64,000 nt of DNA from Oscillospiraceae bacterium (lineage in GTDB: Bacteria > Bacillota > Clostridia > Oscillospirales > Ruminococcaceae). The notes beneath the pieces were generated by a model. That model was not told where the DNA came from and did not search any database. It saw only the letters and a program-made list of their open reading frames with translations. The translations under genes were made by a program, and so were the position numbers. Numbering within the stretch: the stretch's first letter is position 1; the number at the start of each line of letters is the position of its first letter. The DNA is taken from contig JAFRJM010000015.1 in assembly GCA_017432285.1 (NCBI GenBank), forward strand, positions 19,955-83,954, read 5' to 3'. Shown piece by piece: positions 1-64,000 of the stretch.

Positions 1-1
1 T

Positions 2-145
2 TTTATTGTAAACACTAATTACGTGCGACGTATTTCTTCCAATATGCTCGAGCTCGAAGGTACTGCTGACTTAGTCCCTATAGGCCGCTTATACTCAGAC
101 AAACTTAAACAAAAGTTGTTCGGTTTAGAAGGAGGTAACATTTAG
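2..145 (+). CDS. LytTR-type response regulator, C-terminal fragment (gene starts upstream of window; AgrA-like)
   Basis: Frame open from window edge: FIVNTNYVRRISSNMLELEGTADLVPIGRLYSDKLKQKLFGLEGGNI*. The pattern (..VN..yI..i....l.L..G..vPiuR.Y...lK..l) matches the C-terminal strands of LytTR DNA-binding domains. TAG stop 143-145 overlaps the GTG start of the next gene by 1 nt. Too short for the ORF track. Confidence 0.55.
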   Translation, partial: FIVNTNYVRRISSNMLELEGTADLVPIGRLYSDKLKQKLFGLEGGNI

Positions 146-1494
146 TGACTATTCCTGCTTCTTTGTGGTCAATTATAGAAATATCTATAAATGTATTGGA
201 TAGTTTTCTGATCCTTCTCCTTATTACTTCATCTCTACCTATGAAAATTCAAGCAAAATTGGTGTGGATTGGGTCAACCGTTGTTCTCGCTATAATTTGC
301 TCGATAGCAAACAAGTACTGTACCTCTATTTTCCAAATGCTTCTAGTCTTAACAATGTCTTTATACGCATTCACCTTCTTTTTCACAGATGGAAGCATAA
401 CCACAAAAATTTTCTGGACAATATTCACCCAAATCATTTTCTTCGGAAATGATATGATTCAAAGTAGCCTGGTATTAAAGATTCTTCATGACGTACCGAG
501 TGATATTATCTATCAACCAGGCGCTGTCCGTTTATACCTCATGGTAATAACGAGAGCCACTTTGATTGTTTTAATTTTTAGCTTAAGGAAAAAACATATC
601 CTTTTCTATTCATCCAGAAAACAAACCTTAATGCTTTTGCTTTGTCCTATTTTGAGTTGGATCTCTCTCCTTCTATTAACCAATCTCTTTGCCAAAAATC
701 AACTTTATGATTCATATGTTATAATAAGCACCATTTTGATTTGTGCCATAAATGCCGTATATGTTTATTTGTTTGTAAATTTAAAAATTAGAGATGATAC
801 GATTAATGAAAACAACCTTATCATACAGCGACTTGAGACTGACAAACGTCTTTATGAATCCGTAAAACTTTATAATGCTCACCTTGCTGAATGGAAACAC
901 GATATCAACAAACATCTTCAAGCTATCCTTGGATTGCTCAAGAATAATAATTCCACGCAGGCAATTGATTATATTACAAAGGTTGAAAACGATTTATTTA
1001 CTACACCTCAACCGGTAAATACAAATAATCCTCTTTTTGACAGCTTAGTAGGTGGTTATTGCGGTAAAGGCACCTCTCTAGGAATACAAATTTCATTGGA
1101 GCTTATGGTCCCCCCACTAGATTTTATCGATGAGCTGGATATGTGCAGCATAGTGGGAAACATATGGGAAAATGCTATAAAAGGTTGTCTTGACTCCGAC
1201 TGTGAACCAAAACAAATTCGTTTTAAAACAGATATATCTCACAATCACTTTATGTTGGAAATGACAAATTCTTATTCCAGTTCGAGTGCTAATATACCTA
1301 ACAAAAGTGAATCAAGGCACGGACTAGGGTTGAAAATCATTGAGAAAATACTCGAAAAGAATGACGGCTTTTATACTATAACAACCTCTGATTGTTTGTT
1401 CTCTATATATATCGCCATTCCCTTCAAACACGATGATAGTAATAGCCCTAACAAAGTCAACGCATTCTTTTGGAAGAACTATCAAAATGATTAA
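145..1494 (+). CDS. AgrC/ComD-type (HPK10) membrane sensor histidine kinase
   Basis: 449 aa; about 6 hydrophobic helices in the first ~210 aa; H-box 'AEWKHDINKHLQAI', N-box 'VGNIWENAIKG', G-box 'RHGLGLKIIEKIL' (GHKL ATPase). GGAGG at 131-135, 9 nt before GTG 145. Confidence 0.8.
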   Translation: MTIPASLWSIIEISINVLDSFLILLLITSSLPMKIQAKLVWIGSTVVLAIICSIANKYCTSIFQMLLVLTMSLYAFTFFFTDGSITTKIFWTIFTQIIFFGNDMIQSSLVLKILHDVPSDIIYQPGAVRLYLMVITRATLIVLIFSLRKKHILFYSSRKQTLMLLLCPILSWISLLLLTNLFAKNQLYDSYVIISTILICAINAVYVYLFVNLKIRDDTINENNLIIQRLETDKRLYESVKLYNAHLAEWKHDINKHLQAILGLLKNNNSTQAIDYITKVENDLFTTPQPVNTNNPLFDSLVGGYCGKGTSLGIQISLELMVPPLDFIDELDMCSIVGNIWENAIKGCLDSDCEPKQIRFKTDISHNHFMLEMTNSYSSSSANIPNKSESRHGLGLKIIEKILEKNDGFYTITTSDCLFSIYIAIPFKHDDSNSPNKVNAFFWKNYQND

Positions 1495-2035
1495 TGAGCT
1501 AACTACACTATATGCGGATGCTCTAGTATCTCATGGAATCATTTCTCGCGACCAAAAAGAAATACACATTTATGGCTTGGCTGCTCTTATTATTAATATA
1601 TTGAATTACAGTGTATTTATTCTTCTTGGTATTTGCTTTGGTTTCGCACTTGAAACTATCATTTTTTTCTTTTTTTATGTTTCACTAAGAAACATAATTG
1701 GAGGAAGGCATGCCTCGTCACCTATATCTTGCTTGCTCTATGGTGTCTTAATGTGGATATTAATGATTCTGATCTATAACCATGTCCACCTCACTTATTT
1801 GATTGAGTTTATTATATCATTTATCCTTTTCGCAAGTCTTTCGCTTATTATTCATAAAAAGGAAATAGCATTTATAAGGAAACAAGTGGGTATCATTTTG
1901 CTAACTGCTCAATTTTTTACAAGTGTCATATTGCTCTTGTTAAATAGCCCATTATCTTTTTTAATAACTCTTTCTATTTTTTCCAATTTAATAATGAATT
2001 TGTATCTTTTTCCAACAGCTTTAGACAAAATATAA
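1487..2035 (+). CDS. agrB: AgrB-family membrane cysteine peptidase (autoinducing-peptide maturation)
   Basis: Polytopic ~182-aa protein with 'LRNIIGGRHASSPISC'. His75/Cys82 have the same 7-residue spacing as the catalytic H77/C84 of S. aureus AgrB. ATG 1487 overlaps the kinase stop (ATGATTAA). The ORF-track start 1433 lies inside the kinase gene and is unlikely. Confidence 0.8.
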   Translation: MINELTTLYADALVSHGIISRDQKEIHIYGLAALIINILNYSVFILLGICFGFALETIIFFFFYVSLRNIIGGRHASSPISCLLYGVLMWILMILIYNHVHLTYLIEFIISFILFASLSLIIHKKEIAFIRKQVGIILLTAQFFTSVILLLLNSPLSFLITLSIFSNLIMNLYLFPTALDKI

Positions 2036-2376
2036 GTTCGTACTATATATCTGCTAAATTAAGCATAAATGAGAATTCGTTTGGAGCTTGATGTGGTTGA
2101 TTCAAATTAGTTTGTAATGCAACTTAGTTTGGAATTGTTCCAAAATACCGTTTTACGCAGTTCAGTAATAGGATACTTCGTTAGTATAAAAAACTTCAAA
2201 ATAGCACATTGCACATTTTTGAAACTACAATAACCAAAAACTAATAGTAAAGCAATTGAATTATGTATGTTGGTATGTGACTACATCGAACATACTGCAG
2301 ACAACACCCAGCAACATGCATAAACCATGCAGCAGAGCATTTATAAAAGTAGGCATTTGGAGGGAGGGATTGTAGT

Positions 2377-3336
2377 ATGCCATATATTGCCCGTGCGGCA
2401 GTTCAGCTGAGAGACACCTATCCGGACTGTGGTATTGATGAATGGCATTTCATTAAGCGCATCGATAGTATTGAGTATAGATGGAGGCTAAAGAAGAATC
2501 ATGCATATGAAGTGGTTAGCGGAATCTTTGATGAGCGTAAAGAAGCTCTGTTATCTGCAAAACAGATGTACGTGACACTTTTCTATTTTATGCAAATAGG
2601 TGGTATTGCATTATCAGAGTCGGGATGTCAATTCTACGAGCCAAATCTATATGTAGAGGAATTTGATGGGGATAAAGACACCTTTTTTGATAATGAAGAA
2701 TATTTCTTCTATTCCAAAAACAAGCAGGGTGAGAATTGGGGCCCAAGTGTATATGAAGTTGAGAACAGTTTTGAGGAACTTTCAGAAATACACGACTTTT
2801 CTATGACGGTTTCAATACAATGGCCTGGTTTTGACTTGAGTTTTGACAACGTCGATGACTACTTGTTCACATATTCTTCGGAAGCCCAAGAACTCTTGAA
2901 TGCTGTCGATCTGGCAACACGGGCGAACGATTTCGGCATGGGTATGACAATCTACTGTGGACTCTTGGAACATTTGTCTGAGACAACAGATAAAGATCAA
3001 GATGTTCTTGCTGTGATTGATGATCTTATTAAATCAGTTAATTCGACGACACTGACAGAAGAAAAGAAAAGTTCATTGATAAACTATCTGAAGCTCGGGC
3101 GGAAAATCTCGGCAAACCAAAAGTGTACAACACTTTGCAAAAAATACGCAAAGGATAGTTATAGAAGTTTTATGACAAAAAATATAATTAGGGAAGCATA
3201 TAGAATCCGAAGCGCTTTTACTCATGGCGAAAACTACGACACTCTTGAATTGGAATGTGCAGCATACATTAAGTTGGTCGTACTTGATGTTATAAGGAAC
3301 TATCTCGCCAAAAAGGAGAAGGATTCCTTTGTCTGA
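2377..3336 (+). CDS. Hypothetical protein with C-terminal HEPN-like (ApeA-like) Rx4-6H motif
   Basis: 319 aa; strong RBS GGAGGGAGGG 2359-2368. C-terminal helical region ends in 'REAYRIRSAFTHGENYD' (R276/R278..H283, nt 3202-3225), resembling the 'Y..RS.iaHG' form of the HEPN RNase motif. I do not recognise the N-terminal ~170 aa. Confidence 0.55.
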   Translation: MPYIARAAVQLRDTYPDCGIDEWHFIKRIDSIEYRWRLKKNHAYEVVSGIFDERKEALLSAKQMYVTLFYFMQIGGIALSESGCQFYEPNLYVEEFDGDKDTFFDNEEYFFYSKNKQGENWGPSVYEVENSFEELSEIHDFSMTVSIQWPGFDLSFDNVDDYLFTYSSEAQELLNAVDLATRANDFGMGMTIYCGLLEHLSETTDKDQDVLAVIDDLIKSVNSTTLTEEKKSSLINYLKLGRKISANQKCTTLCKKYAKDSYRSFMTKNIIREAYRIRSAFTHGENYDTLELECAAYIKLVVLDVIRNYLAKKEKDSFV

Positions 3337-3639
3337 ACAAGCATCATCGATTTTCTCCAAAGTCTAAGATATGTGCGATTTGACATGGAACAATGGTGTG
3401 TCCGATTGGCATCATTTTCTATAAGCTTGTATATTACCCAATGGACACTTTCTCGTTTTTGCAAAAGTAAACAAATGTCGAAAGACACGTATCTCATACT
3501 TGTACGATTCTGTGATTTATGTTATCCCCAGCGGACATTGGGAGAAATGTGATAACAGAGTAATTAAATAAGATTAAGTAATTAGGAATGAAAGGAAATA
3601 TGCTGTAAGTGGTTATCACTACATCATAAAACTATAATT

Positions 3640-3969
3640 ATGCCAAATTCTATTTATTTATATGATACTGCAGGCAGTTGGATTGCTTTCAGGATCGGGA
3701 AATATTTATTTAATACTAACGGTGACTGGATCGGTTGGTTCCCCTGGGAAGGTATTGCAGTTGATACAGAAGGCTCCTATTTAGGCTCCATATATTCGAA
3801 TAATAGGCTTCTCGTTGATTTGAATATCCATTCCCTTCCATACCCAGGCTACCCAGGCTACCCAGGCTATCCGGGCTACCCAGGCTATCCGGGTTTTGCT
3901 GGGTATTGTGGCTTTATACCACATACTGCTGATGTTAGTGAAGATAAGCTGAGCGGAGGTGCAAAATGA
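3640..3969 (+). CDS. Small beta-hairpin-repeat protein with (YPG)n low-complexity linker
   Basis: 109 aa. Internal repeats YDTAGSWIAF / FNTNGDWIGWF / VDTEGSYLGSI, then PYPGYPGYPGYPGYPGYPGFAGYCGF. It is the only in-frame start after the stop at 3589-3591; no obvious RBS. Its stop overlaps the ATG of the next gene (ATGA). Confidence 0.6.
   Translation: MPNSIYLYDTAGSWIAFRIGKYLFNTNGDWIGWFPWEGIAVDTEGSYLGSIYSNNRLLVDLNIHSLPYPGYPGYPGYPGYPGYPGFAGYCGFIPHTADVSEDKLSGGAK
3841..3912 (+). repeat. In-frame 9-bp tandem repeat (TACCCAGGC-like, 6 good + 2 degenerate units) encoding (YPG)n
   Basis: Read directly: tacccaggc x3, tatccgggc, tacccaggc, tatccgggt (3841-3894), then the degenerate units tttgctggg and tattgtggc (3895-3912). 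Confidence 0.95.
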
Positions 3970-4646
3970 AGACAATCCACGCGTATGAGAGTCAAAAGAT
4001 TCTTGATACGCTTAAACAAAACATAGAATCGTTCAGAATACTACTTGAAACAATAGATGATGATGTTACTCGGCAGAACATACTTCGATCCATGCTATTA
4101 TTTGCTTGTTTTGGAATTGACGCCATTGTAAAACAACTAATAAATGAGGCACTTAGTCTTGTCATAGAGAGAGAAATAGGAGCACAGGAACAATTAAAGA
4201 AGTACACCTCAAGAGAATTGAAGAAAGATTCAGACTACACTCTCACGGCCGAACTCTTGACTGTAAAAGATAGCAGGAAATGGTTGATAGAAAGATTAAA
4301 GGTGGAACTTTCTATCAACAGTTTACAAAGCGCTGATCAGTTATATAAGGTTGCTTCGTATTTTAATATAAGCACCGAAAAACTGGTAGACAAAGATAAT
4401 AAAGCGATACTAAAAGATGCTTTTCACACTAGAAATATAATAGTTCATCAGATGGATATTGATCTGGCTAATAATACAGTTAACAGGCATGAGATTGAGG
4501 AAATCAATGATTTTGTGCAAACAATTTATATGGTGGCGAACAATTTTATTACTGAAGTAAACAATATCTTATGTAAACCCGTTACAGATGATTATGCCCC
4601 GATGTTTTCTTTTGAAAATGGCGTCTTTTCTATACGAAGCGAATAA
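3966..4646 (+). CDS. Predicted HEPN-domain protein (Rx4H), translationally coupled to the upstream repeat protein
   Basis: 226 aa, apparently all-helical. 'KDAFHTRNIIVHQMD' gives R156-N-x3-H161 (nt 4431-4448), the canonical HEPN RN..xH signature near the C-terminal third. GGAGG 3955-3959 sits 6 nt upstream of ATG 3966, inside the preceding ORF. Confidence 0.6.
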   Translation: MKTIHAYESQKILDTLKQNIESFRILLETIDDDVTRQNILRSMLLFACFGIDAIVKQLINEALSLVIEREIGAQEQLKKYTSRELKKDSDYTLTAELLTVKDSRKWLIERLKVELSINSLQSADQLYKVASYFNISTEKLVDKDNKAILKDAFHTRNIIVHQMDIDLANNTVNRHEIEEINDFVQTIYMVANNFITEVNNILCKPVTDDYAPMFSFENGVFSIRSE

Positions 4647-4680
4647 TTACAGGTACTTATTTCTGATATGTGTGATTAAA

Positions 4681-4699
4681 TGACAACATTTTGACAACA
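4681..4699 (+). repeat. Tandem direct repeat TGACAACA-ttt-TGACAACA upstream of the AlbA_2-like gene (possible operator); third copy at 6134-6141
   Basis: Read directly: tgacaaca 4681-4688 and 4692-4699 (11-bp period), about 80 nt upstream of ATG 4776. The same 8-mer occurs at 6134-6141, 3 nt after that gene's stop. I did not see it elsewhere in the window. Confidence 0.4.
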
Positions 4700-4775
4700 A
4701 ACAATCAGATTGCCCCTGCTTTTAGGCTAGTCAGAACACCTGGGGTATTTCTATTAAATAGAAGGAGAACATTCC

Positions 4776-6131
4776 ATGGCAGAATCTCAAAACATCGAAT
4801 ATAAAGCATCTTGGCGCGATGAATACCTTAAATGGCTATGTGGTTATGCAAATGCTCAAGGCGGAACTCTGTTCATCGGTATAGATGATGATGGAAACGT
4901 AGTAGGTGTTAATGACAGTAAGCAATTGGCAGAAGCCCTGCCAAATAAAATCACAAATGCATTGGGAATCATAGCCGACGTAAATCTCAACACAAATGAT
5001 GGAAAAGACTTCATCACAATCACGGTAGAGAAGTATCCTTCCCTTATCAGTTATCATGGTCGTTACTATTACAGATCCGGCAGTGTGCTCCGGGAAATCG
5101 TAGGCAAAGAATTGGATAGGGCATTATTAAAAATCCAAGGTGTCACCTGGGACGCAATCCCATTGCCCAAGATTACGGTTTCTGATCTCAAACCGGAAGC
5201 GATTGCTTTATTCAAGCAGAAGGCTTTGGCACGCGGTCGCTTGACAACTGAAGATGCAAATGTCAGTGAGAAGATCCTTATGGAAAATTTACACTTAGTA
5301 GATGACGATGGATTATTAACACGTGCAGCGATGCTTGCATTTTATCATGACCCAGAACGTTGGGTGACAGGTTCATATATTAAGATTGGATTCTTTGGGT
5401 CATCTCATTCAGATCTCCAATATCAGGACGAAGTTCACGGGCCTTTAATTGAACAAATTGACCGAACTATCGATTTGGTTTATACCAAGTATTTGAAAGC
5501 CCGAATCACTTATGAAGGGATTCAGCGGGTTGAAGTGTTTATGTTCCCTCGAGAGGCATTCCGTGAAATACTGCTCAACGCTGTTGTCCATAAAGACTAT
5601 TCTGCATGCAACTCCATTCAGATCAGTGTCTATGATAACGAGATGTATATTTGGAATGATGGTCAGATGCCGGAGAATCTTCGTACGACAGAGAGTCTTT
5701 TTGCTAAACACTCATCCAAGCCTTTTAATCCAAAACTTGCCCATGTATTCTTCGTTAGCGGCATGATCGAAGCATGGGGCCGTGGGTTTGATAAGATCAA
5801 ATCCGCCTGTGATGCACTATATCATACTCCTATGCCGGAATATGACATTGGTGCTGGTGGAATTATGGTTCATTGCAAAGCAAATGATAAGTACCTGGAA
5901 TTGATGAATCCAAATGGACATAATGTCCAAAAGGATGTCCAAAAGAAAAACAAATTGGAAGAGCGGATTATAGAACTTATATCTGCCCAAAGGGACATTT
6001 CATTGTCTAAAATGGCTGACCAATTAGGTGTCTCCTCAAAAACTATTCAAAGAAGCATTGGAAGACTAAAACAGAGCGGGAAAATAAGCCGACGAGGAGG
6101 AAAACGATTCGGATACTGGGAACTGCATTAA
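4776..6131 (+). CDS. AlbA_2 (Schlafen-like, 'divergent AAA/AAA_4') + HATPase_c_4-like + C-terminal wHTH protein
   Basis: N-terminus 'ESQNIEYKASWRDEYLKWLCGYANAQGGTLFIGIDDDGNVVGV' is the classic AlbA_2 signature. Middle region 'REILLNAVVHKDY...EAWGRGFDKI'. C-terminal 'IIELISAQRDISLSKMADQLGVSSKTIQRSIGRLKQSGKISRRG' looks like a wHTH. GAAGGAGA RBS. Confidence 0.8.
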   Translation: MAESQNIEYKASWRDEYLKWLCGYANAQGGTLFIGIDDDGNVVGVNDSKQLAEALPNKITNALGIIADVNLNTNDGKDFITITVEKYPSLISYHGRYYYRSGSVLREIVGKELDRALLKIQGVTWDAIPLPKITVSDLKPEAIALFKQKALARGRLTTEDANVSEKILMENLHLVDDDGLLTRAAMLAFYHDPERWVTGSYIKIGFFGSSHSDLQYQDEVHGPLIEQIDRTIDLVYTKYLKARITYEGIQRVEVFMFPREAFREILLNAVVHKDYSACNSIQISVYDNEMYIWNDGQMPENLRTTESLFAKHSSKPFNPKLAHVFFVSGMIEAWGRGFDKIKSACDALYHTPMPEYDIGAGGIMVHCKANDKYLELMNPNGHNVQKDVQKKNKLEERIIELISAQRDISLSKMADQLGVSSKTIQRSIGRLKQSGKISRRGGKRFGYWELH

Positions 6132-6146
6132 TATGACAACACTTAA

Positions 6147-6630
6147 ATAATTCTTAAGATTGCAGAGGATGAGATCCCGTTTGAGATCCCGGAGAGCTGA
6201 AAATGGTACAGAATTGGTAAAGTCTTTAATATAGTAAACAGGTTTGCTCCTCTAAAAAGCAACTCAGAGTTCTGGTTAAATAGCAATATTCCATGGTTCA
6301 CAATTAAGGATGTTTGTCGACAGGGCAGATTTATATCAACTACAGAAAAGTATATTTCGTAGAAGGCGCTATCGAAAAAACACAGAGAGAATTGTTCCTC
6401 CAAATAGTGTATTGCTATGCTGTACTGCATCAGTTGGAGAGTATGCGTATACCAGAGTACCTCTTCCAACAAATCAGCAATTCAATGCTTTCGTTACGAA
6501 GCTTGAGTTTGACGATGCTGTTTTCCATCTGTATGTCTTTGAATTCGCGAAGACCCTACCGCTTGCCGAGCAGAAGCACATCGTTGCCCAGTTGGAAGAG
6601 TTGCTTCCACTGTGCGAGAGATTGAAATGA
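6147..6630 (+). pseudogene. hsdS: Decayed type I restriction-modification specificity subunit (HsdS) remnant
   Basis: Reads 'IAEDEIPFEIPES*KWYRIGKVFNIVNRFAPLKSNSEFWLNSNIPWFTIKDV..TTEKYIS*', then shifts frame twice to 'EGAIEK' and 'TERIVPPNSVLLCCTASVGEYAYTRVPLPTNQQFNAFV...LPLAEQKHIVAQLEELLPLCERLK'. These are typical HsdS TRD and conserved-helix motifs. No start codon; TGA (6198-6200) sits where the conserved Trp of 'PesWkW' is expected; at least 2 frameshifts, one near the A6 run ~6374-6380; the segment before 'LPLAEQ' looks shortened. Confidence 0.75.
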
Positions 6631-6719
6631 GGTATTTGTAAAATGATGACCGGGCCTGTAAAAGAGAATTTATTATGTTTGGTAATTGTTAATATAGATG
6701 GAGACGCTAGTATCCTCAG

Positions 6720-9449
6720 ATGACGATAGATAATAAGATTTCAAATATAAATGACATTATCTGTAGAAATATAGATTTAATTGATTTCGACGGAGTGACA
6801 AGGGCCTTGGTGGCACAGAATCTTTTAAGTCAGTCCAGGAATCTTGTCGAGCATATTGCTTTGAAGATTTTTTCTCAGGGAAAGGATATTGACGTTGACT
6901 GGGATACCATTCCGCAAGCAATGGAGTTTATAAAGCGGGATAACAAATATCAGTTTCTGCGTAGTTTTCACTCTTTTTTACAAGAGTCGAAGTCACATTA
7001 TACTCCGGATAACGAAGGCGCTGAAAGGTTAGTAATAAAGTATTATCAGTATTATTTGCAAATACGGGAATTCATGAAACAAGAATATCATGTTAATATC
7101 CTTCAGAACATTGAAAAATTCCCAATCGATACAGATGATACGGTTCAGGAATATCAGAAAAAGATAGCTTTACTTATTGATCGACCTTATGATATTCGTA
7201 GTTTTTCTCATGAACCAAGGATGTATGTTCACAAAACGGTTCCTTTTATTGTCTCAAACCGGTTATACTATGAAATTACATTAACACCCGCCTATGATAC
7301 TACGAGCAAGTTTGATCGCTTTGTTTGCTATTCATCCATCATGGTCCCTTGCCATTACTCTATTAAATCTGATATTCATTATGAGAAGATCGACATCAGA
7401 GGAAGGAAAATGCCGGTAAATATTCTTACTGATTTTGTTGTTTCAGTAAGGCCGTGCGAATTGAATAATTATGCCAGTCTTTTTGGTGCCAAAATTAAGA
7501 TGTCTGCCTCGCATTCAGAATACACAGGGATGATGTCATATTTGTCTAAATCTGGCGTGAGCTTGCTGGATATTGTCAATTCATCAGAGAGCGAATATGT
7601 CTGGATAAAACGTCAGATGTTCAGTCGAAGTCAGGCACATCACTTTGAACCGATTCTTGACAAAAGTAGAGATATAATCAGCAAGAATAAACCTGGTTCA
7701 AATGTTATCAGGTATCTTCTACATACCTTAAACAACAAAATTATAAAAACGCAGAGAAATGATAAAAGCAATTTTAGGCTTTCAGATTTGTATCTGCAGT
7801 GGGGTTGTATTCCTTTTGATACGATGCCATTCGCCTCTTCGCTGATGCAACACAACCCTGGGGATCGCGAATTGTTTGGCAGCATTAGCTCGGAAGGGCG
7901 TGAGCACGAGATCCTTGCGAGATACATTCATATGAATATGAGCACCAATTCTCGGCTATATACTCCGGTAAAGGAACTCGAAGAGTACACGGATGATATT
8001 GATGAAAAAGTCCGACATTTTAACGAGCTTCTATATAGCGGTCATTCGGGACGGCGGATTGAAAGATTTGGGCAGAATCTCTATGTAAAAGAATCATATG
8101 ATCATACAAAACTAATCATAGAAAAGCTGCAGGAGATGGCACAAGAAGGAGTTCAAGGATATTCGGATGCAATAGATTTCTGGATAATGCTTGAGGCCGA
8201 TATTGATAGCGAAGAAAAGAAAAGCATACTTAGTTCAATGTTTACAAACACCCATATATCCTTAATCTATGGTGCGGCTGGGACTGGAAAAACATATATT
8301 ATTAATCATATAGCTCAGTTTTTTGATGATCAGTCAAAGCTATTCCTTGCGAATACAAATCCGGCGGTTGATAATCTTCGGCGTAAAGTAAGCGCACAAA
8401 ATTGTGAATTCATGACCATCCGTAAATATCTGATGACCAAGTATATAGATACTGAGTATGACATTCTGGTGATAGATGAGTGCAGCATGGTCAGTAACGC
8501 AGATATGGCGGCTCTTTTGGAGAAAGTGAAATTTGAACTTCTTGTATTAGTGGGAGATACTTACCAGATAGAATCAATTGTATTTGGGAATTGGTTCGCC
8601 ATGGCAAGGTATTTTGTCCCTAAGTATGCATGGAACGAACTTGTAAAACCGTACAGAACAGAGGATACTAGATTATTAGAGTTGTGGAAAAAAGTCCGAG
8701 ACTTGGATAATGATTTGACAGAGTATATCGTGAATCATGAATATGCTTCGAATCTGAATGATACAGTATTTGATAAAAAGTCTGATGACGAGATTATTCT
8801 CTGTTTGAATTATGATGGGCTATATGGAATAAATAATATTAATAGATATCTTCAGGAGAATAATAAGAACAAACCATTTAGGTGGGGAGTATGGACATTT
8901 AAAGTCGGCGATCCTATTCTTTTCAATGAATCAGAACGATTTGCTCCAGCACTATATAATAATCTCAAGGGAACTATCATAAATATTGAACTTGACCAAG
9001 ACAATGATAGCATCTGGTTTACAATTGAAGTCGATAAGAGACTAACAGCTTTGGATGTCAGGCATAACGGACTTGAATTACTGGACCCAATAAGCAAGGG
9101 TAAATCGGTTGTTAGGTTCTACGTATCTAAAAAGCGAGATGCAGATGATGATAATGACTATGCTGATGATACAGATATTCCTTTTCAGATAGCTTATGCT
9201 GTATCAATCCATAAAGCGCAAGGTTTAGAATATGATTCAGTCAAGGTTGTAATCACTAAAGACATTGATGAGATGATTACGCATAATATATTTTATACTG
9301 CTATTACTAGATCAAGAAGGTACTTAAAGATTTATTGGAGTCCAGAAAGTCAGCATAAGGTGCTTAGTAGCTTTACAATAGCAAACGCGAAACGTGATGC
9401 TTCTATATTCTCTGGGCAATCACAAATCAAAATGAAAAAGTTACAATAG
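6720..9449 (+). CDS. SF1B (RecD/Dda/Pif1-like) helicase with ~515-aa uncharacterised N-terminal region
   Basis: 909 aa. Walker A 'YGAAGTGKTY' (nt 8271-), Ia 'LANTNPAVDNL', Walker B 'LVIDECSMV', III 'LVGDTYQIESI', V/VI 'YAVSIHKAQGLEYDSVKVV' and 'FYTAITRSRRYLKIY'. An SH3-like insert ('FKVGDPILFNE..GTIINIE') is typical of RecD-family helicases. Residues 1-515 have no motif I can assign. Confidence 0.75.
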   Translation: MTIDNKISNINDIICRNIDLIDFDGVTRALVAQNLLSQSRNLVEHIALKIFSQGKDIDVDWDTIPQAMEFIKRDNKYQFLRSFHSFLQESKSHYTPDNEGAERLVIKYYQYYLQIREFMKQEYHVNILQNIEKFPIDTDDTVQEYQKKIALLIDRPYDIRSFSHEPRMYVHKTVPFIVSNRLYYEITLTPAYDTTSKFDRFVCYSSIMVPCHYSIKSDIHYEKIDIRGRKMPVNILTDFVVSVRPCELNNYASLFGAKIKMSASHSEYTGMMSYLSKSGVSLLDIVNSSESEYVWIKRQMFSRSQAHHFEPILDKSRDIISKNKPGSNVIRYLLHTLNNKIIKTQRNDKSNFRLSDLYLQWGCIPFDTMPFASSLMQHNPGDRELFGSISSEGREHEILARYIHMNMSTNSRLYTPVKELEEYTDDIDEKVRHFNELLYSGHSGRRIERFGQNLYVKESYDHTKLIIEKLQEMAQEGVQGYSDAIDFWIMLEADIDSEEKKSILSSMFTNTHISLIYGAAGTGKTYIINHIAQFFDDQSKLFLANTNPAVDNLRRKVSAQNCEFMTIRKYLMTKYIDTEYDILVIDECSMVSNADMAALLEKVKFELLVLVGDTYQIESIVFGNWFAMARYFVPKYAWNELVKPYRTEDTRLLELWKKVRDLDNDLTEYIVNHEYASNLNDTVFDKKSDDEIILCLNYDGLYGINNINRYLQENNKNKPFRWGVWTFKVGDPILFNESERFAPALYNNLKGTIINIELDQDNDSIWFTIEVDKRLTALDVRHNGLELLDPISKGKSVVRFYVSKKRDADDDNDYADDTDIPFQIAYAVSIHKAQGLEYDSVKVVITKDIDEMITHNIFYTAITRSRRYLKIYWSPESQHKVLSSFTIANAKRDASIFSGQSQIKMKKLQ

Positions 9450-9483
9450 CAGAAAACATATTGTTACAAACAATAGCAGAAAA
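9443..9483 (+). repeat. 14-nt direct repeat ACAATAGCAGAAAA x2 (27-nt period) spanning the helicase stop codon
   Basis: Read directly: 9443-9456 and 9470-9483. The first copy contains the TAG stop at 9447-9449. Confidence 0.9.
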
Positions 9484-9891
9484 GTGAGGATTTACGTACA
9501 CTATGCCGTTATCCATCGCCCTAGGATGCAATGGGTATGAGGCACATATGCAGCAAATCCTTAGTCCATACGGGGTTTGAGTTATAATTGGGTCACGATT
9601 TTTGCTTACAGAAACCGCCAGAATCAAGCAAAACCGAGCGTAAAACGTAAAACCATCTCAGTCTTCACGGGTGTTTTCAGAAGTGTCTGGCAGTCTTGCA
9701 AGAGATAATGAAATTCTGCAAGCGTTATATATGATGACTACATTTATGCTCAACTCTAGGGCTTGCTTTGCTGTGATTAAATATTCATAGTTTTTAATAT
9801 GTATGTAAACTAACCTAAAACTATAATCCTTTGATATCAAATAAGTGAATTCTTTCAACTCTCCATAAGTTGAGCCTTTAAGGCATAACTT

Positions 9892-9920
9892 TTGACAATC
9901 TTTTCAGTCAATGATAAGAT
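9892..9920 (+). promoter_or_regulatory. Sigma-A-type promoter candidate (TTGACA -17 nt- extended -10 TGaTAAGAT)
   Basis: TTGACA 9892-9897, 17-nt spacer, TG at 9912-9913, TAAGAT 9915-9920. It would start a ~230-nt leader for the channel gene at 10160. Confidence 0.5.
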
Positions 9921-10159
9921 TACTGATAAGAGTTGAATCTTGCCCGAGCGATAGCTTACCGTATATTGTGTAAGTATATTAAATTATACGGTTTGTATAT
10001 AAGCGCATCTGCTATAGTTACGTTTAAAACACAAAGAGTGGGAATAGTAGAGCAAATCACGGAAATCCTTATAAATAGGCTTTATCAAAGTCGCGTTTTT
10101 CAGCCGTATATAATTGTGGTTGAAAACGCGACTTTTTTAGTATAAAAGGTTTTGGTACA
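9921..10159 (+). promoter_or_regulatory. Structured 5' leader / candidate transcription attenuator (class unknown)
   Basis: Hairpin ACCGTATA (9958-9965) / TATACGGT (9985-9992). The 8-mer CCGTATAT recurs at 10104-10111 in the loop of the terminator hairpin 10090-10132. T6 tract ends 22 nt before ATG 10160. The 70-codon TTG ORF 9933-10145 has no RBS and is more likely non-coding. Confidence 0.4.
10090..10138 (+). terminator. Intrinsic terminator hairpin + T6 inside the leader
   Basis: GTCGCGTTTTTCA (10090-10102) pairs with TGAAAACGCGAC (10121-10132): 12 bp with one bulged T. Followed by TTTTTT 10133-10138. Confidence 0.65.
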
Positions 10160-12010
10160 ATGAAAAAAAAAGATCAGGTGATTATTATGGGGAAACCTTC
10201 ATTTAAAAAGAGATTTCGTTATTGGCTAGATCGAAGAATGGCCAAAGGGACTGCCAGCATGGTTAAGTTATTATTGATCATGGTTTTGACGGCCGTTATT
10301 TTTGTAACGATTTTAGTTGTTACCTTTCATTTACAGAAAGATAGCAAACCTATAATTGCGATATTCTGGGACAATTTAAGATCCGCCATGTCTTCATCTT
10401 TTCCGTCTTCTGATTCAGGTTCGCTATTATACATCGTCTTATATACGCTGTTAGGTCTGACAGGCATGGTTTTCACCGGCATGCTTATAGGTATCTTCTC
10501 TAGTGCGATGCGGGGAAAGGTCATCGCTCTACAAGAAGATAATCCGGAAATTATCGAAAAAGGACATACGGTAATTCTGGGATTCAGAATCGGTGAGTAT
10601 GCGTTGTTGAATGAATTAATCAAATCGACCGAAGGTGAGAGAAGAACCATCGTCGTAGTTGAAGACATGAAAAGGCAGGATATGGAACAAGCCATCAGAA
10701 ACAATGTCAATGTACCCAGAAACATCCGTCTGATATCTATTAAAGCCGATACCACCAGTCCTAATGCTTTAGCATGTTGTGCAATACCTGACTGTTCGAT
10801 GCTTGTCTTACATACCGGTGATAAAGGCAGAACAATCAAGACCTTATTGGCTATAGAAGTATTATTAATGAACAGCGATAAGCGTCCCGTTATTGTTGCC
10901 TCGGTTGATTCCAAAGAAGAGATCTTCTCTAAAGAAACGCTTAAAGAACGTGGCATATCAATGCTTTATTCAGGTAATGTGATTGCCAGGATTATTGCAC
11001 ATTCTGCAACGCAAACGGGTATCTATGAAGCATTATTGGATATGATAGATTATGATAATTTTGAATTCTACTTTGAATCCGGAAAAGAACTTGCCGGTAT
11101 GCCATTTGGTAAGGCAATGCTTGCTGCTAAGAAAGCTATTATCGTAGGTCTTTATCGTAATGATAAAGCGATCATCAATCCTGACAAAAGCGAGACCATC
11201 CTAGAAGATGATGTCTTAATCGTCTTTGAAGAAGAACCCGGAGATCTAATGGTCGAAAACATTGACGATATAGCAATTCCTGAATCTAAACCATTACCAG
11301 TATCAGAGCCGATTGAAGAAATAGCTATCTTGGGGATCAATCAATCCATACTGACCATTCTTAATGAATTGCCTGACAATATCAGACAGATAAAACTGAT
11401 CGGCATAAACAGTCATGATAAGGAAACCTATATCCCTAAAGACTTAGAGCTATCTTCAGAGTTGATTTATGACTCCCGTAATACCAATAAAGATCTTATC
11501 TTGGCGGAAATGCTTAAAAACACCAAACACTTATGCATCTTGGCTGATCATAAGAAAAAAGAAGAAGAAGCTGATACAGATACAATGATCAGGATCATCC
11601 GTCTAAGAAATATTAAAAAACGCTTCAATTTAAATTTTACTATTACCGCAGAAATGCGTTGTGAAAACAACCGCAATCTGATAACTTCTAAAGAAAACGA
11701 AGACTTTGTGGTTGCCACTGATCTGTCTTCAATGATGCTGGCACAGATCACCAACGATATAAGAAGAACGGAAGTATTTACCGAGCTGTTAGATGAAATC
11801 GGTTCAGAAGCTTATATGAAATCCATAAAAGATCTGGGTCTGGTTGCTAAAAAGTATACATATAGTGAATTGCAAAGCTCTTTATACGCTTATGACTACA
11901 TCTTGATCGGCATCAAAAAAGCCAATGAGAAATTCAAGGTATTAACAAATACCAATGACCTGATAGAATTAGATGAAAATGATTCAATAATAATTATTGG
12001 TGAAGAATAA
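10160..12010 (+). CDS. CASTOR/POLLUX-like putative cation channel with tandem RCK/TrkA-like domains
   Basis: 616 aa. Two N-terminal TM helices flank a pore-like loop 'SSFPSSDSGS' (compare the ADxGN filter of CASTOR/POLLUX). Two Rossmann-like starts follow: 'GHTVILGFRIGEYALLNELI' and 'EIAILGINQSILTILNEL'. Alternative start ATG 10187 has a better RBS (AGGTGA). An A9 run follows ATG 10160. Confidence 0.55.
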   Translation: MKKKDQVIIMGKPSFKKRFRYWLDRRMAKGTASMVKLLLIMVLTAVIFVTILVVTFHLQKDSKPIIAIFWDNLRSAMSSSFPSSDSGSLLYIVLYTLLGLTGMVFTGMLIGIFSSAMRGKVIALQEDNPEIIEKGHTVILGFRIGEYALLNELIKSTEGERRTIVVVEDMKRQDMEQAIRNNVNVPRNIRLISIKADTTSPNALACCAIPDCSMLVLHTGDKGRTIKTLLAIEVLLMNSDKRPVIVASVDSKEEIFSKETLKERGISMLYSGNVIARIIAHSATQTGIYEALLDMIDYDNFEFYFESGKELAGMPFGKAMLAAKKAIIVGLYRNDKAIINPDKSETILEDDVLIVFEEEPGDLMVENIDDIAIPESKPLPVSEPIEEIAILGINQSILTILNELPDNIRQIKLIGINSHDKETYIPKDLELSSELIYDSRNTNKDLILAEMLKNTKHLCILADHKKKEEEADTDTMIRIIRLRNIKKRFNLNFTITAEMRCENNRNLITSKENEDFVVATDLSSMMLAQITNDIRRTEVFTELLDEIGSEAYMKSIKDLGLVAKKYTYSELQSSLYAYDYILIGIKKANEKFKVLTNTNDLIELDENDSIIIIGEE

Positions 12011-12087
12011 GCAATAATTATAAAAAGCCAATGCAAAACCAAGAATCCATAAAAAACGCAGTATAGAGCAGGAGTGAGAAAAAGCAC

Positions 12088-12113
12088 AAATCCTGGAGTA
12101 ATATCCAGGATTT
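12088..12113 (+). terminator. Terminator-like hairpin after the channel gene
   Basis: AAATCCTGG (12088-12096) / CCAGGATTT (12105-12113), perfect 9 bp, 8-nt loop; modest T-rich tail 'atttagt'. Confidence 0.5.
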
Positions 12114-12259
12114 ATTTAGTGGCAATCGAGAATTCAATCGTAAAATTTTGCGATTTATTATGGTAAAATTATACAAATAGTGTCTGCATGACAAAAATGC
12201 AATACACATTTTTTCTCTTTTTATTTTCACCTTAACAGCCAACAATAAGGAGGCACTTA

Positions 12260-14200
12260 ATGAAGTTTTCGAAAACTTATTCACCTTACAAAATTGGCAG
12301 TCTCGAGGTAAAGAACAGACTGATCGTTCCGGCAATGGACTCAGGCGTATTTGATCCTAAGGGATTTGTTTATCAGCCCACATTGGATTATTACGGTGCC
12401 CGTGCTGCCGGTGGTTTCGGACTTGTCATCATCGAGATTACAGCAGTTGAACCAACAGGTGTGGGAATGCCCTGTGAGCCTGCAGGCTGGACTGACGAAT
12501 GCATCCCCGGCATGACGGAGCTTGCAAAAGTCATCCATGACGGCGGCGCAAAAACCCTGGTTCAGTTACACCACGCAGGCCGTGAAACTGTTTCCGCTCT
12601 TGCAGGAAAAGTTGTGGCACCTTCTTCTGTCCCCTGCCCGACAAACCGTGAGACTCCGAAAGAGTTCACTACTCAGGAAGTATATGATCTCATTCAGCAC
12701 TACGTAGATGCTGCAGTTCGTATGCAGAAAGCTGGTTTCGACGGTGTCGAAATCCACGCATCACACGGTTACATGGGCGGCCAGTTCCTATCACCCAGAT
12801 CCAATAAGCGTGTTGATGAATTCGGTGGCGGTCTTGACGGACGTGCTTTGTTCATGAAGTTAGTCGTTGAAGGCATCAAGAAAACCTGCGGACCGGACTT
12901 CGTAGTCACCGCAAGACTTTCCTCAAAAGAAAACAGAATTGGCGGCTTGGAGATGGAAGAGACTGTAGTATTTGCTTCTATGCTTGAAGAATACGGTTAT
13001 GATGCTCTCCATATCTCAGCGGGTACATATGAGACCTGGGAGACCATCGTTCCTCCGACCGCTTGGCAGTCTGGCTGGAACCTCTCCAGTGCAAAACGTA
13101 TTAAAGATGCTGTAGACATTCCAGTATTCTCTGTAGGACTCTTCCATGATCCGTTCACAATCGAGACAGCTCTCCGCCGCGGAGACTGCGATGCTATCTC
13201 TCTCGGACGTCAGTCCATTGCCGACCCTGCTTATCCGAAAAAAGCAGAAGAAGGCGAGATGGAAGATATCATCCCCTGCATCGGCTGCACCCAGAGATGC
13301 ATGGAATTCAACTATCCTGAGAACCTGATGCCTGGCGACTGGGGCGTAGGATGCATGTACAATCCTCAATCCAGCCACAGAGCAGACCGTATGCTCACAA
13401 AGACCGATGCTCCTAAGAACGTCGTGGTAGTTGGAGCTGGCCCTGGCGGTATGACAGCTGCTTGGATGTCTGCATTCCGTGGTCACAAGGTAACACTCCT
13501 TGAGAAAAATGATAAACTGCAGGCCGGCGGACAGCTCAGAATCGGAGCTTATCCTCCTTTCAAACAGCCTCTCACCCGTGAGATCCGCTTCATGCTTCAT
13601 ATGTGCGAAAAGAACGGCGTAGACATGCGCTGGAATACAGAAGCAACACCGGAACTCATCAAAGAGCTTGCACCTGATGTATTGGTAATGGCGACTGGTG
13701 CCACCCCGATCGTTCCTGGTATTAAGGGACTTAAGGAAACAGGTGTCGTGCTTGCAAATGATGTGCTTCTCGGATCCCCTGTCCTCCAGCAAAGCGCTCT
13801 CATCATAGGCGGCGGCGAAGTAGGTGCAGAAACAGCAGAGTATGCTACAGATTACTGTTCACGCGTAGCCATCGTTGAGATGATGCCTGAGATCGTTCCT
13901 ACCCTCTATCTCACAGTTCGCAATGCGATGCTGGCAAGAATGAAGGAAGAAGAGATCGAAATCCATACCAACACCAAAGTAGTCGAGTTCATTCCTGGCG
14001 GCGTTATCGCTGAAAAGGACGGAAAGCAGATAACCCTCGACGGATTCGATACTGTCATTCTTGCTCTTGGTTCAAGACCCTATGTCCCGTTTGATGCAGA
14101 AGGCCTTGCCGAGAAGGTATACACGATCGGAGATGCCGATGCGGTTAAAGACGCAAAGTGGGCTATCTACAAAGGATACCGCACTGCGATGGAAATCTAA
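12260..14200 (+). CDS. OYE-family NADH:flavin oxidoreductase fused to FAD/NAD(P) domain (2,4-dienoyl-CoA / enoate reductase architecture)
   Basis: 646 aa. 'LIVPAMDS', 'VQLHHAGR', 'GVEIHASHGYMGGQFLSPRSNKR' (OYE barrel); Cys cluster 'CIGCTQRC...GVGC' (4Fe-4S type); 'VVVVGAGPGGMTAA' and 'LIIGGGEVGAE' dinucleotide folds. AAGGAGG RBS. Confidence 0.9.
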   Translation: MKFSKTYSPYKIGSLEVKNRLIVPAMDSGVFDPKGFVYQPTLDYYGARAAGGFGLVIIEITAVEPTGVGMPCEPAGWTDECIPGMTELAKVIHDGGAKTLVQLHHAGRETVSALAGKVVAPSSVPCPTNRETPKEFTTQEVYDLIQHYVDAAVRMQKAGFDGVEIHASHGYMGGQFLSPRSNKRVDEFGGGLDGRALFMKLVVEGIKKTCGPDFVVTARLSSKENRIGGLEMEETVVFASMLEEYGYDALHISAGTYETWETIVPPTAWQSGWNLSSAKRIKDAVDIPVFSVGLFHDPFTIETALRRGDCDAISLGRQSIADPAYPKKAEEGEMEDIIPCIGCTQRCMEFNYPENLMPGDWGVGCMYNPQSSHRADRMLTKTDAPKNVVVVGAGPGGMTAAWMSAFRGHKVTLLEKNDKLQAGGQLRIGAYPPFKQPLTREIRFMLHMCEKNGVDMRWNTEATPELIKELAPDVLVMATGATPIVPGIKGLKETGVVLANDVLLGSPVLQQSALIIGGGEVGAETAEYATDYCSRVAIVEMMPEIVPTLYLTVRNAMLARMKEEEIEIHTNTKVVEFIPGGVIAEKDGKQITLDGFDTVILALGSRPYVPFDAEGLAEKVYTIGDADAVKDAKWAIYKGYRTAMEI

Positions 14201-14218
14201 AAACTATCACTACAATTT

Positions 14219-14256
14219 GTTCCCGGGGAAGCAATTCCCTGGGAACTCTTCTTATT
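14219..14256 (+). terminator. Intrinsic terminator
   Basis: GTTCCCGGGGAA / TTCCCTGGGAAC hairpin (one G-T pair) followed by 'tcttcttatttg'. Confidence 0.7.
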
Positions 14257-14399
14257 TGCGTACCATATCAAAGCAATATTCCCTAAATATCTGTCTTGAG
14301 ATATTATACAAATATTAGGAATAACTTTATTTGAGCGAAAACAAGTATCATTCATGCATGTTAAAAGCTCGCATCTGTATGCTTAACGGAGGTATTGAA

Positions 14400-16001
14400 A
14401 TGCCAAGAAGAGCAAAAATCTCGCTTCACCCGTCCTATGTCAAGGGAGAGATATCTCCCCGGCTGTTCGGCGCTTTCCTCGAGCCCATAGGCAATATGGT
14501 TATCGGTTCAATGTGGAAGCCCGATCATCCTACAGCGGATGACAAAGGTTTCCGTCAGGACTTCATGCAGTCTCTTATCGATGCTGGCCTTCCCAGCGTC
14601 CGATTTGGAGGAAACTATGTATCAGGCTGGCGTTGGAAAAACAGCGTCGGACCAGTAGAGAACCGCAAACCGCTTATCGACCGTTCTCGCTCCTGCTTTA
14701 TTCCGAAGGAAGTCGGTGCTGATGAGTATCTGACATGGATAGAACGCGTTAATGCCGATATCATGTGGACACTTAACCTTGGTACAGATGATATCGATGC
14801 ATCAATCGATTTTATAGATTACACAAATGTAGAGAGCGGACTTGAGTGGGCGGATAAGCGCATCGAGTTCGGAAGAGAAAAACCATACAATATCAAGATC
14901 TTCTATCTCGGCAACGAGATGGACGGCCCATGGCAAGTCGCCTCATGGGAAAAGGACCCTGTAGGCTACGGTGTCAAGGCCCGTGAAGTTTCCAAAGCCT
15001 TAAAATACACAGACGGCTCTGTCGAAACAATAGCTTGCGTTTCTTCCTGTCCGTTCCTGACTCATTATCCCGACTGGGATCGTCAGGTACTTGAGCAGTG
15101 TTATGAAGTCGTGGACTATATCTCACTTCACCACTATCATTCCGCACTTCCTGGTGACATCGGCGCTCTCATGGCGGGCGTTAAGGCATATGAGAACTAT
15201 ATTGATACAGAAATTGCTTTGAGCGACTATATCCGCACTATGCTGCGCACAGAAAAGACGATGTACATCTCTCTGGATGAGTACGGTAGTTCATTCCGTC
15301 CCCAGAGAGGAAATCCGCAATACGGCATGAACGGCAACATGCCTGTCGATACGTTCTTCAGTTTCCCCAACAGAGGATTCCGGAGCCAAGACCCCAACGT
15401 TTGGAACCAATTCGGACCAAGCAGAGTCGGTGAGATGGCCATGGCTCTTGCCAATGCATCAACCATGCTGGCAATGGTCCGGCGAGCAGACAGAGTTAAG
15501 ATCGGATGCGCAACCGGCGGACTCGGCATGTTATGCGCTACAGATAAAGACCATGTCTGGAAGGCAGCCGCATATTATCCGATGACAGACCTTATCCGCT
15601 ATGCAAGAGGTAAATCTATCCTGCCCATAGTCGAATGTGAAACTTATGATGTCCCGTCTTATGCAGTAGATGATCAGAACCAATATAACGACTTCCATGA
15701 TGTTCCCTATATTACTGCTGCCGCTGCACTTAATGATGAAGCAGGCGAGTTCACAGTGTTCATCGCGAACGGAGACTGGGAAGAAGATGAGGATCTTACA
15801 CTAGATATACGGTCTTTCGAAGGGTACCGATTCGTTGAACACACCGCTATGTATTCTGACGATTTCGAAGCTGCCAACAGCTATGAGCATCCGGACAACA
15901 TAAAACCCATTGTTTGTGAAGACACACAGTGCGAGGATGGCATATTAAATGCGACGCTAAATAAATTATCGTGGAACATGTTTCGTTTTGAGAAGATCTG
16001 A
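14400..16001 (+). CDS. GH51 alpha-L-arabinofuranosidase (divergent paralogue)
   Basis: 'FYLGNEMDGPWQV' (acid/base Glu motif) and 'YISLDEYG' (nucleophile region). ATG 14400 is preceded by GGAGGT; the ORF-track start 14331 is TTG without an RBS. No signal peptide. Confidence 0.85.
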   Translation: MPRRAKISLHPSYVKGEISPRLFGAFLEPIGNMVIGSMWKPDHPTADDKGFRQDFMQSLIDAGLPSVRFGGNYVSGWRWKNSVGPVENRKPLIDRSRSCFIPKEVGADEYLTWIERVNADIMWTLNLGTDDIDASIDFIDYTNVESGLEWADKRIEFGREKPYNIKIFYLGNEMDGPWQVASWEKDPVGYGVKAREVSKALKYTDGSVETIACVSSCPFLTHYPDWDRQVLEQCYEVVDYISLHHYHSALPGDIGALMAGVKAYENYIDTEIALSDYIRTMLRTEKTMYISLDEYGSSFRPQRGNPQYGMNGNMPVDTFFSFPNRGFRSQDPNVWNQFGPSRVGEMAMALANASTMLAMVRRADRVKIGCATGGLGMLCATDKDHVWKAAAYYPMTDLIRYARGKSILPIVECETYDVPSYAVDDQNQYNDFHDVPYITAAAALNDEAGEFTVFIANGDWEEDEDLTLDIRSFEGYRFVEHTAMYSDDFEAANSYEHPDNIKPIVCEDTQCEDGILNATLNKLSWNMFRFEKI

Positions 16002-16040
16002 CCTGGCAGAAGGGTCCTTATGTTCTCAATAACTATGACA

Positions 16041-16085
16041 AACAGAGCTGTCTGAAAGATTCGTGACAGCTCTGTTCTTTCTTGT
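16041..16085 (+). terminator. Intrinsic terminator
   Basis: AACAGAGCTGTC (16041-16052) / GACAGCTCTGTT (16065-16076), then 'ctttcttgt'. Confidence 0.7.
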
Positions 16086-16175
16086 CCAATTATTTCTAAA
16101 CTTATTAGTACTTTATTTGTATTAATCTGTTACAATAGTCACAGGCCAGAAAAGTAGGCAATTAGGAGAAAACAT

Positions 16176-17525
16176 ATGAGCGAAAAGAAATCAAACAAGA
16201 CTCTTGAGATCCACCGCAATGAAAAAGGACAAAGAATCCTCTCAGGAAAAGAATGGCTGTTTGTCGTTATCGTTGGCTTAGCAGGCCAGTTGATATGGTG
16301 TGTAGAAAACACCTGGTATCCAAACTTCGTCTATGCCAAAATCGCCCCGGACGCATCGATCATATCATGGATGGTAGCCTTGAGCGCTTTATCCAGCACA
16401 TTCGGATGTTTTGTCTGGGGAACTTTAGGCGACAGGTTAGGAAAAAGAAGGCCTCAGATGCTTATAGGTTATGCAGCCTGGGGAATTACCGTTATTCTGT
16501 TTGGATTAACAGAATACTTCGATCATTCCGATATGACTATGCTGACCATACTTGTCGTTGCAGGTGACTGTATAATGAGCTTCATCGGTGCCATGGCTAA
16601 CGATTCCGGATTTATTGCCTGGACTACTGATATCACCGAAGAAGGCAACCGAGGCAAGATGGGTGCAGTCGTTGCTGTTCTTCCGGTAGCGGGAACTATT
16701 CTTGGTGGCCTTCTGTTTGGCAAGATAATTGAAAAGATCGATTACTTTAAATTCTATATAGTGTTAGGAATCTTTCTTGCTTTGATGAGCGTCGGCGTCC
16801 ATTTCATGGTCAAAGATGCTCCTGACGTAGTGCCCAACAGGGATCCCAAAGGGTTCTGGCATCAGGTCTTCTCTGTATTTGATTTCTCTCTTCTGCAGAA
16901 AAACAAACTGATGAAGGACATCTGCCTCATCTTTTCTGTTTATTTTATCGGTTTCCAGATGTATTTCTCGCATCTTACCAACTTCCTTGTATATACTCAG
17001 GGCTATTCAACAGGAAATGCCGGCCTTGTTCTGGGGTTGCCGCTGATAGCTGCCTTGCCGTTTACATTCCTATGTTCCAAATATCTGGATAACGGCAAAT
17101 TCTATAACATTATGTACATCTCGGTCGCTATTACGATCATTGGGCTTCTGCTCACATGGATCCCTGTCACTATCGTGACATGCTTGGGGATCTTCCTGTT
17201 CGGAACCGGATACATGTGCATATATCAGGCATTGATGGTCATGCTGAAGAACTGTATGCCTGAGAGCATGCACGGTCAGTCTGAAGGTATAAGGCAGATA
17301 TTCTATGTTGTCATTCCTATGTGTGTCGGCACTCCGATAGGATCATTCCTGATCAAACATTTCGGCTACGCTATGAAGAACGAGTATGGCGTCGCCGGAT
17401 ATTCGGCAAACTGGGTAGTCTTCATCGCAGCAGCACTGTGGATGCCTCTGACATTTATTCCCATCACAAAAGCAAAGAAAGATTATCTGGAGCATCTGAG
17501 GAACATCGAAAATAATGAACAATGA
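16176..17525 (+). CDS. MFS transporter
   Basis: 449 aa, about 12 hydrophobic helices. MFS motif A 'GTLGDRLGKRRP' in the loop 2-3 position. AGGAGA RBS. Confidence 0.8.
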   Translation: MSEKKSNKTLEIHRNEKGQRILSGKEWLFVVIVGLAGQLIWCVENTWYPNFVYAKIAPDASIISWMVALSALSSTFGCFVWGTLGDRLGKRRPQMLIGYAAWGITVILFGLTEYFDHSDMTMLTILVVAGDCIMSFIGAMANDSGFIAWTTDITEEGNRGKMGAVVAVLPVAGTILGGLLFGKIIEKIDYFKFYIVLGIFLALMSVGVHFMVKDAPDVVPNRDPKGFWHQVFSVFDFSLLQKNKLMKDICLIFSVYFIGFQMYFSHLTNFLVYTQGYSTGNAGLVLGLPLIAALPFTFLCSKYLDNGKFYNIMYISVAITIIGLLLTWIPVTIVTCLGIFLFGTGYMCIYQALMVMLKNCMPESMHGQSEGIRQIFYVVIPMCVGTPIGSFLIKHFGYAMKNEYGVAGYSANWVVFIAAALWMPLTFIPITKAKKDYLEHLRNIENNEQ

Positions 17526-18708
17526 TATACGCAAAGGCCTTGCCCGTCACAAATTCGTCTATCACTTTCTTAGGATACTCATAGGGTGGGCCTTGATCCT
17601 TATCAACAATTTTTCATACAAGCCATACAAGATAAAGGAAAGACCCGCTCTGATCCTTGCGAATCACAATTCGGATTTTGACCCTTTCCTTATGATCATT
17701 ACGTTAAAACAGCATTTCAAATTTGTCGCTAGCGCTAATATTATGTCTGGCCCCGTAGGAAAACTGATAGCATTTTTGGTTGGTCCTATTCCCAGAGCGA
17801 AAGGTGCGGGAGCAGATGAGACTGTTCAGCTGATAATAGACAATCTGAATGCCGGTATAGATGTAGCGATGTTTCCCGAAGGAAACAAATCATGGGACGG
17901 CTCGACTAATTTTATTTCCAAAAGAACAGCTGAGATCTTTAAGATGACTAAGTGCAGTTTGGTCACCTACCGATTTGACGGAGGTTATCTGCGTTCCCCA
18001 AGATGGGCCAGATTCACCCGTAAAGGAAAACTGTTCGGGCAGGTAGTCAATGAGTATTCCTATGATCAGTTAAAAAATCTTTCAACTGATGAGATATATC
18101 AGCTTATAGTAGACGACTTGCAGGCAGATGCTTACCAGTATCAAGATGCAAATCATATAAAATATGTTGGTAAAGGTCTTGCTGAAGGAATCGAGAACCT
18201 GGCTTATCTCTGTCCTGTTTGCCACAGGTTTGACACGATCCACGCAAAAGACAATGAATTCTGGTGCGAATGCGGAATGAAAGCCACTTATGACGAATAT
18301 GGCTATCTCAACGGGGACAAGATCAGAAATTATAACAACACGATCAAATGGAACCGTTTCCAGAAACACTGGCTGGCACAGCACAAAGGCGAGCTGAAAA
18401 AGCAGACAGTCAAGAACTTCTCGCATGACGAAGGCCTACGCTTTTACCAGGTCGTCGATAATGAAAGGATCCTGCTGAGCGACAATATAAGCACTCAGTT
18501 ATACGGTGACCGCATGATCCTGACGAACGGCAGTGATTACACAATAACATTCAACTGGGATTCTATTTCCAAGATGGGTATGTTCCGAAATAACAGGCTG
18601 TACTTCACTTATGATGACAAACGTTATCAGCTTGAAAGACCAACCGGTTTCCCGTTGATCAAGTATTTCTCATTGTGGAGAGTCCTTACTGATAAAGCAT
18701 TAGTGTAA
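17515..18708 (+). CDS. PlsC-family (lysophospholipid) acyltransferase with C-terminal Zn-ribbon-containing domain
   Basis: HX4D 'ANHNSDFDPF' and 'MFPEGNKSWDG' acyltransferase blocks. C-terminal half has 'CPVCHRFDTIHAKDNEFWCECG' (CxxC..CxC). Overlaps the MFS gene by 11 nt. Confidence 0.75.
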   Translation: MNNDIRKGLARHKFVYHFLRILIGWALILINNFSYKPYKIKERPALILANHNSDFDPFLMIITLKQHFKFVASANIMSGPVGKLIAFLVGPIPRAKGAGADETVQLIIDNLNAGIDVAMFPEGNKSWDGSTNFISKRTAEIFKMTKCSLVTYRFDGGYLRSPRWARFTRKGKLFGQVVNEYSYDQLKNLSTDEIYQLIVDDLQADAYQYQDANHIKYVGKGLAEGIENLAYLCPVCHRFDTIHAKDNEFWCECGMKATYDEYGYLNGDKIRNYNNTIKWNRFQKHWLAQHKGELKKQTVKNFSHDEGLRFYQVVDNERILLSDNISTQLYGDRMILTNGSDYTITFNWDSISKMGMFRNNRLYFTYDDKRYQLERPTGFPLIKYFSLWRVLTDKALV

Positions 18709-18729
18709 CAAATAATAAACCAATATCAA

Positions 18730-18769
18730 AAGAGCTATCTGATTTCTTCTCAGATAGCTCTTATTTCTT
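18730..18769. terminator. Bidirectional terminator between convergent genes
   Basis: AAGAGCTATCTGA (18730-18742) / TCAGATAGCTCTT (18750-18762), perfect 13 bp; A-rich upstream, T-rich downstream. Confidence 0.75.
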
Positions 18770-18799
18770 ATCGGATTAGTATCAATCGTTCACATTTGA

Positions 18800-20647
18800 T
18801 CATATAGCTTCAGCGTTTACGAACTGGCTGGTCCACAGATCACTGTAGAAGCCACCCTTAGCAAGAAGCTCATTGTGTGTACCTGTTTCGACGATATCTC
18901 CATCCTTCATGACGAGGATTATATCAGCGCCTCTTATAGTGCTAAGACGGTGCGCGATCGTAAAGCTCGTCTTGCCTGCAGTAAGCCTTTCCATAGCATC
19001 CTGAACTATCTGCTCCGTTCTGGTATCAACAGATGACGTAGCCTCATCAAGGATAAGAAGAGGACAGTTATGTACCATTGCCCTGGCGATAGTCATAAGC
19101 TGTTTCTGCCCTGCAGACAGGTTGCTCTCATCGGACAGCATGGTGTCATATCCCTTAGGCAGCGTGGAAATATAGTTGTGCAGACCGACAGCCTTGCAGG
19201 CGTTTATGACCTCTTCCTGAGTCACGTCTTTTAGACAATATGCGATATTTTCCGTGACCGTTCCTTCAAACAGCCAAGTGTCCTGGAGGACCATGCAGAA
19301 CTGGTCATGCACATTGGCCCTTGTGACCTTCCTGGTATCTACTCCGTCGATCAGTATCTGTCCGTCATTGATCTCGTAGAACCGCATCAGCAGGTTAACA
19401 AGTGTAGTTTTCCCTGCTCCAGTAGGACCAACGATAGCGACCTTCATACCGGGTGTTACTTTTGCTGAAAAATCATGAATAATGTCTCTTCCCGGATCGT
19501 AGCCGAATCTGACGTGTTTGAATTCCACTTCGCCTTTAATATCCTGGAGCAGGTCTTCCTTGCCGCTCTCATCTTCCATCTCCTCTTCAGACAGGAAACC
19601 GAAGATCCTTTCTGCTCCGGCAAGTGATGTCTGCAGGCTGGTAACTGCCTGTGCCACCTGTCCTAGCGGCATAGTAAACTGTCTGGTATATAACACGAAC
19701 GCGATGATCGTACCAAAACGGATCTCTCCGCTTCTCACCATCATGGCTCCAGCTACACAAACTGCAACATAACCGAGGTTGCCAAGGAATTCCATCATCG
19801 GGAACATGATTCCGCTCAGGAACTGTGATTTCCAGTTGTTCGTGAACAGAAGCTGGTTTATTCTTTCAAACTCTGCCTTGGACTCTTCATCTCCGTTATA
19901 TGCCTTAACGACGATGTGCCCTGCATACATCTCCTCTATGTGTCCGTTTATCTCTCCAAGATATGTTGATCTTCTTGAGAAGAAAGGCTGGCTCTTATTG
20001 ATGATGACTTTCATAATGAACATTCCGGAAAGACCGCAGATCAGCACGATGAAAGTCAGCTTCGCATTTGTCATGAGCATCATAACAGAACATCCGGCAA
20101 ATGTTACGAAAGCGTTTACCAGTTCAACCAATCCGTTGTTCAGTGACATTCCGATAGAGTCTACATCGTTTGTAACACGGCTGAGCAGATCTCCGAATGA
20201 GGAAGAGTCAAACCTGCTGAGAGGCATGCGGTTTATCTTACGGCAGATATCATTTCTCATGTCCCTCATGGCATATCTGGACGCACTTGCCAGAGTATAG
20301 CTTTGTATCCAAGTCAGCAGGGCGCTGAATGCATAGAAAGCAAGTACTCTTATTGCGATCCTCTTGACTGCAGCCATGTCGACCTGACCGTCAAGAAGTC
20401 CTTCTTCAATAAGGTTTGTGATACGGCTGAGCTGATCCGGTCCGAAAAGCATCAGCATAACACTGGTGACCGAACATACAAGGGCTGTTGCGACCTGAGG
20501 GATGAACCTGTTGAGGTACCTCAGAATGTTCTTTATAGCCCCCTTCATATCCTTAGGCTTTTCGGCGACAGCCATTCTGCCTCCGGGACCGCCTCTGCGT
20601 TCAGCTCCCATCTTAGCTTGTCCGAGTTGGTAATTATTCTTCGCCAT
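18800..20647 (-). CDS. ABC exporter, fused permease/ATPase (type I, MDR-like), partner B
   Basis: 615 aa. Six-TM N-domain; 'GPTGAGKTT', 'LSAGQKQL', 'LLILDEATSSVD'. Start overlaps the stop of the upstream ABC gene (TAATG). Confidence 0.9.
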   Translation of the reverse strand: MAKNNYQLGQAKMGAERRGGPGGRMAVAEKPKDMKGAIKNILRYLNRFIPQVATALVCSVTSVMLMLFGPDQLSRITNLIEEGLLDGQVDMAAVKRIAIRVLAFYAFSALLTWIQSYTLASASRYAMRDMRNDICRKINRMPLSRFDSSSFGDLLSRVTNDVDSIGMSLNNGLVELVNAFVTFAGCSVMMLMTNAKLTFIVLICGLSGMFIMKVIINKSQPFFSRRSTYLGEINGHIEEMYAGHIVVKAYNGDEESKAEFERINQLLFTNNWKSQFLSGIMFPMMEFLGNLGYVAVCVAGAMMVRSGEIRFGTIIAFVLYTRQFTMPLGQVAQAVTSLQTSLAGAERIFGFLSEEEMEDESGKEDLLQDIKGEVEFKHVRFGYDPGRDIIHDFSAKVTPGMKVAIVGPTGAGKTTLVNLLMRFYEINDGQILIDGVDTRKVTRANVHDQFCMVLQDTWLFEGTVTENIAYCLKDVTQEEVINACKAVGLHNYISTLPKGYDTMLSDESNLSAGQKQLMTIARAMVHNCPLLILDEATSSVDTRTEQIVQDAMERLTAGKTSFTIAHRLSTIRGADIILVMKDGDIVETGTHNELLAKGGFYSDLWTSQFVNAEAI

Positions 20648-22413
20648 TATGCAAGCTCCTCCTCAGAAAGCTGCGTGCGGGCAATCTCTTTATATACTTC
20701 ACAATCTTTGAGCAGCTGTTCATGGGTGCCCATACCCACGATCTTGCCGCCATCAAGGACCAGTATCTTGTCAGCATCCCTTATCGTTCCTACACGCTGT
20801 GCAACGATAAGAGTCGTGACATCTGCTGTTTCTTTCTTTAATCTGTTTCTGAGAGCACGGTCTGTCTTATAGTCCAGAGCAGAGAACGTATCATCAAAAA
20901 TATAGATATCCGGTTTGCGGTAAACTGCTCTTGCAACGGACAGACGCTGTTTCTGCCCTCCTGAGACGTTGGTACCTCCCCTGTTTATATCTGCGTCATA
21001 GCCGCCTTCCATTTCTTCAACGAAATCAGTTGCCTGCGCAATGGCTACAGCCGCTTTTATATCGTTCTCCTCGTCTCTTCCCTCAATAGGCTTACCCTCA
21101 CCGTAAGAAACGTTGGAACTTACCGTTCCGGTGAAGAGCACTGCCTGCTGTGTGGCATAGCCTATCATATTGCGCAGGGACTTTTGCGTGTATTCTTTCA
21201 CGTTCCTTCCTGCGACTATGACTTCACCTTCGGTGCAGTCATAGAGCCGTGGGATCAGGTTGACAAGTGTGGTCTTGCCGCTTCCTGTAGCACCGATAAA
21301 TGCTACAGTCTCACCTTTCTTTGCAGTGAAGCTGATATCCGTGAGCACATCACCCTCTGTTCCGGGATAACGGAAGCAGACATTCCTGAACTCGATCTCG
21401 CCTTCCTTGCCCTCTACACCTTCGGTCTCTTTGCCATCAAGTATGGTCGCATCAGTCTCAAGGATCTCGTTTATTCTTTCAGCACAAACACTTGCTCTCG
21501 GAATTGTGTTGAATATCATATTCAGACTCATGAAAGCAAACAGGATACGGCTGGCATAGTTCGCAAAGACCACCATGTCAGAGAATACTGTCAGTCTTTC
21601 TGCATATACCGCGCTGCGGTTGATGATCAAAGCTCCAAGGAAATAGATACCTACAGTAAGACCGTTGTTCGTGAACCTCATTGTCGGATGCATGATTCCC
21701 ATGGCATGCATAGCCTCCAATCCGTTCTGAGTCAGACGGTCGTTGGCATCATAGAATTTGCCTTCCTGATACTCTTCTGCGTTATACGCCCTGACGACTC
21801 GGATACCGGTCATGTTGTCACGCATAACCCTGTTCATGTCGTCATGCAGGAACTGCATCCTGCGGAATCTTGGGTGAGCATACTTAATTACATAGATTAC
21901 AGCCAGAATGACACAGAACACCGCGCCTCCGGTCAGTGCGCTCCACTCCCACTGTTTTCCTTTTATCTTGAAGAGCGCGATTCCTACCGAGATAGGTGAT
22001 CTTATTATCATGCTTATTCCTCTGGTCATGAACATCTGCATCATCTGAACGTCCAACGTTGACCTGGTAATAAGCGATGCTGTAGAGAATCTGTCGATCT
22101 CTTCCAGAGAGAATGACTGAACCTTGTCAAAGATCTTGCTGCGCAGGTTCTTTGAGAAGGTGGCAGCAAAATATGACGAAACAAAGCCGGAGCCGAAAGT
22201 GATGAACATACTGGCAATAGCGCATGCCAGCATCTTGAAACCTGCGATCCAGATCTCATTCATATCACTGCCTTCGGTCTCAACGAGCCTCGTGATAGTG
22301 CTCATATAGTCGGGGATACGCATATCCATCCAGACCTGAGCAAGAACTAGCATAGCATTGCATAGAAGAAGCGATACTTCCCACCGGTTCATTTTTTTCA
22401 TGATCTTAATCAT
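20647..22413 (-). CDS. ABC exporter, fused permease/ATPase, partner A
   Basis: 588 aa. 'GATGSGKTT', 'VSGGQKQR', 'IYIFDDTFSALD'. AGGAAG RBS before ATG 22413. Confidence 0.9.
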   Translation of the reverse strand: MIKIMKKMNRWEVSLLLCNAMLVLAQVWMDMRIPDYMSTITRLVETEGSDMNEIWIAGFKMLACAIASMFITFGSGFVSSYFAATFSKNLRSKIFDKVQSFSLEEIDRFSTASLITRSTLDVQMMQMFMTRGISMIIRSPISVGIALFKIKGKQWEWSALTGGAVFCVILAVIYVIKYAHPRFRRMQFLHDDMNRVMRDNMTGIRVVRAYNAEEYQEGKFYDANDRLTQNGLEAMHAMGIMHPTMRFTNNGLTVGIYFLGALIINRSAVYAERLTVFSDMVVFANYASRILFAFMSLNMIFNTIPRASVCAERINEILETDATILDGKETEGVEGKEGEIEFRNVCFRYPGTEGDVLTDISFTAKKGETVAFIGATGSGKTTLVNLIPRLYDCTEGEVIVAGRNVKEYTQKSLRNMIGYATQQAVLFTGTVSSNVSYGEGKPIEGRDEENDIKAAVAIAQATDFVEEMEGGYDADINRGGTNVSGGQKQRLSVARAVYRKPDIYIFDDTFSALDYKTDRALRNRLKKETADVTTLIVAQRVGTIRDADKILVLDGGKIVGMGTHEQLLKDCEVYKEIARTQLSEEELA

Positions 22414-22451
22414 TGGTTCTTCCTGCTTTTTGAATTATATTTATCTATATT

Positions 22452-22480
22452 ATTTTATCTTATCAGCCATGCTGCATCAA
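22452..22480 (-). promoter_or_regulatory. Promoter candidate for the ABC pair (TTGATG -17- TAAAAT)
   Basis: Minus strand: TTGATG (22480-22475), 17-nt spacer, TAAAAT (22457-22452), about 40 nt upstream of ATG 22413 and downstream of the terminator at 22492-22523. Confidence 0.4.
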
Positions 22481-22491
22481 CGTTTCACCAC

Positions 22492-22523
22492 GCAAAAATA
22501 CCTAGTGAGTATCACTAGGTATT
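22492..22523 (-). terminator. Intrinsic terminator after the methyltransferase gene
   Basis: Minus strand: AATACCTAGTG-atact-CACTAGGTATT followed by TTTTGCG. Confidence 0.7.
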
Positions 22524-22550
22524 ACTGCATAGTCCTTCTATAAAACGACC

Positions 22551-23177
22551 TTATATATCGTTATCTTGTCTTCCCGCGACCTGATACATCTTTTCGTCAG
22601 ATATCACCGTTGTCACGGTCAGATATTTCCGGAAAATCTCAGCAAGTTCTTCCGAGGTCATAAGCCCGTTAGATACACTTCTTGCTGAATCGGAACCATG
22701 GACGGCATTGATCTTTTCACGGCTCATTCCGTGAGCTACAGTGAGGACGCCTCCCTGCTTCAACAAAGAAGACAGATGAGATATCAGCAGTTCCGGATCC
22801 GGAAAATGCGGCAAAGCATTATATACAACGATACAGTCAAACAGCTGTCCAAAATCTGTTTCCGCAGCATCTCCGCAGATGATCTTTACTTGTTCCTGCT
22901 GATATTTATTCCTGGCGATCTCCACCATCTCCGGGGTAATATCGATAGCTGTAACAGAAGCTACATTCCTGTCCAGATAATCCGGAATAAGGATACCGGT
23001 GCCGCAGGCAACATCCAGAACATCCTTGCCCGCACACACTTCTGCGTTATCCAGAATAATATTGATCACATTGCTGTTTTTTGTAGTGTAGTCCGTGTCC
23101 CATTTGGACGCTAATCCTGCAAAAAAAGCAATAACATCATTCTTTTCCACGTTATTCCTCCGCTGTAAAAATCTCAT
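22551..23177 (-). CDS. Class I SAM-dependent methyltransferase
   Basis: 208 aa. Motif I 'VLDVACGTGILIPDYL' and post-I 'VTAIDITPEM'. Confidence 0.8.
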   Translation of the reverse strand: MRFLQRRNNVEKNDVIAFFAGLASKWDTDYTTKNSNVINIILDNAEVCAGKDVLDVACGTGILIPDYLDRNVASVTAIDITPEMVEIARNKYQQEQVKIICGDAAETDFGQLFDCIVVYNALPHFPDPELLISHLSSLLKQGGVLTVAHGMSREKINAVHGSDSARSVSNGLMTSEELAEIFRKYLTVTTVISDEKMYQVAGRQDNDI

Positions 23178-23271
23178 TTAGTATACCCACTCTTCCTGTA
23201 TAGCACAATCCCAATTACTAAGAATCACCCAAAAGTATTGTATAATTAAATGGAAAAGAGAGGTGTTTTTT

Positions 23272-24414
23272 ATGAGGTACAGAAAACTTGGGAAAACCGG
23301 GCTCATGGTAAGTGAGGTTGGTTTTGGAGGTGAATGGCTTGAACGCCACCCGGAAGAAGAATCCATAGAACTTATCCGTTTTGCACACAGTCAGGGGATC
23401 AATATAATAGACTGCTGGATGCCAGATCCAAAATCCAGAACTATCATCGGCAAAGCTATTTACGAATGCAGGGATGAGTGGTTTGTTCAGGGCCACATCG
23501 GGTCAACTTACCAGAACGGTCAATACGTCAAAACGAGGGATATTAAATATGTCAGACCTGCTTTTGAAGACCTTCTGGAACGTATCGGAGGCGGATATAT
23601 CGACCTCGGCATGATACACTATGTCGACTCTGAAGAAGAGTGGAATGTCTGTATGAACAGCGAATATATCGACTATGTACGCAGTCTTCTTGCAGACGGA
23701 AAGATCAGACATGTCGGCATGAGCACGCATAACCCCCGCATTGCCAAGAAAGCAGTGGAATCCGGGTTCATTGAGATGATCCTTTTCAGCATAAATCCTG
23801 CTTTTGACATGAAACCAGCAAGCGAGGACCTTGATACCTTATTTGCTGAATATGATTCTTCTCTGCACGGCATAGATCCAGAACGGGCTTCACTGTATCA
23901 GTTATGCGAAGAGAATAACGTAGGGATCACTGTAATGAAGGGTTTCTTTGGCGGAGCTCTTTTTGACCCCGCCCGTTCGCCTTTCGGAGTCGCCTTCACG
24001 CCAGTTCAGTGCATCCATTATGCACTTACCCGTCCAGGTGTATGCGCTGTCATGTGCGGGTATGACACTGTAGACCAGATCAAGGAAGCAGTAGCATATG
24101 AAACAGCGACTGATGAGGAGAGAGACTACGCATCAGTCATAGCATCTGCACCGCTGCATTCCTATATTGGCCAGTGTACATACTGCGGGCATTGTAAACC
24201 GTGCCCAATGGATATCGATATCGCTATGGTCAACAAGTTCTACGACCTCGCTATCCAGCAGGATGCCGTTCCGCAGAGTCTTAAAAATCATTATGCACAG
24301 CTTAACCCTACTGCTTCAGCATGTATCGGATGCCAAAGCTGTGAAACAAGATGTCCATTCCAGGTCCCGATTGCAGACCGTATGCAGAAAGCAGCTGATC
24401 TGTTTGGGTTCTGA
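23272..24414 (+). CDS. Aldo/keto reductase fused to C-terminal 4Fe-4S ferredoxin-like domain
   Basis: 'YRKLGKTGLMVSEVGFGGEWL' AKR N-terminus. C-terminal 'CTYCGHCKPCP' and 'CIGCQSCETRCP'. ATG 23272 follows AAAGAGAGG; the ORF-track start 23263 is GTG inside the RBS. Confidence 0.8.
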   Translation: MRYRKLGKTGLMVSEVGFGGEWLERHPEEESIELIRFAHSQGINIIDCWMPDPKSRTIIGKAIYECRDEWFVQGHIGSTYQNGQYVKTRDIKYVRPAFEDLLERIGGGYIDLGMIHYVDSEEEWNVCMNSEYIDYVRSLLADGKIRHVGMSTHNPRIAKKAVESGFIEMILFSINPAFDMKPASEDLDTLFAEYDSSLHGIDPERASLYQLCEENNVGITVMKGFFGGALFDPARSPFGVAFTPVQCIHYALTRPGVCAVMCGYDTVDQIKEAVAYETATDEERDYASVIASAPLHSYIGQCTYCGHCKPCPMDIDIAMVNKFYDLAIQQDAVPQSLKNHYAQLNPTASACIGCQSCETRCPFQVPIADRMQKAADLFGF

Positions 24415-24507
24415 AAAATTTCAACAATTTGTTTTTAATATTGAGCATTTGGTCTATGTTCGATCACATTATTATACTAGTAGTAATAATATGCAGGTAG
24501 ATGTACT

Positions 24508-25017
24508 ATGTGTTATATCACTGATTACTGCTCACCGCTAGGTCGTCTTTATATAATTTCAGACGGGACCTATCTGATCAGGCTGATATTTGGGTCAGAT
24601 GGTGAATTGGATAATTCATACGGAGAATACAATCCAGACCTTCCTGTTTTTGATGAGATCAGAAATTGGCTGGACACCTATTTCTCCGGTAACGCTCCTG
24701 CCTTTACACCGCCCCTCTCCATGGATGGCACGGACTTTCAAAAGGAAGTATGGGACATTCTTCTAGAGATACCACATGGACAGACCATGAGTTATGGAGA
24801 GATCGCAAAAAGAATCGCAGACAGACGAGGTATGCCTCGTATGTCCGCTCAGGCAGTCGGAAACGCAGTCGCGAAGAACCCGATACCTATCATAGTTCCG
24901 TGTCACAGAGTTATCGGTTCCGATGGTTCGCTAACAGGATATGCAGGAGGCCTGGACAAAAAGCTGTTTCTTCTTTCCTCAGAAAATATTGCAGTTAAAA
25001 ACAGTGCAGACACTTGA
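24508..25017 (+). CDS. ogt: Methylated-DNA--protein-cysteine methyltransferase
   Basis: 'IIVPCHRVIGSDGSLTGYAGGL' active-site PCHRV motif, plus the upstream helix-turn-helix 'MSYGEIAKRI'. Confidence 0.93.
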   Translation: MCYITDYCSPLGRLYIISDGTYLIRLIFGSDGELDNSYGEYNPDLPVFDEIRNWLDTYFSGNAPAFTPPLSMDGTDFQKEVWDILLEIPHGQTMSYGEIAKRIADRRGMPRMSAQAVGNAVAKNPIPIIVPCHRVIGSDGSLTGYAGGLDKKLFLLSSENIAVKNSADT

Positions 25018-25036
25018 TAGTCTGCACTGTTTTTTA
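25002..25036. terminator. Terminator between convergent ogt and SPFH genes
   Basis: CAGTGCAGAC (25002-25011) / GTCTGCACTG (25020-25029) followed by TTTTTT; overlaps the ogt stop codon. Confidence 0.75.
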
Positions 25037-25043
25037 TTGCCTA

Positions 25044-25931
25044 TTATTTCTTCAATGTTTCGCTTACTGCAGTTACCAGTCCAGTGACATCCTGAAGATT
25101 TGACGGAACGACGATCTTGGTTGCCTGTCCGTCTGCCATCTTCTCTGCAGCTTCCATAGAACGGATCTTAAGATACTGTTCTGAAGGATTGGAACTGTTG
25201 ATAAGCTGAATGGCTCTTGCCTGGGCTTGAGCAACTGCTGCGATAGCCTCTGCTTCACCCTGAGCTGTGCGGATCCTCTCCTCACGTACTGCATCAGCAC
25301 GGAGGATAGCGGACTCTTTTTCACCCTCTGCTCTGGTGATAGCGGACTGCTTCTCACCTTCAGCCGCAAGGATGACTGCGCGTTTCTCACGCTCTGCTTT
25401 CATCTGCTTCTCCATCGCTTCCTGAATGGATTTCGGAGGAGTGATGTTCTGTACCTCTACACGGGTGATATCGATTCCCCACTTATTGGTAGCTTCATCC
25501 AGTACCTTTATGGTCTCAGCGTTGATGGTCTCTCTTCCTACGAGAGTCTCATCAAGCGTCATGGAACCGATGATGTTTCTCAAAGTTGTTGCGCAGAGGT
25601 TTTCAATTGCTGCAATAGGACGCTCGACGCCATAGGTCAGTGCTTTTGGATCTATCACCTGGAAATACACAACTGAGTCGACGTTCATTGTGACGTTATC
25701 TTTCGTGATAACTGACTGAGGCTCAAAGTCCGCGACCTGCTCCTTCATGGAGATCTTCCGGACTATGCGCTCAATGACAGGTGTTTTGATATGGAGACCT
25801 GCCTCCCATGTAGCTGCGTATTTACCAAGTCTCTCAATTACCCATGCGCTTCCCTGAGGGACGATGCACAGAGACGTAAGTATGACAACAAGCAGCAATA
25901 CTAATATGATTCCACCAATTATGAACGGCAT
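25044..25931 (-). CDS. SPFH/band-7 (stomatin/HflKC-like) membrane protein
   Basis: N-terminal TM 'IIGGIILVLLLVVILTSL', SPFH core 'VVYFQVIDPKALTYGV', C-terminal Ala/Glu coiled coil 'AEGEKQSAITRAEGEKESAILRA'. Confidence 0.88.
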   Translation of the reverse strand: MPFIIGGIILVLLLVVILTSLCIVPQGSAWVIERLGKYAATWEAGLHIKTPVIERIVRKISMKEQVADFEPQSVITKDNVTMNVDSVVYFQVIDPKALTYGVERPIAAIENLCATTLRNIIGSMTLDETLVGRETINAETIKVLDEATNKWGIDITRVEVQNITPPKSIQEAMEKQMKAEREKRAVILAAEGEKQSAITRAEGEKESAILRADAVREERIRTAQGEAEAIAAVAQAQARAIQLINSSNPSEQYLKIRSMEAAEKMADGQATKIVVPSNLQDVTGLVTAVSETLKK

Positions 25932-25935
25932 GATA

Positions 25936-26328
25936 TTATTCTCCTTTGTTGTTATTTACTTGTCTGATAATAATAAAGATCGCATATCCAAATACAGCGA
26001 TGAAGCCCATAAAGAATAATACAGGCGATAATGGCGCGAGGATCGTCAGCGCTGCTATCGCTCCGAGTATCATCTTGGCATTGTCACTGTTCTTCTTTTT
26101 ATTGCTCTCTCTGGTTGTGACACTATGCTGTGTGGCCTGATGAAAGGAACGGTGCTTCATTGCTTCGTTTCGTGCATCACAGTTTTCCTCGTGACTCCTG
26201 CGAAGCTCTTTTCCTTCATCCAGGTCCCAAGCAGAGATCCTGCTCTCACGCGCTATCTCTCTTGCAAGCCAGTCGTCTGTCCCGAACATTTCTTTAGATT
26301 GTTTCAAAAAGGCACCCTCCTTTCTCAA
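25936..26328 (-). CDS. Hypothetical C-terminally membrane-anchored protein (start uncertain)
   Basis: Charged N-terminal part and two C-terminal hydrophobic helices. The stop lies in the RBS of the SPFH gene, suggesting one operon. ORF-track start is TTG; TTG 26307 (after AAGGAGGG) or ATG 26289 are alternatives. Confidence 0.5.
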   Translation of the reverse strand: MRKEGAFLKQSKEMFGTDDWLAREIARESRISAWDLDEGKELRRSHEENCDARNEAMKHRSFHQATQHSVTTRESNKKKNSDNAKMILGAIAALTILAPLSPVLFFMGFIAVFGYAIFIIIRQVNNNKGE

Positions 26329-26388
26329 AATCGGTCAAGAATAATTATATAGAAATAAAAGAGTTTGTCAAAAAGTCGACCTATACCA

Positions 26389-26422
26389 ACATAAGGAGAA
26401 AGCTCAAGCCTTCTCCTTATGT
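26389..26422 (-). terminator. Hairpin downstream of esterase gene
   Basis: ACATAAGGAGAA / TTCTCCTTATGT perfect 12 bp (10-nt loop). Poor U-tract on the minus strand, so weaker as a terminator. Confidence 0.4.
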
Positions 26423-26445
26423 TTTACATTGCTTTTTTTCAGTAA

Positions 26446-27567
26446 TTAGTCTTCCTTGACCTGATTCAGCAACCAAGCCATGATGCCATACTCGTTCTTA
26501 TATGTCGGCACCCAGCTCCAGTGGTTCTGGCGGAAGAGTTTTCCGTAGTTTTCTGCTTTTATGAGGCTCGGAGTGATGGAAATATCATATTTTTCGAGAT
26601 CCTCAGGTGAGAACAGCGTGAGATGTGCATTGTTGTTCCCGTTATCTCTCATGTTCATGACAGCATCCACCAGATATTTGTGCCTGTAAAGCGTATGATC
26701 GATATATGCAGATGTCACCCATATCGGACGGCGGATCGATTTAAGGATGGAGAATGTCTCCGGAGTCATTGACGGACATACCGGGACTGCTGCGGCAAAC
26801 AGATCCGAACCGACAGACATTGCTCTGACTGTTCCTGCACCGCCCATGGACATTCCGGTAACATATACTCTCTTAGGATCGACCTTGCCTTCCTTGATCA
26901 TCCTCTTGATGATATCGCATACGAGTCCGAGGTAATATCTTGACCAGCCGTATCTAGGATCCTTGGAAAAGTCGCTGTTAGCAAATTTTGCATTCATGTT
27001 CATCTTCTTGAACATGTCGCGGTCCTCTACGCACATAGGAGCCATGACATAGATATCAGGATAGTCTTCAGCAAAGTTTACCGGGCCGTAGTCAGCCATG
27101 AGCTGTTTCTCGTTGTCCCTTGCCCCTTCACCGTCTTCATAACCGCCGTTTCCGCCTCCATGCAGGAAAAGGATCATCGGACGCGGTTCAGACGCATTTT
27201 CCGGAGAATAAAGGCGGTACATCACACGGCCTTCCTGCAGTTTTGCAAACTTCTCATCTGCTGTACGGGTGTGAACCACAAAATCCTTTTTCTCAAGTTT
27301 CTTGTCGCCTAAGCAGAGTGTCCACGGTACTCTGTTAGTAAACGGTTCAGTCTCTATATGAAGGACTCCGCCCTCTGCCTCAACAGACAGAATATCTCCG
27401 GGAGCTACTCCTCTGCTTTCTTTCAGATAAGCGATATGCTCCGTTTCTACTGCCGGTCCTTCAAGATGGATCTCCTCTTTAGACAGTGCTTTCTTTTTCC
27501 AAGGGATATCAAAACTGGAGATCTCCTGTCCTGTGAGTCCTAAAAATGCATTTGCTGAATATGCCAT
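26446..27567 (-). CDS. Alpha/beta-hydrolase esterase (GMSMG nucleophile elbow) with extra N-terminal domain
   Basis: 'ILFLHGGGNGG' and 'VYVTGMSMGGAG'. ATG 27567 follows GGAGAG; the ORF-track start 27615 is unsupported. No signal peptide. Confidence 0.75.
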   Translation of the reverse strand: MAYSANAFLGLTGQEISSFDIPWKKKALSKEEIHLEGPAVETEHIAYLKESRGVAPGDILSVEAEGGVLHIETEPFTNRVPWTLCLGDKKLEKKDFVVHTRTADEKFAKLQEGRVMYRLYSPENASEPRPMILFLHGGGNGGYEDGEGARDNEKQLMADYGPVNFAEDYPDIYVMAPMCVEDRDMFKKMNMNAKFANSDFSKDPRYGWSRYYLGLVCDIIKRMIKEGKVDPKRVYVTGMSMGGAGTVRAMSVGSDLFAAAVPVCPSMTPETFSILKSIRRPIWVTSAYIDHTLYRHKYLVDAVMNMRDNGNNNAHLTLFSPEDLEKYDISITPSLIKAENYGKLFRQNHWSWVPTYKNEYGIMAWLLNQVKED

Positions 27568-27626
27568 AATAGTCTCTCCTTCAATCAATATTTCTCCCTC
27601 TTCCACGAGGGTCATTAACTATTTTA

Positions 27627-29162
27627 TTATCTGCGGAATCCGTCTTTGTACTTATCGAGGAAATAATCAAGCATATACTGCTTTACCTTTGGCAGTTTCC
27701 TCTCGCCCATCCATGGTGACACATCCATCATCAGAGACTTTTTGCAGTCCTCAGTATATGGAGTCCATGTTTTGAGGTCCTTTCCGTTAGGATCTCCGTT
27801 CTTTACAAAATTCGCCCAGTATTCCGCCATAGTGTTGGAAAGCTCATAGTCGCTTCCCGTGTATTCTCTCCAATCCCTGTCAAGAGTCTGGAATACATAG
27901 TAGTGCTCAAAGCCGTGATACGCTCCGGCAAAATCTCCCGGTGCCCTACGGATATTGCAGTAGACATACGCAGGTTTCATATTGTTGCACAGCTGTGTTT
28001 CCGCAAACAGTCTTGCACGGTAGATATTGTCATCTGTCATCCCGACTGCGATGTCAGTATCGGTAAGCTTGGAGCAGAATTCGACAAAGTCTTCAGCCTT
28101 GTCGCCGAACTTATGAGAATATTTCTCTACCTTGTCTCTCGTAAGGATAGCGCTAGGCGCAAATTCGGTAACTATGGCGCCTTCATCACCCGCTCCACCG
28201 ACAAGATATGAAATGTCATGGTGTCTTCCGCTGATCATTACATCGCATGGATCTTCCGGAAATACATATCCGTCTATCACTCCGCGGAAAAAACAGAGAT
28301 ATCCGGGCATCTTTCTGTAAACAGCACTCAGCTGCTCACATGTAAGTCCTCTCATTTCTTCAAGGGATGTACAGCCTGCTGCTTCAGCGAACATATCGCC
28401 GCGCTTATAAGCCTCTTCCTTGCTCATCCAGAACGGAGCGGAGTGCGGTCCGTCGTCAGGATCGCTCATATCATGGACCGTAGGCCCGCTTTCAATGATA
28501 CAGCCTACCAGATCACCTTCGGTCAGCGGAGTGCATGACAACGCTGTAGCAGCCACTGCCCCTGAGGAATGTCCCATCAAGGTGATCCTGTCAGGATCTC
28601 CGCCGAAATTCTTTATATTCTTTCTGACCCACTTCAAAGCATAGATCTGATCGAGATAATAGATATTTCCTGCGCTTCCGTATGGATTCTCTTTCTCCAT
28701 ATCCCTGTGAACGAGCATACCCAATGGGCCGGTCCTGTAGTTTATCGTGACAAGTATCACTCCCCTTTTACAGAAGCCTTCACCGTCATACATAGGCTCA
28801 TTGGAAGCACCTCCCATAAAGGCTCCTCCCGGAATGAACAACAGTACAGGAAGCATCTCATCAGTGCTGCTGGCAGGAGTGTATACATTCAGATACAAAC
28901 AGTCTTCACTGTCCCTTAGCTCTGGCCTCTTTCCCATAAACTGGTAACAGGCATTACCGAACTCCACACAATCCCTGATACCTTCCCATTTCTCGTGAGG
29001 CTGCGGGAATCTCCATCTGAGGTCACCAACAGGAGGTGCTGCGTACGGGATACCTCTGAATACCGTAAACTTCGGATTGTTCCCTTCAGCTCCCCTGACT
29101 TCACCATATTCCGTCTCAGCGACACGCATAGCTGCTTTCCCGTTCCCATATTCAAACGCCAT
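27627..29162 (-). CDS. Type-B carboxylesterase (PnbA-like)
   Basis: 511 aa. 'FRGIPYAAPPVGDLRW', 'EDCLYLNVYTP', 'GGDPDRITLMGHSSGA'. AGGAGG RBS. Confidence 0.9.
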   Translation of the reverse strand: MAFEYGNGKAAMRVAETEYGEVRGAEGNNPKFTVFRGIPYAAPPVGDLRWRFPQPHEKWEGIRDCVEFGNACYQFMGKRPELRDSEDCLYLNVYTPASSTDEMLPVLLFIPGGAFMGGASNEPMYDGEGFCKRGVILVTINYRTGPLGMLVHRDMEKENPYGSAGNIYYLDQIYALKWVRKNIKNFGGDPDRITLMGHSSGAVAATALSCTPLTEGDLVGCIIESGPTVHDMSDPDDGPHSAPFWMSKEEAYKRGDMFAEAAGCTSLEEMRGLTCEQLSAVYRKMPGYLCFFRGVIDGYVFPEDPCDVMISGRHHDISYLVGGAGDEGAIVTEFAPSAILTRDKVEKYSHKFGDKAEDFVEFCSKLTDTDIAVGMTDDNIYRARLFAETQLCNNMKPAYVYCNIRRAPGDFAGAYHGFEHYYVFQTLDRDWREYTGSDYELSNTMAEYWANFVKNGDPNGKDLKTWTPYTEDCKKSLMMDVSPWMGERKLPKVKQYMLDYFLDKYKDGFRR

Positions 29163-29277
29163 TACTGATAACCTCCTGTAGAATCCACTGTTAACTACTT
29201 TATTGTATCATGTGCAGACCTAATAGCATAATGCTTTCTGCTAATAACTGAACAGATTAAAATGTATCCCTTTTTCA

Positions 29278-29312
29278 ACAGAAAAGCTGCCGAAGGACAG
29301 GCCTTCAGCAGC
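29278..29312 (-). terminator. Intrinsic terminator
   Basis: Minus strand: GCTGCTGAAGG-cctgt-CCTTCGGCAGC (one mismatch) followed by TTTTCTGTT. Confidence 0.6.
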
Positions 29313-29325
29313 AATACAATTGATT

Positions 29326-29934
29326 CTATGATAGTTTTTTGACGTAGATTCCGTCCTTCTCCACGAAACCTGTTGCTTTAAGATATGCTTCGTGGTTTTC
29401 CGTAGACCCCTTATAAGTGATAGAGCTGTAACCAAACTGTGCCAGCTTGGAAAACAGGAACTTTCCGACAGAAAAATCTCTGTACTGCGGGATAGTATAA
29501 TCAAGCAGCAGATTCAGGCTGTCCCCCTCATCTATTCCCATCGTAATCCCCACCGGTTTGCCGTCATGACTCAATATGAGAGCACGGTTTATATCCGGGT
29601 TGTACAGATCTACCCCCGGGAAGATCTTCACTATGTCATCCCCGTATCTTTCCAGCAGATAGCGAAGATAAGCATCGTCTTCTTCTACCACTGTGAAGTC
29701 ATATTCTCTGTCGGAATGGCTCATCTTCCACAGATAGTAAAGGTTGATCGCTACGAGGCAGAAATTCATGACCGCAGTAGGATAGGAATGGATGATCAGC
29801 GCATAAATAGCAAATATCACACTTCCTGCAGTGTTAACGACCCTCAGTTTAACTACTGAGGTAAGAAGGAAAGAGACCAGCACGAGCGCGGACCCAAGAT
29901 AGCCGAACATTTCGATCAGGAATTCAGGTTTCAT
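29326..29934 (-). CDS. 3-TM (YgjV/SemiSWEET-like) membrane domain fused to GNAT-like domain
   Basis: N-terminal ~85 aa with three hydrophobic helices ('VKLRVVNTAGSVIFAIYALI'). C-terminal 'HDGKPVGITMGIDEGDSLNLLLDYTIPQYRDFSVGKFLF' resembles a GNAT core. GGAGAG RBS. Confidence 0.45.
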   Translation of the reverse strand: MKPEFLIEMFGYLGSALVLVSFLLTSVVKLRVVNTAGSVIFAIYALIIHSYPTAVMNFCLVAINLYYLWKMSHSDREYDFTVVEEDDAYLRYLLERYGDDIVKIFPGVDLYNPDINRALILSHDGKPVGITMGIDEGDSLNLLLDYTIPQYRDFSVGKFLFSKLAQFGYSSITYKGSTENHEAYLKATGFVEKDGIYVKKLS

Positions 29935-30037
29935 TTTTTCTCTCCAATATCAATTGATATAACATGGGTGGATTATCTGTCGGTCGTTTTCTGTAATTAA
30001 GTGTATCACAGTTCAGCACGCTTGCAATCTTATTTGA

Positions 30038-30071
30038 CGCAAAAGCTCCCGGTCTTTCAAGGCCGGGAGCT
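30038..30071 (-). terminator. Intrinsic terminator
   Basis: Minus strand: AGCTCCCGG...CCGGGAGCT followed by TTTGCG. Confidence 0.6.
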
Positions 30072-30088
30072 GAATGTATAGCTATGAA

Positions 30089-31237
30089 TTATAGGTTCCT
30101 GAATACGATCTGTGCATAATCATGGAACGCTGCTCTCCATACTCTGTACTCATGGTATCCGGGATAGATCTTCTGAATGTAGTTGATTCCCTTCTCCTTG
30201 CAGTACTCGCGCTCCTTTTCGAAGAGCGGGAGGGATACCTCGTGGTCACCGATCGCTCCGAAGAACGGGTTGACTTCACGGTTCCAAGTCTCTGCATCGT
30301 CCAAGACCTTGATCTGTTCTGCCTGTGATCTTCCCTCATAACCGGGGATCACCGGATATGTGTAACCTGTGAACAGACCGGCTGAACCGAACACGTCATA
30401 GTGTGCCATGATCATCTCGCCGGACAGCAGTGAACCCATGGAGAGTCCGCCAATAGCACGGGCCTTCTTGTCAGGGATCGCACGGTAATGTGACTCGATG
30501 AACGGGATGCAGTCTGTGAGGAGCATGTCGTTGTATTTGCTGGTATCGAGGTGCGGGTTGCCGTCGGTGTTGACCTGCATCATGGCATTGTTCATTACTA
30601 CAATGAACGGTACGGCCTTGCCCTCAGCGAGCAGGTTGTCCATGATGAAGTTGATCTTTCCGAGATGCACCCATACAGTCTCGTTCTCGCCGCCGCCGTC
30701 CTGCAGATAGAATACAGGATATTTTGTATCCAGATCATCTCTGTATTTTGGAGGAGTATAAACATAGCAGCTCTCCCACTCTCCCGTGACGGTGGAGAAG
30801 AAGTACTCCTGGGATACCGTTCCGTGGGGGACATCCTTGATAAGGAGATAATCCTGATCGGTGTCGGGGATCTCGATGTAGTTGATGGCATAGCCCCAAC
30901 CATAACTGATCGGTGCCAGCGGGTTTACTATCCTGACGCCGTCGACTTCAAAGATCAGCTGTTTCTGGCCGGGTTCATCATATTGGATCGTTCCGGTCCA
31001 CATGCCGTCATCCTGAAGTTCGAGATTGACCATATTGCCGGGATATCCTGCGGTAACCTCTTTTGCTGTCGGGCCGTACAGGGATACCCATACCTTACCG
31101 TCTGGATATACCTTATAGCCGATGTTGGTATCTCCGTGTTTGCCGCCGTTTATCATGCCGGGGATAAGCTGACGGTTGAAACCCAAAGGACGTGCATCAA
31201 ATACTTGGTTGTCAAGAAACTCTTTTGGAATATTCAT
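30089..31237 (-). CDS. Esterase-D/'putative esterase' family hydrolase with N-terminal Ig-like domain (CE1-like)
   Basis: 382 aa. 'KYPVFYLQDGGGENE' and 'RAIGGLSMGSL' (GxSxG). This architecture is typical of feruloyl/acetyl-xylan esterases. No signal peptide. Confidence 0.75.
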   Translation of the reverse strand: MNIPKEFLDNQVFDARPLGFNRQLIPGMINGGKHGDTNIGYKVYPDGKVWVSLYGPTAKEVTAGYPGNMVNLELQDDGMWTGTIQYDEPGQKQLIFEVDGVRIVNPLAPISYGWGYAINYIEIPDTDQDYLLIKDVPHGTVSQEYFFSTVTGEWESCYVYTPPKYRDDLDTKYPVFYLQDGGGENETVWVHLGKINFIMDNLLAEGKAVPFIVVMNNAMMQVNTDGNPHLDTSKYNDMLLTDCIPFIESHYRAIPDKKARAIGGLSMGSLLSGEMIMAHYDVFGSAGLFTGYTYPVIPGYEGRSQAEQIKVLDDAETWNREVNPFFGAIGDHEVSLPLFEKEREYCKEKGINYIQKIYPGYHEYRVWRAAFHDYAQIVFRNL

Positions 31238-31435
31238 TCTTCATCCTTTCTGCGAAGCTGCATCTGTCAATGTGCAGCCTACATATATATTGCACTAATA
31301 TCATATCACTTTTGCAAAGGTATTGCTCGGAACAATACTTCGTTTTCGAAACTATTTGTTCAATCCGAGTGATAATGACCAATTAATACTATATAATATT
31401 TGTAGATACACACACCGTATTATGAGGTAAATAAG

Positions 31436-32935
31436 ATGAAAAAAGCGAAGCTCATATTGGACAAGGATTACGTGATCTCAAGGATAGATCCGAGGGTATA
31501 CGGATCTTTCGTAGAACACCTCGGCAGATCTATATATACAGGGATCTATGAACCGGATCATCCTTCCGCAGATAAGGAAGGTTTCCGCAAAGATGTACTG
31601 GATCTGGTAAGAGGATTAAACACACCTATCATTCGTTACCCGGGGGGAAACTTCGTTTCCGGATTCCGCTGGCAGGATTCCATCGGCCCGGTTGCAGACC
31701 GTCCGAAGCGCCTAGACCTCGCCTGGAAAACGACCGAACCTAATGAAGTAGGCATCCATGAATTCTGCTCATGGGCAAAGAAAGCGAGTGCAAATGTCAT
31801 GTATGCCGTGAACCTGGGAACCAGCGGCCCTGCCGAGGCACAAAACCTTGTGGAATATGCCAACCATAAAGGCGGAAGCGCATGGAGCGACCTGAGAATC
31901 AAGAACGGCGCCAAAGACCCCTTTGATATCAAACTCTGGTGCCTTGGCAATGAGATGGACGGCCCCTGGCAGATGTGCCATAAAACGGCGACCGAATACG
32001 GCCGTGTTGCGAATGAAGCGGCCAAGATGATGAAGTGGACTGACGACTCAATTGAACTGGTGGCCTGCGGTTCATCCTCTTCCGAAATGCCGACATTCGG
32101 AGACTGGGAATATACTGTTCTTTCCGAATGCTATGAAAATGTGGATTATGTTTCGCTGCACCGTTACTACGGCAACCCGCATAACGACACACCGGATTTC
32201 CTGGCTTCCACCATGGATCTTGAGAATTTTATTCGCACCGTTGCATCGATCTGTGACTCTGTAAAAGGGAAAAAACGCAGCAGCAAACAGATCAACCTGT
32301 CTCTTGATGAATACAATGTCTGGTATCATTCCAATGAACAGGATCAGCAGCTGTATAAGCGCGAACCATGGGGAACAGCGCTTCCTCTTCTGGAAGATGT
32401 TTATAACTTTGAAGATGCTCTTCTCGTCGGTCTCATGCTCATAACGATACTCAAGAATGCAGACAGAGTGAAGATCGCTTGCATGGCGCAGCTTGTAAAT
32501 GTTATTGCCCCGATAATGACACGTCCAAACGGCGGTGCATGGGCACAGACTATATACTGGCCTCTCCAGCAGGCTAGCCTGCTCGGACGCGGCACAAGCT
32601 TATTACCGCAGCTGATATGCGAGAAGCAGGACACGAGCCATTATACAGACGTCCCGATGGTGGACGCTGCAGCAGTACTTCATGATGATGGAAGTGTAGT
32701 GATATTTGCAGTCAACAGGAATCTCACAGAACCTGTTGAGCTGGAATGTGACCTCCGTGCATTCGGCAAGTTCGCCAAGACATCCCATATGATGCTCCAC
32801 CATGATGATGTAAAAGCGATCAATACGGAAACCGATCCACTTAATGTCATCCCTCGTGAAGTACCGGTGACTTTCAAAGACGGAAAAGTAGTTCTTCCTC
32901 CCGCATCCTGGAACGTCATTCAGGTAATCAAATAA
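31436..32935 (+). CDS. abfA: GH51 alpha-L-arabinofuranosidase
   Basis: 499 aa. 'IRYPGGNFVSGFRWQDSIGP', 'WCLGNEMDGPWQMCHKTATEYG', 'INLSLDEYNVWY'. GAGGT RBS. Confidence 0.93.
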   Translation: MKKAKLILDKDYVISRIDPRVYGSFVEHLGRSIYTGIYEPDHPSADKEGFRKDVLDLVRGLNTPIIRYPGGNFVSGFRWQDSIGPVADRPKRLDLAWKTTEPNEVGIHEFCSWAKKASANVMYAVNLGTSGPAEAQNLVEYANHKGGSAWSDLRIKNGAKDPFDIKLWCLGNEMDGPWQMCHKTATEYGRVANEAAKMMKWTDDSIELVACGSSSSEMPTFGDWEYTVLSECYENVDYVSLHRYYGNPHNDTPDFLASTMDLENFIRTVASICDSVKGKKRSSKQINLSLDEYNVWYHSNEQDQQLYKREPWGTALPLLEDVYNFEDALLVGLMLITILKNADRVKIACMAQLVNVIAPIMTRPNGGAWAQTIYWPLQQASLLGRGTSLLPQLICEKQDTSHYTDVPMVDAAAVLHDDGSVVIFAVNRNLTEPVELECDLRAFGKFAKTSHMMLHHDDVKAINTETDPLNVIPREVPVTFKDGKVVLPPASWNVIQVIK

Positions 32936-32964
32936 TTATGTAATTCAGTAAGGAATACTTATAT

Positions 32965-33651
32965 ATGGATAACCTCCCGCTGTTTTCGCTTGAACCTTCT
33001 GTCATCTGCTGTGATCTGTGCGATCTCGGACATGAGGTGAAGAAATGGGAAAAAGCAGGGGCAAAAGCGCTCCACATTGATGTTCTGGACGGTGCTTTTG
33101 CGCCAAGCCTTCCCGTTGGGCTAGACACGTTCATTCAGCTTTTTGAACGGACCGGTCTGCCTTTTGATGTGCACATAATGTCCCTGCAGAACCGATGGTT
33201 TATTGAGCAGTGCCTCCGTATGCATCCGGCAAGGATATGCTTCCAGCTTGAAGGTGAACCGGATCCTGCTGCCCGTATTGAACAGATCCGTGAAGCAGGT
33301 GTGATCCCAGGGCTGGCGTTAGCCCCTACTACTCCTCTTGATGATCTTGTTCCCTATCTGGACATGATAGACTTTATCCTTCTTATGCGTATCAAACCGG
33401 GATATGCCGGACATGCAGATGAATCTGTTCAGCTGGATCTCGATCAAAGGATCAGGGATGCAAGGCATATGCTTGATACAGGAAAACCTGGCAGGGATAT
33501 CATCATCGACGGCAGAGTGACTTTCGATGATGTGTCCAGACTCCGGAAACTGGGAGCAACAGTGTTCGTGGGAGGCAGCAGAAGTCTTTTCTCATCAGAT
33601 GATTATTCTGCTAACTATGAAAAGATGAGCAAATACTATTCAGAGGCATGA
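32965..33651 (+). CDS. Ribulose-phosphate 3-epimerase family protein (divergent; AlsE-like?)
   Basis: 'ALHIDVLDGAFAPSL', 'FDVHIM', 'LLMRIKPGYAGH', 'IIIDGRV' align with the RPE blocks HxDvMDGhFVPN / DVHLM / MsVnPGfgGQ / vDGG. Confidence 0.7.
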   Translation: MDNLPLFSLEPSVICCDLCDLGHEVKKWEKAGAKALHIDVLDGAFAPSLPVGLDTFIQLFERTGLPFDVHIMSLQNRWFIEQCLRMHPARICFQLEGEPDPAARIEQIREAGVIPGLALAPTTPLDDLVPYLDMIDFILLMRIKPGYAGHADESVQLDLDQRIRDARHMLDTGKPGRDIIIDGRVTFDDVSRLRKLGATVFVGGSRSLFSSDDYSANYEKMSKYYSEA

Positions 33652-34223
33652 TTATGAGTTTCAGCAACAGTTACAAAAAAGCAATGCACCTCATTCTGGA
33701 CGAATGCGGCGAGATCCTGGACAGAGTGGATCCCGCACAGACCGAAAGTTTTATTGAGATGCTGCTGTCATCAAGACGTGTGTTCTTTACCGGCGTCGGG
33801 CGTGTACGTCTCTCCCTTGAGGCAATGGCAAAACGTTTAGCCCATCTTGGTATAGAAACACATATGGTGGGAGACATAAATGAGCCCGCTATGAACGAGG
33901 AAGATCTCCTTGTAGTAGGGTCAGGAAGCGGTGAATCCATCGTTCCTGTAGCGATCGCACAAAAAGCAAAACAACTAGGCGGTAAGGTAGTTCATATTGG
34001 CTCCAATCCGTCCGGAACGATAGCAAACCTTGCAGATCTTCAGGTCAGGATCCCTGCTTCAACAAAACTTCATCTGCCGGATGAGTTTATCTCCTCCCAG
34101 CCGATGACCAGTCTGTTTGAACAATGTCTGCTTATTTACGGTGATACTGTCGCAGCGCTGATAATAGAGAAAAAAGGCATAGATGTCGCTTCTTTGTGGG
34201 ACACCCACGCAAACCTCGAATAA
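33648..34223 (+). CDS. SIS-domain protein, 6-phospho-3-hexuloisomerase-like
   Basis: 'VFFTGVGRVRLSLEAMAKRLAHLG' and 'LLVVGSGSGES'. ATGA overlap with the epimerase-like gene. Confidence 0.7.
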   Translation: MIMSFSNSYKKAMHLILDECGEILDRVDPAQTESFIEMLLSSRRVFFTGVGRVRLSLEAMAKRLAHLGIETHMVGDINEPAMNEEDLLVVGSGSGESIVPVAIAQKAKQLGGKVVHIGSNPSGTIANLADLQVRIPASTKLHLPDEFISSQPMTSLFEQCLLIYGDTVAALIIEKKGIDVASLWDTHANLE

Positions 34224-34245
34224 GGGCACGAGAGAGGAAAAAACG

Positions 34246-35688
34246 ATGCTTTACAAAGAATTATATCGTCCGCAATATCATTTCTCCGCTCCAAAAGGGT
34301 GGCTTAATGATCCGAATGGTCTCGTCTGGTACAAAGGTGAATACCACCTGTTCTACCAGTACTACCCGCATGATATACTTTGGGGCCCGATGCACTGGGG
34401 ACATGCGGTAAGCACAGACCTCGTTCACTGGGAAAACCTTCCTATCGCCCTCGCACCTGATGAGAACGGAACCGTATTCTCCGGAAGCGTTGTTGTGGAT
34501 CACCGCAATGACTCCGGTCTGTTCTCAGGCGGTGAGGGTCTGGTCGCTTTCTATACCGGTCATATCGACAGACCCGGTCAGCATCCGATCGAGCATCAAT
34601 GCCTGGCTTACAGTGAAGACTGCGGAAGAACATGGAAGAAATATGAAGGGAACCCCATTCTCTCTGCTCCCGAGACACCAGATGCTTATGACTTCCGCGA
34701 TCCGAAGGTGTTCTGGCACGAAGAATCCGGAAAATGGGTCATGTTCCTCGGAGGCGGTTTCTACAGAGTATACAATTCTTCTGACCTGATCCACTGGGAT
34801 CTCACAAGCGAATCATATATTCACGAAGAATTCCCGGATTTCGCGCTTGTTCCTGTGGAAAACTCTGATGACAAGAAATGGGTCCTTAATCTGGCAGGAT
34901 TTAAATACTATATCTGCTCATTTGACGGAAAGAGATTCATCCGCGAAGAAGGTCCTTATACCGCAGATCTCTCGGACGGATGTCAGGCCACACAGACATT
35001 CAGTAACATCCAGGACGGAAGAGTAATCATGATGTCATGGATGAGGGATGGCTCCCGCGGCCCGACGTTCCCCTGGAGAAACACAATGACTGTAGCCAGA
35101 GAACTGACTTTGAGGAAGATGTCAGATGGTACACACAGACTGGTTCAGATCCCGGTAAAAGAACTCTCTGCATTGGAAGCCGAAAGTATATTTGAACTGC
35201 AGGATACTGATCTCGAACCCGGTAAGGATATCTTAAACGGAGTTCATTGTTCTCAATGTGTCATGGAAGCAGATCTTGATATCTCAGGTAAAACCGGGAA
35301 AACTATCTTCACCATTCTGGCAGATGACCGTCAATGGACAAAACTTGTTGTCGACCTTGATAACGGTCTGTTCTTTGTGGATTATACCGGAGGCAACTCT
35401 CCTCGCTGGCGTGATACTCAGACATCTATGGACGCATGGTATTTCGCCACTAACGACATAATCAAGGCCAGAGGAAAGAGCTACCCGGTACCTCTTCCTG
35501 ACAAGGACAATCTCAAAGTCAAAGCTCTCATAGACTGGACTTCCATGGAGATATTCCTGAATGATGGCTTGATCTCATTTACTTTCAGCGTTTTCCCGGA
35601 CGCAGAAGCAGACCAGCTGTCACTGGTATCCGATGATAACATTCATGTACGCAGCCTTAGCATAAAAAAGATGGCCAGTATCTGGTAA
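34246..35688 (+). CDS. GH32 beta-fructofuranosidase / sucrose-6-phosphate hydrolase family
   Basis: 'QYHFSAPKGWLNDPNGLVWYKGEYHLFYQYYP' (nucleophile Asp), 'FRDPKVFW' (RDP), 'EEFPDF' (the acid/base 'ECP' motif with Cys->Phe). ATG 34246 follows GAGAGAGG. No signal peptide. Confidence 0.88.
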   Translation: MLYKELYRPQYHFSAPKGWLNDPNGLVWYKGEYHLFYQYYPHDILWGPMHWGHAVSTDLVHWENLPIALAPDENGTVFSGSVVVDHRNDSGLFSGGEGLVAFYTGHIDRPGQHPIEHQCLAYSEDCGRTWKKYEGNPILSAPETPDAYDFRDPKVFWHEESGKWVMFLGGGFYRVYNSSDLIHWDLTSESYIHEEFPDFALVPVENSDDKKWVLNLAGFKYYICSFDGKRFIREEGPYTADLSDGCQATQTFSNIQDGRVIMMSWMRDGSRGPTFPWRNTMTVARELTLRKMSDGTHRLVQIPVKELSALEAESIFELQDTDLEPGKDILNGVHCSQCVMEADLDISGKTGKTIFTILADDRQWTKLVVDLDNGLFFVDYTGGNSPRWRDTQTSMDAWYFATNDIIKARGKSYPVPLPDKDNLKVKALIDWTSMEIFLNDGLISFTFSVFPDAEADQLSLVSDDNIHVRSLSIKKMASIW

Positions 35689-35705
35689 TCCAAACTGACA
35701 CATAA

Positions 35706-35750
35706 AAAGAACATCTGCAGTCAAGTAGATCTGCATGATGTTCTTTTTTG
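35706..35750. terminator. Terminator between convergent genes
   Basis: AAAGAACATCTGCAG (35706-35720) pairs with CTGCA-t-GATGTTCTTT (35731-35746), followed by TTTG. Confidence 0.7.
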
Positions 35751-35765
35751 TTAAGTAAGGCTTCG

Positions 35766-36254
35766 CTATGCTTTCCGAACGGATCCAAGAATGTCACTCA
35801 TCAGCGAAGAACTTTCATCTCTGTAAGTCTCTCTGGAATACATGTGGAAATAGTATAGTGTTCTTCCAAACTTTGCTATATATGTTTCGCCATACATATC
35901 TGTTCCTTCCGAATTATATGTGTATGCGAATCCCGAAGCTTCTGCTCCGTCAATCTTTCTTGTTTTATAAGTCTGAAAGGCATATCCATATCTCTGCATA
36001 GGTTTCCTTATCTGCTTCTCAGAATTCTTTGCTATCTCTGATGAAGACAGCAGCATTGCAGATAGACCGTTTATCTTCTTCCACCCTGCAGTAATAAGAA
36101 TATGACGATCCGGATCTGTCATTCCTCTCCATTCGCCGTCGAAAAGTATCTTAATATTATTTCGTTCATCCTGATCCAGTTCATGGAAACTCTCAGGGAA
36201 TGTCATATACAAACTGTCATCTAAAACAATCTCGATCATTTTTTTAACAATCAT
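35766..36254 (-). CDS. Hypothetical protein
   Basis: 162 aa; no recognisable motif. ATGA-type overlap with the upstream RidA-like gene suggests co-translation. Confidence 0.5.
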   Translation of the reverse strand: MIVKKMIEIVLDDSLYMTFPESFHELDQDERNNIKILFDGEWRGMTDPDRHILITAGWKKINGLSAMLLSSSEIAKNSEKQIRKPMQRYGYAFQTYKTRKIDGAEASGFAYTYNSEGTDMYGETYIAKFGRTLYYFHMYSRETYRDESSSLMSDILGSVRKA

Positions 36255-36604
36255 CCTTTATAAGCTATAGCATCTATCTGAAACAGTATTCCTTCTCTGA
36301 TAAATTGGGAAGAAAAGGCTTTTCTGGCAGGATATTTGCCTTTGAACCTGTCCTTCAGAACATCAGACAGATAGTTAAGATCCGATATATCCTTAAACAG
36401 GCAATCCATCTTGACAACGGAATCCAGAGTCAGTCCGACCATAGCCAGCCTTTTCTCCAGAACATCAATCGCTCCGTTGATCTGATCAACTATCGGTTTT
36501 CCTTCGCCTGACATGCAGTATCCTACAAAAACATAATCTCCAGCTTCAATAACGGTGGAATCCGCCCAGAACTCATCTGTTTCTACTCTTCTGATCTCAG
36601 ACAT
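36251..36604 (-). CDS. RidA/YjgF/L-PSP family protein
   Basis: 117 aa. 'GLTLDSVVKMDCLFKDISD...YPARKAFSSQ...ILFQIDAIAY' fits the RidA fold pattern. AAGGAGA RBS. Confidence 0.65.
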   Translation of the reverse strand: MSEIRRVETDEFWADSTVIEAGDYVFVGYCMSGEGKPIVDQINGAIDVLEKRLAMVGLTLDSVVKMDCLFKDISDLNYLSDVLKDRFKGKYPARKAFSSQFIREGILFQIDAIAYKG

Positions 36605-36735
36605 GATATATCTCCTTCCCGCTTTCGGAACGTACTTATCATAACGTTATGTTCTTTAAGTACAAAAAAACGCTTTTGCATGGTATCATATTAATAGTAG
36701 CAAAAAAACACACGCATTTGAATTCTGGAAAAACA

Positions 36736-38487
36736 ATGAAACTGTTATTGAAACTAAGCAAGGAGGCAGTCCGCTATCGCGGGCTGTATATTTTGGCGAT
36801 CCTGTCCACACTGGGACTCACGATCGTAAATCTGGCATCACCGCGTGTCCTGTCTGCTATGACAGGAATAGTAAGCCAGGGTGTTACCGAAAAAGATCTG
36901 CAGACTATCAGGAATCTCACACTTATCTTATGTGGGTTATATGCACTCAGGGTCTTGTTCAGATTCATGAGCAACTATCTTGCACATAAGGCTGCATGGT
37001 ATCTCGTGGGTGATATGAGGACTAAGGTGTATGACAAACTTGAACGCATGCATCTCGGTTTCTTCCATGACAAACAGACTGGTGACCTGATGAGCCGGGT
37101 TGTTAACGATACAAGAGATTTTGAGCTCCTTTATGCTCACATGATCCCTGAAACTATCACCAACCTGGTGACTTTTACCGGTGTCCTTGTAGTACTGCTC
37201 ACAATCAACTGGAGGCTTGCACTGATAACCTGCTTCCCCATCCCGCTCATCCTCATCTCAGGGCTGATATTTGCCAAAAAGGTCCGGCCTTTCTTCAGAG
37301 TATCACAGTCCAAAATGGGCGAACTCAACGGAAAACTGCAGGATAACCTTTCCGGTGTCCATGAGATACAGTCCTTCGGACGTGAAGATTACGAGACAGG
37401 GCGTGTCAACGAGAAAAACTTCGACCATGTTCATGCCATGCTCCAGGCACTTAAGATAAGTGCTGTCTTCCATCCGAGCGTAGAGTTCATTTCCTCTCTT
37501 GGAACTATTCTCGTAGTAGGCTTCGGCGGATATCTGGCATATCGCGAAGGTCTCAGTGTTGAAGATATCGTTTCATTCCTTCTCTATCTGAGTCTCTTCT
37601 ACGCTCCTGTTGCCGGACTTGCAAATCTGCTGGAGAACATGCAGCAGTCCATGGCAGGTGCTGAGCGCGTAATTGCTATCCTTGATGCGCCTCAGGAGAT
37701 AACCGACAAACCTGATGCCGAAGACCTCAAGGATGTCCAGGGAGATATCAAGTTTGATCATGTAAGTTTCGCATATGAGGAAGATTCACCTGTCCTGGAT
37801 GACGTATCGTTCCACTGTGAACCCGGTAAAATGCTGGCGTTAGTTGGACCTACCGGAGTCGGCAAGACGACGTTGACCCAGCTTATCTCCCGTTTCTATG
37901 AGCCAAATTCAGGGCAGATCCTTATAGATGGCAAGGACATCTCCGATGTTACGATGGAGAGTCTGCGCAAAAATATCGCTCCGGTATTGCAGGATACATT
38001 CCTGTTCAATGGAACTGTAGCTGAAAATATCGGTTATGCCCGTCCTGATGCGACATCGGAAGAGATCCGTGACGCGGCAAGAGCAGCTAATATAGATGCT
38101 GATATCATGCAGATGCCGGACGGTTACGATACTCAGGTCGGAGAAAGAGGTGTGCGCCTCTCAGGCGGTCAGAAACAGCGTGTAGCGATAGCTAGAGCGA
38201 TCCTTCGCCGCGCACCGATAATTATTTTGGATGAAGCGACAGCCTCTGTTGACGTCGAAACAGAACAGCAAATACAGAAAGCCATAGCCGGACTTGCAGG
38301 CAGAAGGACGATCATTGCAATAGCTCACAGGCTTTCTACTATCCGCAATGCAGATCAGATCCTTGTGATCGAGAACGGAAAGATCACAGAGAGCGGCACC
38401 CATGAAGAACTAGTCGCTCTGGGCGGAAGTTACGCCAGGATGAATGAGATCCAAAGCGCGGCAGCTACAAGCGGAGGCATAGTCTGA
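36736..38487 (+). CDS. ABC exporter, fused permease/ATPase (stand-alone, probably homodimeric)
   Basis: 'GPTGVGKTT', '[14 protein letters not shown]', 'IIILDEATASVD'. ATG 36736 chosen ('MKLLLKLSKEAVRY'); the ORF-track start 36649 adds an unlikely 29 aa. Confidence 0.88.
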   Translation: MKLLLKLSKEAVRYRGLYILAILSTLGLTIVNLASPRVLSAMTGIVSQGVTEKDLQTIRNLTLILCGLYALRVLFRFMSNYLAHKAAWYLVGDMRTKVYDKLERMHLGFFHDKQTGDLMSRVVNDTRDFELLYAHMIPETITNLVTFTGVLVVLLTINWRLALITCFPIPLILISGLIFAKKVRPFFRVSQSKMGELNGKLQDNLSGVHEIQSFGREDYETGRVNEKNFDHVHAMLQALKISAVFHPSVEFISSLGTILVVGFGGYLAYREGLSVEDIVSFLLYLSLFYAPVAGLANLLENMQQSMAGAERVIAILDAPQEITDKPDAEDLKDVQGDIKFDHVSFAYEEDSPVLDDVSFHCEPGKMLALVGPTGVGKTTLTQLISRFYEPNSGQILIDGKDISDVTMESLRKNIAPVLQDTFLFNGTVAENIGYARPDATSEEIRDAARAANIDADIMQMPDGYDTQVGERGVRLSGGQKQRVAIARAILRRAPIIILDEATASVDVETEQQIQKAIAGLAGRRTIIAIAHRLSTIRNADQILVIENGKITESGTHEELVALGGSYARMNEIQSAAATSGGIV

Positions 38488-38503
38488 TTATTTCCATTTA
38501 AAG

Positions 38504-38535
38504 AAATAGCACTCACGTCGTGAGTGCTATTTTTG
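38504..38535. terminator. Bidirectional terminator
   Basis: AAATAGCACTCACG / CGTGAGTGCTATTT near-perfect palindromic hairpin followed by TTTTG. Confidence 0.75.
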
Positions 38536-38541
38536 TATGCT

Positions 38542-39978
38542 TTAGTATTTTCCGATAGGCGGCTGAACATAATCAGGAAGCGGACATTCATACTTTCCTC
38601 CGCTCTTCTTGATGTACTCCGCTCTGGCTGCCTTCATTACCTCGGGCTGCTCCATAGTCCTGACACATGAAAGTGCGATTGCTTCAGCAGCTCTCAGCAT
38701 TCCTTTATGCCCTATGCGGCTCCCTGCCTGCCCTGCCATCTGCCATGTGTGTCCGATGTTTCCTAGACAAGCTGTGGCTACATGGATCTCTGCTGTCGGA
38801 GTTGCATATCCAACATCGCCTACATCGGAAGATCCACCCATAAAGCGTCCTTTCGTCTTGTCGTATTCTATAACTCCACTGTGAAGAGGTTTATCGAGAA
38901 GATCATCCAGATCATCGTCTCCAAGTTCTTCAGCAATAGATGTCCTGATTCCTTCTTGCTGCATCTTGTCATAGGATCTGAGGAATTGCTTGGCAAGTTT
39001 GTAGTCTTCGTCATCCCATTCCGGCGCTCCCAGTTCTTTGAGACAGTCGCTGGCTACCTTTGCAAGTACACTGTTGGAAGAATAATCAGAGAACGCCATC
39101 GTTATCTCATAATTCATCTGTGTTTCTGTCATCTCTGCAGCGCCTCTTGCAACTTTGACTACCCTTGAGAACAAAGCCTTCATTTCCTTGACTGTTCTGG
39201 CGCGCACTTCATATTTCACTTTTGCATATGCCTGAACAACATTGGGGAAAGTACCGCCTACATCAGAGTAAGCGTAGTGTATCCTCTGTCCGTCAAGAAT
39301 ATGTTCTCTCAGATAGTTGCATCCTACGCTCATCAGTTCAGCAGCATCAAGAGCACTCCTTCCTAACCACGGTGAACCTCCGGCATGGGCGGCTACACCG
39401 TTGAATTCAAAGTTAGCTCCCATGATAGCTGTGCCTGAATCAGCTGACACATCATTAGTGGTCGCCGGGTGCCATGTATAGCAGAAATCACAGTCATCAA
39501 AGAGACCGGCTCTCGCCATGAACTGTTTGGATCCGGCACCTTCTTCTGCCGGGCAGCCATAATAAAATACCGTGCCTTCTGAGCCCGTCTGTGTCAGATA
39601 TTCTTTAACAGCAACTGCTGCAGCGAGAGCGCCAGCTCCAAGCAGGCAGTGCCCGCATCCATGTCCAGGCCCGCCTTCGCACACCGGTGTATGGACCGGG
39701 TTTCCACCCTCCTGACTCAGCGCAGGAAGAGCATCGAACTCACCGAGAATTCCCATAATCGGCTTTCCTGATCCGAAAGTCCCCATAAAACATGTCGGAA
39801 TATCAGCGAGTCCTCTCTCTACTTTGAAGCCTTCATCCTCAAGTATCTTGCAGAGGAGATCAGCAGACTGCACTTCCTCATATGCAAGTTCGGCAAAATT
39901 ATAGATCTTGTCGCTCGCGTCTATAAATACATCCTTTTTCTGTTCAATAATCCCTTTAATTATCTCAATATCCGTCAT
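38542..39978 (-). CDS. M20-family amidohydrolase (AbgB / aminobenzoyl-glutamate hydrolase subunit B-like)
   Basis: 478 aa. 'AELAYEEVQSADLL', 'GILGEFDALP', 'GHGCGHCLLGAGA', 'YGCPAEEGAGSKQFM'. GAGGAGG RBS. Last gene of the amino-acid ABC operon. Confidence 0.75.
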   Translation of the reverse strand: MTDIEIIKGIIEQKKDVFIDASDKIYNFAELAYEEVQSADLLCKILEDEGFKVERGLADIPTCFMGTFGSGKPIMGILGEFDALPALSQEGGNPVHTPVCEGGPGHGCGHCLLGAGALAAAVAVKEYLTQTGSEGTVFYYGCPAEEGAGSKQFMARAGLFDDCDFCYTWHPATTNDVSADSGTAIMGANFEFNGVAAHAGGSPWLGRSALDAAELMSVGCNYLREHILDGQRIHYAYSDVGGTFPNVVQAYAKVKYEVRARTVKEMKALFSRVVKVARGAAEMTETQMNYEITMAFSDYSSNSVLAKVASDCLKELGAPEWDDEDYKLAKQFLRSYDKMQQEGIRTSIAEELGDDDLDDLLDKPLHSGVIEYDKTKGRFMGGSSDVGDVGYATPTAEIHVATACLGNIGHTWQMAGQAGSRIGHKGMLRAAEAIALSCVRTMEQPEVMKAARAEYIKKSGGKYECPLPDYVQPPIGKY

Positions 39979-39991
39979 GCTGCTGTCCTCC

Positions 39992-40744
39992 TCACAATAC
40001 CTTGCTTAAAAAGTCTCTTGTTCGTTCATTCTGCGGTGACTCGAAGAACTGATCCGGGGATCCCTCTTCAACGATCATTCCGCTGTCTATAAACATAACC
40101 CTATCACTTACCTGCTTGGCAAACCCCATCTCATGGGTAACTACAATAGTTGTCATTCCTGATGCTGCCAGATCCTGTATTACTTCAAGCACTTCCTTCA
40201 CCATCTCAGGGTCAAGAGCGCTTGTAGGCTCATCATACAGCATCACTTCAGGCTCCATAGCCAAAGCTCTTATAATAGCAAGTCTTTGTTTCTGTCCGCC
40301 TGACAGTCTGGTGGGATACTCGTCGATTTTATCCAAAAGCCCTACCCTAACAAGCAGCGCTCTGGCTTTTTCCTCCGCTTCTGCTTTTGGCACCTTTTTC
40401 TCGAGGATAGGAGCCAATGTGATGTTATCTAGAACTGTGAGATGTGGAAAAACATTGAAATGCTGGAAAACCATTCCAATCTTCTGCCGCATCTCAGCCA
40501 TTTTCTTTCCGTTGTTAATATCGCTGATGGGCTCGTTTTTGAAATATACCCTTCCTGAAGTCGGTTTCTCGAGAAGATTGAGGCATCTCAAAAACGTACT
40601 CTTGCCTCCTCCGCTTGGACCGATAATGGAGACTGTTTCCCCTTCTTTGAACGTGGTATTCAGGCCATTAAGAACTTCTACGCGGCCAAATGATTTATAT
40701 AGGTCTTCTACCCTGAATACTTCTCTGCTGGAATTATCGCTCAT
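39992..40744 (-). CDS. Amino-acid ABC transporter ATP-binding protein (GlnQ-like)
   Basis: 'GPSGGGKST', '[15 protein letters not shown]', '[12 protein letters not shown]'. Confidence 0.92.
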
Positions 40745-41399
40745 TTGCTTTCATCCTCCTTTCATAGACATTAAGTCCTCTGGTGAGAACGAAAGTTACA
40801 ACGAGATAGATCATTCCGGAGATCAGCAGCGACGGTATCGACAGGAAGGTTGTCGACTGGACCGTCCGGTATGCAGTCGTAAGTTCATTGATAAAGAATA
40901 CTGAAGCCAGTGACGTCTGCTTGATCATATTGATGAACTCGTTTCCCAATGCAGGAAGGATATTTTTTATGGCCTGCGGAAGAATTATCCGCATAAAGGT
41001 GTGAAACTCAGTCAAGCCAAGACTCAGGCCAGCCTCCTGCTGTCCGATATCAACAGCCTGTATGCCGGCGCGGATTATTTCACACACATATGCGCTGGCA
41101 TTTATTACCATGGCTATTATTATGCTCTGCGTGTCAGTCAGTTCGATAGATGCTAGTCTCGGCAGAAAGATCCAGAAGAAGTATATCTGGAGCAGCACAG
41201 GCGTTCCGCGTATGACCTCAACGTATGTATCCACTAATAAATTTGCCGGTTTGAACTTGGCCAGTTTCAGAACAGCAAGCACAGTCCCCAAAAGCGTTGC
41301 AAAGAACACTGTGACTGCAGACAGCCACAGTGTTCCCATAAGTCCTTTCAGGTAAACAAATGAGTATTTATCCCATATTCTGATTATCTGATCTATCAT
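40734..41399 (-). CDS. Amino-acid ABC transporter permease (HisM/GlnP-like)
   Basis: 221 aa, about 5 TM. '[14 protein letters not shown]' and an EAA-like loop '[22 protein letters not shown]'. Confidence 0.9.
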
Positions 41400-41428
41400 T
41401 TAACAACAATTTCCTTTGGAAAGAATAA

Positions 41429-42283
41429 TTAGACACCAAGTCTTGCGGCATATTCCTTATATTCTTCGACCCATGCAGCGTATTGCCCGCTCGCAAGCAG
41501 TTCATCGATGCAGCCGTTTACGAATTCTATAAGATCCTTTTCTCCCTTAGGAGCACCGCATCTTGTTCCGTCGAACTCCTCAGGCGTCTCAAACTTGACG
41601 TTCGGCATTACATAAAGACCACAGTCCGGATTCGCTTCTATATACAGGTCCACGTGTGAAATAGCGCAGCATACGCAGTCGCTTTTCCCTTCTGAAAGAG
41701 CCATATAGCAGTCCGGTGTGGATGAGAGCCTCTTGAACTCTGCATATTTTTCTATATTCTGATTGATAAGAGACTCCTGTATAGACCCGCTCTGAGCCAT
41801 AACGATCTTATCTGCAAGATCATCTATGGATTTGATTTTATCTTTATCTGCTTCACGGATAACAAGTCCGAACCCTTCATCTTCGTCAGAGAAATAGTAG
41901 CCTTTTGACAGCTCCATGTTCTCTGCTCTTTCCGGTGTATAGGCCAATGCAGAAATAGCAAGATCATATTTGCCCTCTACGATACTGGAAAGCACTGCTC
42001 CGAATTCCAGAGGAACTATCTGCAGATCGACACCGAGCTTATTTGCGATATATTTTGCAAACTCTACGTCTGATCCAACATACTGGTCATCTCCGCTCTT
42101 GGAAGAGTCAATGAACTCATTCGGAGCAAAATAGGGTTCCATAACAACAGTGATGTAACCTCTTTCTTTTATCTCATTCAAACGGTTGTTCTCTTTCTTG
42201 CTTGAGCCGCAGGCAGACAAGGAAGAAACTGCAAATACGAGTAACATGATCAACGAAACGATCTTAAGAATTCTAAACTTCAT
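41429..42283 (-). CDS. Amino-acid ABC transporter substrate-binding lipoprotein
   Basis: Lipobox 'LSACGS', then a family-3 SBP pattern ('GYITVVMEPYFAPNEF', 'YDLAISALAYTPER'). Confidence 0.85.
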   Translation of the reverse strand: MKFRILKIVSLIMLLVFAVSSLSACGSSKKENNRLNEIKERGYITVVMEPYFAPNEFIDSSKSGDDQYVGSDVEFAKYIANKLGVDLQIVPLEFGAVLSSIVEGKYDLAISALAYTPERAENMELSKGYYFSDEDEGFGLVIREADKDKIKSIDDLADKIVMAQSGSIQESLINQNIEKYAEFKRLSSTPDCYMALSEGKSDCVCCAISHVDLYIEANPDCGLYVMPNVKFETPEEFDGTRCGAPKGEKDLIEFVNGCIDELLASGQYAAWVEEYKEYAARLGV

Positions 42284-42312
42284 AGTATTTTCTCCATTTT
42301 TAGTGTTGGTTT

Positions 42313-42342
42313 ATTCTACTATAATCTCGCGTTTTGTGTCAA
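42313..42342 (-). promoter_or_regulatory. Promoter candidate for the amino-acid ABC/M20 operon (TTGACA -18- TAGAAT)
   Basis: Minus strand: TTGACA (42342-42337), 18-nt spacer, TAGAAT (42318-42313), about 30 nt upstream of ATG 42283. Confidence 0.45.
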
Positions 42343-42481
42343 CATGCTACTATGCTAAAGTGATAAAGCGTTAAAGCGCTATTTTTGTATATTCTTCCAA
42401 ATGCCGCCTAAAATAATGACAAACCGGTATCACGTGTTTACCCGCGATACCAGTTTTATAATAATCTCCTCAAATTTCTTA

Positions 42482-43030
42482 TCAGATATCATACCTTTTC
42501 TTTATCTGTTTCAGTTTCAGGCCACAATGCGCTATCAGGTATACATACACTGCAAACATCAGTGAGAAAAAGAGACTATATATCTTGCCCCATGTGCCGA
42601 TGTACTCACCGTCCAGCACTTTGAGGAAATTAGGCATAACACAGCATAGGAAGATCAGCGCCAAAGGAGCCAAGCGTGTCCTCAGAATAAGGCCGACCTG
42701 CTCTGCTCTGGATTCGTTATCGGATAACAGTTCCCCGTCCTCTTCAGATTCAATCTCAGCTGCAGGTTTTCTGAAATAGAACCATCCTACGCACTCACCA
42801 ACGTATTCCCAACCGAAATCTCTGAGCATTTTAAAATATTCGTCCTTGTTTTCCGTGTTTCTGTAGTCCAGCCTGTAGATGACATCTTCTGGTTCGCACT
42901 GCTCGAAAGTATAGAAGCATGGTGTAACCATCTTCACCAGTTTCCATCCGTTTTTGTGCTGATCTCTCAGCCATTTCTCCTCTTCTTCAAAATCAGCTAT
43001 CGTGAAATAACGCGTAAATGTCTTACTCAT
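42482..43030 (-). CDS. DUF2812-type membrane protein (PadR partner)
   Basis: 'FEEEEKWLRDQHKNGWKLVKM....YTFEQCEPEDVIYRLDY' plus two C-terminal TM helices. Overlaps the PadR gene by 8 nt, the usual pairing. Confidence 0.65.
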   Translation of the reverse strand: MSKTFTRYFTIADFEEEEKWLRDQHKNGWKLVKMVTPCFYTFEQCEPEDVIYRLDYRNTENKDEYFKMLRDFGWEYVGECVGWFYFRKPAAEIESEEDGELLSDNESRAEQVGLILRTRLAPLALIFLCCVMPNFLKVLDGEYIGTWGKIYSLFFSLMFAVYVYLIAHCGLKLKQIKKRYDI

Positions 43031-43346
43031 TGATATTCTCTCCTTTACTGTTTTTGTAGAGCCGTTCTATCCTTTTTATCTCAAGGTCAAGTATCTCCCG
43101 GCCCAGACCTGTGATAACATACAGTTTTCTTTTATCTTCTTCGCTGAAGAACTTTATCAGCCCATCTGTTTCCATCTTAGAAAGAGTTCCGTACATCGTT
43201 CCAGCGCTGATATTTACGCTCCCTCCTGTCATTTGCTTAACTGCCTGGCTGATCCCGTATCCATGATTCGGAGTCTGCAGACAGAATAAAATATAGAAGC
43301 CTGACTCCGTCATAGGAACATATATGCGCCTTAATTTTTCTTCCAT
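43023..43346 (-). CDS. PadR-family transcriptional regulator
   Basis: 'FYILFCLQTPNHGYGISQAV....GTMYGTLSKMETDGLIK'. ATG 43346 follows GGAG. The ORF-track start 43424 is TTG and adds 26 unlikely residues. Confidence 0.85.
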   Translation of the reverse strand: MEEKLRRIYVPMTESGFYILFCLQTPNHGYGISQAVKQMTGGSVNISAGTMYGTLSKMETDGLIKFFSEEDKRKLYVITGLGREILDLEIKRIERLYKNSKGENINE

Positions 43347-43494
43347 GTTGATCTCCATTCTATCGCGCTTCGATATATCGAGGTTCGATGTATACAGTAT
43401 ATCGAGCCTCGATATATGTGTCAAGCATTTTTAAAAAATTTTGCAAAAAAATATCCGCCGTTCTGTCCGACAGATCATCATTAGAAATAATAAC

Positions 43495-43526
43495 GTGACA
43501 TATACCGTAGGACCGGTATATGTCAC
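43495..43526 (-). terminator. Hairpin terminator after GNAT gene
   Basis: GTGACATATACCG / CGGTATATGTCAC perfect 13 bp, 6-nt loop; T-rich tail on the minus strand (gttattatttc). Confidence 0.65.
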
Positions 43527-43544
43527 GCTTGTTTTATCCATTAT

Positions 43545-44171
43545 TTAGAAAAGTTGACCTGGCAGCCTGAGTTTTTCCTTATAGGGGAAACCTTTGTCGA
43601 ACTCTTCGACATCCCCTTCCTTTACATAGTAAACATTCGGTGTCTGGTAAACGCCTGTTACGTTATCCAGATATCCCGGAATCAGTTCTCTGCAAAGGAA
43701 AAACGATGCATCTGCGTCTTCCGGAAGGTCATGGTACCTTATTCCATAGCTGACAGCATAAGTGAAACCGCTCTTGCTGTAGAAGTCAATATTCCCCTCT
43801 ATGAGAACTGCACCATAACCCAATTCAGCCGCTCTTCTGAGAGACTCGTCCAGCAGGATCTTTCCATACCCTTTGCGCTTAAGCTCGGGCGTTATACAGA
43901 TAGGCCCCATCGTCAGGACAGGAATCTTTCTCCCGTCATCAGCCTCAATCACGGCTTCGGCAAAAACATTTTGCCCGATGATCCTGCCTTCGCTTTCCAT
44001 GACAAGATCCAATTCCTTCACAAAAACAGTGTCATCCCTCATCACATGTATGAGGTAATGCTCATTGCAGCCGGGACAGTATACGTTCCAGAATGATTCT
44101 CTTACAAGATTCTCGACTTCTTTGTAGTCTTCTTCTCTTTCCAAACGGATATTATAGTCATTTTTATTCAT
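43545..44171 (-). CDS. GNAT-family N-acetyltransferase
   Basis: 208 aa. 'ICITPELKRKGYGKILLDESLRRAAELGYGAVLIEG' is the acetyl-CoA-binding R/Q-x-x-G-x-G/A motif region. AGGAGGA RBS. Confidence 0.85.
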   Translation of the reverse strand: MNKNDYNIRLEREEDYKEVENLVRESFWNVYCPGCNEHYLIHVMRDDTVFVKELDLVMESEGRIIGQNVFAEAVIEADDGRKIPVLTMGPICITPELKRKGYGKILLDESLRRAAELGYGAVLIEGNIDFYSKSGFTYAVSYGIRYHDLPEDADASFFLCRELIPGYLDNVTGVYQTPNVYYVKEGDVEEFDKGFPYKEKLRLPGQLF

Positions 44172-44352
44172 TATTTATTCCTCCTGAAAAATAGATGACC
44201 GCAATTGCTTCTCAGCGGGAGGTCCGTTCGATCATAGCAGACCTCCCCGGTCAGGCTACAATCTCCAGTGTGCTGTTTTTCTTCAAAAAACACCTCAAAA
44301 TAATATATTTCTGTTTGGCCAAAGGCCATAACAAACTGATTTTTCTGCGCTC

Positions 44353-45081
44353 TCAGACTCTTATAGCAAACGTCAGAAACGAGTCAAGCACAGCACTGTA
44401 ATCTCCAAGATCCGGCTCATCAGCTAAATATGTTCCTTCAGGCTGTTGTGCCAGCATTTTCTGTATCCTGACTGTCGCACTGTCATCGCCGTACACTATC
44501 AGTCTGGGAATGCGTTCAGCTTTCTCGATCATACTGTATGGATCGCTTGTTTCCATAACATCTTCAGACAGATAATCGTCCCCATAAATAGTCTCCATTT
44601 TGTGAACGAACTCTGCCGCACTGTGGAACTCATCATTAGCAAACACATCAAAATCCGTTCCGCAGCATCCAAACGTATCAGCCATGTCGGGAAGTCTCAG
44701 TGCCAGCCTGAAAGCGCCAAGTCCGCCCATGCCGAATCCAAATACGTAATTGTCCTCACTTTTGTCTGATATTGGGAAATTATCATAAAAGAATTTCGGA
44801 AGGGCATCAGACACAAAATCATACCATCTGAGTCCGCGGACCATGTTCTCATAGTCGGAATGAAGACCTTCAGGCATCACTATTGCTATGTCATACTTGC
44901 GGCACAGTGATTCTATATCACATTTTCTCACATAATAATTTGAGGACATCCCCTCTTCGCCAAGCAGCCATAACACAGGCCACTTTGCTCCTTCTTCCGG
45001 ATTGATATCGGGAAGAGCAATGGTTATTCTGGTAGAATTGTTCAATGCGGGAAATACTCCCCTGTAATTGATAACTGCCAT
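44353..45081 (-). CDS. Esterase-D-family paralogue lacking the catalytic Ser (predicted pseudo-esterase)
   Basis: Aligns with the upstream paralogue, but the nucleophile elbow reads 'FGFGMGGLGAF' (GGC Gly codon at 44731-44733) instead of G-x-S-M-G-G. The C-terminal His region ('GHGGHYYDTW' in the paralogue) is also not conserved. TAATG overlap with the upstream gene. Confidence 0.7.
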   Translation of the reverse strand: MAVINYRGVFPALNNSTRITIALPDINPEEGAKWPVLWLLGEEGMSSNYYVRKCDIESLCRKYDIAIVMPEGLHSDYENMVRGLRWYDFVSDALPKFFYDNFPISDKSEDNYVFGFGMGGLGAFRLALRLPDMADTFGCCGTDFDVFANDEFHSAAEFVHKMETIYGDDYLSEDVMETSDPYSMIEKAERIPRLIVYGDDSATVRIQKMLAQQPEGTYLADEPDLGDYSAVLDSFLTFAIRV

Positions 45082-45845
45082 TATTTATCCGCTCCTTCCA
45101 TGATATAATCCAGAGACTCCTCCATCATAGGATCCCATGTGTCATAGTAATGGCCGCCGTGACCTATCTTCGTGAACATCTTTACACCGATCTCATCAAA
45201 GATCTGTTTAAGACGCTCGTCTTCCGGCCCAGCATGCTCATTGTCACCCCAGCATAGTGACAGCCTGGGAAGCGGTGTCTGCTCGATCAAATGCTTTTTT
45301 GCTAGCCCGACAACATCTCCTACAGAATCCCTGTACGCCGCAGATGAACCAAATGCATCATAAAGTTCATGTCCGCCGCCATGTCTCCCGGCTTCAAGTA
45401 TGGACATGGTGTAAACCATATCTACAGGAGAACTGAACCCGCAGGCTCCATAGAATCTGTCAGGATGGTTCATGGCAAGCTTAAATGAACCATGTCCTCC
45501 CATCGAGATCCCCATGATAAAATTGTCATTTCTTTCTTTAGAAAGACATGTAAACAGCTTTGGCGCTTTTTCGACCACTTCTTCGACAAAAGAATAGCCT
45601 TTTTCACCATAAACCATATCAGTATATACACCAAGATATGAAGTCGGAGCTACGATAGCCATCCCTCTCTTTTCAGCATACAGGCATACGGAAGAATACA
45701 GAATCGCCTCGTGATTCTCAGCGAATGCGCCATGCAATAGCCACAGCACTTTGTAAGGCGGCTTGGTGTTCTTAGGCAGAAATACTGCAAATTCACCATC
45801 ACCGCCCAGAACGTCGGAATAGAATTCAACGGTAAAATATGACAT
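45081..45845 (-). CDS. Esterase-D/tributyrin-esterase family hydrolase
   Basis: 'YKVLWLLHGA', 'FIMGISMGGHGSFKLAM', C-terminal 'GHGGHYYDTW'. ATG 45845 has better spacing from GAGGG than ATG 45851. Confidence 0.8.
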   Translation of the reverse strand: MSYFTVEFYSDVLGGDGEFAVFLPKNTKPPYKVLWLLHGAFAENHEAILYSSVCLYAEKRGMAIVAPTSYLGVYTDMVYGEKGYSFVEEVVEKAPKLFTCLSKERNDNFIMGISMGGHGSFKLAMNHPDRFYGACGFSSPVDMVYTMSILEAGRHGGGHELYDAFGSSAAYRDSVGDVVGLAKKHLIEQTPLPRLSLCWGDNEHAGPEDERLKQIFDEIGVKMFTKIGHGGHYYDTWDPMMEESLDYIMEGADK

Positions 45846-46119
45846 GACCATCCCTCGCTAAAATATATGCATTATTGCAATTAATATTATGCTCTATTTT
45901 GATTAGAACTGAAAGACGAAATAATATATGACGCTCTTTTTTGATATTAGAAAGCCTCTTTTTCGTTATTTTCACGATAAACAACCGCTTCTGTTGTTGA
46001 ATGCTCCAAATCCGTATCTACATGATTATTATTGATTGTTTTTCCAGGTAAAACGATTAAAATTAAAAAGGTACTTATTAAGAAATAATGCATATATAAG
46101 ACTTAGGAGGACATCTCTA

Positions 46120-47532
46120 ATGGCAAACCTGCAGGATAAAATCTGCATCATCGGCGGCGGCCCTGCCGGCATTTCAGCTGCCATGTATCTTCAGAAAAAA
46201 GGTTATGAAAATTACACGATTTATGAAAAGCTCAACAAGGTGGGCGGAAAATCCTACTCTCCAAGGATCGCTGTAAATGGCGATGAGCGTTCATACGAAA
46301 CAGGCGCTATCATGGGTGCAGTCACTTATCACGCTGTCCATGAAGTGGAAGAATTCGGCGGAGTCACTCATGCGGATGGTCCTAACATGCGCAGGATGTA
46401 CAGGGATTCCTCCGGCAAGGAGATATTCCCGTTTGAGCCGAAGAAAGACTTCTCAATCGGCAAACTGATCGGTCTTCTTAAACTTAAGAGCCAGATGAAA
46501 AAACTGGTCAAGATCATGGAGACAAAGTATAAAGGCTATGATTGCTACGGCCATCGCGGCGTGGCACAGGGCAAATACTCCGGTCTTTCGAAGCAGCTTG
46601 ATAATGCTTTGGAGCTGATCGAAGGAGAAAACCCCAATCTGAAAGACCTCGCTCTTCCATTTGACGAATTCTGCAAACTCAACGGAGTAGAGGAAGTCAT
46701 GCGCATATGGCTTGGCCCGTACACCTCATTCGGCTATGGCTATTTCGACGAGATCCCGGCAGGATATGTAATGAAATATCTTGACACCACCACTGCGATT
46801 GAATTCATCAATATGCGTCTGTGGACCTGGAAGGAAGGCACACAGTCCATATACGTTGCTGCCAATAAGAAATTGCTGCATCCGGCAGTCCTTAACACTG
46901 AAGTTGTTAAAGTCGAGCGTCCTGCAGAAGGCACTGAAGGAAAGATCAAGGTCACCGTCCGCACAGAAGACGTAGAGCACACCGAGGAATTTGACAAGCT
47001 GATCGTTACGACACCTCTTGATTACTTTGCTAATTATGCTGACGCGCGTGAAGAAGAAAAAGAACTCTTCAGCAAGATCATCCATGAAAAATATGTTGAC
47101 TTTATTGCAACATTCGATAAAGATCAGGGTCCGACGATCTCCGGATACATCTTTGACAACATGGTTCCTGAGAGACTTGGACACGCGATGGTCTACTATC
47201 ACCGTTGGGAAGATCTTGAAGCCAATTGTCCAAGCGTAGTGTATGCGCTCCGCAACCATCAGGGCAGCGAAGACGCACCGTATGACTACACCATCGACAC
47301 GATGATGAAAGACATGAAAGCATGCGGATTCCCTGTCAAAGAGCGTCTCTATGAGCAGGAAACATATTATTGTCCGCACGTAAGTCCTAAGGATTACGCA
47401 GACGGCTGGTATGATAAGCTCGAAGCAATGCAGGGCAAGCAAAACACATATTACGGCGGCGAGATCATTAGCTTCGGTGATATGGAAGATACCTGCGCAG
47501 CTTCCAAAGACCTGGTTATGCGTTTCTTCTAA
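46120..47532 (+). CDS. FAD-dependent oxidoreductase/isomerase-like flavoprotein (amine-oxidase fold)
   Basis: 'KICIIGGGPAGISAAMYLQKKGYENYTIYEKLNKVGGK' dinucleotide-binding fold. AGGAGG 46105-46110 before ATG 46120; the ORF-track start 46036 is unsupported. Confidence 0.7.
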   Translation: MANLQDKICIIGGGPAGISAAMYLQKKGYENYTIYEKLNKVGGKSYSPRIAVNGDERSYETGAIMGAVTYHAVHEVEEFGGVTHADGPNMRRMYRDSSGKEIFPFEPKKDFSIGKLIGLLKLKSQMKKLVKIMETKYKGYDCYGHRGVAQGKYSGLSKQLDNALELIEGENPNLKDLALPFDEFCKLNGVEEVMRIWLGPYTSFGYGYFDEIPAGYVMKYLDTTTAIEFINMRLWTWKEGTQSIYVAANKKLLHPAVLNTEVVKVERPAEGTEGKIKVTVRTEDVEHTEEFDKLIVTTPLDYFANYADAREEEKELFSKIIHEKYVDFIATFDKDQGPTISGYIFDNMVPERLGHAMVYYHRWEDLEANCPSVVYALRNHQGSEDAPYDYTIDTMMKDMKACGFPVKERLYEQETYYCPHVSPKDYADGWYDKLEAMQGKQNTYYGGEIISFGDMEDTCAASKDLVMRFF

Positions 47533-47560
47533 GAAACTTTCCAAATATCTTATTATCAGC

Positions 47561-47596
47561 AAAGAGCTCGGCACTCACGAATGTGCCGAGCTCTTT
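47561..47596. terminator. Bidirectional terminator
   Basis: AAAGAGCTCGGCAC (47561-47574) / GTGCCGAGCTCTTT (47583-47596), perfect 14 bp; T-rich downstream. Confidence 0.8.
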
Positions 47597-47611
47597 CATA
47601 TTTTTCTTTCT

Positions 47612-48637
47612 TCAGTCTACAACTGCTTGTTCTGTTTCGGTTATCGCAAATACCGTAAGGAATAGCAATTCAAGATCCTCAGAGTCCGTCCAGCAGCGGT
47701 AATACATCTTCCCGTAAGGAACCACGATCTTATGCTGGGCTTCTTCATCCTCATGAACATAAATGCTGCTTGTCTCGATCCTGGCAAAAGCATTGCCGTT
47801 TTTCGTCACTTCATAAATGAAGTATGGGAACTTACTGTGCATGTCGGTTGAGATGCGGATCCCACGCTGGTGCAGAACATCCCAGATGTTCACTCCATCG
47901 AATTTGAATGTAGATTCTGCGGAGAAAAACTCATCATTGTATGTCGCAGTCACTGTGTGGCCCACCTCATGCTCTTCTACGGTACCTGTTGTGCGGTCAC
48001 TGAACTCAAAGACACGGGCTCCAACAAGAGAATTCTTCAGCATCTTTCCTACATACAGTTCTTTCCTGTCTGCATCTTCGATGATATATCCGGGTTTTAG
48101 AGCATTTCCGTCAAATCTGAAATAGTATTCCTCAACACCCGGAGCATTCTTGTATCCAGCGAAGTTCGAACGGACATCTGCGTCCTTTGTCGGAATAGCG
48201 TCATCCAACTCCTTGCTCTTTCTGAAAGCCTTAAGTGTGCGGAACAAACCAAATCCTATAGCTGCCACACCTGCAGCGATTATTAGAGGAGCTTCAAAAC
48301 CTGCACCCCTGCTGTTGGAGATCCTGTTCGGATCAGTGGGATCATAGTACACAGTTATCTCATCGCCGACGCTGAACGATCCTGAAAGATTTGAGAACGT
48401 TCCCTGAAGTTCCTTTCCGTCCGCTATATACGTGAAACTGACATCATATTCCTTATTGTTTTTATCTTCAGTCACATCCTCAACAGCTGTGATCTTTCCG
48501 GTAGTCTGAATGAAATCCTTAGTGTTGAATCCAAACATAAGGACTCCGAAGATAATAAGGAAAATCCCCAAGGGAATAAAGAATCTTGCTGGTCCGGTAT
48601 TTCTCATTAATCTTGCTATCTTGTTCTCGACTGACAT
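47612..48637 (-). CDS. DUF3592-like membrane protein with C-terminal beta-rich domain
   Basis: TM, then 'GKITAVEDVTEDKNNKEYDVSFTYIADGKELQGTF....GDEITVYYDPTDPNRIS', then a second TM (DUF3592 pattern). The ~200-aa C-terminal domain is unassigned. ATG 48637 follows AAGGAAG; the ORF-track start is TTG. Confidence 0.6.
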   Translation of the reverse strand: MSVENKIARLMRNTGPARFFIPLGIFLIIFGVLMFGFNTKDFIQTTGKITAVEDVTEDKNNKEYDVSFTYIADGKELQGTFSNLSGSFSVGDEITVYYDPTDPNRISNSRGAGFEAPLIIAAGVAAIGFGLFRTLKAFRKSKELDDAIPTKDADVRSNFAGYKNAPGVEEYYFRFDGNALKPGYIIEDADRKELYVGKMLKNSLVGARVFEFSDRTTGTVEEHEVGHTVTATYNDEFFSAESTFKFDGVNIWDVLHQRGIRISTDMHSKFPYFIYEVTKNGNAFARIETSSIYVHEDEEAQHKIVVPYGKMYYRCWTDSEDLELLFLTVFAITETEQAVVD

Positions 48638-48734
48638 TCTTGTCTTCCTTTCCAAAAACCCTGTCAACAGGTTTGTCGTTGTCTACCCTTGATTATTGTA
48701 AGAACAAGAATAAAGGCAGTCAATATCCAAATCG

Positions 48735-49724
48735 TCAGCAATCATATCTTGCAATATTTGCATATATGATCAGCTTCGTTACGCCGTGCCCGTCCATATA
48801 CACCTCTTCCAAGGGGCCCTCTTCCTCGGATGAGAAGAAACGGACCATCCACATGTCTTCTTCCTGGTCGCAGAAATACTGTATCAGTGTATATTCGATA
48901 GTTGCCTCCGCTTTTGCTCTCTCTACCGGTCCCGTCAGAATAACAGGTTCCGTGTTGACAAATCCCTCCGTTTTAACATGTTCCGCTGACATTTCATCGA
49001 TCTCTTCGAGTTCTCTTTCGATCTGTTTCCATGAGAAAGTTCCAAACTCTTTAAACCCTGGCAGCTCAGCCATTTTGAAATCTTTTCCTTCCAAAACCAT
49101 TTTCGCATCGAAAGATTCGCATTGACTGACTACTGTCTGATCCAGTTCTGCTATTACGAACCATCCGGCCATATCAGCTGTATATACTTCAGGATCATTA
49201 GTCTGATACACATTTATGCACATAGAACTGTCATACAGAGATACGGATTCTATATCAAATCTGAATGATCCGCTGCTCGATGACACATACACCATTACGA
49301 TAGAACATTCAGCAAAGAATCTATCATCATAGTAAGCTGTAACCTCGTTGAAAGATGGCTCGTCGTTATATCCTTGATCAAAAGTAAACTCGCCCTGAAA
49401 CTTATCTTTAAACTGATCTATTTCGCTTTTTGTTTCAAATTTATATACCGGCAGATGCCTTTGAGAACTTATTGCCATCTCTTCCGGATTCAGGCACGAT
49501 CTTATTATCCGATCATCTTCTGACCAATTGGCATAAGCGACTTTAGTTGCATACCAGCCAACACTTTCTTCCTGCCGGTCACCCTCACCCAAAACAACAT
49601 CATTGGATAGCTGATCGGGAACAACATCTTCCATCTGCTCTTGATCAGTCATTCCTGTTCTGCTGCATCCGGTCATAATAAGAATCATAATGATACAGAG
49701 AAATGACAGTATCTTCTTTCTCAT
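48735..49724 (-). CDS. Hypothetical lipoprotein
   Basis: Signal peptide/lipobox 'ILIMTGCS'. GGAGGTGA sits 6 nt before ATG 49724. Confidence 0.65.
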   Translation of the reverse strand: MRKKILSFLCIIMILIMTGCSRTGMTDQEQMEDVVPDQLSNDVVLGEGDRQEESVGWYATKVAYANWSEDDRIIRSCLNPEEMAISSQRHLPVYKFETKSEIDQFKDKFQGEFTFDQGYNDEPSFNEVTAYYDDRFFAECSIVMVYVSSSSGSFRFDIESVSLYDSSMCINVYQTNDPEVYTADMAGWFVIAELDQTVVSQCESFDAKMVLEGKDFKMAELPGFKEFGTFSWKQIERELEEIDEMSAEHVKTEGFVNTEPVILTGPVERAKAEATIEYTLIQYFCDQEEDMWMVRFFSSEEEGPLEEVYMDGHGVTKLIIYANIARYDC

Positions 49725-49820
49725 CACAAATCACCTCCGTACCTGTTAAACGATGAAAGTAATAATTATTCTCACACTGTTATATATGTGTTATTTCTGA
49801 TCGATTTTGTTTCCTTCTGA

Positions 49821-49857
49821 AAAGAGATCCTGATGAATTTTCCATCAGGACCTCTTT
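49821..49857 (-). terminator. Hairpin downstream of MATE gene
   Basis: AAAGAG-at-CCTGATG ... CATCAGG-ac-CTCTTT; weak U-tract. Confidence 0.4.
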
Positions 49858-49873
49858 TATATTAATTTGCATA

Positions 49874-51298
49874 TCACTCATCAGCTTCAACTGTGGTATT
49901 CGCCAATGAATCGGGCTGCATCAGGTATGCGATCCCTGATTTGCCGTATCCGTAATTGTCTCTGTTCAGATAGACCAGCGCTGCTGCTACAGCAAAGGAG
50001 AATAATTCCGCAACCGGGAACGCAAGCCATACGCCGACTTCTCCAAACAATCTTGGAAGTACCAGCAGCATTATCAGTCTGAATACAAAGTTCCTCATGG
50101 TAGACATCACTGCAGCATATTTCGGAGCGCCAAGTGCGACGAACATTCTCATGACAAGTATGCAGGCAGCTGATAACGGAACGGCAAAATACTCTATCGT
50201 AAGTCCTTCCATCGTCATATCGTATATCGCTGATGTTTCAGGATTAGGCAGAAATATGCTGATGAGCTGCCGCCTCAGGAGCTGGCCGAGAATAGTGAGA
50301 GTGAGCGTTCCGAAGAACCAGAATCTAAGATTATATCCGAGTATACGTTTAAGACGCTTCGGGTTCTTGTTTCCAAAGTTATAAGCTATAACCGGTCCTA
50401 CGCATCCCGCATATCCGACAAAAGCAGTGTTAAGCAGGATCCTGAGATCATTGATGATGGAGTTCGCCGCTATACCGTTTGAGCCAAGCATAGCAATAAG
50501 AGTCATGTTCGTTACATAGTGCGTAACGCTGATAGAAAGACTGCTGATAAACTGGGAGAAACCTGCCTGCCATGCTTTCCACGTAGTTTCAATGTATTTC
50601 CCTTTCGGTTTTGTAAAATGAATCTCATGCTTTTTGAATGCGTAGAACACAAATCCCAGCAGCATTACTGCTATTTCTCCGAAAATCGTGGAATAAGCGG
50701 CTCCATCCGCACCCATCTTCAGCCATACGATAAGGATGATGTCAAAGATAATGTTCATTGCTCCATTGAGGAAAGAGCTGACCAGTCCCATGACCGGTTT
50801 ACCTGCAGTTGAATAGTAACTGGAAAGACAAAGCCCTATAAGGTGCGGAGCGGCATCAGAATAAATGATCTTTGTGTAAGTCATCGCTATCGGCATCGTA
50901 GTCTCATCTGCTCCCAGGAACAGAAGGATCGGCTTTTCGAATATCAGGACCACCGCGGAAAAAAGCAGTCCCACTACACCGGCAGAAACAACTACTCTTG
51001 TAAAGATCCTGTTTGCTTCTTCCCTGTCTCCTTCTCCCATCTTGTGGGCAGACAAGGTACTTGCACCTATCGAGAACAAGTGCGAAAAGCCCATCAAGAT
51101 CGAGTTAACAGGAGTAATGATCTTAATCGATGCGAGCGCAGTCTCACCGACAAAACGGCTCACAAATAGCCCGTCGTCCAATGTCCTGAACATCGAAGTG
51201 ACAAGGTTCGTCATAATAGCCGGCACGCAAAACCATATCAGCTGCCAGAACGAGAAATCCTGCCCTATGCGTGCCTTTCTTTCATCATTTTTAGCCAT
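49874..51298 (-). CDS. MATE-family efflux transporter
   Basis: 474 aa, 12 predicted TM, with the typical MATE N-terminus 'FWQLIWFCVPAIMTNLVTSMFRTLDDGLFVSRFVG'. Confidence 0.85.
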   Translation of the reverse strand: MAKNDERKARIGQDFSFWQLIWFCVPAIMTNLVTSMFRTLDDGLFVSRFVGETALASIKIITPVNSILMGFSHLFSIGASTLSAHKMGEGDREEANRIFTRVVVSAGVVGLLFSAVVLIFEKPILLFLGADETTMPIAMTYTKIIYSDAAPHLIGLCLSSYYSTAGKPVMGLVSSFLNGAMNIIFDIILIVWLKMGADGAAYSTIFGEIAVMLLGFVFYAFKKHEIHFTKPKGKYIETTWKAWQAGFSQFISSLSISVTHYVTNMTLIAMLGSNGIAANSIINDLRILLNTAFVGYAGCVGPVIAYNFGNKNPKRLKRILGYNLRFWFFGTLTLTILGQLLRRQLISIFLPNPETSAIYDMTMEGLTIEYFAVPLSAACILVMRMFVALGAPKYAAVMSTMRNFVFRLIMLLVLPRLFGEVGVWLAFPVAELFSFAVAAALVYLNRDNYGYGKSGIAYLMQPDSLANTTVEADE

Positions 51299-51407
51299 TC
51301 ACCAATTCCCCGCATTTTTCATTATTATCCTATTAATATGGTAACATATATTCTTTTTCCAAATCTATATCAATGGTATCGAAACGACTATCAGATACAC
51401 AAAAACA

Positions 51408-51448
51408 GGGAACAAACTGTATTGTAATACAATTTTGTTCCCTTTTTT
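51408..51448. terminator. Terminator after aldo/keto reductase gene
   Basis: GGGAACAAA (51408-51416) / TTTGTTCCC (51434-51442); flanked by an A-run upstream and T6 downstream. Confidence 0.7.
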
Positions 51449-51475
51449 ATATGTATGCTTTCTATAAGAAATATC

Positions 51476-52444
51476 TCAGTGGTAGTTGAAGTAATTTCCT
51501 CTTATCTGTTTCCAGACCTCGTCGCACTCAGCCAACAGTTCCTCCGGTATCGGAGCCGCTTTATCTATAATATCCAGATTCTGCACGACATGGTTGTACT
51601 TGCTGGCACCTGAGATAACACTGTCTACTTCTTTTTTGGTAGCGAGCCAGGTAAGCGAGAATTCAAGAAGAGACATACCCGCTTTTTTAGCGATCTCGGT
51701 CAACTGGTCCACTGCATCAAGGTTATTATCGGTCCAATACCGTTTATTATATCCTGCATTGGTCGCAAGCCTGGAATCTGCTGCAGGACCGCTTCTGCTA
51801 TGTTTGCCTGAAAGAAGACCTGCGGCGATTGGGTTGTACACAGCCAGCCCCATGTTGTACTCACGAAGGAATGGCAGAAGCTCATCTTCTACACCGCGTG
51901 TAAGAAGATTGTACACGCTCTCCGTGATAACTGGAGCAATTGCGTTCATCTCTTTTGCTTTGTGTATAAAAGAGCAGCACTGCCATGCCCCATAGTTGCT
52001 GACACCGTAGTAGCGAACTTTTCCGCTTCGTACGAGCTGAGTCATCGTTTCGATAGTATCCTCGATCGGCGTCTCGTCATCCGGATGGTGCAGATAGAGC
52101 AGATCTATATAATCGGTGCGAAGATTCTTCAGGCTTTCATCAACATTCTGCAGAATGTGTTTTCTTCCGAGACCATACTGATTCGGAAGCGGTCCCTTTG
52201 GATTGCGTACCTTGGTGGCAATTACTGCGTTTTCACGCTTCCTCTCCAGAGCTTTTCCTACGATCTCTTCGCTTCTGCCGCCTGTGTACGTATCTGCTGT
52301 GTCGAAAAAATTGACACCGTTTTCAAACGCATAGTCGATGATCCGTATGGATTCTTCCTCGTCTGTCTGTCCTCCAAACATCATTGTACCAAGACAGAAT
52401 TTGGAAACTTTAAGACCTGTTCCCTTGATATTGCCGTATTCCAT
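51476..52444 (-). CDS. Aldo/keto reductase
   Basis: 322 aa. 'GLKVSKFCLGTMMFGG', 'NFFDTADTY', 'VRYYGVSNY'. GGAGGGA RBS. Confidence 0.9.
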   Translation of the reverse strand: MEYGNIKGTGLKVSKFCLGTMMFGGQTDEEESIRIIDYAFENGVNFFDTADTYTGGRSEEIVGKALERKRENAVIATKVRNPKGPLPNQYGLGRKHILQNVDESLKNLRTDYIDLLYLHHPDDETPIEDTIETMTQLVRSGKVRYYGVSNYGAWQCCSFIHKAKEMNAIAPVITESVYNLLTRGVEDELLPFLREYNMGLAVYNPIAAGLLSGKHSRSGPAADSRLATNAGYNKRYWTDNNLDAVDQLTEIAKKAGMSLLEFSLTWLATKKEVDSVISGASKYNHVVQNLDIIDKAAPIPEELLAECDEVWKQIRGNYFNYH

Positions 52445-52498
52445 AGTATTCCCTCCGATAAGGATTATTTGAAAATGTAATTCATTCTCTATAATTGC

Positions 52499-52873
52499 TC
52501 ATCCAAAATAATGTTTGTATGCATCATATCCAGTATGCACTGATTCATCTGGGTCATAGCTAAGTACGCTGTAAAACGGTTCCAATGAGTGGGCAGGATT
52601 GTATCCTTTGCTTCTGATCGACAGATATTCGTCTATCGTCTCCTGTTTCGATGCAATAATGATCCACTCGAAGCGATCTTTTTCAGGAAGATCAAGGTTC
52701 TCCTCGTGATAACTTATAAGACCATGATTATTGATGATACCTACAGCCTCCTCCGCAAACAGCAAATAATCATCATGACTGAGCGGAGGTGACAGCGCTA
52801 AACGCTTACATCCTCCTGCGACACATTCGCAGAAAGCTGTCAGCATCCCCATTACAAAAGATCTCTTATCCAT
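52499..52873 (-). CDS. Hypothetical protein
   Basis: 124 aa, no recognisable motif. Co-directional, 26 nt downstream of the ABC pair. Confidence 0.5.
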   Translation of the reverse strand: MDKRSFVMGMLTAFCECVAGGCKRLALSPPLSHDDYLLFAEEAVGIINNHGLISYHEENLDLPEKDRFEWIIIASKQETIDEYLSIRSKGYNPAHSLEPFYSVLSYDPDESVHTGYDAYKHYFG

Positions 52874-52899
52874 ATCATATACCTTATTGTTATTTGTTA

Positions 52900-54645
52900 T
52901 CAGCCTTCAAGAACCATTTGTGCAAAGAAGTCGTTCGTTCCGGCGAGTTCTTCCTTAGTACCTGCAGCCTCTACCTCTCCATCTTTCATGACGATGATCA
53001 GATCAGCATCGCGTATGGCAGAGTAACTGTGAGCAACCATTATCACTGTTCTCCCTTCCATCAGCGCCTTTAGTCCTTGCTTGACCTCTTCCTCTGTCTT
53101 TTGATCCAGATTTGCTGTCGCTTCATCCAGGATAAGGATCTCCGGATCTTTCAACAGTGCTCTCGCGATTGCAACTCTCTGCTGTTCGCCTCCGGACAGT
53201 TTATCTCCCTTGATTCCGATGTCTCTGTCAAGTCCGTCAGGATGCAGCTGTACGACATCTGTAAGATTAGCCGCTTTCACCGCGTTCATCAGCTCCTCTT
53301 CAGACACCTCGCGGTCTGCTCCATACAGTATGTTTTCACGGATCGTACCTGAGAACAGTGAAGCATCCTGAGACACTACTGCGAACCTGCTTCGCCATGA
53401 TTTAAGCGATACATCCGCTGAGCTTTCATTGCCAAGATATATTTTACCATTACGTGCCACATAAAGACGGTCGATGAGTTTGATGAGAGTGCTCTTGCCG
53501 GATCCATTAGGCCCGATCACAGCTGTTATCTTCCCCTCAGGGATACAGACAGATATATTTCTGACCGTATCTTTATCACCATATCCAAAGGATACAGATT
53601 CCAACCGAATGTCTCCGGTTGTTTCAAGTTCCCTGCCGCTCTCAGTATCCTCTTCCTGCATGCGGAAGATTGATGCTATCTTCTTGGTTCCGCCGCCTGC
53701 AGCAGAGAAATAATTGGGCAGCGTCAGCAGTGCCACCATGGCGAGCTCCAACTGCATTCCAAACATATATATACCATTGATCGGCGCTGTAGTTGATATT
53801 GATCCTGCTTTTATCGCCGCAATCCCACCGAGGAAAGCACAGCTGTAGATGATGATGTATGTGAAATTGCTGGACAAAGCCTGCAATCCGCTTGAAAAAG
53901 CATTGTATAGGGCTGCGTTATATCTTTCATCTATCAGTTCGTTGCTTCGCTCGATCGCTTTCTCTTCGGCAGAAGATGCCTTAATGAATTTGATCCCGTC
54001 CAGATGCTCACTGTAATGGGCAGTCTGAGCAGATATTCTGTTCTGCACAAGAGTAACTGACTTGGATGAGACTTTGATCGTGAAGATCAAAGTGATCAAT
54101 GCCAGAACAAGCGTTATCACTAGATATATAGTGGCTTGAGGCACATCTTTAGGCGCTCCGGAAGATACTGACATGAAATATGTAAGGAGCTGAAGCACTG
54201 TCATAACCGCTGTGAAAGGCCGCGCAGCGTATTCTGCGTCAGATGTCAGCCGAGACAACATACCGTCCGGAGATTCCTCTTCGAACTCTTTCAGCGGCAG
54301 ATGCATCATCTTAGCCCACAGTTTTCTGCGGACACGTGTGACAACAGTGACCAATCCGCGGTCATATATAACAGACGCAAAAATTATCAGGTACTGTATG
54401 AAACTGGCAAGCAGGTATGCCCACAGCGGTTTCAGGCTTGTAAGGCTTCCGTTGAATATTGCGTTGTAGTTGTCGAACTGCGTAAGGATGACGATTGCAT
54501 TGAATACCGCAAGGAACGCTCCTAAAATGATCACGAACCACGGTATCCTCACTCCTTTGAACACAGTTCTCAGGACTTTCTTATTCTCCAGTTCAGAGGC
54601 ATTGTCTGTTTTGCCGTTGTATCTGAAATATTCAGACAGCTTCAT
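52900..54645 (-). CDS. ABC exporter, fused permease/ATPase, partner B
   Basis: 'GPNGSGKST', 'LSGGEQQRVAIARA', 'ILILDEATANLD'. ATG 54645 follows AAGGAGGTG; overlaps the upstream ABC gene by 14 nt. Confidence 0.88.
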   Translation of the reverse strand: MKLSEYFRYNGKTDNASELENKKVLRTVFKGVRIPWFVIILGAFLAVFNAIVILTQFDNYNAIFNGSLTSLKPLWAYLLASFIQYLIIFASVIYDRGLVTVVTRVRRKLWAKMMHLPLKEFEEESPDGMLSRLTSDAEYAARPFTAVMTVLQLLTYFMSVSSGAPKDVPQATIYLVITLVLALITLIFTIKVSSKSVTLVQNRISAQTAHYSEHLDGIKFIKASSAEEKAIERSNELIDERYNAALYNAFSSGLQALSSNFTYIIIYSCAFLGGIAAIKAGSISTTAPINGIYMFGMQLELAMVALLTLPNYFSAAGGGTKKIASIFRMQEEDTESGRELETTGDIRLESVSFGYGDKDTVRNISVCIPEGKITAVIGPNGSGKSTLIKLIDRLYVARNGKIYLGNESSADVSLKSWRSRFAVVSQDASLFSGTIRENILYGADREVSEEELMNAVKAANLTDVVQLHPDGLDRDIGIKGDKLSGGEQQRVAIARALLKDPEILILDEATANLDQKTEEEVKQGLKALMEGRTVIMVAHSYSAIRDADLIIVMKDGEVEAAGTKEELAGTNDFFAQMVLEG

Positions 54646-56374
54646 AGCGAGCACCTCCTTTCACCAGTTCCCTGTAATAGGGCGATTTAAGAAGCAGCTC
54701 CTCGTGTGTTCCTTCAGCTTCCAGTACCCCATCTTTAAGAACTAATACCTTATCCGCATTGCGTACTGTGGAAAGATCATGGGCTACCAGGATCTGTGTG
54801 CGTCCCTGACACGATCTGTCTATCTCGTTCTGGATCTGAGCAGTTGCCCTGACATCAAGCGCACTTGTCGCTTCATCCAGGAGTATGTATTCCGCATCGC
54901 TCAGAAGCACCCTGGCAATTCCGAGTTTCTGGCGCTGTCCACCGGAAAGCTTTTCTCCTCCGTGCCCTATTTCAGCATCCAGGCCTCCCATCTCTTCGAC
55001 AGCATCATAGATGTTCGCGCGTTTCAGCGCATTGATGAGTTCATTGTCGCTGTGATTCTCACTCGAAGAATACTCGAGCATCTCGCGGACGGTCCCCGAA
55101 AACGCAGGCGCGTTCTGAGGAAGATATGCGAACAGGCTTCTGTAGCCTCTAGGTTCCATAGACGATATATCTTCTCCGTTAAGCAAAATGCTGACGGAAG
55201 AAACATCGTAGAATTTTTCTATCAACGTGAGGATCGTGGATTTGCCGCTTCCGCTGTATCCTACAAGAGCCGTCTTCTTACCCTTCTCGATCGTAAATGA
55301 TACATCCTTCAGGACATCGCCTTCATCGCCGTACGAAAAAGTGACGTTCCTGAATTCTATGTCGCCCTTATCCGGAACTATAATATCTTCACTTTTCTCG
55401 TTCTCAAGAGAGAGTACTTCGGACAGTCTGAGCGTCGCTCCCTGGGCTTCTTTAAGATATACCCAGAGTTCAAGGTGCTGGGCAGTGTATGTGCGGAAAG
55501 TGGTGGAGATAAGGATATAGGCATAGAACCCAGCCTGATCTATCTCTCCTTTAAACAACATCATCGCCGGAGGAATAATTATCAGCAAAAGAGGCAGGAA
55601 CCACATCATGTTCTTGATAAATGCTATAGCCTGCTCAACTAGAGCTCCTGTCTTTTTTACCTTGTCCAGTTCAACAATGACTGCATCCCCGGAAGCGATC
55701 TCTTTATCCTCGTTCCCGAATGCCTTGATGATCTCCGCATTGTCGATCTTTTCAGCAAGTTTCGCTGTCAGTTCCGCTATCTTTGTCTGAGTCTCATTTC
55801 GGTCTTTGAATATCATCTTCCCGGAGATAACGGATCCCAGCAGAATAACAGGAACGACCAGCAGCATCGTCACAGCAAGGACCGGCCTGTGCAGGGCAAT
55901 GACCTGAACCGTAGCAGCCACCATATAGTAGATGCGCGGGATCTCATTGATGAACAGGTCAGTCAGAAAGACACTGCTCTTCGTTGTGTCTTCTGTCAGC
56001 CTTGTGATCAGTTCACGCGGATCGCCTTTTTCGATATCTGATGATTTCAGATAGAAGACCTGACTCACCGCGTATTTCTGAAGGTTTCTGTCTACCTGTG
56101 CAGTGACTATCCCCTGAAGATGAGCGCTCACTACTTTTACAATGACAGACAGTATTCCTATTCCGAACAGAAGAATGATGTCCGGTATCGCTCCGTTCAG
56201 ATCTGCAGCTGCCGTAAGCTCGCTCATCCTGTTGGCGAAGATCAGTGCCAGCTGAGCAGTGCATAGGCTGAGACAAAAGCAGACTGCTATCAAAGCCCAG
56301 GGCAATCCCGCCTTGAACAGCATGTCAAAGTAATGTTTCCAAATATCCCGGTTGCTGCGCTTCACAGCATCCAT
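54632..56374 (-). CDS. ABC exporter, fused permease/ATPase, partner A
   Basis: 'GYSGSGKST', 'LSGGQRQKLGIARV', 'YILLDEATSALD'. AGGAGGA RBS. Confidence 0.88.
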   Translation of the reverse strand: MDAVKRSNRDIWKHYFDMLFKAGLPWALIAVCFCLSLCTAQLALIFANRMSELTAAADLNGAIPDIILLFGIGILSVIVKVVSAHLQGIVTAQVDRNLQKYAVSQVFYLKSSDIEKGDPRELITRLTEDTTKSSVFLTDLFINEIPRIYYMVAATVQVIALHRPVLAVTMLLVVPVILLGSVISGKMIFKDRNETQTKIAELTAKLAEKIDNAEIIKAFGNEDKEIASGDAVIVELDKVKKTGALVEQAIAFIKNMMWFLPLLLIIIPPAMMLFKGEIDQAGFYAYILISTTFRTYTAQHLELWVYLKEAQGATLRLSEVLSLENEKSEDIIVPDKGDIEFRNVTFSYGDEGDVLKDVSFTIEKGKKTALVGYSGSGKSTILTLIEKFYDVSSVSILLNGEDISSMEPRGYRSLFAYLPQNAPAFSGTVREMLEYSSSENHSDNELINALKRANIYDAVEEMGGLDAEIGHGGEKLSGGQRQKLGIARVLLSDAEYILLDEATSALDVRATAQIQNEIDRSCQGRTQILVAHDLSTVRNADKVLVLKDGVLEAEGTHEELLLKSPYYRELVKGGARYEAV

Positions 56375-56394
56375 TTTCTATGTCCTCCTGCTAA

Positions 56395-57345
56395 TTATTT
56401 AGGTAATTGCTCTTTGAGGTATTCTTCCAGATCAGGGTATGCTTTCTTAACCACGTCTTTCATCTGAGGCGAGATTATAAACGCATGACACAGACCGTCA
56501 TAAGTCTTCAGCTCCGCATCTACTCCGGCTTCCCGAAGTTTCTCATACATCATCACTGAATCATCCAGCAGGCACTCGCAGTTGCTCGCAGTGAGCAATA
56601 CATGGGGCAATCCCCTCAGATCAGCATATAACGGAGATATGTAGGGATCATTTACATTCTCTTCGTTGTAGTAGACGCCCATCATATTCTCCATGATGCC
56701 CATAGTAACTATAAAATCCGTCTTGAGAGAGCATCTGCGGTAGCTTTCTGTATATTCTGAGAACTGGCTTGCCATTGAATTCGGGAATAAAGATTTCGGA
56801 AGAGGAAGGCCCATGTCTCTTGCCTTCAAAGCCAAGCACACAGCGAGATTTCCTCCCGCAGATTCACCTATGACCACGATCCTGTCCGGTGAATATTTTT
56901 CATGCAAGTATTTATAGCCATCTATACAGTCATTTACCTGACAAGGAGCCTTATACTCGGGAGCCAGTCTGTAATCTATGGAGAAAACGTCGTAGCCGAA
57001 CTTCTTTACGAGATATGATACGAAAGTCATCCTGCTTTTTGTGCAGGAATTGGTAAAACCTCCTCCATGAATGTAATAGATGATGCAGTCATGCGGGTTA
57101 CTGGACCTAGATACCATCCATCCTCCACATTCAGGCAAACTGACCTCTTCGAGTTCAAGGCCTTCGATCAGTTCTTTATCACAAGTCCTGATATTCCTGT
57201 CCTGTGCGCGGTTTTCCGCAGCCATCTTTTCCATGACCTGCTTTTTCTCTTCTTCAGAAAAGATCTTAGGTTTGTAGCCTGTCACCATTACAAACACTTT
57301 TTTCCATAACGTTGAGAAATCCAATTCTGTACTCTCCTGTGGCAT
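56395..57345 (-). CDS. Hormone-sensitive-lipase-family alpha/beta hydrolase (esterase/lipase)
   Basis: 'IYYIHGGGFTN' oxyanion HGGG motif and 'VIGESAGGNLA' nucleophile elbow. TAATG overlap with the upstream gene. Confidence 0.85.
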   Translation of the reverse strand: MPQESTELDFSTLWKKVFVMVTGYKPKIFSEEEKKQVMEKMAAENRAQDRNIRTCDKELIEGLELEEVSLPECGGWMVSRSSNPHDCIIYYIHGGGFTNSCTKSRMTFVSYLVKKFGYDVFSIDYRLAPEYKAPCQVNDCIDGYKYLHEKYSPDRIVVIGESAGGNLAVCLALKARDMGLPLPKSLFPNSMASQFSEYTESYRRCSLKTDFIVTMGIMENMMGVYYNEENVNDPYISPLYADLRGLPHVLLTASNCECLLDDSVMMYEKLREAGVDAELKTYDGLCHAFIISPQMKDVVKKAYPDLEEYLKEQLPK

Positions 57346-58298
57346 TAACCCATATAGTTTATCTTTTCAGCAGTCTCCCGGTCGTATGGACAGTTGTCCC
57401 AGTCGATCCTTCGTTCGGTGTTTGCATAGTCTATTATGCGGATAGACTTGAGCCAGCCGTCCGCTGCACGCTCGTAGAAGCTGATCCCGGGTTCGGAAAG
57501 ACGATATCTCTCTTCCCTTCCGCGCTTGGTTATGAGCTGCTCCCATTCCACACAGCAGATACGTCCGTCATCTATTATCGTTTCCATCCGGAGCTGTACG
57601 AAATCCTGAAGATTATACTTCGGGGCTTCAACATCAGACGGCAGAGCCACCTGCGAATTCAGTTCATCGAACATCCCTTCAAAGTATGGATCTTCACCAT
57701 ATGACGCACCCATCTTTATCGGCTCAGTATGAGTAAGTGTCTCGGGAATATGAGACATACCAAGTTCATGCACCGTTTTGAAATAGAAAGGCATGACACC
57801 GCTGAGCATCCTATGTCTAAGTTCAAAAGTTCTCTCTTCCGGGAAAATCGGCGGACGATAGATAGGATATCCCTCTACCAGGGCAGGATTCATGTAAGTA
57901 CGAAGCTCATCGATGCGTGAGCCTCCATCACGAAGATCTGCAACACATGCCATAGGGATCTCTTTAGTGCTTCCATCTTTCATGTTAAAGATGAAAACGA
58001 ATTCCAAGGCTGATCTGCAGCCGCTCTGGATCTGATTTACAGGCTCCACTTCACCGGATTCTGCATGAAACCACGTGTACCATGTATCGACAAAATTCTT
58101 TATATCAGACAATCCTTCATATCTCCCATGAGGAGAGTCTACCGCTGAAAGACCGCCAAACTGTTTATTCTCTTCAAACAGTGCCAATGCTTCTTCCGCA
58201 TTGCCTGAAGCAAGCGCACAAAGGAACCTGATCTCAGGAGAATCCGCATTTTTTATTCCATCAGCTAATCCGTAACGGTTGCCAAACAAAGTCTTCAT
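57345..58298 (-). CDS. Hypothetical protein (possibly tandem NTF2/SnoaL-like folds)
   Basis: 317 aa. The coding call is supported by RBS and coupling. The fold guess rests only on a loose alpha+beta pattern, so confidence in function is low. Confidence 0.4.
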   Translation of the reverse strand: MKTLFGNRYGLADGIKNADSPEIRFLCALASGNAEEALALFEENKQFGGLSAVDSPHGRYEGLSDIKNFVDTWYTWFHAESGEVEPVNQIQSGCRSALEFVFIFNMKDGSTKEIPMACVADLRDGGSRIDELRTYMNPALVEGYPIYRPPIFPEERTFELRHRMLSGVMPFYFKTVHELGMSHIPETLTHTEPIKMGASYGEDPYFEGMFDELNSQVALPSDVEAPKYNLQDFVQLRMETIIDDGRICCVEWEQLITKRGREERYRLSEPGISFYERAADGWLKSIRIIDYANTERRIDWDNCPYDRETAEKINYMG

Positions 58299-58686
58299 GT
58301 ATATTGATTTCCTCCATAAATGTCAGTGCTGTACTCATCTTTTATTCTCAAAATATCTAATAATAATATAATGCAAAACTGCTTGTTGAGGCTCATAAAT
58401 TTGCAATTATTCTATGAAGTTTTCTCAAATAATAAGAGAGCATAATAGTATGTATCGACCTCAAAGCCAAATAAATAATTATGCTGTTTTTTCAGCAAGA
58501 ACAGCAGTAAATATACGAGCAAAAACTTGTATTGCCTTTACGAATATTCGTTTATGATAACGATTGATATGGATTGCAAATATGCTCTATTTTGAGAGGA
58601 AATCCCTTTATTAAGAGGCGGAATTATGATAAATTTGATTTGTTAGGTAATAACAAAATTATAGAAATGAGAGGAAGTTGTAAAAG

Positions 58687-59700
58687 ATGTATTTGAAGAA
58701 ACTGTACAACGATCTCGATACGTTGGTCGATGAGGCAATGGCAGGAAGCAGACTGATTGCACAGCCTGACGCGGACAAATATTCCCGCGTTCTTCCTAAT
58801 TCCAGGATCACCGTACGCACAGACAAGTATAAGAAGCCGAAGGGCTTGGTAAAGCTTACGATGGGCGGCGGTGCCGGACATGAAGGCCCTCCCGGAATAT
58901 TCATCAGACCCGGCGGATTCGACGCAATGACTCAGGGAGATATCTTCACAGCCCCGTCTGCAATGCAGATGTTCCGTGCCATTCAGGAGATCGATGATGG
59001 AAGCCCGATCATTATGAACGTAGCCAGACATGCAGGTGACGTCCTCAATGCAAAACTGTGCAAACAGCTTTGTGAAGCGCATGGCATCGACAGAGTTTCC
59101 CTCTGCATCGGGGGTAACGATGTCGCCTCTGCACCGAAAGGACACGAGAAAGAGCGCCGCGCAATTGGCGGAGCACTGAGCGCTACATCCATAATGGCAG
59201 AATGCGGTGAGAGCGTTGAAGAGATCCTCAGAGTAGCAGATAAATGTGACAGCTTGTCCAGATCCTATGGTGTCGGTATTCGAAGTGCTATTCACCCGAT
59301 CTCTGGACTTCCCATTATGGCGATGCCTGAAGATGAGATCGAGATGGGAATCGGTGTTCATGGTGAATCAAGCGGAAACCGCATCAAGCTACCCAGAAGC
59401 CGTGAACTGGCACAGATGGTATGCAAGATCCTTCTGGACGATATGCCTATCCCCTCCGGTTCCGACATAGTGCTAAGCCTTGGCGGTCTCGGCGGTATGA
59501 CCTGGACCGAACTGGACATCTTGTATAAAGATATATATGAATTCCTCGTTTATGACTGCGGATTGAACATCTGGCGTCACAGAGTAAGCAACTCCGGTAC
59601 CCAGGAACTCGGCGGATTCATCCTCTCTATCGGTCATCCTGATGATGAGATAAAGAAATGGATGACAACAGGCTTGCCAAAAGGCCTGTATCCGGACTGA
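58687..59700 (+). CDS. dhaK: Dihydroxyacetone-kinase-type substrate-binding subunit (DhaK/Dak1 domain)
   Basis: 'LTMGGGAGHEG' (compare GGGSGHEP), 'MNVARHAGD', 'EIEMGIGVHGESSG' (covalent-His motif GIHGE). Confidence 0.85.
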   Translation: MYLKKLYNDLDTLVDEAMAGSRLIAQPDADKYSRVLPNSRITVRTDKYKKPKGLVKLTMGGGAGHEGPPGIFIRPGGFDAMTQGDIFTAPSAMQMFRAIQEIDDGSPIIMNVARHAGDVLNAKLCKQLCEAHGIDRVSLCIGGNDVASAPKGHEKERRAIGGALSATSIMAECGESVEEILRVADKCDSLSRSYGVGIRSAIHPISGLPIMAMPEDEIEMGIGVHGESSGNRIKLPRSRELAQMVCKILLDDMPIPSGSDIVLSLGGLGGMTWTELDILYKDIYEFLVYDCGLNIWRHRVSNSGTQELGGFILSIGHPDDEIKKWMTTGLPKGLYPD

Positions 59701-59730
59701 TAGAACGCAGATAAGAAAGGTGTTTAAACG

Positions 59731-60351
59731 ATGAAAGTAGAAGATCTTAAAAGAGCAGTATTCGCTGGAGCAGACAATGTCATATCCAGAGAGATCGAAC
59801 TCTGCGAGCTTGACTCATTCGTAGGTGACGGTGACCATGGTATCACCGTTCGCAAGGGATATCAGAAAGTCGAAAGTTCTATCAATGAGCAGAACCCTGA
59901 TACCATGAGCGGACTTATGCTTAGCGCAGGTATGGGGCTTGCAGATACCGCCGGCGGAGCTATCGGACCGATCCTCGCCTCCATGTTCCTCGGCTTTGCA
60001 GATTCTCTCAAGGGAAAAGAAGAGATCGGCGTATCCGACCTTGCAGACATGTTTGAAAACGGACTTGCAAGAGTTCAGGATCTTGGCGGGGCTCAGCCCG
60101 GCGACTGCACGATGGTTGACACACTGCTGCCATTTGTCGAATCTCTTAAGAACGCAGAGACAGATGATGTTAAAGAAGCTCTCCAGCAGGCAGCTGAAAA
60201 AGGATTCGAGGGATCAGAAGCGACAAGAGATATGATCCCGAAACTTGGTAGAGCTAAAAACCTGGCAGAGAGAGCCATAGGCTATATCGATGCCGGTTCA
60301 AGATCAATGTATTACTTCCTCAAGGGATTTGCTGACAACGCTGTTGTCTGA
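59731..60351 (+). CDS. dhaL: Dihydroxyacetone-kinase ADP-binding subunit (DhaL/Dak2 domain)
   Basis: 'LDSFVGDGDHGITVRKG' (DA..GDGDhG motif) and 'GGAIGPILASMF'. Confidence 0.85.
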   Translation: MKVEDLKRAVFAGADNVISREIELCELDSFVGDGDHGITVRKGYQKVESSINEQNPDTMSGLMLSAGMGLADTAGGAIGPILASMFLGFADSLKGKEEIGVSDLADMFENGLARVQDLGGAQPGDCTMVDTLLPFVESLKNAETDDVKEALQQAAEKGFEGSEATRDMIPKLGRAKNLAERAIGYIDAGSRSMYYFLKGFADNAVV

Positions 60352-60389
60352 TAAGACCGTGAGAACAGATAATCTGAAAGGAGTTATTC

Positions 60390-61550
60390 ATGAAATTCAA
60401 TTTCCACGTACCTACCGCTGTACGCTTTGGTATCGGAGTAGTTGACGGCCTTGGCAAGACCGTGGCTCCCTATGGCAAAAAGGCTCTGCTCGTATACGGA
60501 GGCAGCAGCATTAAGCGCAATGGCGTATATGATGCCGTTACTAAATCTCTGAAAGAAGCCGGGATCGAATGGTTCGAACTCCCCGGCGTCGAACCGAACC
60601 CGCATATGACCACTGTAGATAAAGGCTGGCAGATCTGCAAAGAGAACGGTGTTGATTTCATCGTCGCAGCCGGAGGTGGCAGTTCTGTTGACTGTGCCAA
60701 GGGCGTAGCAGCTGCAACAGCTTATGACTGCTCAGTAGTTACACTTATGGACAATCACACTCCTGTTACGAAAGCTCTCCCGCTCTTCGTAGTTCTCACA
60801 CTGGCAGCTACAGGATCAGAGATGGACAGCGGCGGTGTTATCACTGATACAGTAAAGAAGATCAAAGGCGGCGTATTCGGCCCTGCTCTTGCTCCTACCG
60901 TTTCCTTCCTTGATCCCTCATATACATATACAGTTCCGAAACGCCAGACAGCTGCTGGCACAGCAGATATCTACACCCACACTATCGAGAACTATTTTGA
61001 CACAGCAAAAGATACATATTTCGTAGACGGCGTAGCAGAAAGCATTCTTAAGACCTGTATCAAGTATGGTCCTATAGCCATTGCTGATCCTGAGAATGAG
61101 GAAGCCAGATCCAACCTGATGTGGGCATCCCCCTGGGCAATCAATGGCCTCATCGGATGCGGAAGGAATGAAGGCTGGTCTCTGCACGGCATGCAGCATC
61201 CTATCGGCGCATGGTATGACATCACCCATGGTGAAGGACTTGCTATCCTTATGCCTCACTGGATGAGAAGGGTACTCAACGATGACACTCTCTTCAAATT
61301 TGTTCAGTACGGTGTCAATGTATTCGGAATCGATCCCAACCTCGATCCTTATGATATCGCCAATAAAGCAATCGAATGCACTGAAGATTTCCTGTTTAAC
61401 AAACTTGAGATCCCCAGAACGCTTTCGGAGATCGGTGTCGATGACAAGCACTTCGATGAGATGGCGACAGACGCAGCTGCAGGTCTTGCACACGGATTCG
61501 TTCCTCTCACCAAGGAAGATGTAATCGAGATCTACAAAAAAGCACTTTAA
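60390..61550 (+). CDS. Iron-containing (group III) alcohol dehydrogenase
   Basis: 'DFIVAAGGGSSVDCAKG', 'TLAATGSEMD', 'HGMQHPIGAWYDITHGEGLAILMPHW'. AAAGGAG RBS. Confidence 0.9.
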   Translation: MKFNFHVPTAVRFGIGVVDGLGKTVAPYGKKALLVYGGSSIKRNGVYDAVTKSLKEAGIEWFELPGVEPNPHMTTVDKGWQICKENGVDFIVAAGGGSSVDCAKGVAAATAYDCSVVTLMDNHTPVTKALPLFVVLTLAATGSEMDSGGVITDTVKKIKGGVFGPALAPTVSFLDPSYTYTVPKRQTAAGTADIYTHTIENYFDTAKDTYFVDGVAESILKTCIKYGPIAIADPENEEARSNLMWASPWAINGLIGCGRNEGWSLHGMQHPIGAWYDITHGEGLAILMPHWMRRVLNDDTLFKFVQYGVNVFGIDPNLDPYDIANKAIECTEDFLFNKLEIPRTLSEIGVDDKHFDEMATDAAAGLAHGFVPLTKEDVIEIYKKAL

Positions 61551-61569
61551 ACAATTTCCTCACATAAAG

Positions 61570-61597
61570 AATGAGAGACCCGCGAGGGTCTCTCATT
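61570..61597. terminator. Bidirectional terminator
   Basis: AATGAGAGACCC-gcga-GGGTCTCTCATT, perfect 12 bp with a GNRA-like loop. Confidence 0.8.
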
Positions 61598-61611
61598 TCA
61601 TATTATAAGAA

Positions 61612-63105
61612 TTAATTGTAATAGTATGGGGCAAACGGAGTGTCTCTCTCATCCGGTACATCTGCATAGATCCCTGCATAGCGGCAGAATTCTTTCAGCC
61701 TGCGGACGACTTCTTCGCCTCCCTCGATCTCGATCATGTGGTGGACATATGGCCCGTACATGACTGCCTGTTCGAATTTCTGCCAGTCCTTGAATTCGCC
61801 CCAGATATAGTGCTGGCGTGTAAAGGGGCCGTCAACACCTTTGAAGTTGCCCATGAGGAAGGAATATTTGTTATCCATACCATCAAAACGACCTATCGTA
61901 TATGTGCCGGGTCTGACTTCCATTCCGCTCTGGGCTCCGAAGTGCCCTTTGATGATATACGGATCAAAGTTGTGATTTCCGCCAATTGACGGAGGATAAA
62001 CTGCGGTGTGCCAGATCAGCTCAACGTTCGGATCTGTGGGATGATTGGCTGTGAATTCGCCGAAGAAAGGAAGCTTCTCGCCGAAAACTGCGGAGGACAT
62101 CAATACTTCTGTTATTCCGCCAAGAACATCTCCTTCAAACATGACAGGCAGCCCTTCATTTGCGGCCATCTGCATATCCATCATACCGGTGTTGCCTACT
62201 TCACCAAGGAAACTGTTATCAACTGCTATTGCGGAGCATCCTGTGGTTTTGAACATATCTCTGTAGAACAGCAATGCAGCAGCACCATTTTTGAATGTAT
62301 CAGAATCGACAAGGTCCTCGTCTACTACCGGGAAATACGAAAGGAATTCATCTATTATAGGCTGAAGTTCGTCCTTCCTGTTTTCGAGGATATCCTTTAC
62401 TTTCTTTCCTGCTTCGATCACTGACATCGGGAATATCTCGATCCCGAACTTCTCAAGCAGCTCATCTTCATTGACCATCATGCTGGTGAATGCCAGCGGA
62501 CGGTTGCCGAGCTGCATCACACGCATATTTTTCCAGTTCTTCAGCATGCATGTGACAGCTGCGAAATCAGTGAAATACTTCGCGAATACTTCTGAATCGA
62601 CCTTGCTTGTAGGGATCTCAGTGAATTTCACATGGTAGCGCTGCAGCAGCTTTGAAAGAGCAAAGAGGCCACACTGTCCGTCAAGCAGACGCTCACCGTA
62701 TTCTGAATCCCTTATATCCTTTGTCTCTGTAATTCCGAAATGCTCTTCCTGCGGAGCCCAGATGAGTGTGGGCAAGCCCATAAGCTGTCCGAGTTTTCCA
62801 CCGACTTCCTCGCTGCCGAAGTTTATGTTGGGAATGAACAGTGCATCTATTTTCTGTGAACGGAAGAATTCAGCAATGCTCTCTGCCTGGCTATACTCGT
62901 ACATCATGCCATCATCAGTGACGCCTTCAAGATCTACGAATTCAACATGTTCGTTGCCGAAATGCTCCTTAATGTAGGGTAGTACTTTGTCCATCATTTC
63001 ATATGCAGCTCCGGCGCTCCAAATACCCTTGCTATTCCGTCCGCCAAAGCCCGGCATGTTCCTTCGGCATGGTGCGATGCCTATTTTAACCTTGTAACTA
63101 ATCAT
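61612..63105 (-). CDS. L-fucose/L-arabinose isomerase-family protein
   Basis: 497 aa. N-terminus 'KIGIAPCRRNMPGF..' and the overall size and pattern resemble the FucI/AraA-like sugar isomerase family. Assignment from memory only. Confidence 0.55.
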   Translation of the reverse strand: MISYKVKIGIAPCRRNMPGFGGRNSKGIWSAGAAYEMMDKVLPYIKEHFGNEHVEFVDLEGVTDDGMMYEYSQAESIAEFFRSQKIDALFIPNINFGSEEVGGKLGQLMGLPTLIWAPQEEHFGITETKDIRDSEYGERLLDGQCGLFALSKLLQRYHVKFTEIPTSKVDSEVFAKYFTDFAAVTCMLKNWKNMRVMQLGNRPLAFTSMMVNEDELLEKFGIEIFPMSVIEAGKKVKDILENRKDELQPIIDEFLSYFPVVDEDLVDSDTFKNGAAALLFYRDMFKTTGCSAIAVDNSFLGEVGNTGMMDMQMAANEGLPVMFEGDVLGGITEVLMSSAVFGEKLPFFGEFTANHPTDPNVELIWHTAVYPPSIGGNHNFDPYIIKGHFGAQSGMEVRPGTYTIGRFDGMDNKYSFLMGNFKGVDGPFTRQHYIWGEFKDWQKFEQAVMYGPYVHHMIEIEGGEEVVRRLKEFCRYAGIYADVPDERDTPFAPYYYN

Positions 63106-63377
63106 TTATACTTCTCCTCTTCCGTTATCCCCTGATATATTGAGCACACACTCGGTCCTTCCAAATCTTTTAGAAACCATAAGCCGCGCAGATCGATCAG
63201 AACAACTCCGGACAACATAAAATTGTTTTAGAAAATACCTTTTCCTAATTAATATTTTACTCTTTATCTCCTCCCTTTGTAAATCGAATGGAATCATAAT
63301 TCGCCCGCATATTGTTCGTTATTGTTCCGAGTTGTATAATTAGGAAAAATCGTATTACTTCAGGAGGTCACTATATT

Positions 63378-64000
63378 ATGCTCGTAAACGGATCCCAGGC
63401 AAAGTTTTTATTTAACGCCGCCCGTGAAGGACATTGGGCAATAGGCGCATTCAACATTATGGATTATATTACCGGCGAAGCTGTTATCAGCGCAGCCGAG
63501 GAACTGGATGTTCCGGTATGTCTTCAGCTTATGGACGGATACAATCCGGAGGCTCCGGAAGGAAGCAGAATGATGATGACCGAATCCCAGCAGCATAATC
63601 TGGACACATTCCTTATCAACAGATCCAAAGATGCAACCGTTCCTGTTATCCTGCACCTTGATCACTGCCCAACTTTTGCGGGATGTATGCGCGGTCTGAA
63701 ACGCGGACTTGCCTCGCTCATGCTTGATGCGTCTCAGCTTCCGTTTGACGAGAACGCAGCTATGGTAAAGAAAGTTGTTGAAGCAGCACACCCCTGCGGT
63801 GTTATTGTTGAAGGTGAGATCGGCCATGTTGGCGGTCACCCAAACAGCCATGGTGCTATCTACACCAATGTGGAAGACGCTGTTCGCTTTGAAGAAGCAA
63901 CAGGATGCGATCTGACTGCAGTTTCCATAGGAACAGTACATGGTTACTATGCAACTGAGCCGGTCCTCAATTATGAACGTATCGCTGAGATCCGCGAAGT
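63378..64000 (+). CDS. Class II fructose/tagatose-bisphosphate aldolase family protein (3' end outside window)
   Basis: Not in the ORF track (no stop in window). My translation: MLVNGSQAKFLFNAAREGHWAIGAFNIMDY...VILHLDHC...LMLDAS...VEGEIGHVGG...AVSIGTVHGYY, matching class II aldolase metal/active-site blocks. AGGAGG 63362-63367 before ATG 63378. Confidence 0.88.
   Translation, partial: MLVNGSQAKFLFNAAREGHWAIGAFNIMDYITGEAVISAAEELDVPVCLQLMDGYNPEAPEGSRMMMTESQQHNLDTFLINRSKDATVPVILHLDHCPTFAGCMRGLKRGLASLMLDASQLPFDENAAMVKKVVEAAHPCGVIVEGEIGHVGGHPNSHGAIYTNVEDAVRFEEATGCDLTAVSIGTVHGYYATEPVLNYERIAEIRE

Follow-up and report, generated by a model that had tools for sequence, protein, structure and literature searches.

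HEPN domains act as RNase toxins in toxin-antitoxin (TA), abortive-infection and CRISPR systems (PMC3710099). In the HEPN/MNT (HepT-MntA) type VII TA system, a tight two-gene operon encodes a small partner and a HEPN RNase toxin that carries an Rx4-6H motif; the partner, a nucleotidyltransferase, AMPylates this toxin (PMC7641770, PMC11586414). The RiboL-PSP-HEPN family, which is distantly related to AbiF/AbiD (Anantharaman et al. 2013, PMC3710099, Table 1), is found fused to an endoRNase L-PSP or in an operon with ParB (PMC3710099). PD-T4-2, PD-T4-5, PD-T7-3 and ApeA are single- or two-gene HEPN defence systems grouped under PF18735 (PMC10952713). The beta-flower fold was described in 2023 without an experimentally shown function (Durairaj et al. 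2023, PMC10584680), and in many of the known examples the flower surrounds a hydrophobic helix at the C-terminus (PMC10584680). In the searchable literature, only Darracq et al. name both HEPN and beta-flower domains, in separate systems (bioRxiv 10.1101/2024.07.02.601686). One of the systems in that paper, Cernunnos, is a single-gene PF21784 anti-phage system from an integron cassette of Vibrio cholerae N16961, which protects against phages (bioRxiv 10.1101/2024.07.02.601686); Cernunnos homologues have been reported in Escherichia prophages.

The locus described here combines the two domains in adjacent, overlapping genes, one for a small beta-flower protein that we call BF-YPG and one for a HEPN protein. 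Cernunnos is its closest precedent: both have a PF21784 domain, and BF-YPG, like Cernunnos in its Vibrio integron cassette, also occurs alone in an integron-like array, that of V. metschnikovii. Yet Cernunnos is a single gene without HEPN, whereas BF-YPG has a coupled HEPN gene, the comparison being one of descriptions. The pair shares with HepT-MntA the tight operon of an Rx4-6H HEPN protein and a small partner, but in our locus a beta-flower/(GYP)8 protein devoid of enzymatic signature stands in place of the nucleotidyltransferase, and the HEPN protein is of the PF18735 type, not the HepT-like PF01934 type. It shares with the RiboL-PSP-HEPN family a family-level sequence match to PF18735 and a conserved Rx4H motif; it differs in that a beta-flower partner is not mentioned in PMC3710099 and that the HEPN protein of our locus, taken by itself, scores below the cut-off. 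PD-T4-2, PD-T4-5, PD-T7-3 and ApeA are likewise compact defence systems with a HEPN effector, but of other architectures, and no PADLOC model matches our two proteins.

The pair is most likely a TA-like or anti-phage module. Our best explanation, to which we assign a probability of about 55%, is that the HEPN protein would be an RNase effector restrained by BF-YPG, in a TA-like or abortive-infection cassette.

Results

The cassette and its surroundings

We analysed a 64,000-nt stretch (the window) of contig JAFRJM010000015.1 (GCA_017432285.1) of an Oscillospiraceae bacterium, corresponding to positions 19,955-83,954 of the forward strand. The two overlapping plus-strand open reading frames proposed in an earlier note (109 and 226 aa) were matched base for base, and the overlap between the TGA stop (3967-3969) and the ATG start (3966-3968), as well as the GGAGG ribosome-binding site, could be read directly in the sequence. 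The features of the locus are the following.

3533-4747, plus strand: cassette as a transferable unit, comprising the two genes, about 107 nt upstream and about 101 nt downstream (alignment to locus L091)
3640-3969, plus strand: BF-YPG gene, encoding a 109-aa beta-flower/(Gly-Tyr-Pro)n protein (open reading frame, Pfam PF21784, AlphaFold2)
3640-3840, plus strand: beta-hairpin repeat domain, residues 1-67, with seven predicted strands (AlphaFold2 and invariant columns)
3841-3918, plus strand: Y68-P69 followed by 8 Gly-x-x triplets, G70-I93 (translation, DNA repeat and triplet counts in the family)
3925-3936, plus strand: tail motif T-A-D-V, residues 96-99, with the invariant D98 (alignment and DSSP)
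3955-3959, plus strand: GGAGG ribosome-binding site of the HEPN gene, inside the upstream gene (sequence)
3966-3969, plus strand: ATGA start/stop overlap (sequence; the same -4 overlap in 35/109 pairs)
3966-4646, plus strand: HEPN gene, 226 aa, RiboL-PSP type, predicted RNase effector (open reading frame, Pfam matches of homologues, AlphaFold2)
4431-4448, plus strand: R156-N-I-I-V-H161, predicted Rx4H HEPN catalytic motif (codons and two alignments)

The AT-rich character of the region was borne out by a G+C content of 34-39% at positions 1-12000, as compared with 42-49% in the remainder of the window. This 12-kb low-G+C island also contains the AlbA_2 protein and the large helicase that had been reported nearby, the latter corresponding to a PADLOC PDC-S53 match (1191.8 bits). 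The proposed hsdS relic was a weak match in Pfam (Methylase_S, E 0.0012) and a clear one in PADLOC (Specificity_I, E 1.5e-8), while the match behind a second HEPN protein in the island was weak (HEPN_Apea, E 0.0077). As stated in the earlier note, no MNT partner was found: MNT-type nucleotidyltransferase families had no match in the six ORFs scanned across 2377-9449. Rfam and tRNA scans for RNA genes in the window were both empty. The best promoter-like site (3406-3435) was discarded, as it lies outside the conserved cassette and such sites are not more numerous than expected from shuffled sequence.

The earlier note could not name a system with this architecture, and neither could we: in PADLOC-DB v2.0.0, zero families matched either protein at E values up to 1, NCBIfam gave no match for either protein, and a beta-flower and HEPN pair is not described in PADLOC, NCBIfam, the PDB or the searchable literature.

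BF-YPG is a beta-flower protein with a run of Gly-x-x triplets

The resemblance of the small protein to beta-flowers, put forward in the earlier note, was confirmed by the match of its residues 6-73 to positions 19-86 of the Pfam Bflower profile PF21784 (E 2.4e-7; 31.6 bits for a curated cut-off of 25 bits). Its translation contains the hairpin-tip motifs DTAG, NTNG and DTEG, [DNEQ]xxG tips, on hairpin repeats that make up a 4-fold, 8-stranded barrel, being a feature of PF21784. What had been described as 3.5 copies of a short unit corresponds to seven strands in residues 4-60 of the AlphaFold2 model (pLDDT 91.2), in which DSSP assigns a further short strand at 96-98. W30, G32, W33, P35 and W36 are invariant in the hairpin domain (alignment A1) and the WIGWFPW core is a feature of the protein; in the tail, D98, which falls in the modelled strand 96-98, is also invariant in alignment A1.

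The hairpin domain is followed by the triplets GYP (five times), GFA, GYC and GFI, from G70 to I93, the YPG run being visible in the DNA as a 9-nt tandem repeat at 3841-3903. The longest Gly-x-x run comprises exactly 8 triplets in 65 of the 95 family members. In the model, the run has a pLDDT of about 89-95, with neither helix nor strand assigned. What the earlier note took for a (YPG)6 linker is in fact a series of 8 Gly-x-x triplets, conserved in length and modelled with high confidence, rather than a loose connection; it may form a collagen-like or polyproline-II-type segment. BF-YPG resembles the beta-flower/Tubby clan CL0395 in its short beta-hairpin repeats, its [DNEQ]xxG tips and the lack of a significant PDB match, but differs from it by having 8 Gly-x-x triplets and then a short strand instead of a helix. 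Foldseek comparison of the model with the PDB and with the BFVD viral structures gave no significant match, and no DNA-binding domain was recognisable with Pfam or NCBIfam. Homologues of BF-YPG, proteins of about 100-115 aa, form at least 343 clusters.

HEPN affiliation of the downstream protein

The downstream gene had been assigned to HEPN on the basis of an Rx4-6H motif, R156-x4-H161. The assignment agrees with the match of the family to PF18735. Neither residue varies among 36 aligned homologues or in a second alignment of 61, and the same holds for R41, D52, Q57, S119, Q121 and D164; N157 is shared by all of the 61 sequences and by at least 90% of the 36. PF18735 was matched by 27/36 family members at E <= 1e-3, and homologues with 55-59% identity reached 28.9-34.5 bits, over the cut-off of 28.4. 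The window protein had no PF18735 match; its best match was HEPN_Apea (E 4e-4; 21.2 bits for a cut-off of 24.4), and it is below every Pfam HEPN cut-off, which we count against our best explanation. The sequence comparisons therefore point to a HEPN protein of the RiboL-PSP type (PF18735), a prediction that holds for the family and not for the window sequence by itself.

The AlphaFold2 model of the protein is almost entirely helical (pLDDT 93.5). Foldseek comparison with the PDB gave nothing significant, the only HEPN structure listed, the HEPN toxin 8yuf_B, coming at rank 41 with an E value of 2.1; PDB sequences, searched with a profile built from the HEPN alignment, contained no match either. 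Like the lack of a significant PDB match for the BF-YPG model, these negative results weigh against our best explanation. The family comprises about 900 clusters at 50% identity.

The two genes are linked in many phyla

The earlier note had proposed synteny in other genomes, along with conservation of R156 and H161, as tests of the pair, and neither of them refuted it. In 67 of 71 HEPN-anchored loci, which were metagenome and viral loci, the BF-YPG gene is directly upstream. Conversely, the HEPN gene is directly downstream in 43/62 BF-anchored loci from species-representative genomes of more than 15 phyla. The gene pair is shared by more than 100 independent loci and, because of this recurrence and of the invariance of R156 and H161, it is not a chance association. 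Each of the five close HEPN homologues examined (P0005, P0008, P0010, P0011 and P0014) is immediately preceded by the small gene or, at a contig edge, by the C-terminal end of it.

In 92 of the 109 pairs, the distance from the stop codon to the next start codon is between -8 and +5 nt, with 35 pairs at -4 nt and 20 at -1 nt. Such an overlap implies translational coupling. The arrangement is that of type II TA systems (a small upstream gene and an overlapping downstream gene, here with an ATGA overlap) and it is kept over 109 pairs. The identity matrices of the two proteins are correlated (Mantel r 0.56, p 0.001): BF-YPG and HEPN co-diverge. Mean identity amounts to 57% for BF-YPG versus 41% for HEPN. 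In type II systems, antitoxins tend to diverge faster; the higher conservation of BF-YPG is the reverse of this expectation and counts against our best explanation. Fusions of beta-flower and HEPN proteins, which we sought as evidence of interaction, were absent among the matches listed. Two long forms, P0255 and P0258, are artefacts of gene calling: their N-termini ('ATPATQAIQ...') resemble an out-of-frame reading of the YPG repeat. A third one, P0308, has an unrelated N-terminus.

The pair is an autonomous, mobile module

The pair is a small autonomous, horizontally mobile two-gene module, present in many bacterial phyla. Positions 3533-4747 of the window are 91% identical over 1216 nt to positions 2569-3781 of L091, in which the flanks are different; similarity ceases beyond the ends of the cassette, save for one 103-nt match elsewhere in L091. 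A search for terminal repeats bounding the cassette yielded nothing convincing. No family is common to the 123 flanking genes of 31 loci, the commonest (AAA_21) occurring in 5, and a conserved third gene was not found in these flanks. Defence genes are scattered among them (restriction-modification, Avs2, PDC-S68, AriA, mad), and the pair also lies in capsule loci, near AAA_15/AAA_21 genes, or with a Fic gene next to an integrase and prophage-type genes. The distribution is patchy, with at least 86 relatives confirmed by tblastn in a collection of 185,579 species, each represented by one genome.

Three observations on context speak against our best explanation. Some flanking genes, such as those for seryl-tRNA synthetase and LysR regulators, are housekeeping genes; neither gene was matched by tblastn in the records of a phage collection; and plasmid records, searched in the same way, contained no match for HEPN and only two for BF-YPG.

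BF-YPG is often found alone, HEPN rarely

BF-YPG lacks a HEPN neighbour in 19/62 loci (about 31% of genomes), whereas HEPN lacks BF-YPG in only 4/71, with an XRE-family HTH gene taking its place in one of them (L094). In five loci the HEPN gene is broken and the BF-YPG gene intact. Three of these broken genes come from long-read MAGs, and the frameshifts in L025 and L035 could be assembly errors; the nonsense codon in L037 is harder to ascribe to such an error. An effector and the protein that restrains it would be expected to show this asymmetry, in which BF-YPG persists alone and HEPN does not.

Solo BF-YPG proteins form two coherent, well-conserved subclades, which are old, and a lone BF-YPG gene is present in an integron-like cassette array of Vibrio metschnikovii; with a Vibrio BF-YPG gene as query, blastn gave no match in 5,426 E. 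coli genomes. The old solo subclades and the Vibrio array indicate a function of BF-YPG that does not depend on HEPN, which again goes against our best explanation. Considered together with the single-gene Cernunnos system, the solo occurrences make it unlikely that BF-YPG is only a passive antitoxin.

Discussion

According to our best explanation, the window would contain one copy of a two-gene module that is autonomous and moves horizontally, and from which translational coupling would cause BF-YPG and HEPN to be made together. BF-YPG, in which the fourth 'petal' would be replaced by the fixed-length run of 8 Gly-x-x triplets, would bind the HEPN protein and keep it inactive. The latter is predicted to be a cytoplasmic RiboL-PSP-type endoribonuclease whose active site is the Rx4H motif, and would serve as a growth-arresting effector or toxin. 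Titration, degradation or remodelling of BF-YPG, most plausibly by a phage-derived cue, would free the RNase, which may then cut cellular and/or phage RNA. The outcome would be abortive infection or stabilisation of a mobile element.

We considered the possibility that BF-YPG is itself the primary anti-phage protein, acting alone as Cernunnos does, for example through contact of its Trp-rich face and Gly-Tyr-Pro finger with a conserved component of the phage or the cell, and that HEPN is an add-on, either a second-line effector or an RNA-binding accessory. This would fit with the 19/62 loci without HEPN, the two solo subclades, the lone gene in the V. metschnikovii array, the existence of a single-gene PF21784 defence and the higher conservation of BF-YPG. 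We nevertheless consider it unlikely, as it explains neither the rarity of HEPN without BF-YPG (4/71) nor the retention across phyla of an overlap favouring co-translation. Furthermore, the link between Cernunnos and BF-YPG is at the level of the PF21784 family, and a Vibrio BF-YPG gene had no blastn match in the E. coli genomes searched, though Cernunnos homologues were reported in Escherichia prophages. A broader reading, which we put forward tentatively, is that BF-YPG may be a widespread, self-sufficient sensor or adaptor, made of a beta-flower barrel and a fixed-length Gly-Tyr-Pro finger, that would read a conserved infection cue either alone or wired to an effector. Solitary forms are those of the Vibrio integron-like array, of the solo subclades and perhaps Cernunnos; the effector is most often the HEPN protein described here. 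If true, a mechanistic role would be given to the beta-flower fold for the first time, and a new sensor-effector class of immunity would be defined.

Addiction modules are common on plasmids. A plain type II-like addiction module, stabilising host islands or elements without a role in phage defence, would account for the gene order (small gene first, toxin second, overlapping codons), for an autonomous cassette with variable flanks, for the decay of the toxin gene with sparing of its partner, and for the XRE-family HTH gene that replaces BF-YPG in L094. It is, however, quite improbable: BF-YPG has no recognisable DNA-binding domain that could serve autoregulation, shows a conservation unusual for an antitoxin and has long survived alone in evolution; the family is hardly found on plasmids, and several copies adjoin defence genes. 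Finally, the pair could have a housekeeping role unrelated to conflict, for example in the processing or turnover of RNA, with BF-YPG as a structural partner protein. Housekeeping genes are indeed found in some flanks, and some eukaryotic HEPN proteins, for instance Las1, process RNA (PMC3710099). Yet the patchy distribution, the different genomic positions in close relatives, the location of the window copy in a low-G+C island and the existence of pseudogenised copies make such a role very improbable.

The chief new finding is that the pair, rather than being a local curiosity, is conserved widely as a two-gene module. It ties one sharply defined beta-flower subfamily to a predicted HEPN RNase over many phyla, and thereby offers a concrete functional partner for this fold. 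It also draws attention to an uncommon structural feature, a length-conserved series of eight Gly-Tyr-Pro-type triplets in a protein of about 105 aa, and adds to the TA and defence repertoire a compact two-gene candidate of 1.0 kb that PADLOC v2 does not detect.

The BF-YPG and HEPN genes overlap

The pair consists of the following two genes:

3640-3969, + strand: BF-YPG, the beta-flower/(Gly-Tyr-Pro)n protein, 109 aa
3966-4646, + strand: HEPN protein, 226 aa

The window sequence confirmed both ORFs as described in an earlier note, together with the overlap of the BF-YPG stop codon (TGA, 3967-3969) with the HEPN start codon (ATG, 3966-3968), the GGAGG ribosome-binding site at 3955-3959 ahead of this start, and the R-N-I-I-V-H codons at 4431-4448. 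The ATG of BF-YPG at 3640 has no Shine-Dalgarno-like sequence upstream, in contrast to the strong GGAGG of the HEPN gene. A perfect 8-bp inverted repeat, GTGATAAC ... GTTATCAC (3549-3556 and 3612-3619, with 55 nt between), lies just inside the conserved cassette at its left end and is also found in L091, the closest related locus. It may represent an operator or form an RNA hairpin, and is short enough to have arisen by chance.

BF-YPG has a beta-flower domain and a conserved triplet run

The resemblance of the small protein to 4-fold beta-flower proteins, proposed in the earlier note, was borne out by Pfam: Bflower (PF21784) matches residues 6-73 with an E-value of 2.4e-7 and 31.6 bits, above the curated cut-off of 25 bits. 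The whole architecture, a hairpin domain (W30, G32, W33, P35 and W36 invariant in the family alignment) followed by a Tyr-Pro-Gly run and a tail with an invariant D98, is common to at least 343 clusters of 100-115-aa proteins. At the DNA level the run is a 9-nt tandem repeat (3841-3903). With Gly taken as the first residue, the repeat unit is G-[YF]-x, and the window protein has eight such triplets (five GYP, GFA, GYC and GFI; G70-I93). The longest run is of exactly eight triplets in 65 of 95 non-redundant family members.

The AlphaFold2 model (pLDDT 91.2) has seven strands within residues 4-60 and a short strand at 96-98, covering D98; residues 61-95 show no regular secondary structure, yet have a pLDDT of about 89-95. 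The model suggests that the tail comes back as an eighth strand, in which case the triplet run would be a structured polyproline-II or collagen-like excursion in place of the fourth hairpin tip. Of the (YPG)6 linker proposed earlier, the repeat stands; the eight Gly-first triplets and their high pLDDT argue, as far as the model goes, against a flexible linker. Foldseek found no match to the model in the PDB or among viral models, the former in agreement with the paper that first described this fold (PMC10584680).

The downstream protein is assigned to the HEPN family

A database search with the window HEPN protein returned just 14 relatives, and its Pfam matches are all sub-threshold (HEPN_Apea, E 4e-4; HEPN_Swt1; HepT-like). 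Relatives at 55-59% identity exceed the cut-off of PF18735 (RiboL-PSP-HEPN; 28.9-34.5 versus 28.4 bits), with weaker matches to other HEPN families across the same region. We aligned 36 proteins encoded downstream of beta-flower homologues in other genomes, 27 of which match PF18735. R156 and H161, which the earlier note had read as the HEPN signature, proved invariant, as did R41, F46, D52, Q57, S119, Q121, S122, F133, F153, M163 and D164; an alignment of 61 database proteins gave the same result. An exhaustive profile search recovered 918 representative clusters (50% identity) at E <= 1e-3 and 431 at E <= 1e-30.

The AlphaFold2 model is almost wholly helical (pLDDT 93.5). Foldseek found no significant neighbour of this model in the PDB, and a profile search of PDB sequences with the family was empty; we therefore assign the protein to the HEPN family from sequence profiles and its invariant motif rather than by comparing folds. 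Two HEPN gene calls, P0255 and P0258, run further upstream, with extensions ('ATPATQAIQ...') that resemble an out-of-frame YPG repeat. We rejected them as longer proteins or fusions and regard them as gene-call artefacts, the YPG repeat apparently being read out of frame.

The two genes form a widespread and mobile cassette

All five close homologues of the HEPN that were examined (P0005, P0008, P0010, P0011 and P0014) have the small gene directly upstream, or just the C-terminal end of it where the contig stops. Their surroundings are otherwise unrelated: capsule loci, a Fic gene beside an integrase and prophage-type genes, and AAA_15/AAA_21 genes. Among 71 evaluable HEPN-anchored loci from metagenomes and viruses, 62 fit the strict upstream-gene pattern and five more were added by inspection, four of these being a variant with two HPGYPGR units. 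BF-YPG is thus upstream in 67/71, so that the pair is indeed syntenic elsewhere. The four loci lacking it are L094, L154, L159 and L172. In L094 (2470-3672), the HEPN protein (PF18735, 33.1 bits) has an N-terminal extension and an XRE-family HTH gene occupies the position of BF-YPG, which appears to have been replaced.

Conversely, among at least 62 BF-YPG-anchored loci listed from species-representative genomes, 43 have HEPN directly downstream. These loci come from Cyanobacteria, Bacillota, Latescibacterota, Gemmatimonadota, Planctomycetota, Alphaproteobacteria, Bdellovibrionota, Acidobacteriota, Actinomycetota, Bacteroidota, Chloroflexota, Nitrospirota, Spirochaetota, Omnitrophota and candidate-phyla-radiation lineages; a single homologue in the database is labelled as archaeal (Hodarchaeota MAG). 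Of 109 pairs, 35 have a stop-to-start gap of -4 nt and 20 one of -1 nt, and 92 fall between -8 and +5 nt; the matrices of pairwise identity for the two proteins are correlated (Mantel r 0.56, p 0.001).

No conserved third gene was found, 123 flanking genes from 31 loci having no common family; they include defence genes (type I, II and III R-M, Avs2, PDC-S68, AriA and mad genes) as well as housekeeping genes. In L091, a 1216-nt block corresponds to window 3533-4747 at 91% identity, and the flanks differ. An AlbA_2-type gene is upstream of the pair in L091 and downstream in the window, so that both relatives have this regulator-like gene next to the cassette, in opposite order. Over 103 nt, the AlbA_2/HATPase_c_4/HTH gene at its 5' end (window 4762-4864) shares 86% identity with L091 1071-1173, where a similar gene of 449 aa starts. 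That the pair is an autonomous, tightly linked and widespread cassette strengthens its earlier interpretation as a candidate two-gene conflict cassette.

The pair lies in a low-G+C island

G+C is 34-39% in the first 12 kb of the window versus 42-49% in the rest. The AT-rich island described earlier, with its AlbA_2/HATPase_c_4/HTH protein, hsdS fragment and large helicase, was recovered around the pair, the match for a second HEPN protein being weak:

145-2035, + strand: agr-like quorum-sensing pair (GHKL histidine kinase, HATPase_c_5, and AgrB), at the left edge of the low-G+C region
2377-3336, + strand: 319-aa protein just upstream of the pair (HEPN_Apea, E 0.0077)
6720-9449, + strand: SF1 helicase, 909 aa (AAA_30, Viral_helicase1, UvrD_C_2), matching the PADLOC candidate defence system PDC-S53 end to end (1191.8 bits)
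10160-12010: Castor/Pollux-TrkA_C-type channel gene, preceding the G+C rise near 12000

The right boundary of the island is probably at about 12000. The helicase is likely a single-gene defence candidate in the same island. The 319-aa protein contains an Rx4H-like stretch, R-S-A-F-T-H, within 'YRIRSAFTHGEN' and may represent another HEPN effector, unrelated to the first.

BF-YPG also occurs without HEPN

BF-YPG lacks HEPN in 19 of the at least 62 loci, and these solo copies fall into three groups: a Bacteroidota/Bacillus subclade of six loci, an Actinomycetota/Alphaproteobacteria subclade, and sporadic recent HEPN losses such as L070, 93% identical to the paired L069. In four of the six loci of the first group, on related elements with a DUF3987/PriCT_2 primase, a Piwi-domain (pAgo) protein of about 700 aa adjoins BF-YPG or lies within 2-3 kb, which may reflect cargo linkage or an alternative partner.

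Solo BF-YPG with a Piwi-domain protein in four Bacteroidota genomes
L018, 5995-8460
L026, 5995-11248
L039, 5995-10523
L046, 3817-6324

Another lone BF-YPG (L173, 4001-4321) comes from Vibrio metschnikovii CP101483.1 (915 kb), where numerous tiny ORFs and a ParE/Phd pair accompany it in what looks like a chromosome-2 superintegron cassette array.

At five loci an intact BF-YPG accompanies a HEPN gene disrupted by a frameshift or a nonsense codon. Long-read MAGs are the source of three of these loci, and assembly error is possible for the frameshifted L025 and L035 and less likely for the nonsense codon of L037. There, the HEPN gene (6309-6995) follows an intact BF-YPG and has one in-frame stop codon where the 'EQDLLRAM' motif carries its nearly invariant Gln, which looks like a fresh inactivation. 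BF-YPG is also the better conserved protein (mean identity 57% versus 41%).

A restrained HEPN effector is the most economical reading

Most economically, the HEPN protein would be an RNase effector, dangerous without its partner; BF-YPG, co-translated with it, would restrain it; and release of the RNase, probably upon infection, would lead to growth arrest. We infer the RNase activity, the toxicity and the binding, and likewise any phage phenotype of the pair. This scheme accounts for the gene order, the codon overlap and the near-obligate BF-YPG next to HEPN, as well as for HEPN decay with BF-YPG kept, mobility and the island context. The long-lived solo BF-YPG lineages and the high conservation of BF-YPG are explained less completely. 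Both favour a substantial rival, which we retain for this reason: that BF-YPG is itself a defence protein, HEPN being an added effector. Its model is Cernunnos, a single-gene integron cassette of V. cholerae that has a PF21784 domain and protects against phage (bioRxiv 10.1101/2024.07.02.601686). By domain description Cernunnos and BF-YPG share this domain, and the solo copy in V. metschnikovii has a similar superintegron-like setting. A plain addiction module or a housekeeping role is less likely.

The restrained-effector scheme shares toxin superfamily and operon logic with HEPN/MNT modules, whose partner is an AMPylating nucleotidyltransferase (PMC7641770, PMC11586414) rather than a beta-flower protein. 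In line with the earlier note, Pfam gave no MNT-type match in the six ORFs scanned between 2377 and 9449. A 2013 survey describes RiboL-PSP-HEPN proteins as L-PSP fusions or as operon partners of ParB, without mention of a beta-flower partner (PMC3710099). PD-T4-2, PD-T4-5, PD-T7-3 and ApeA are listed under PF18735 (PMC10952713); PADLOC matched the pair to none of these. In the searchable literature, only the Cernunnos preprint (Darracq et al.) mentions the two domains, HEPN and beta-flower, placing them in separate systems, and the BF-YPG repeat sequence is not mentioned. We classify the pair as a predicted HEPN RNase toxin/effector module whose beta-flower/(Gly-Tyr-Pro)8 partner had not been described before. 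The module is compact, broadly distributed and missed by current defence annotation and, with its predicted function, offers a direct experimental handle on the beta-flower fold.
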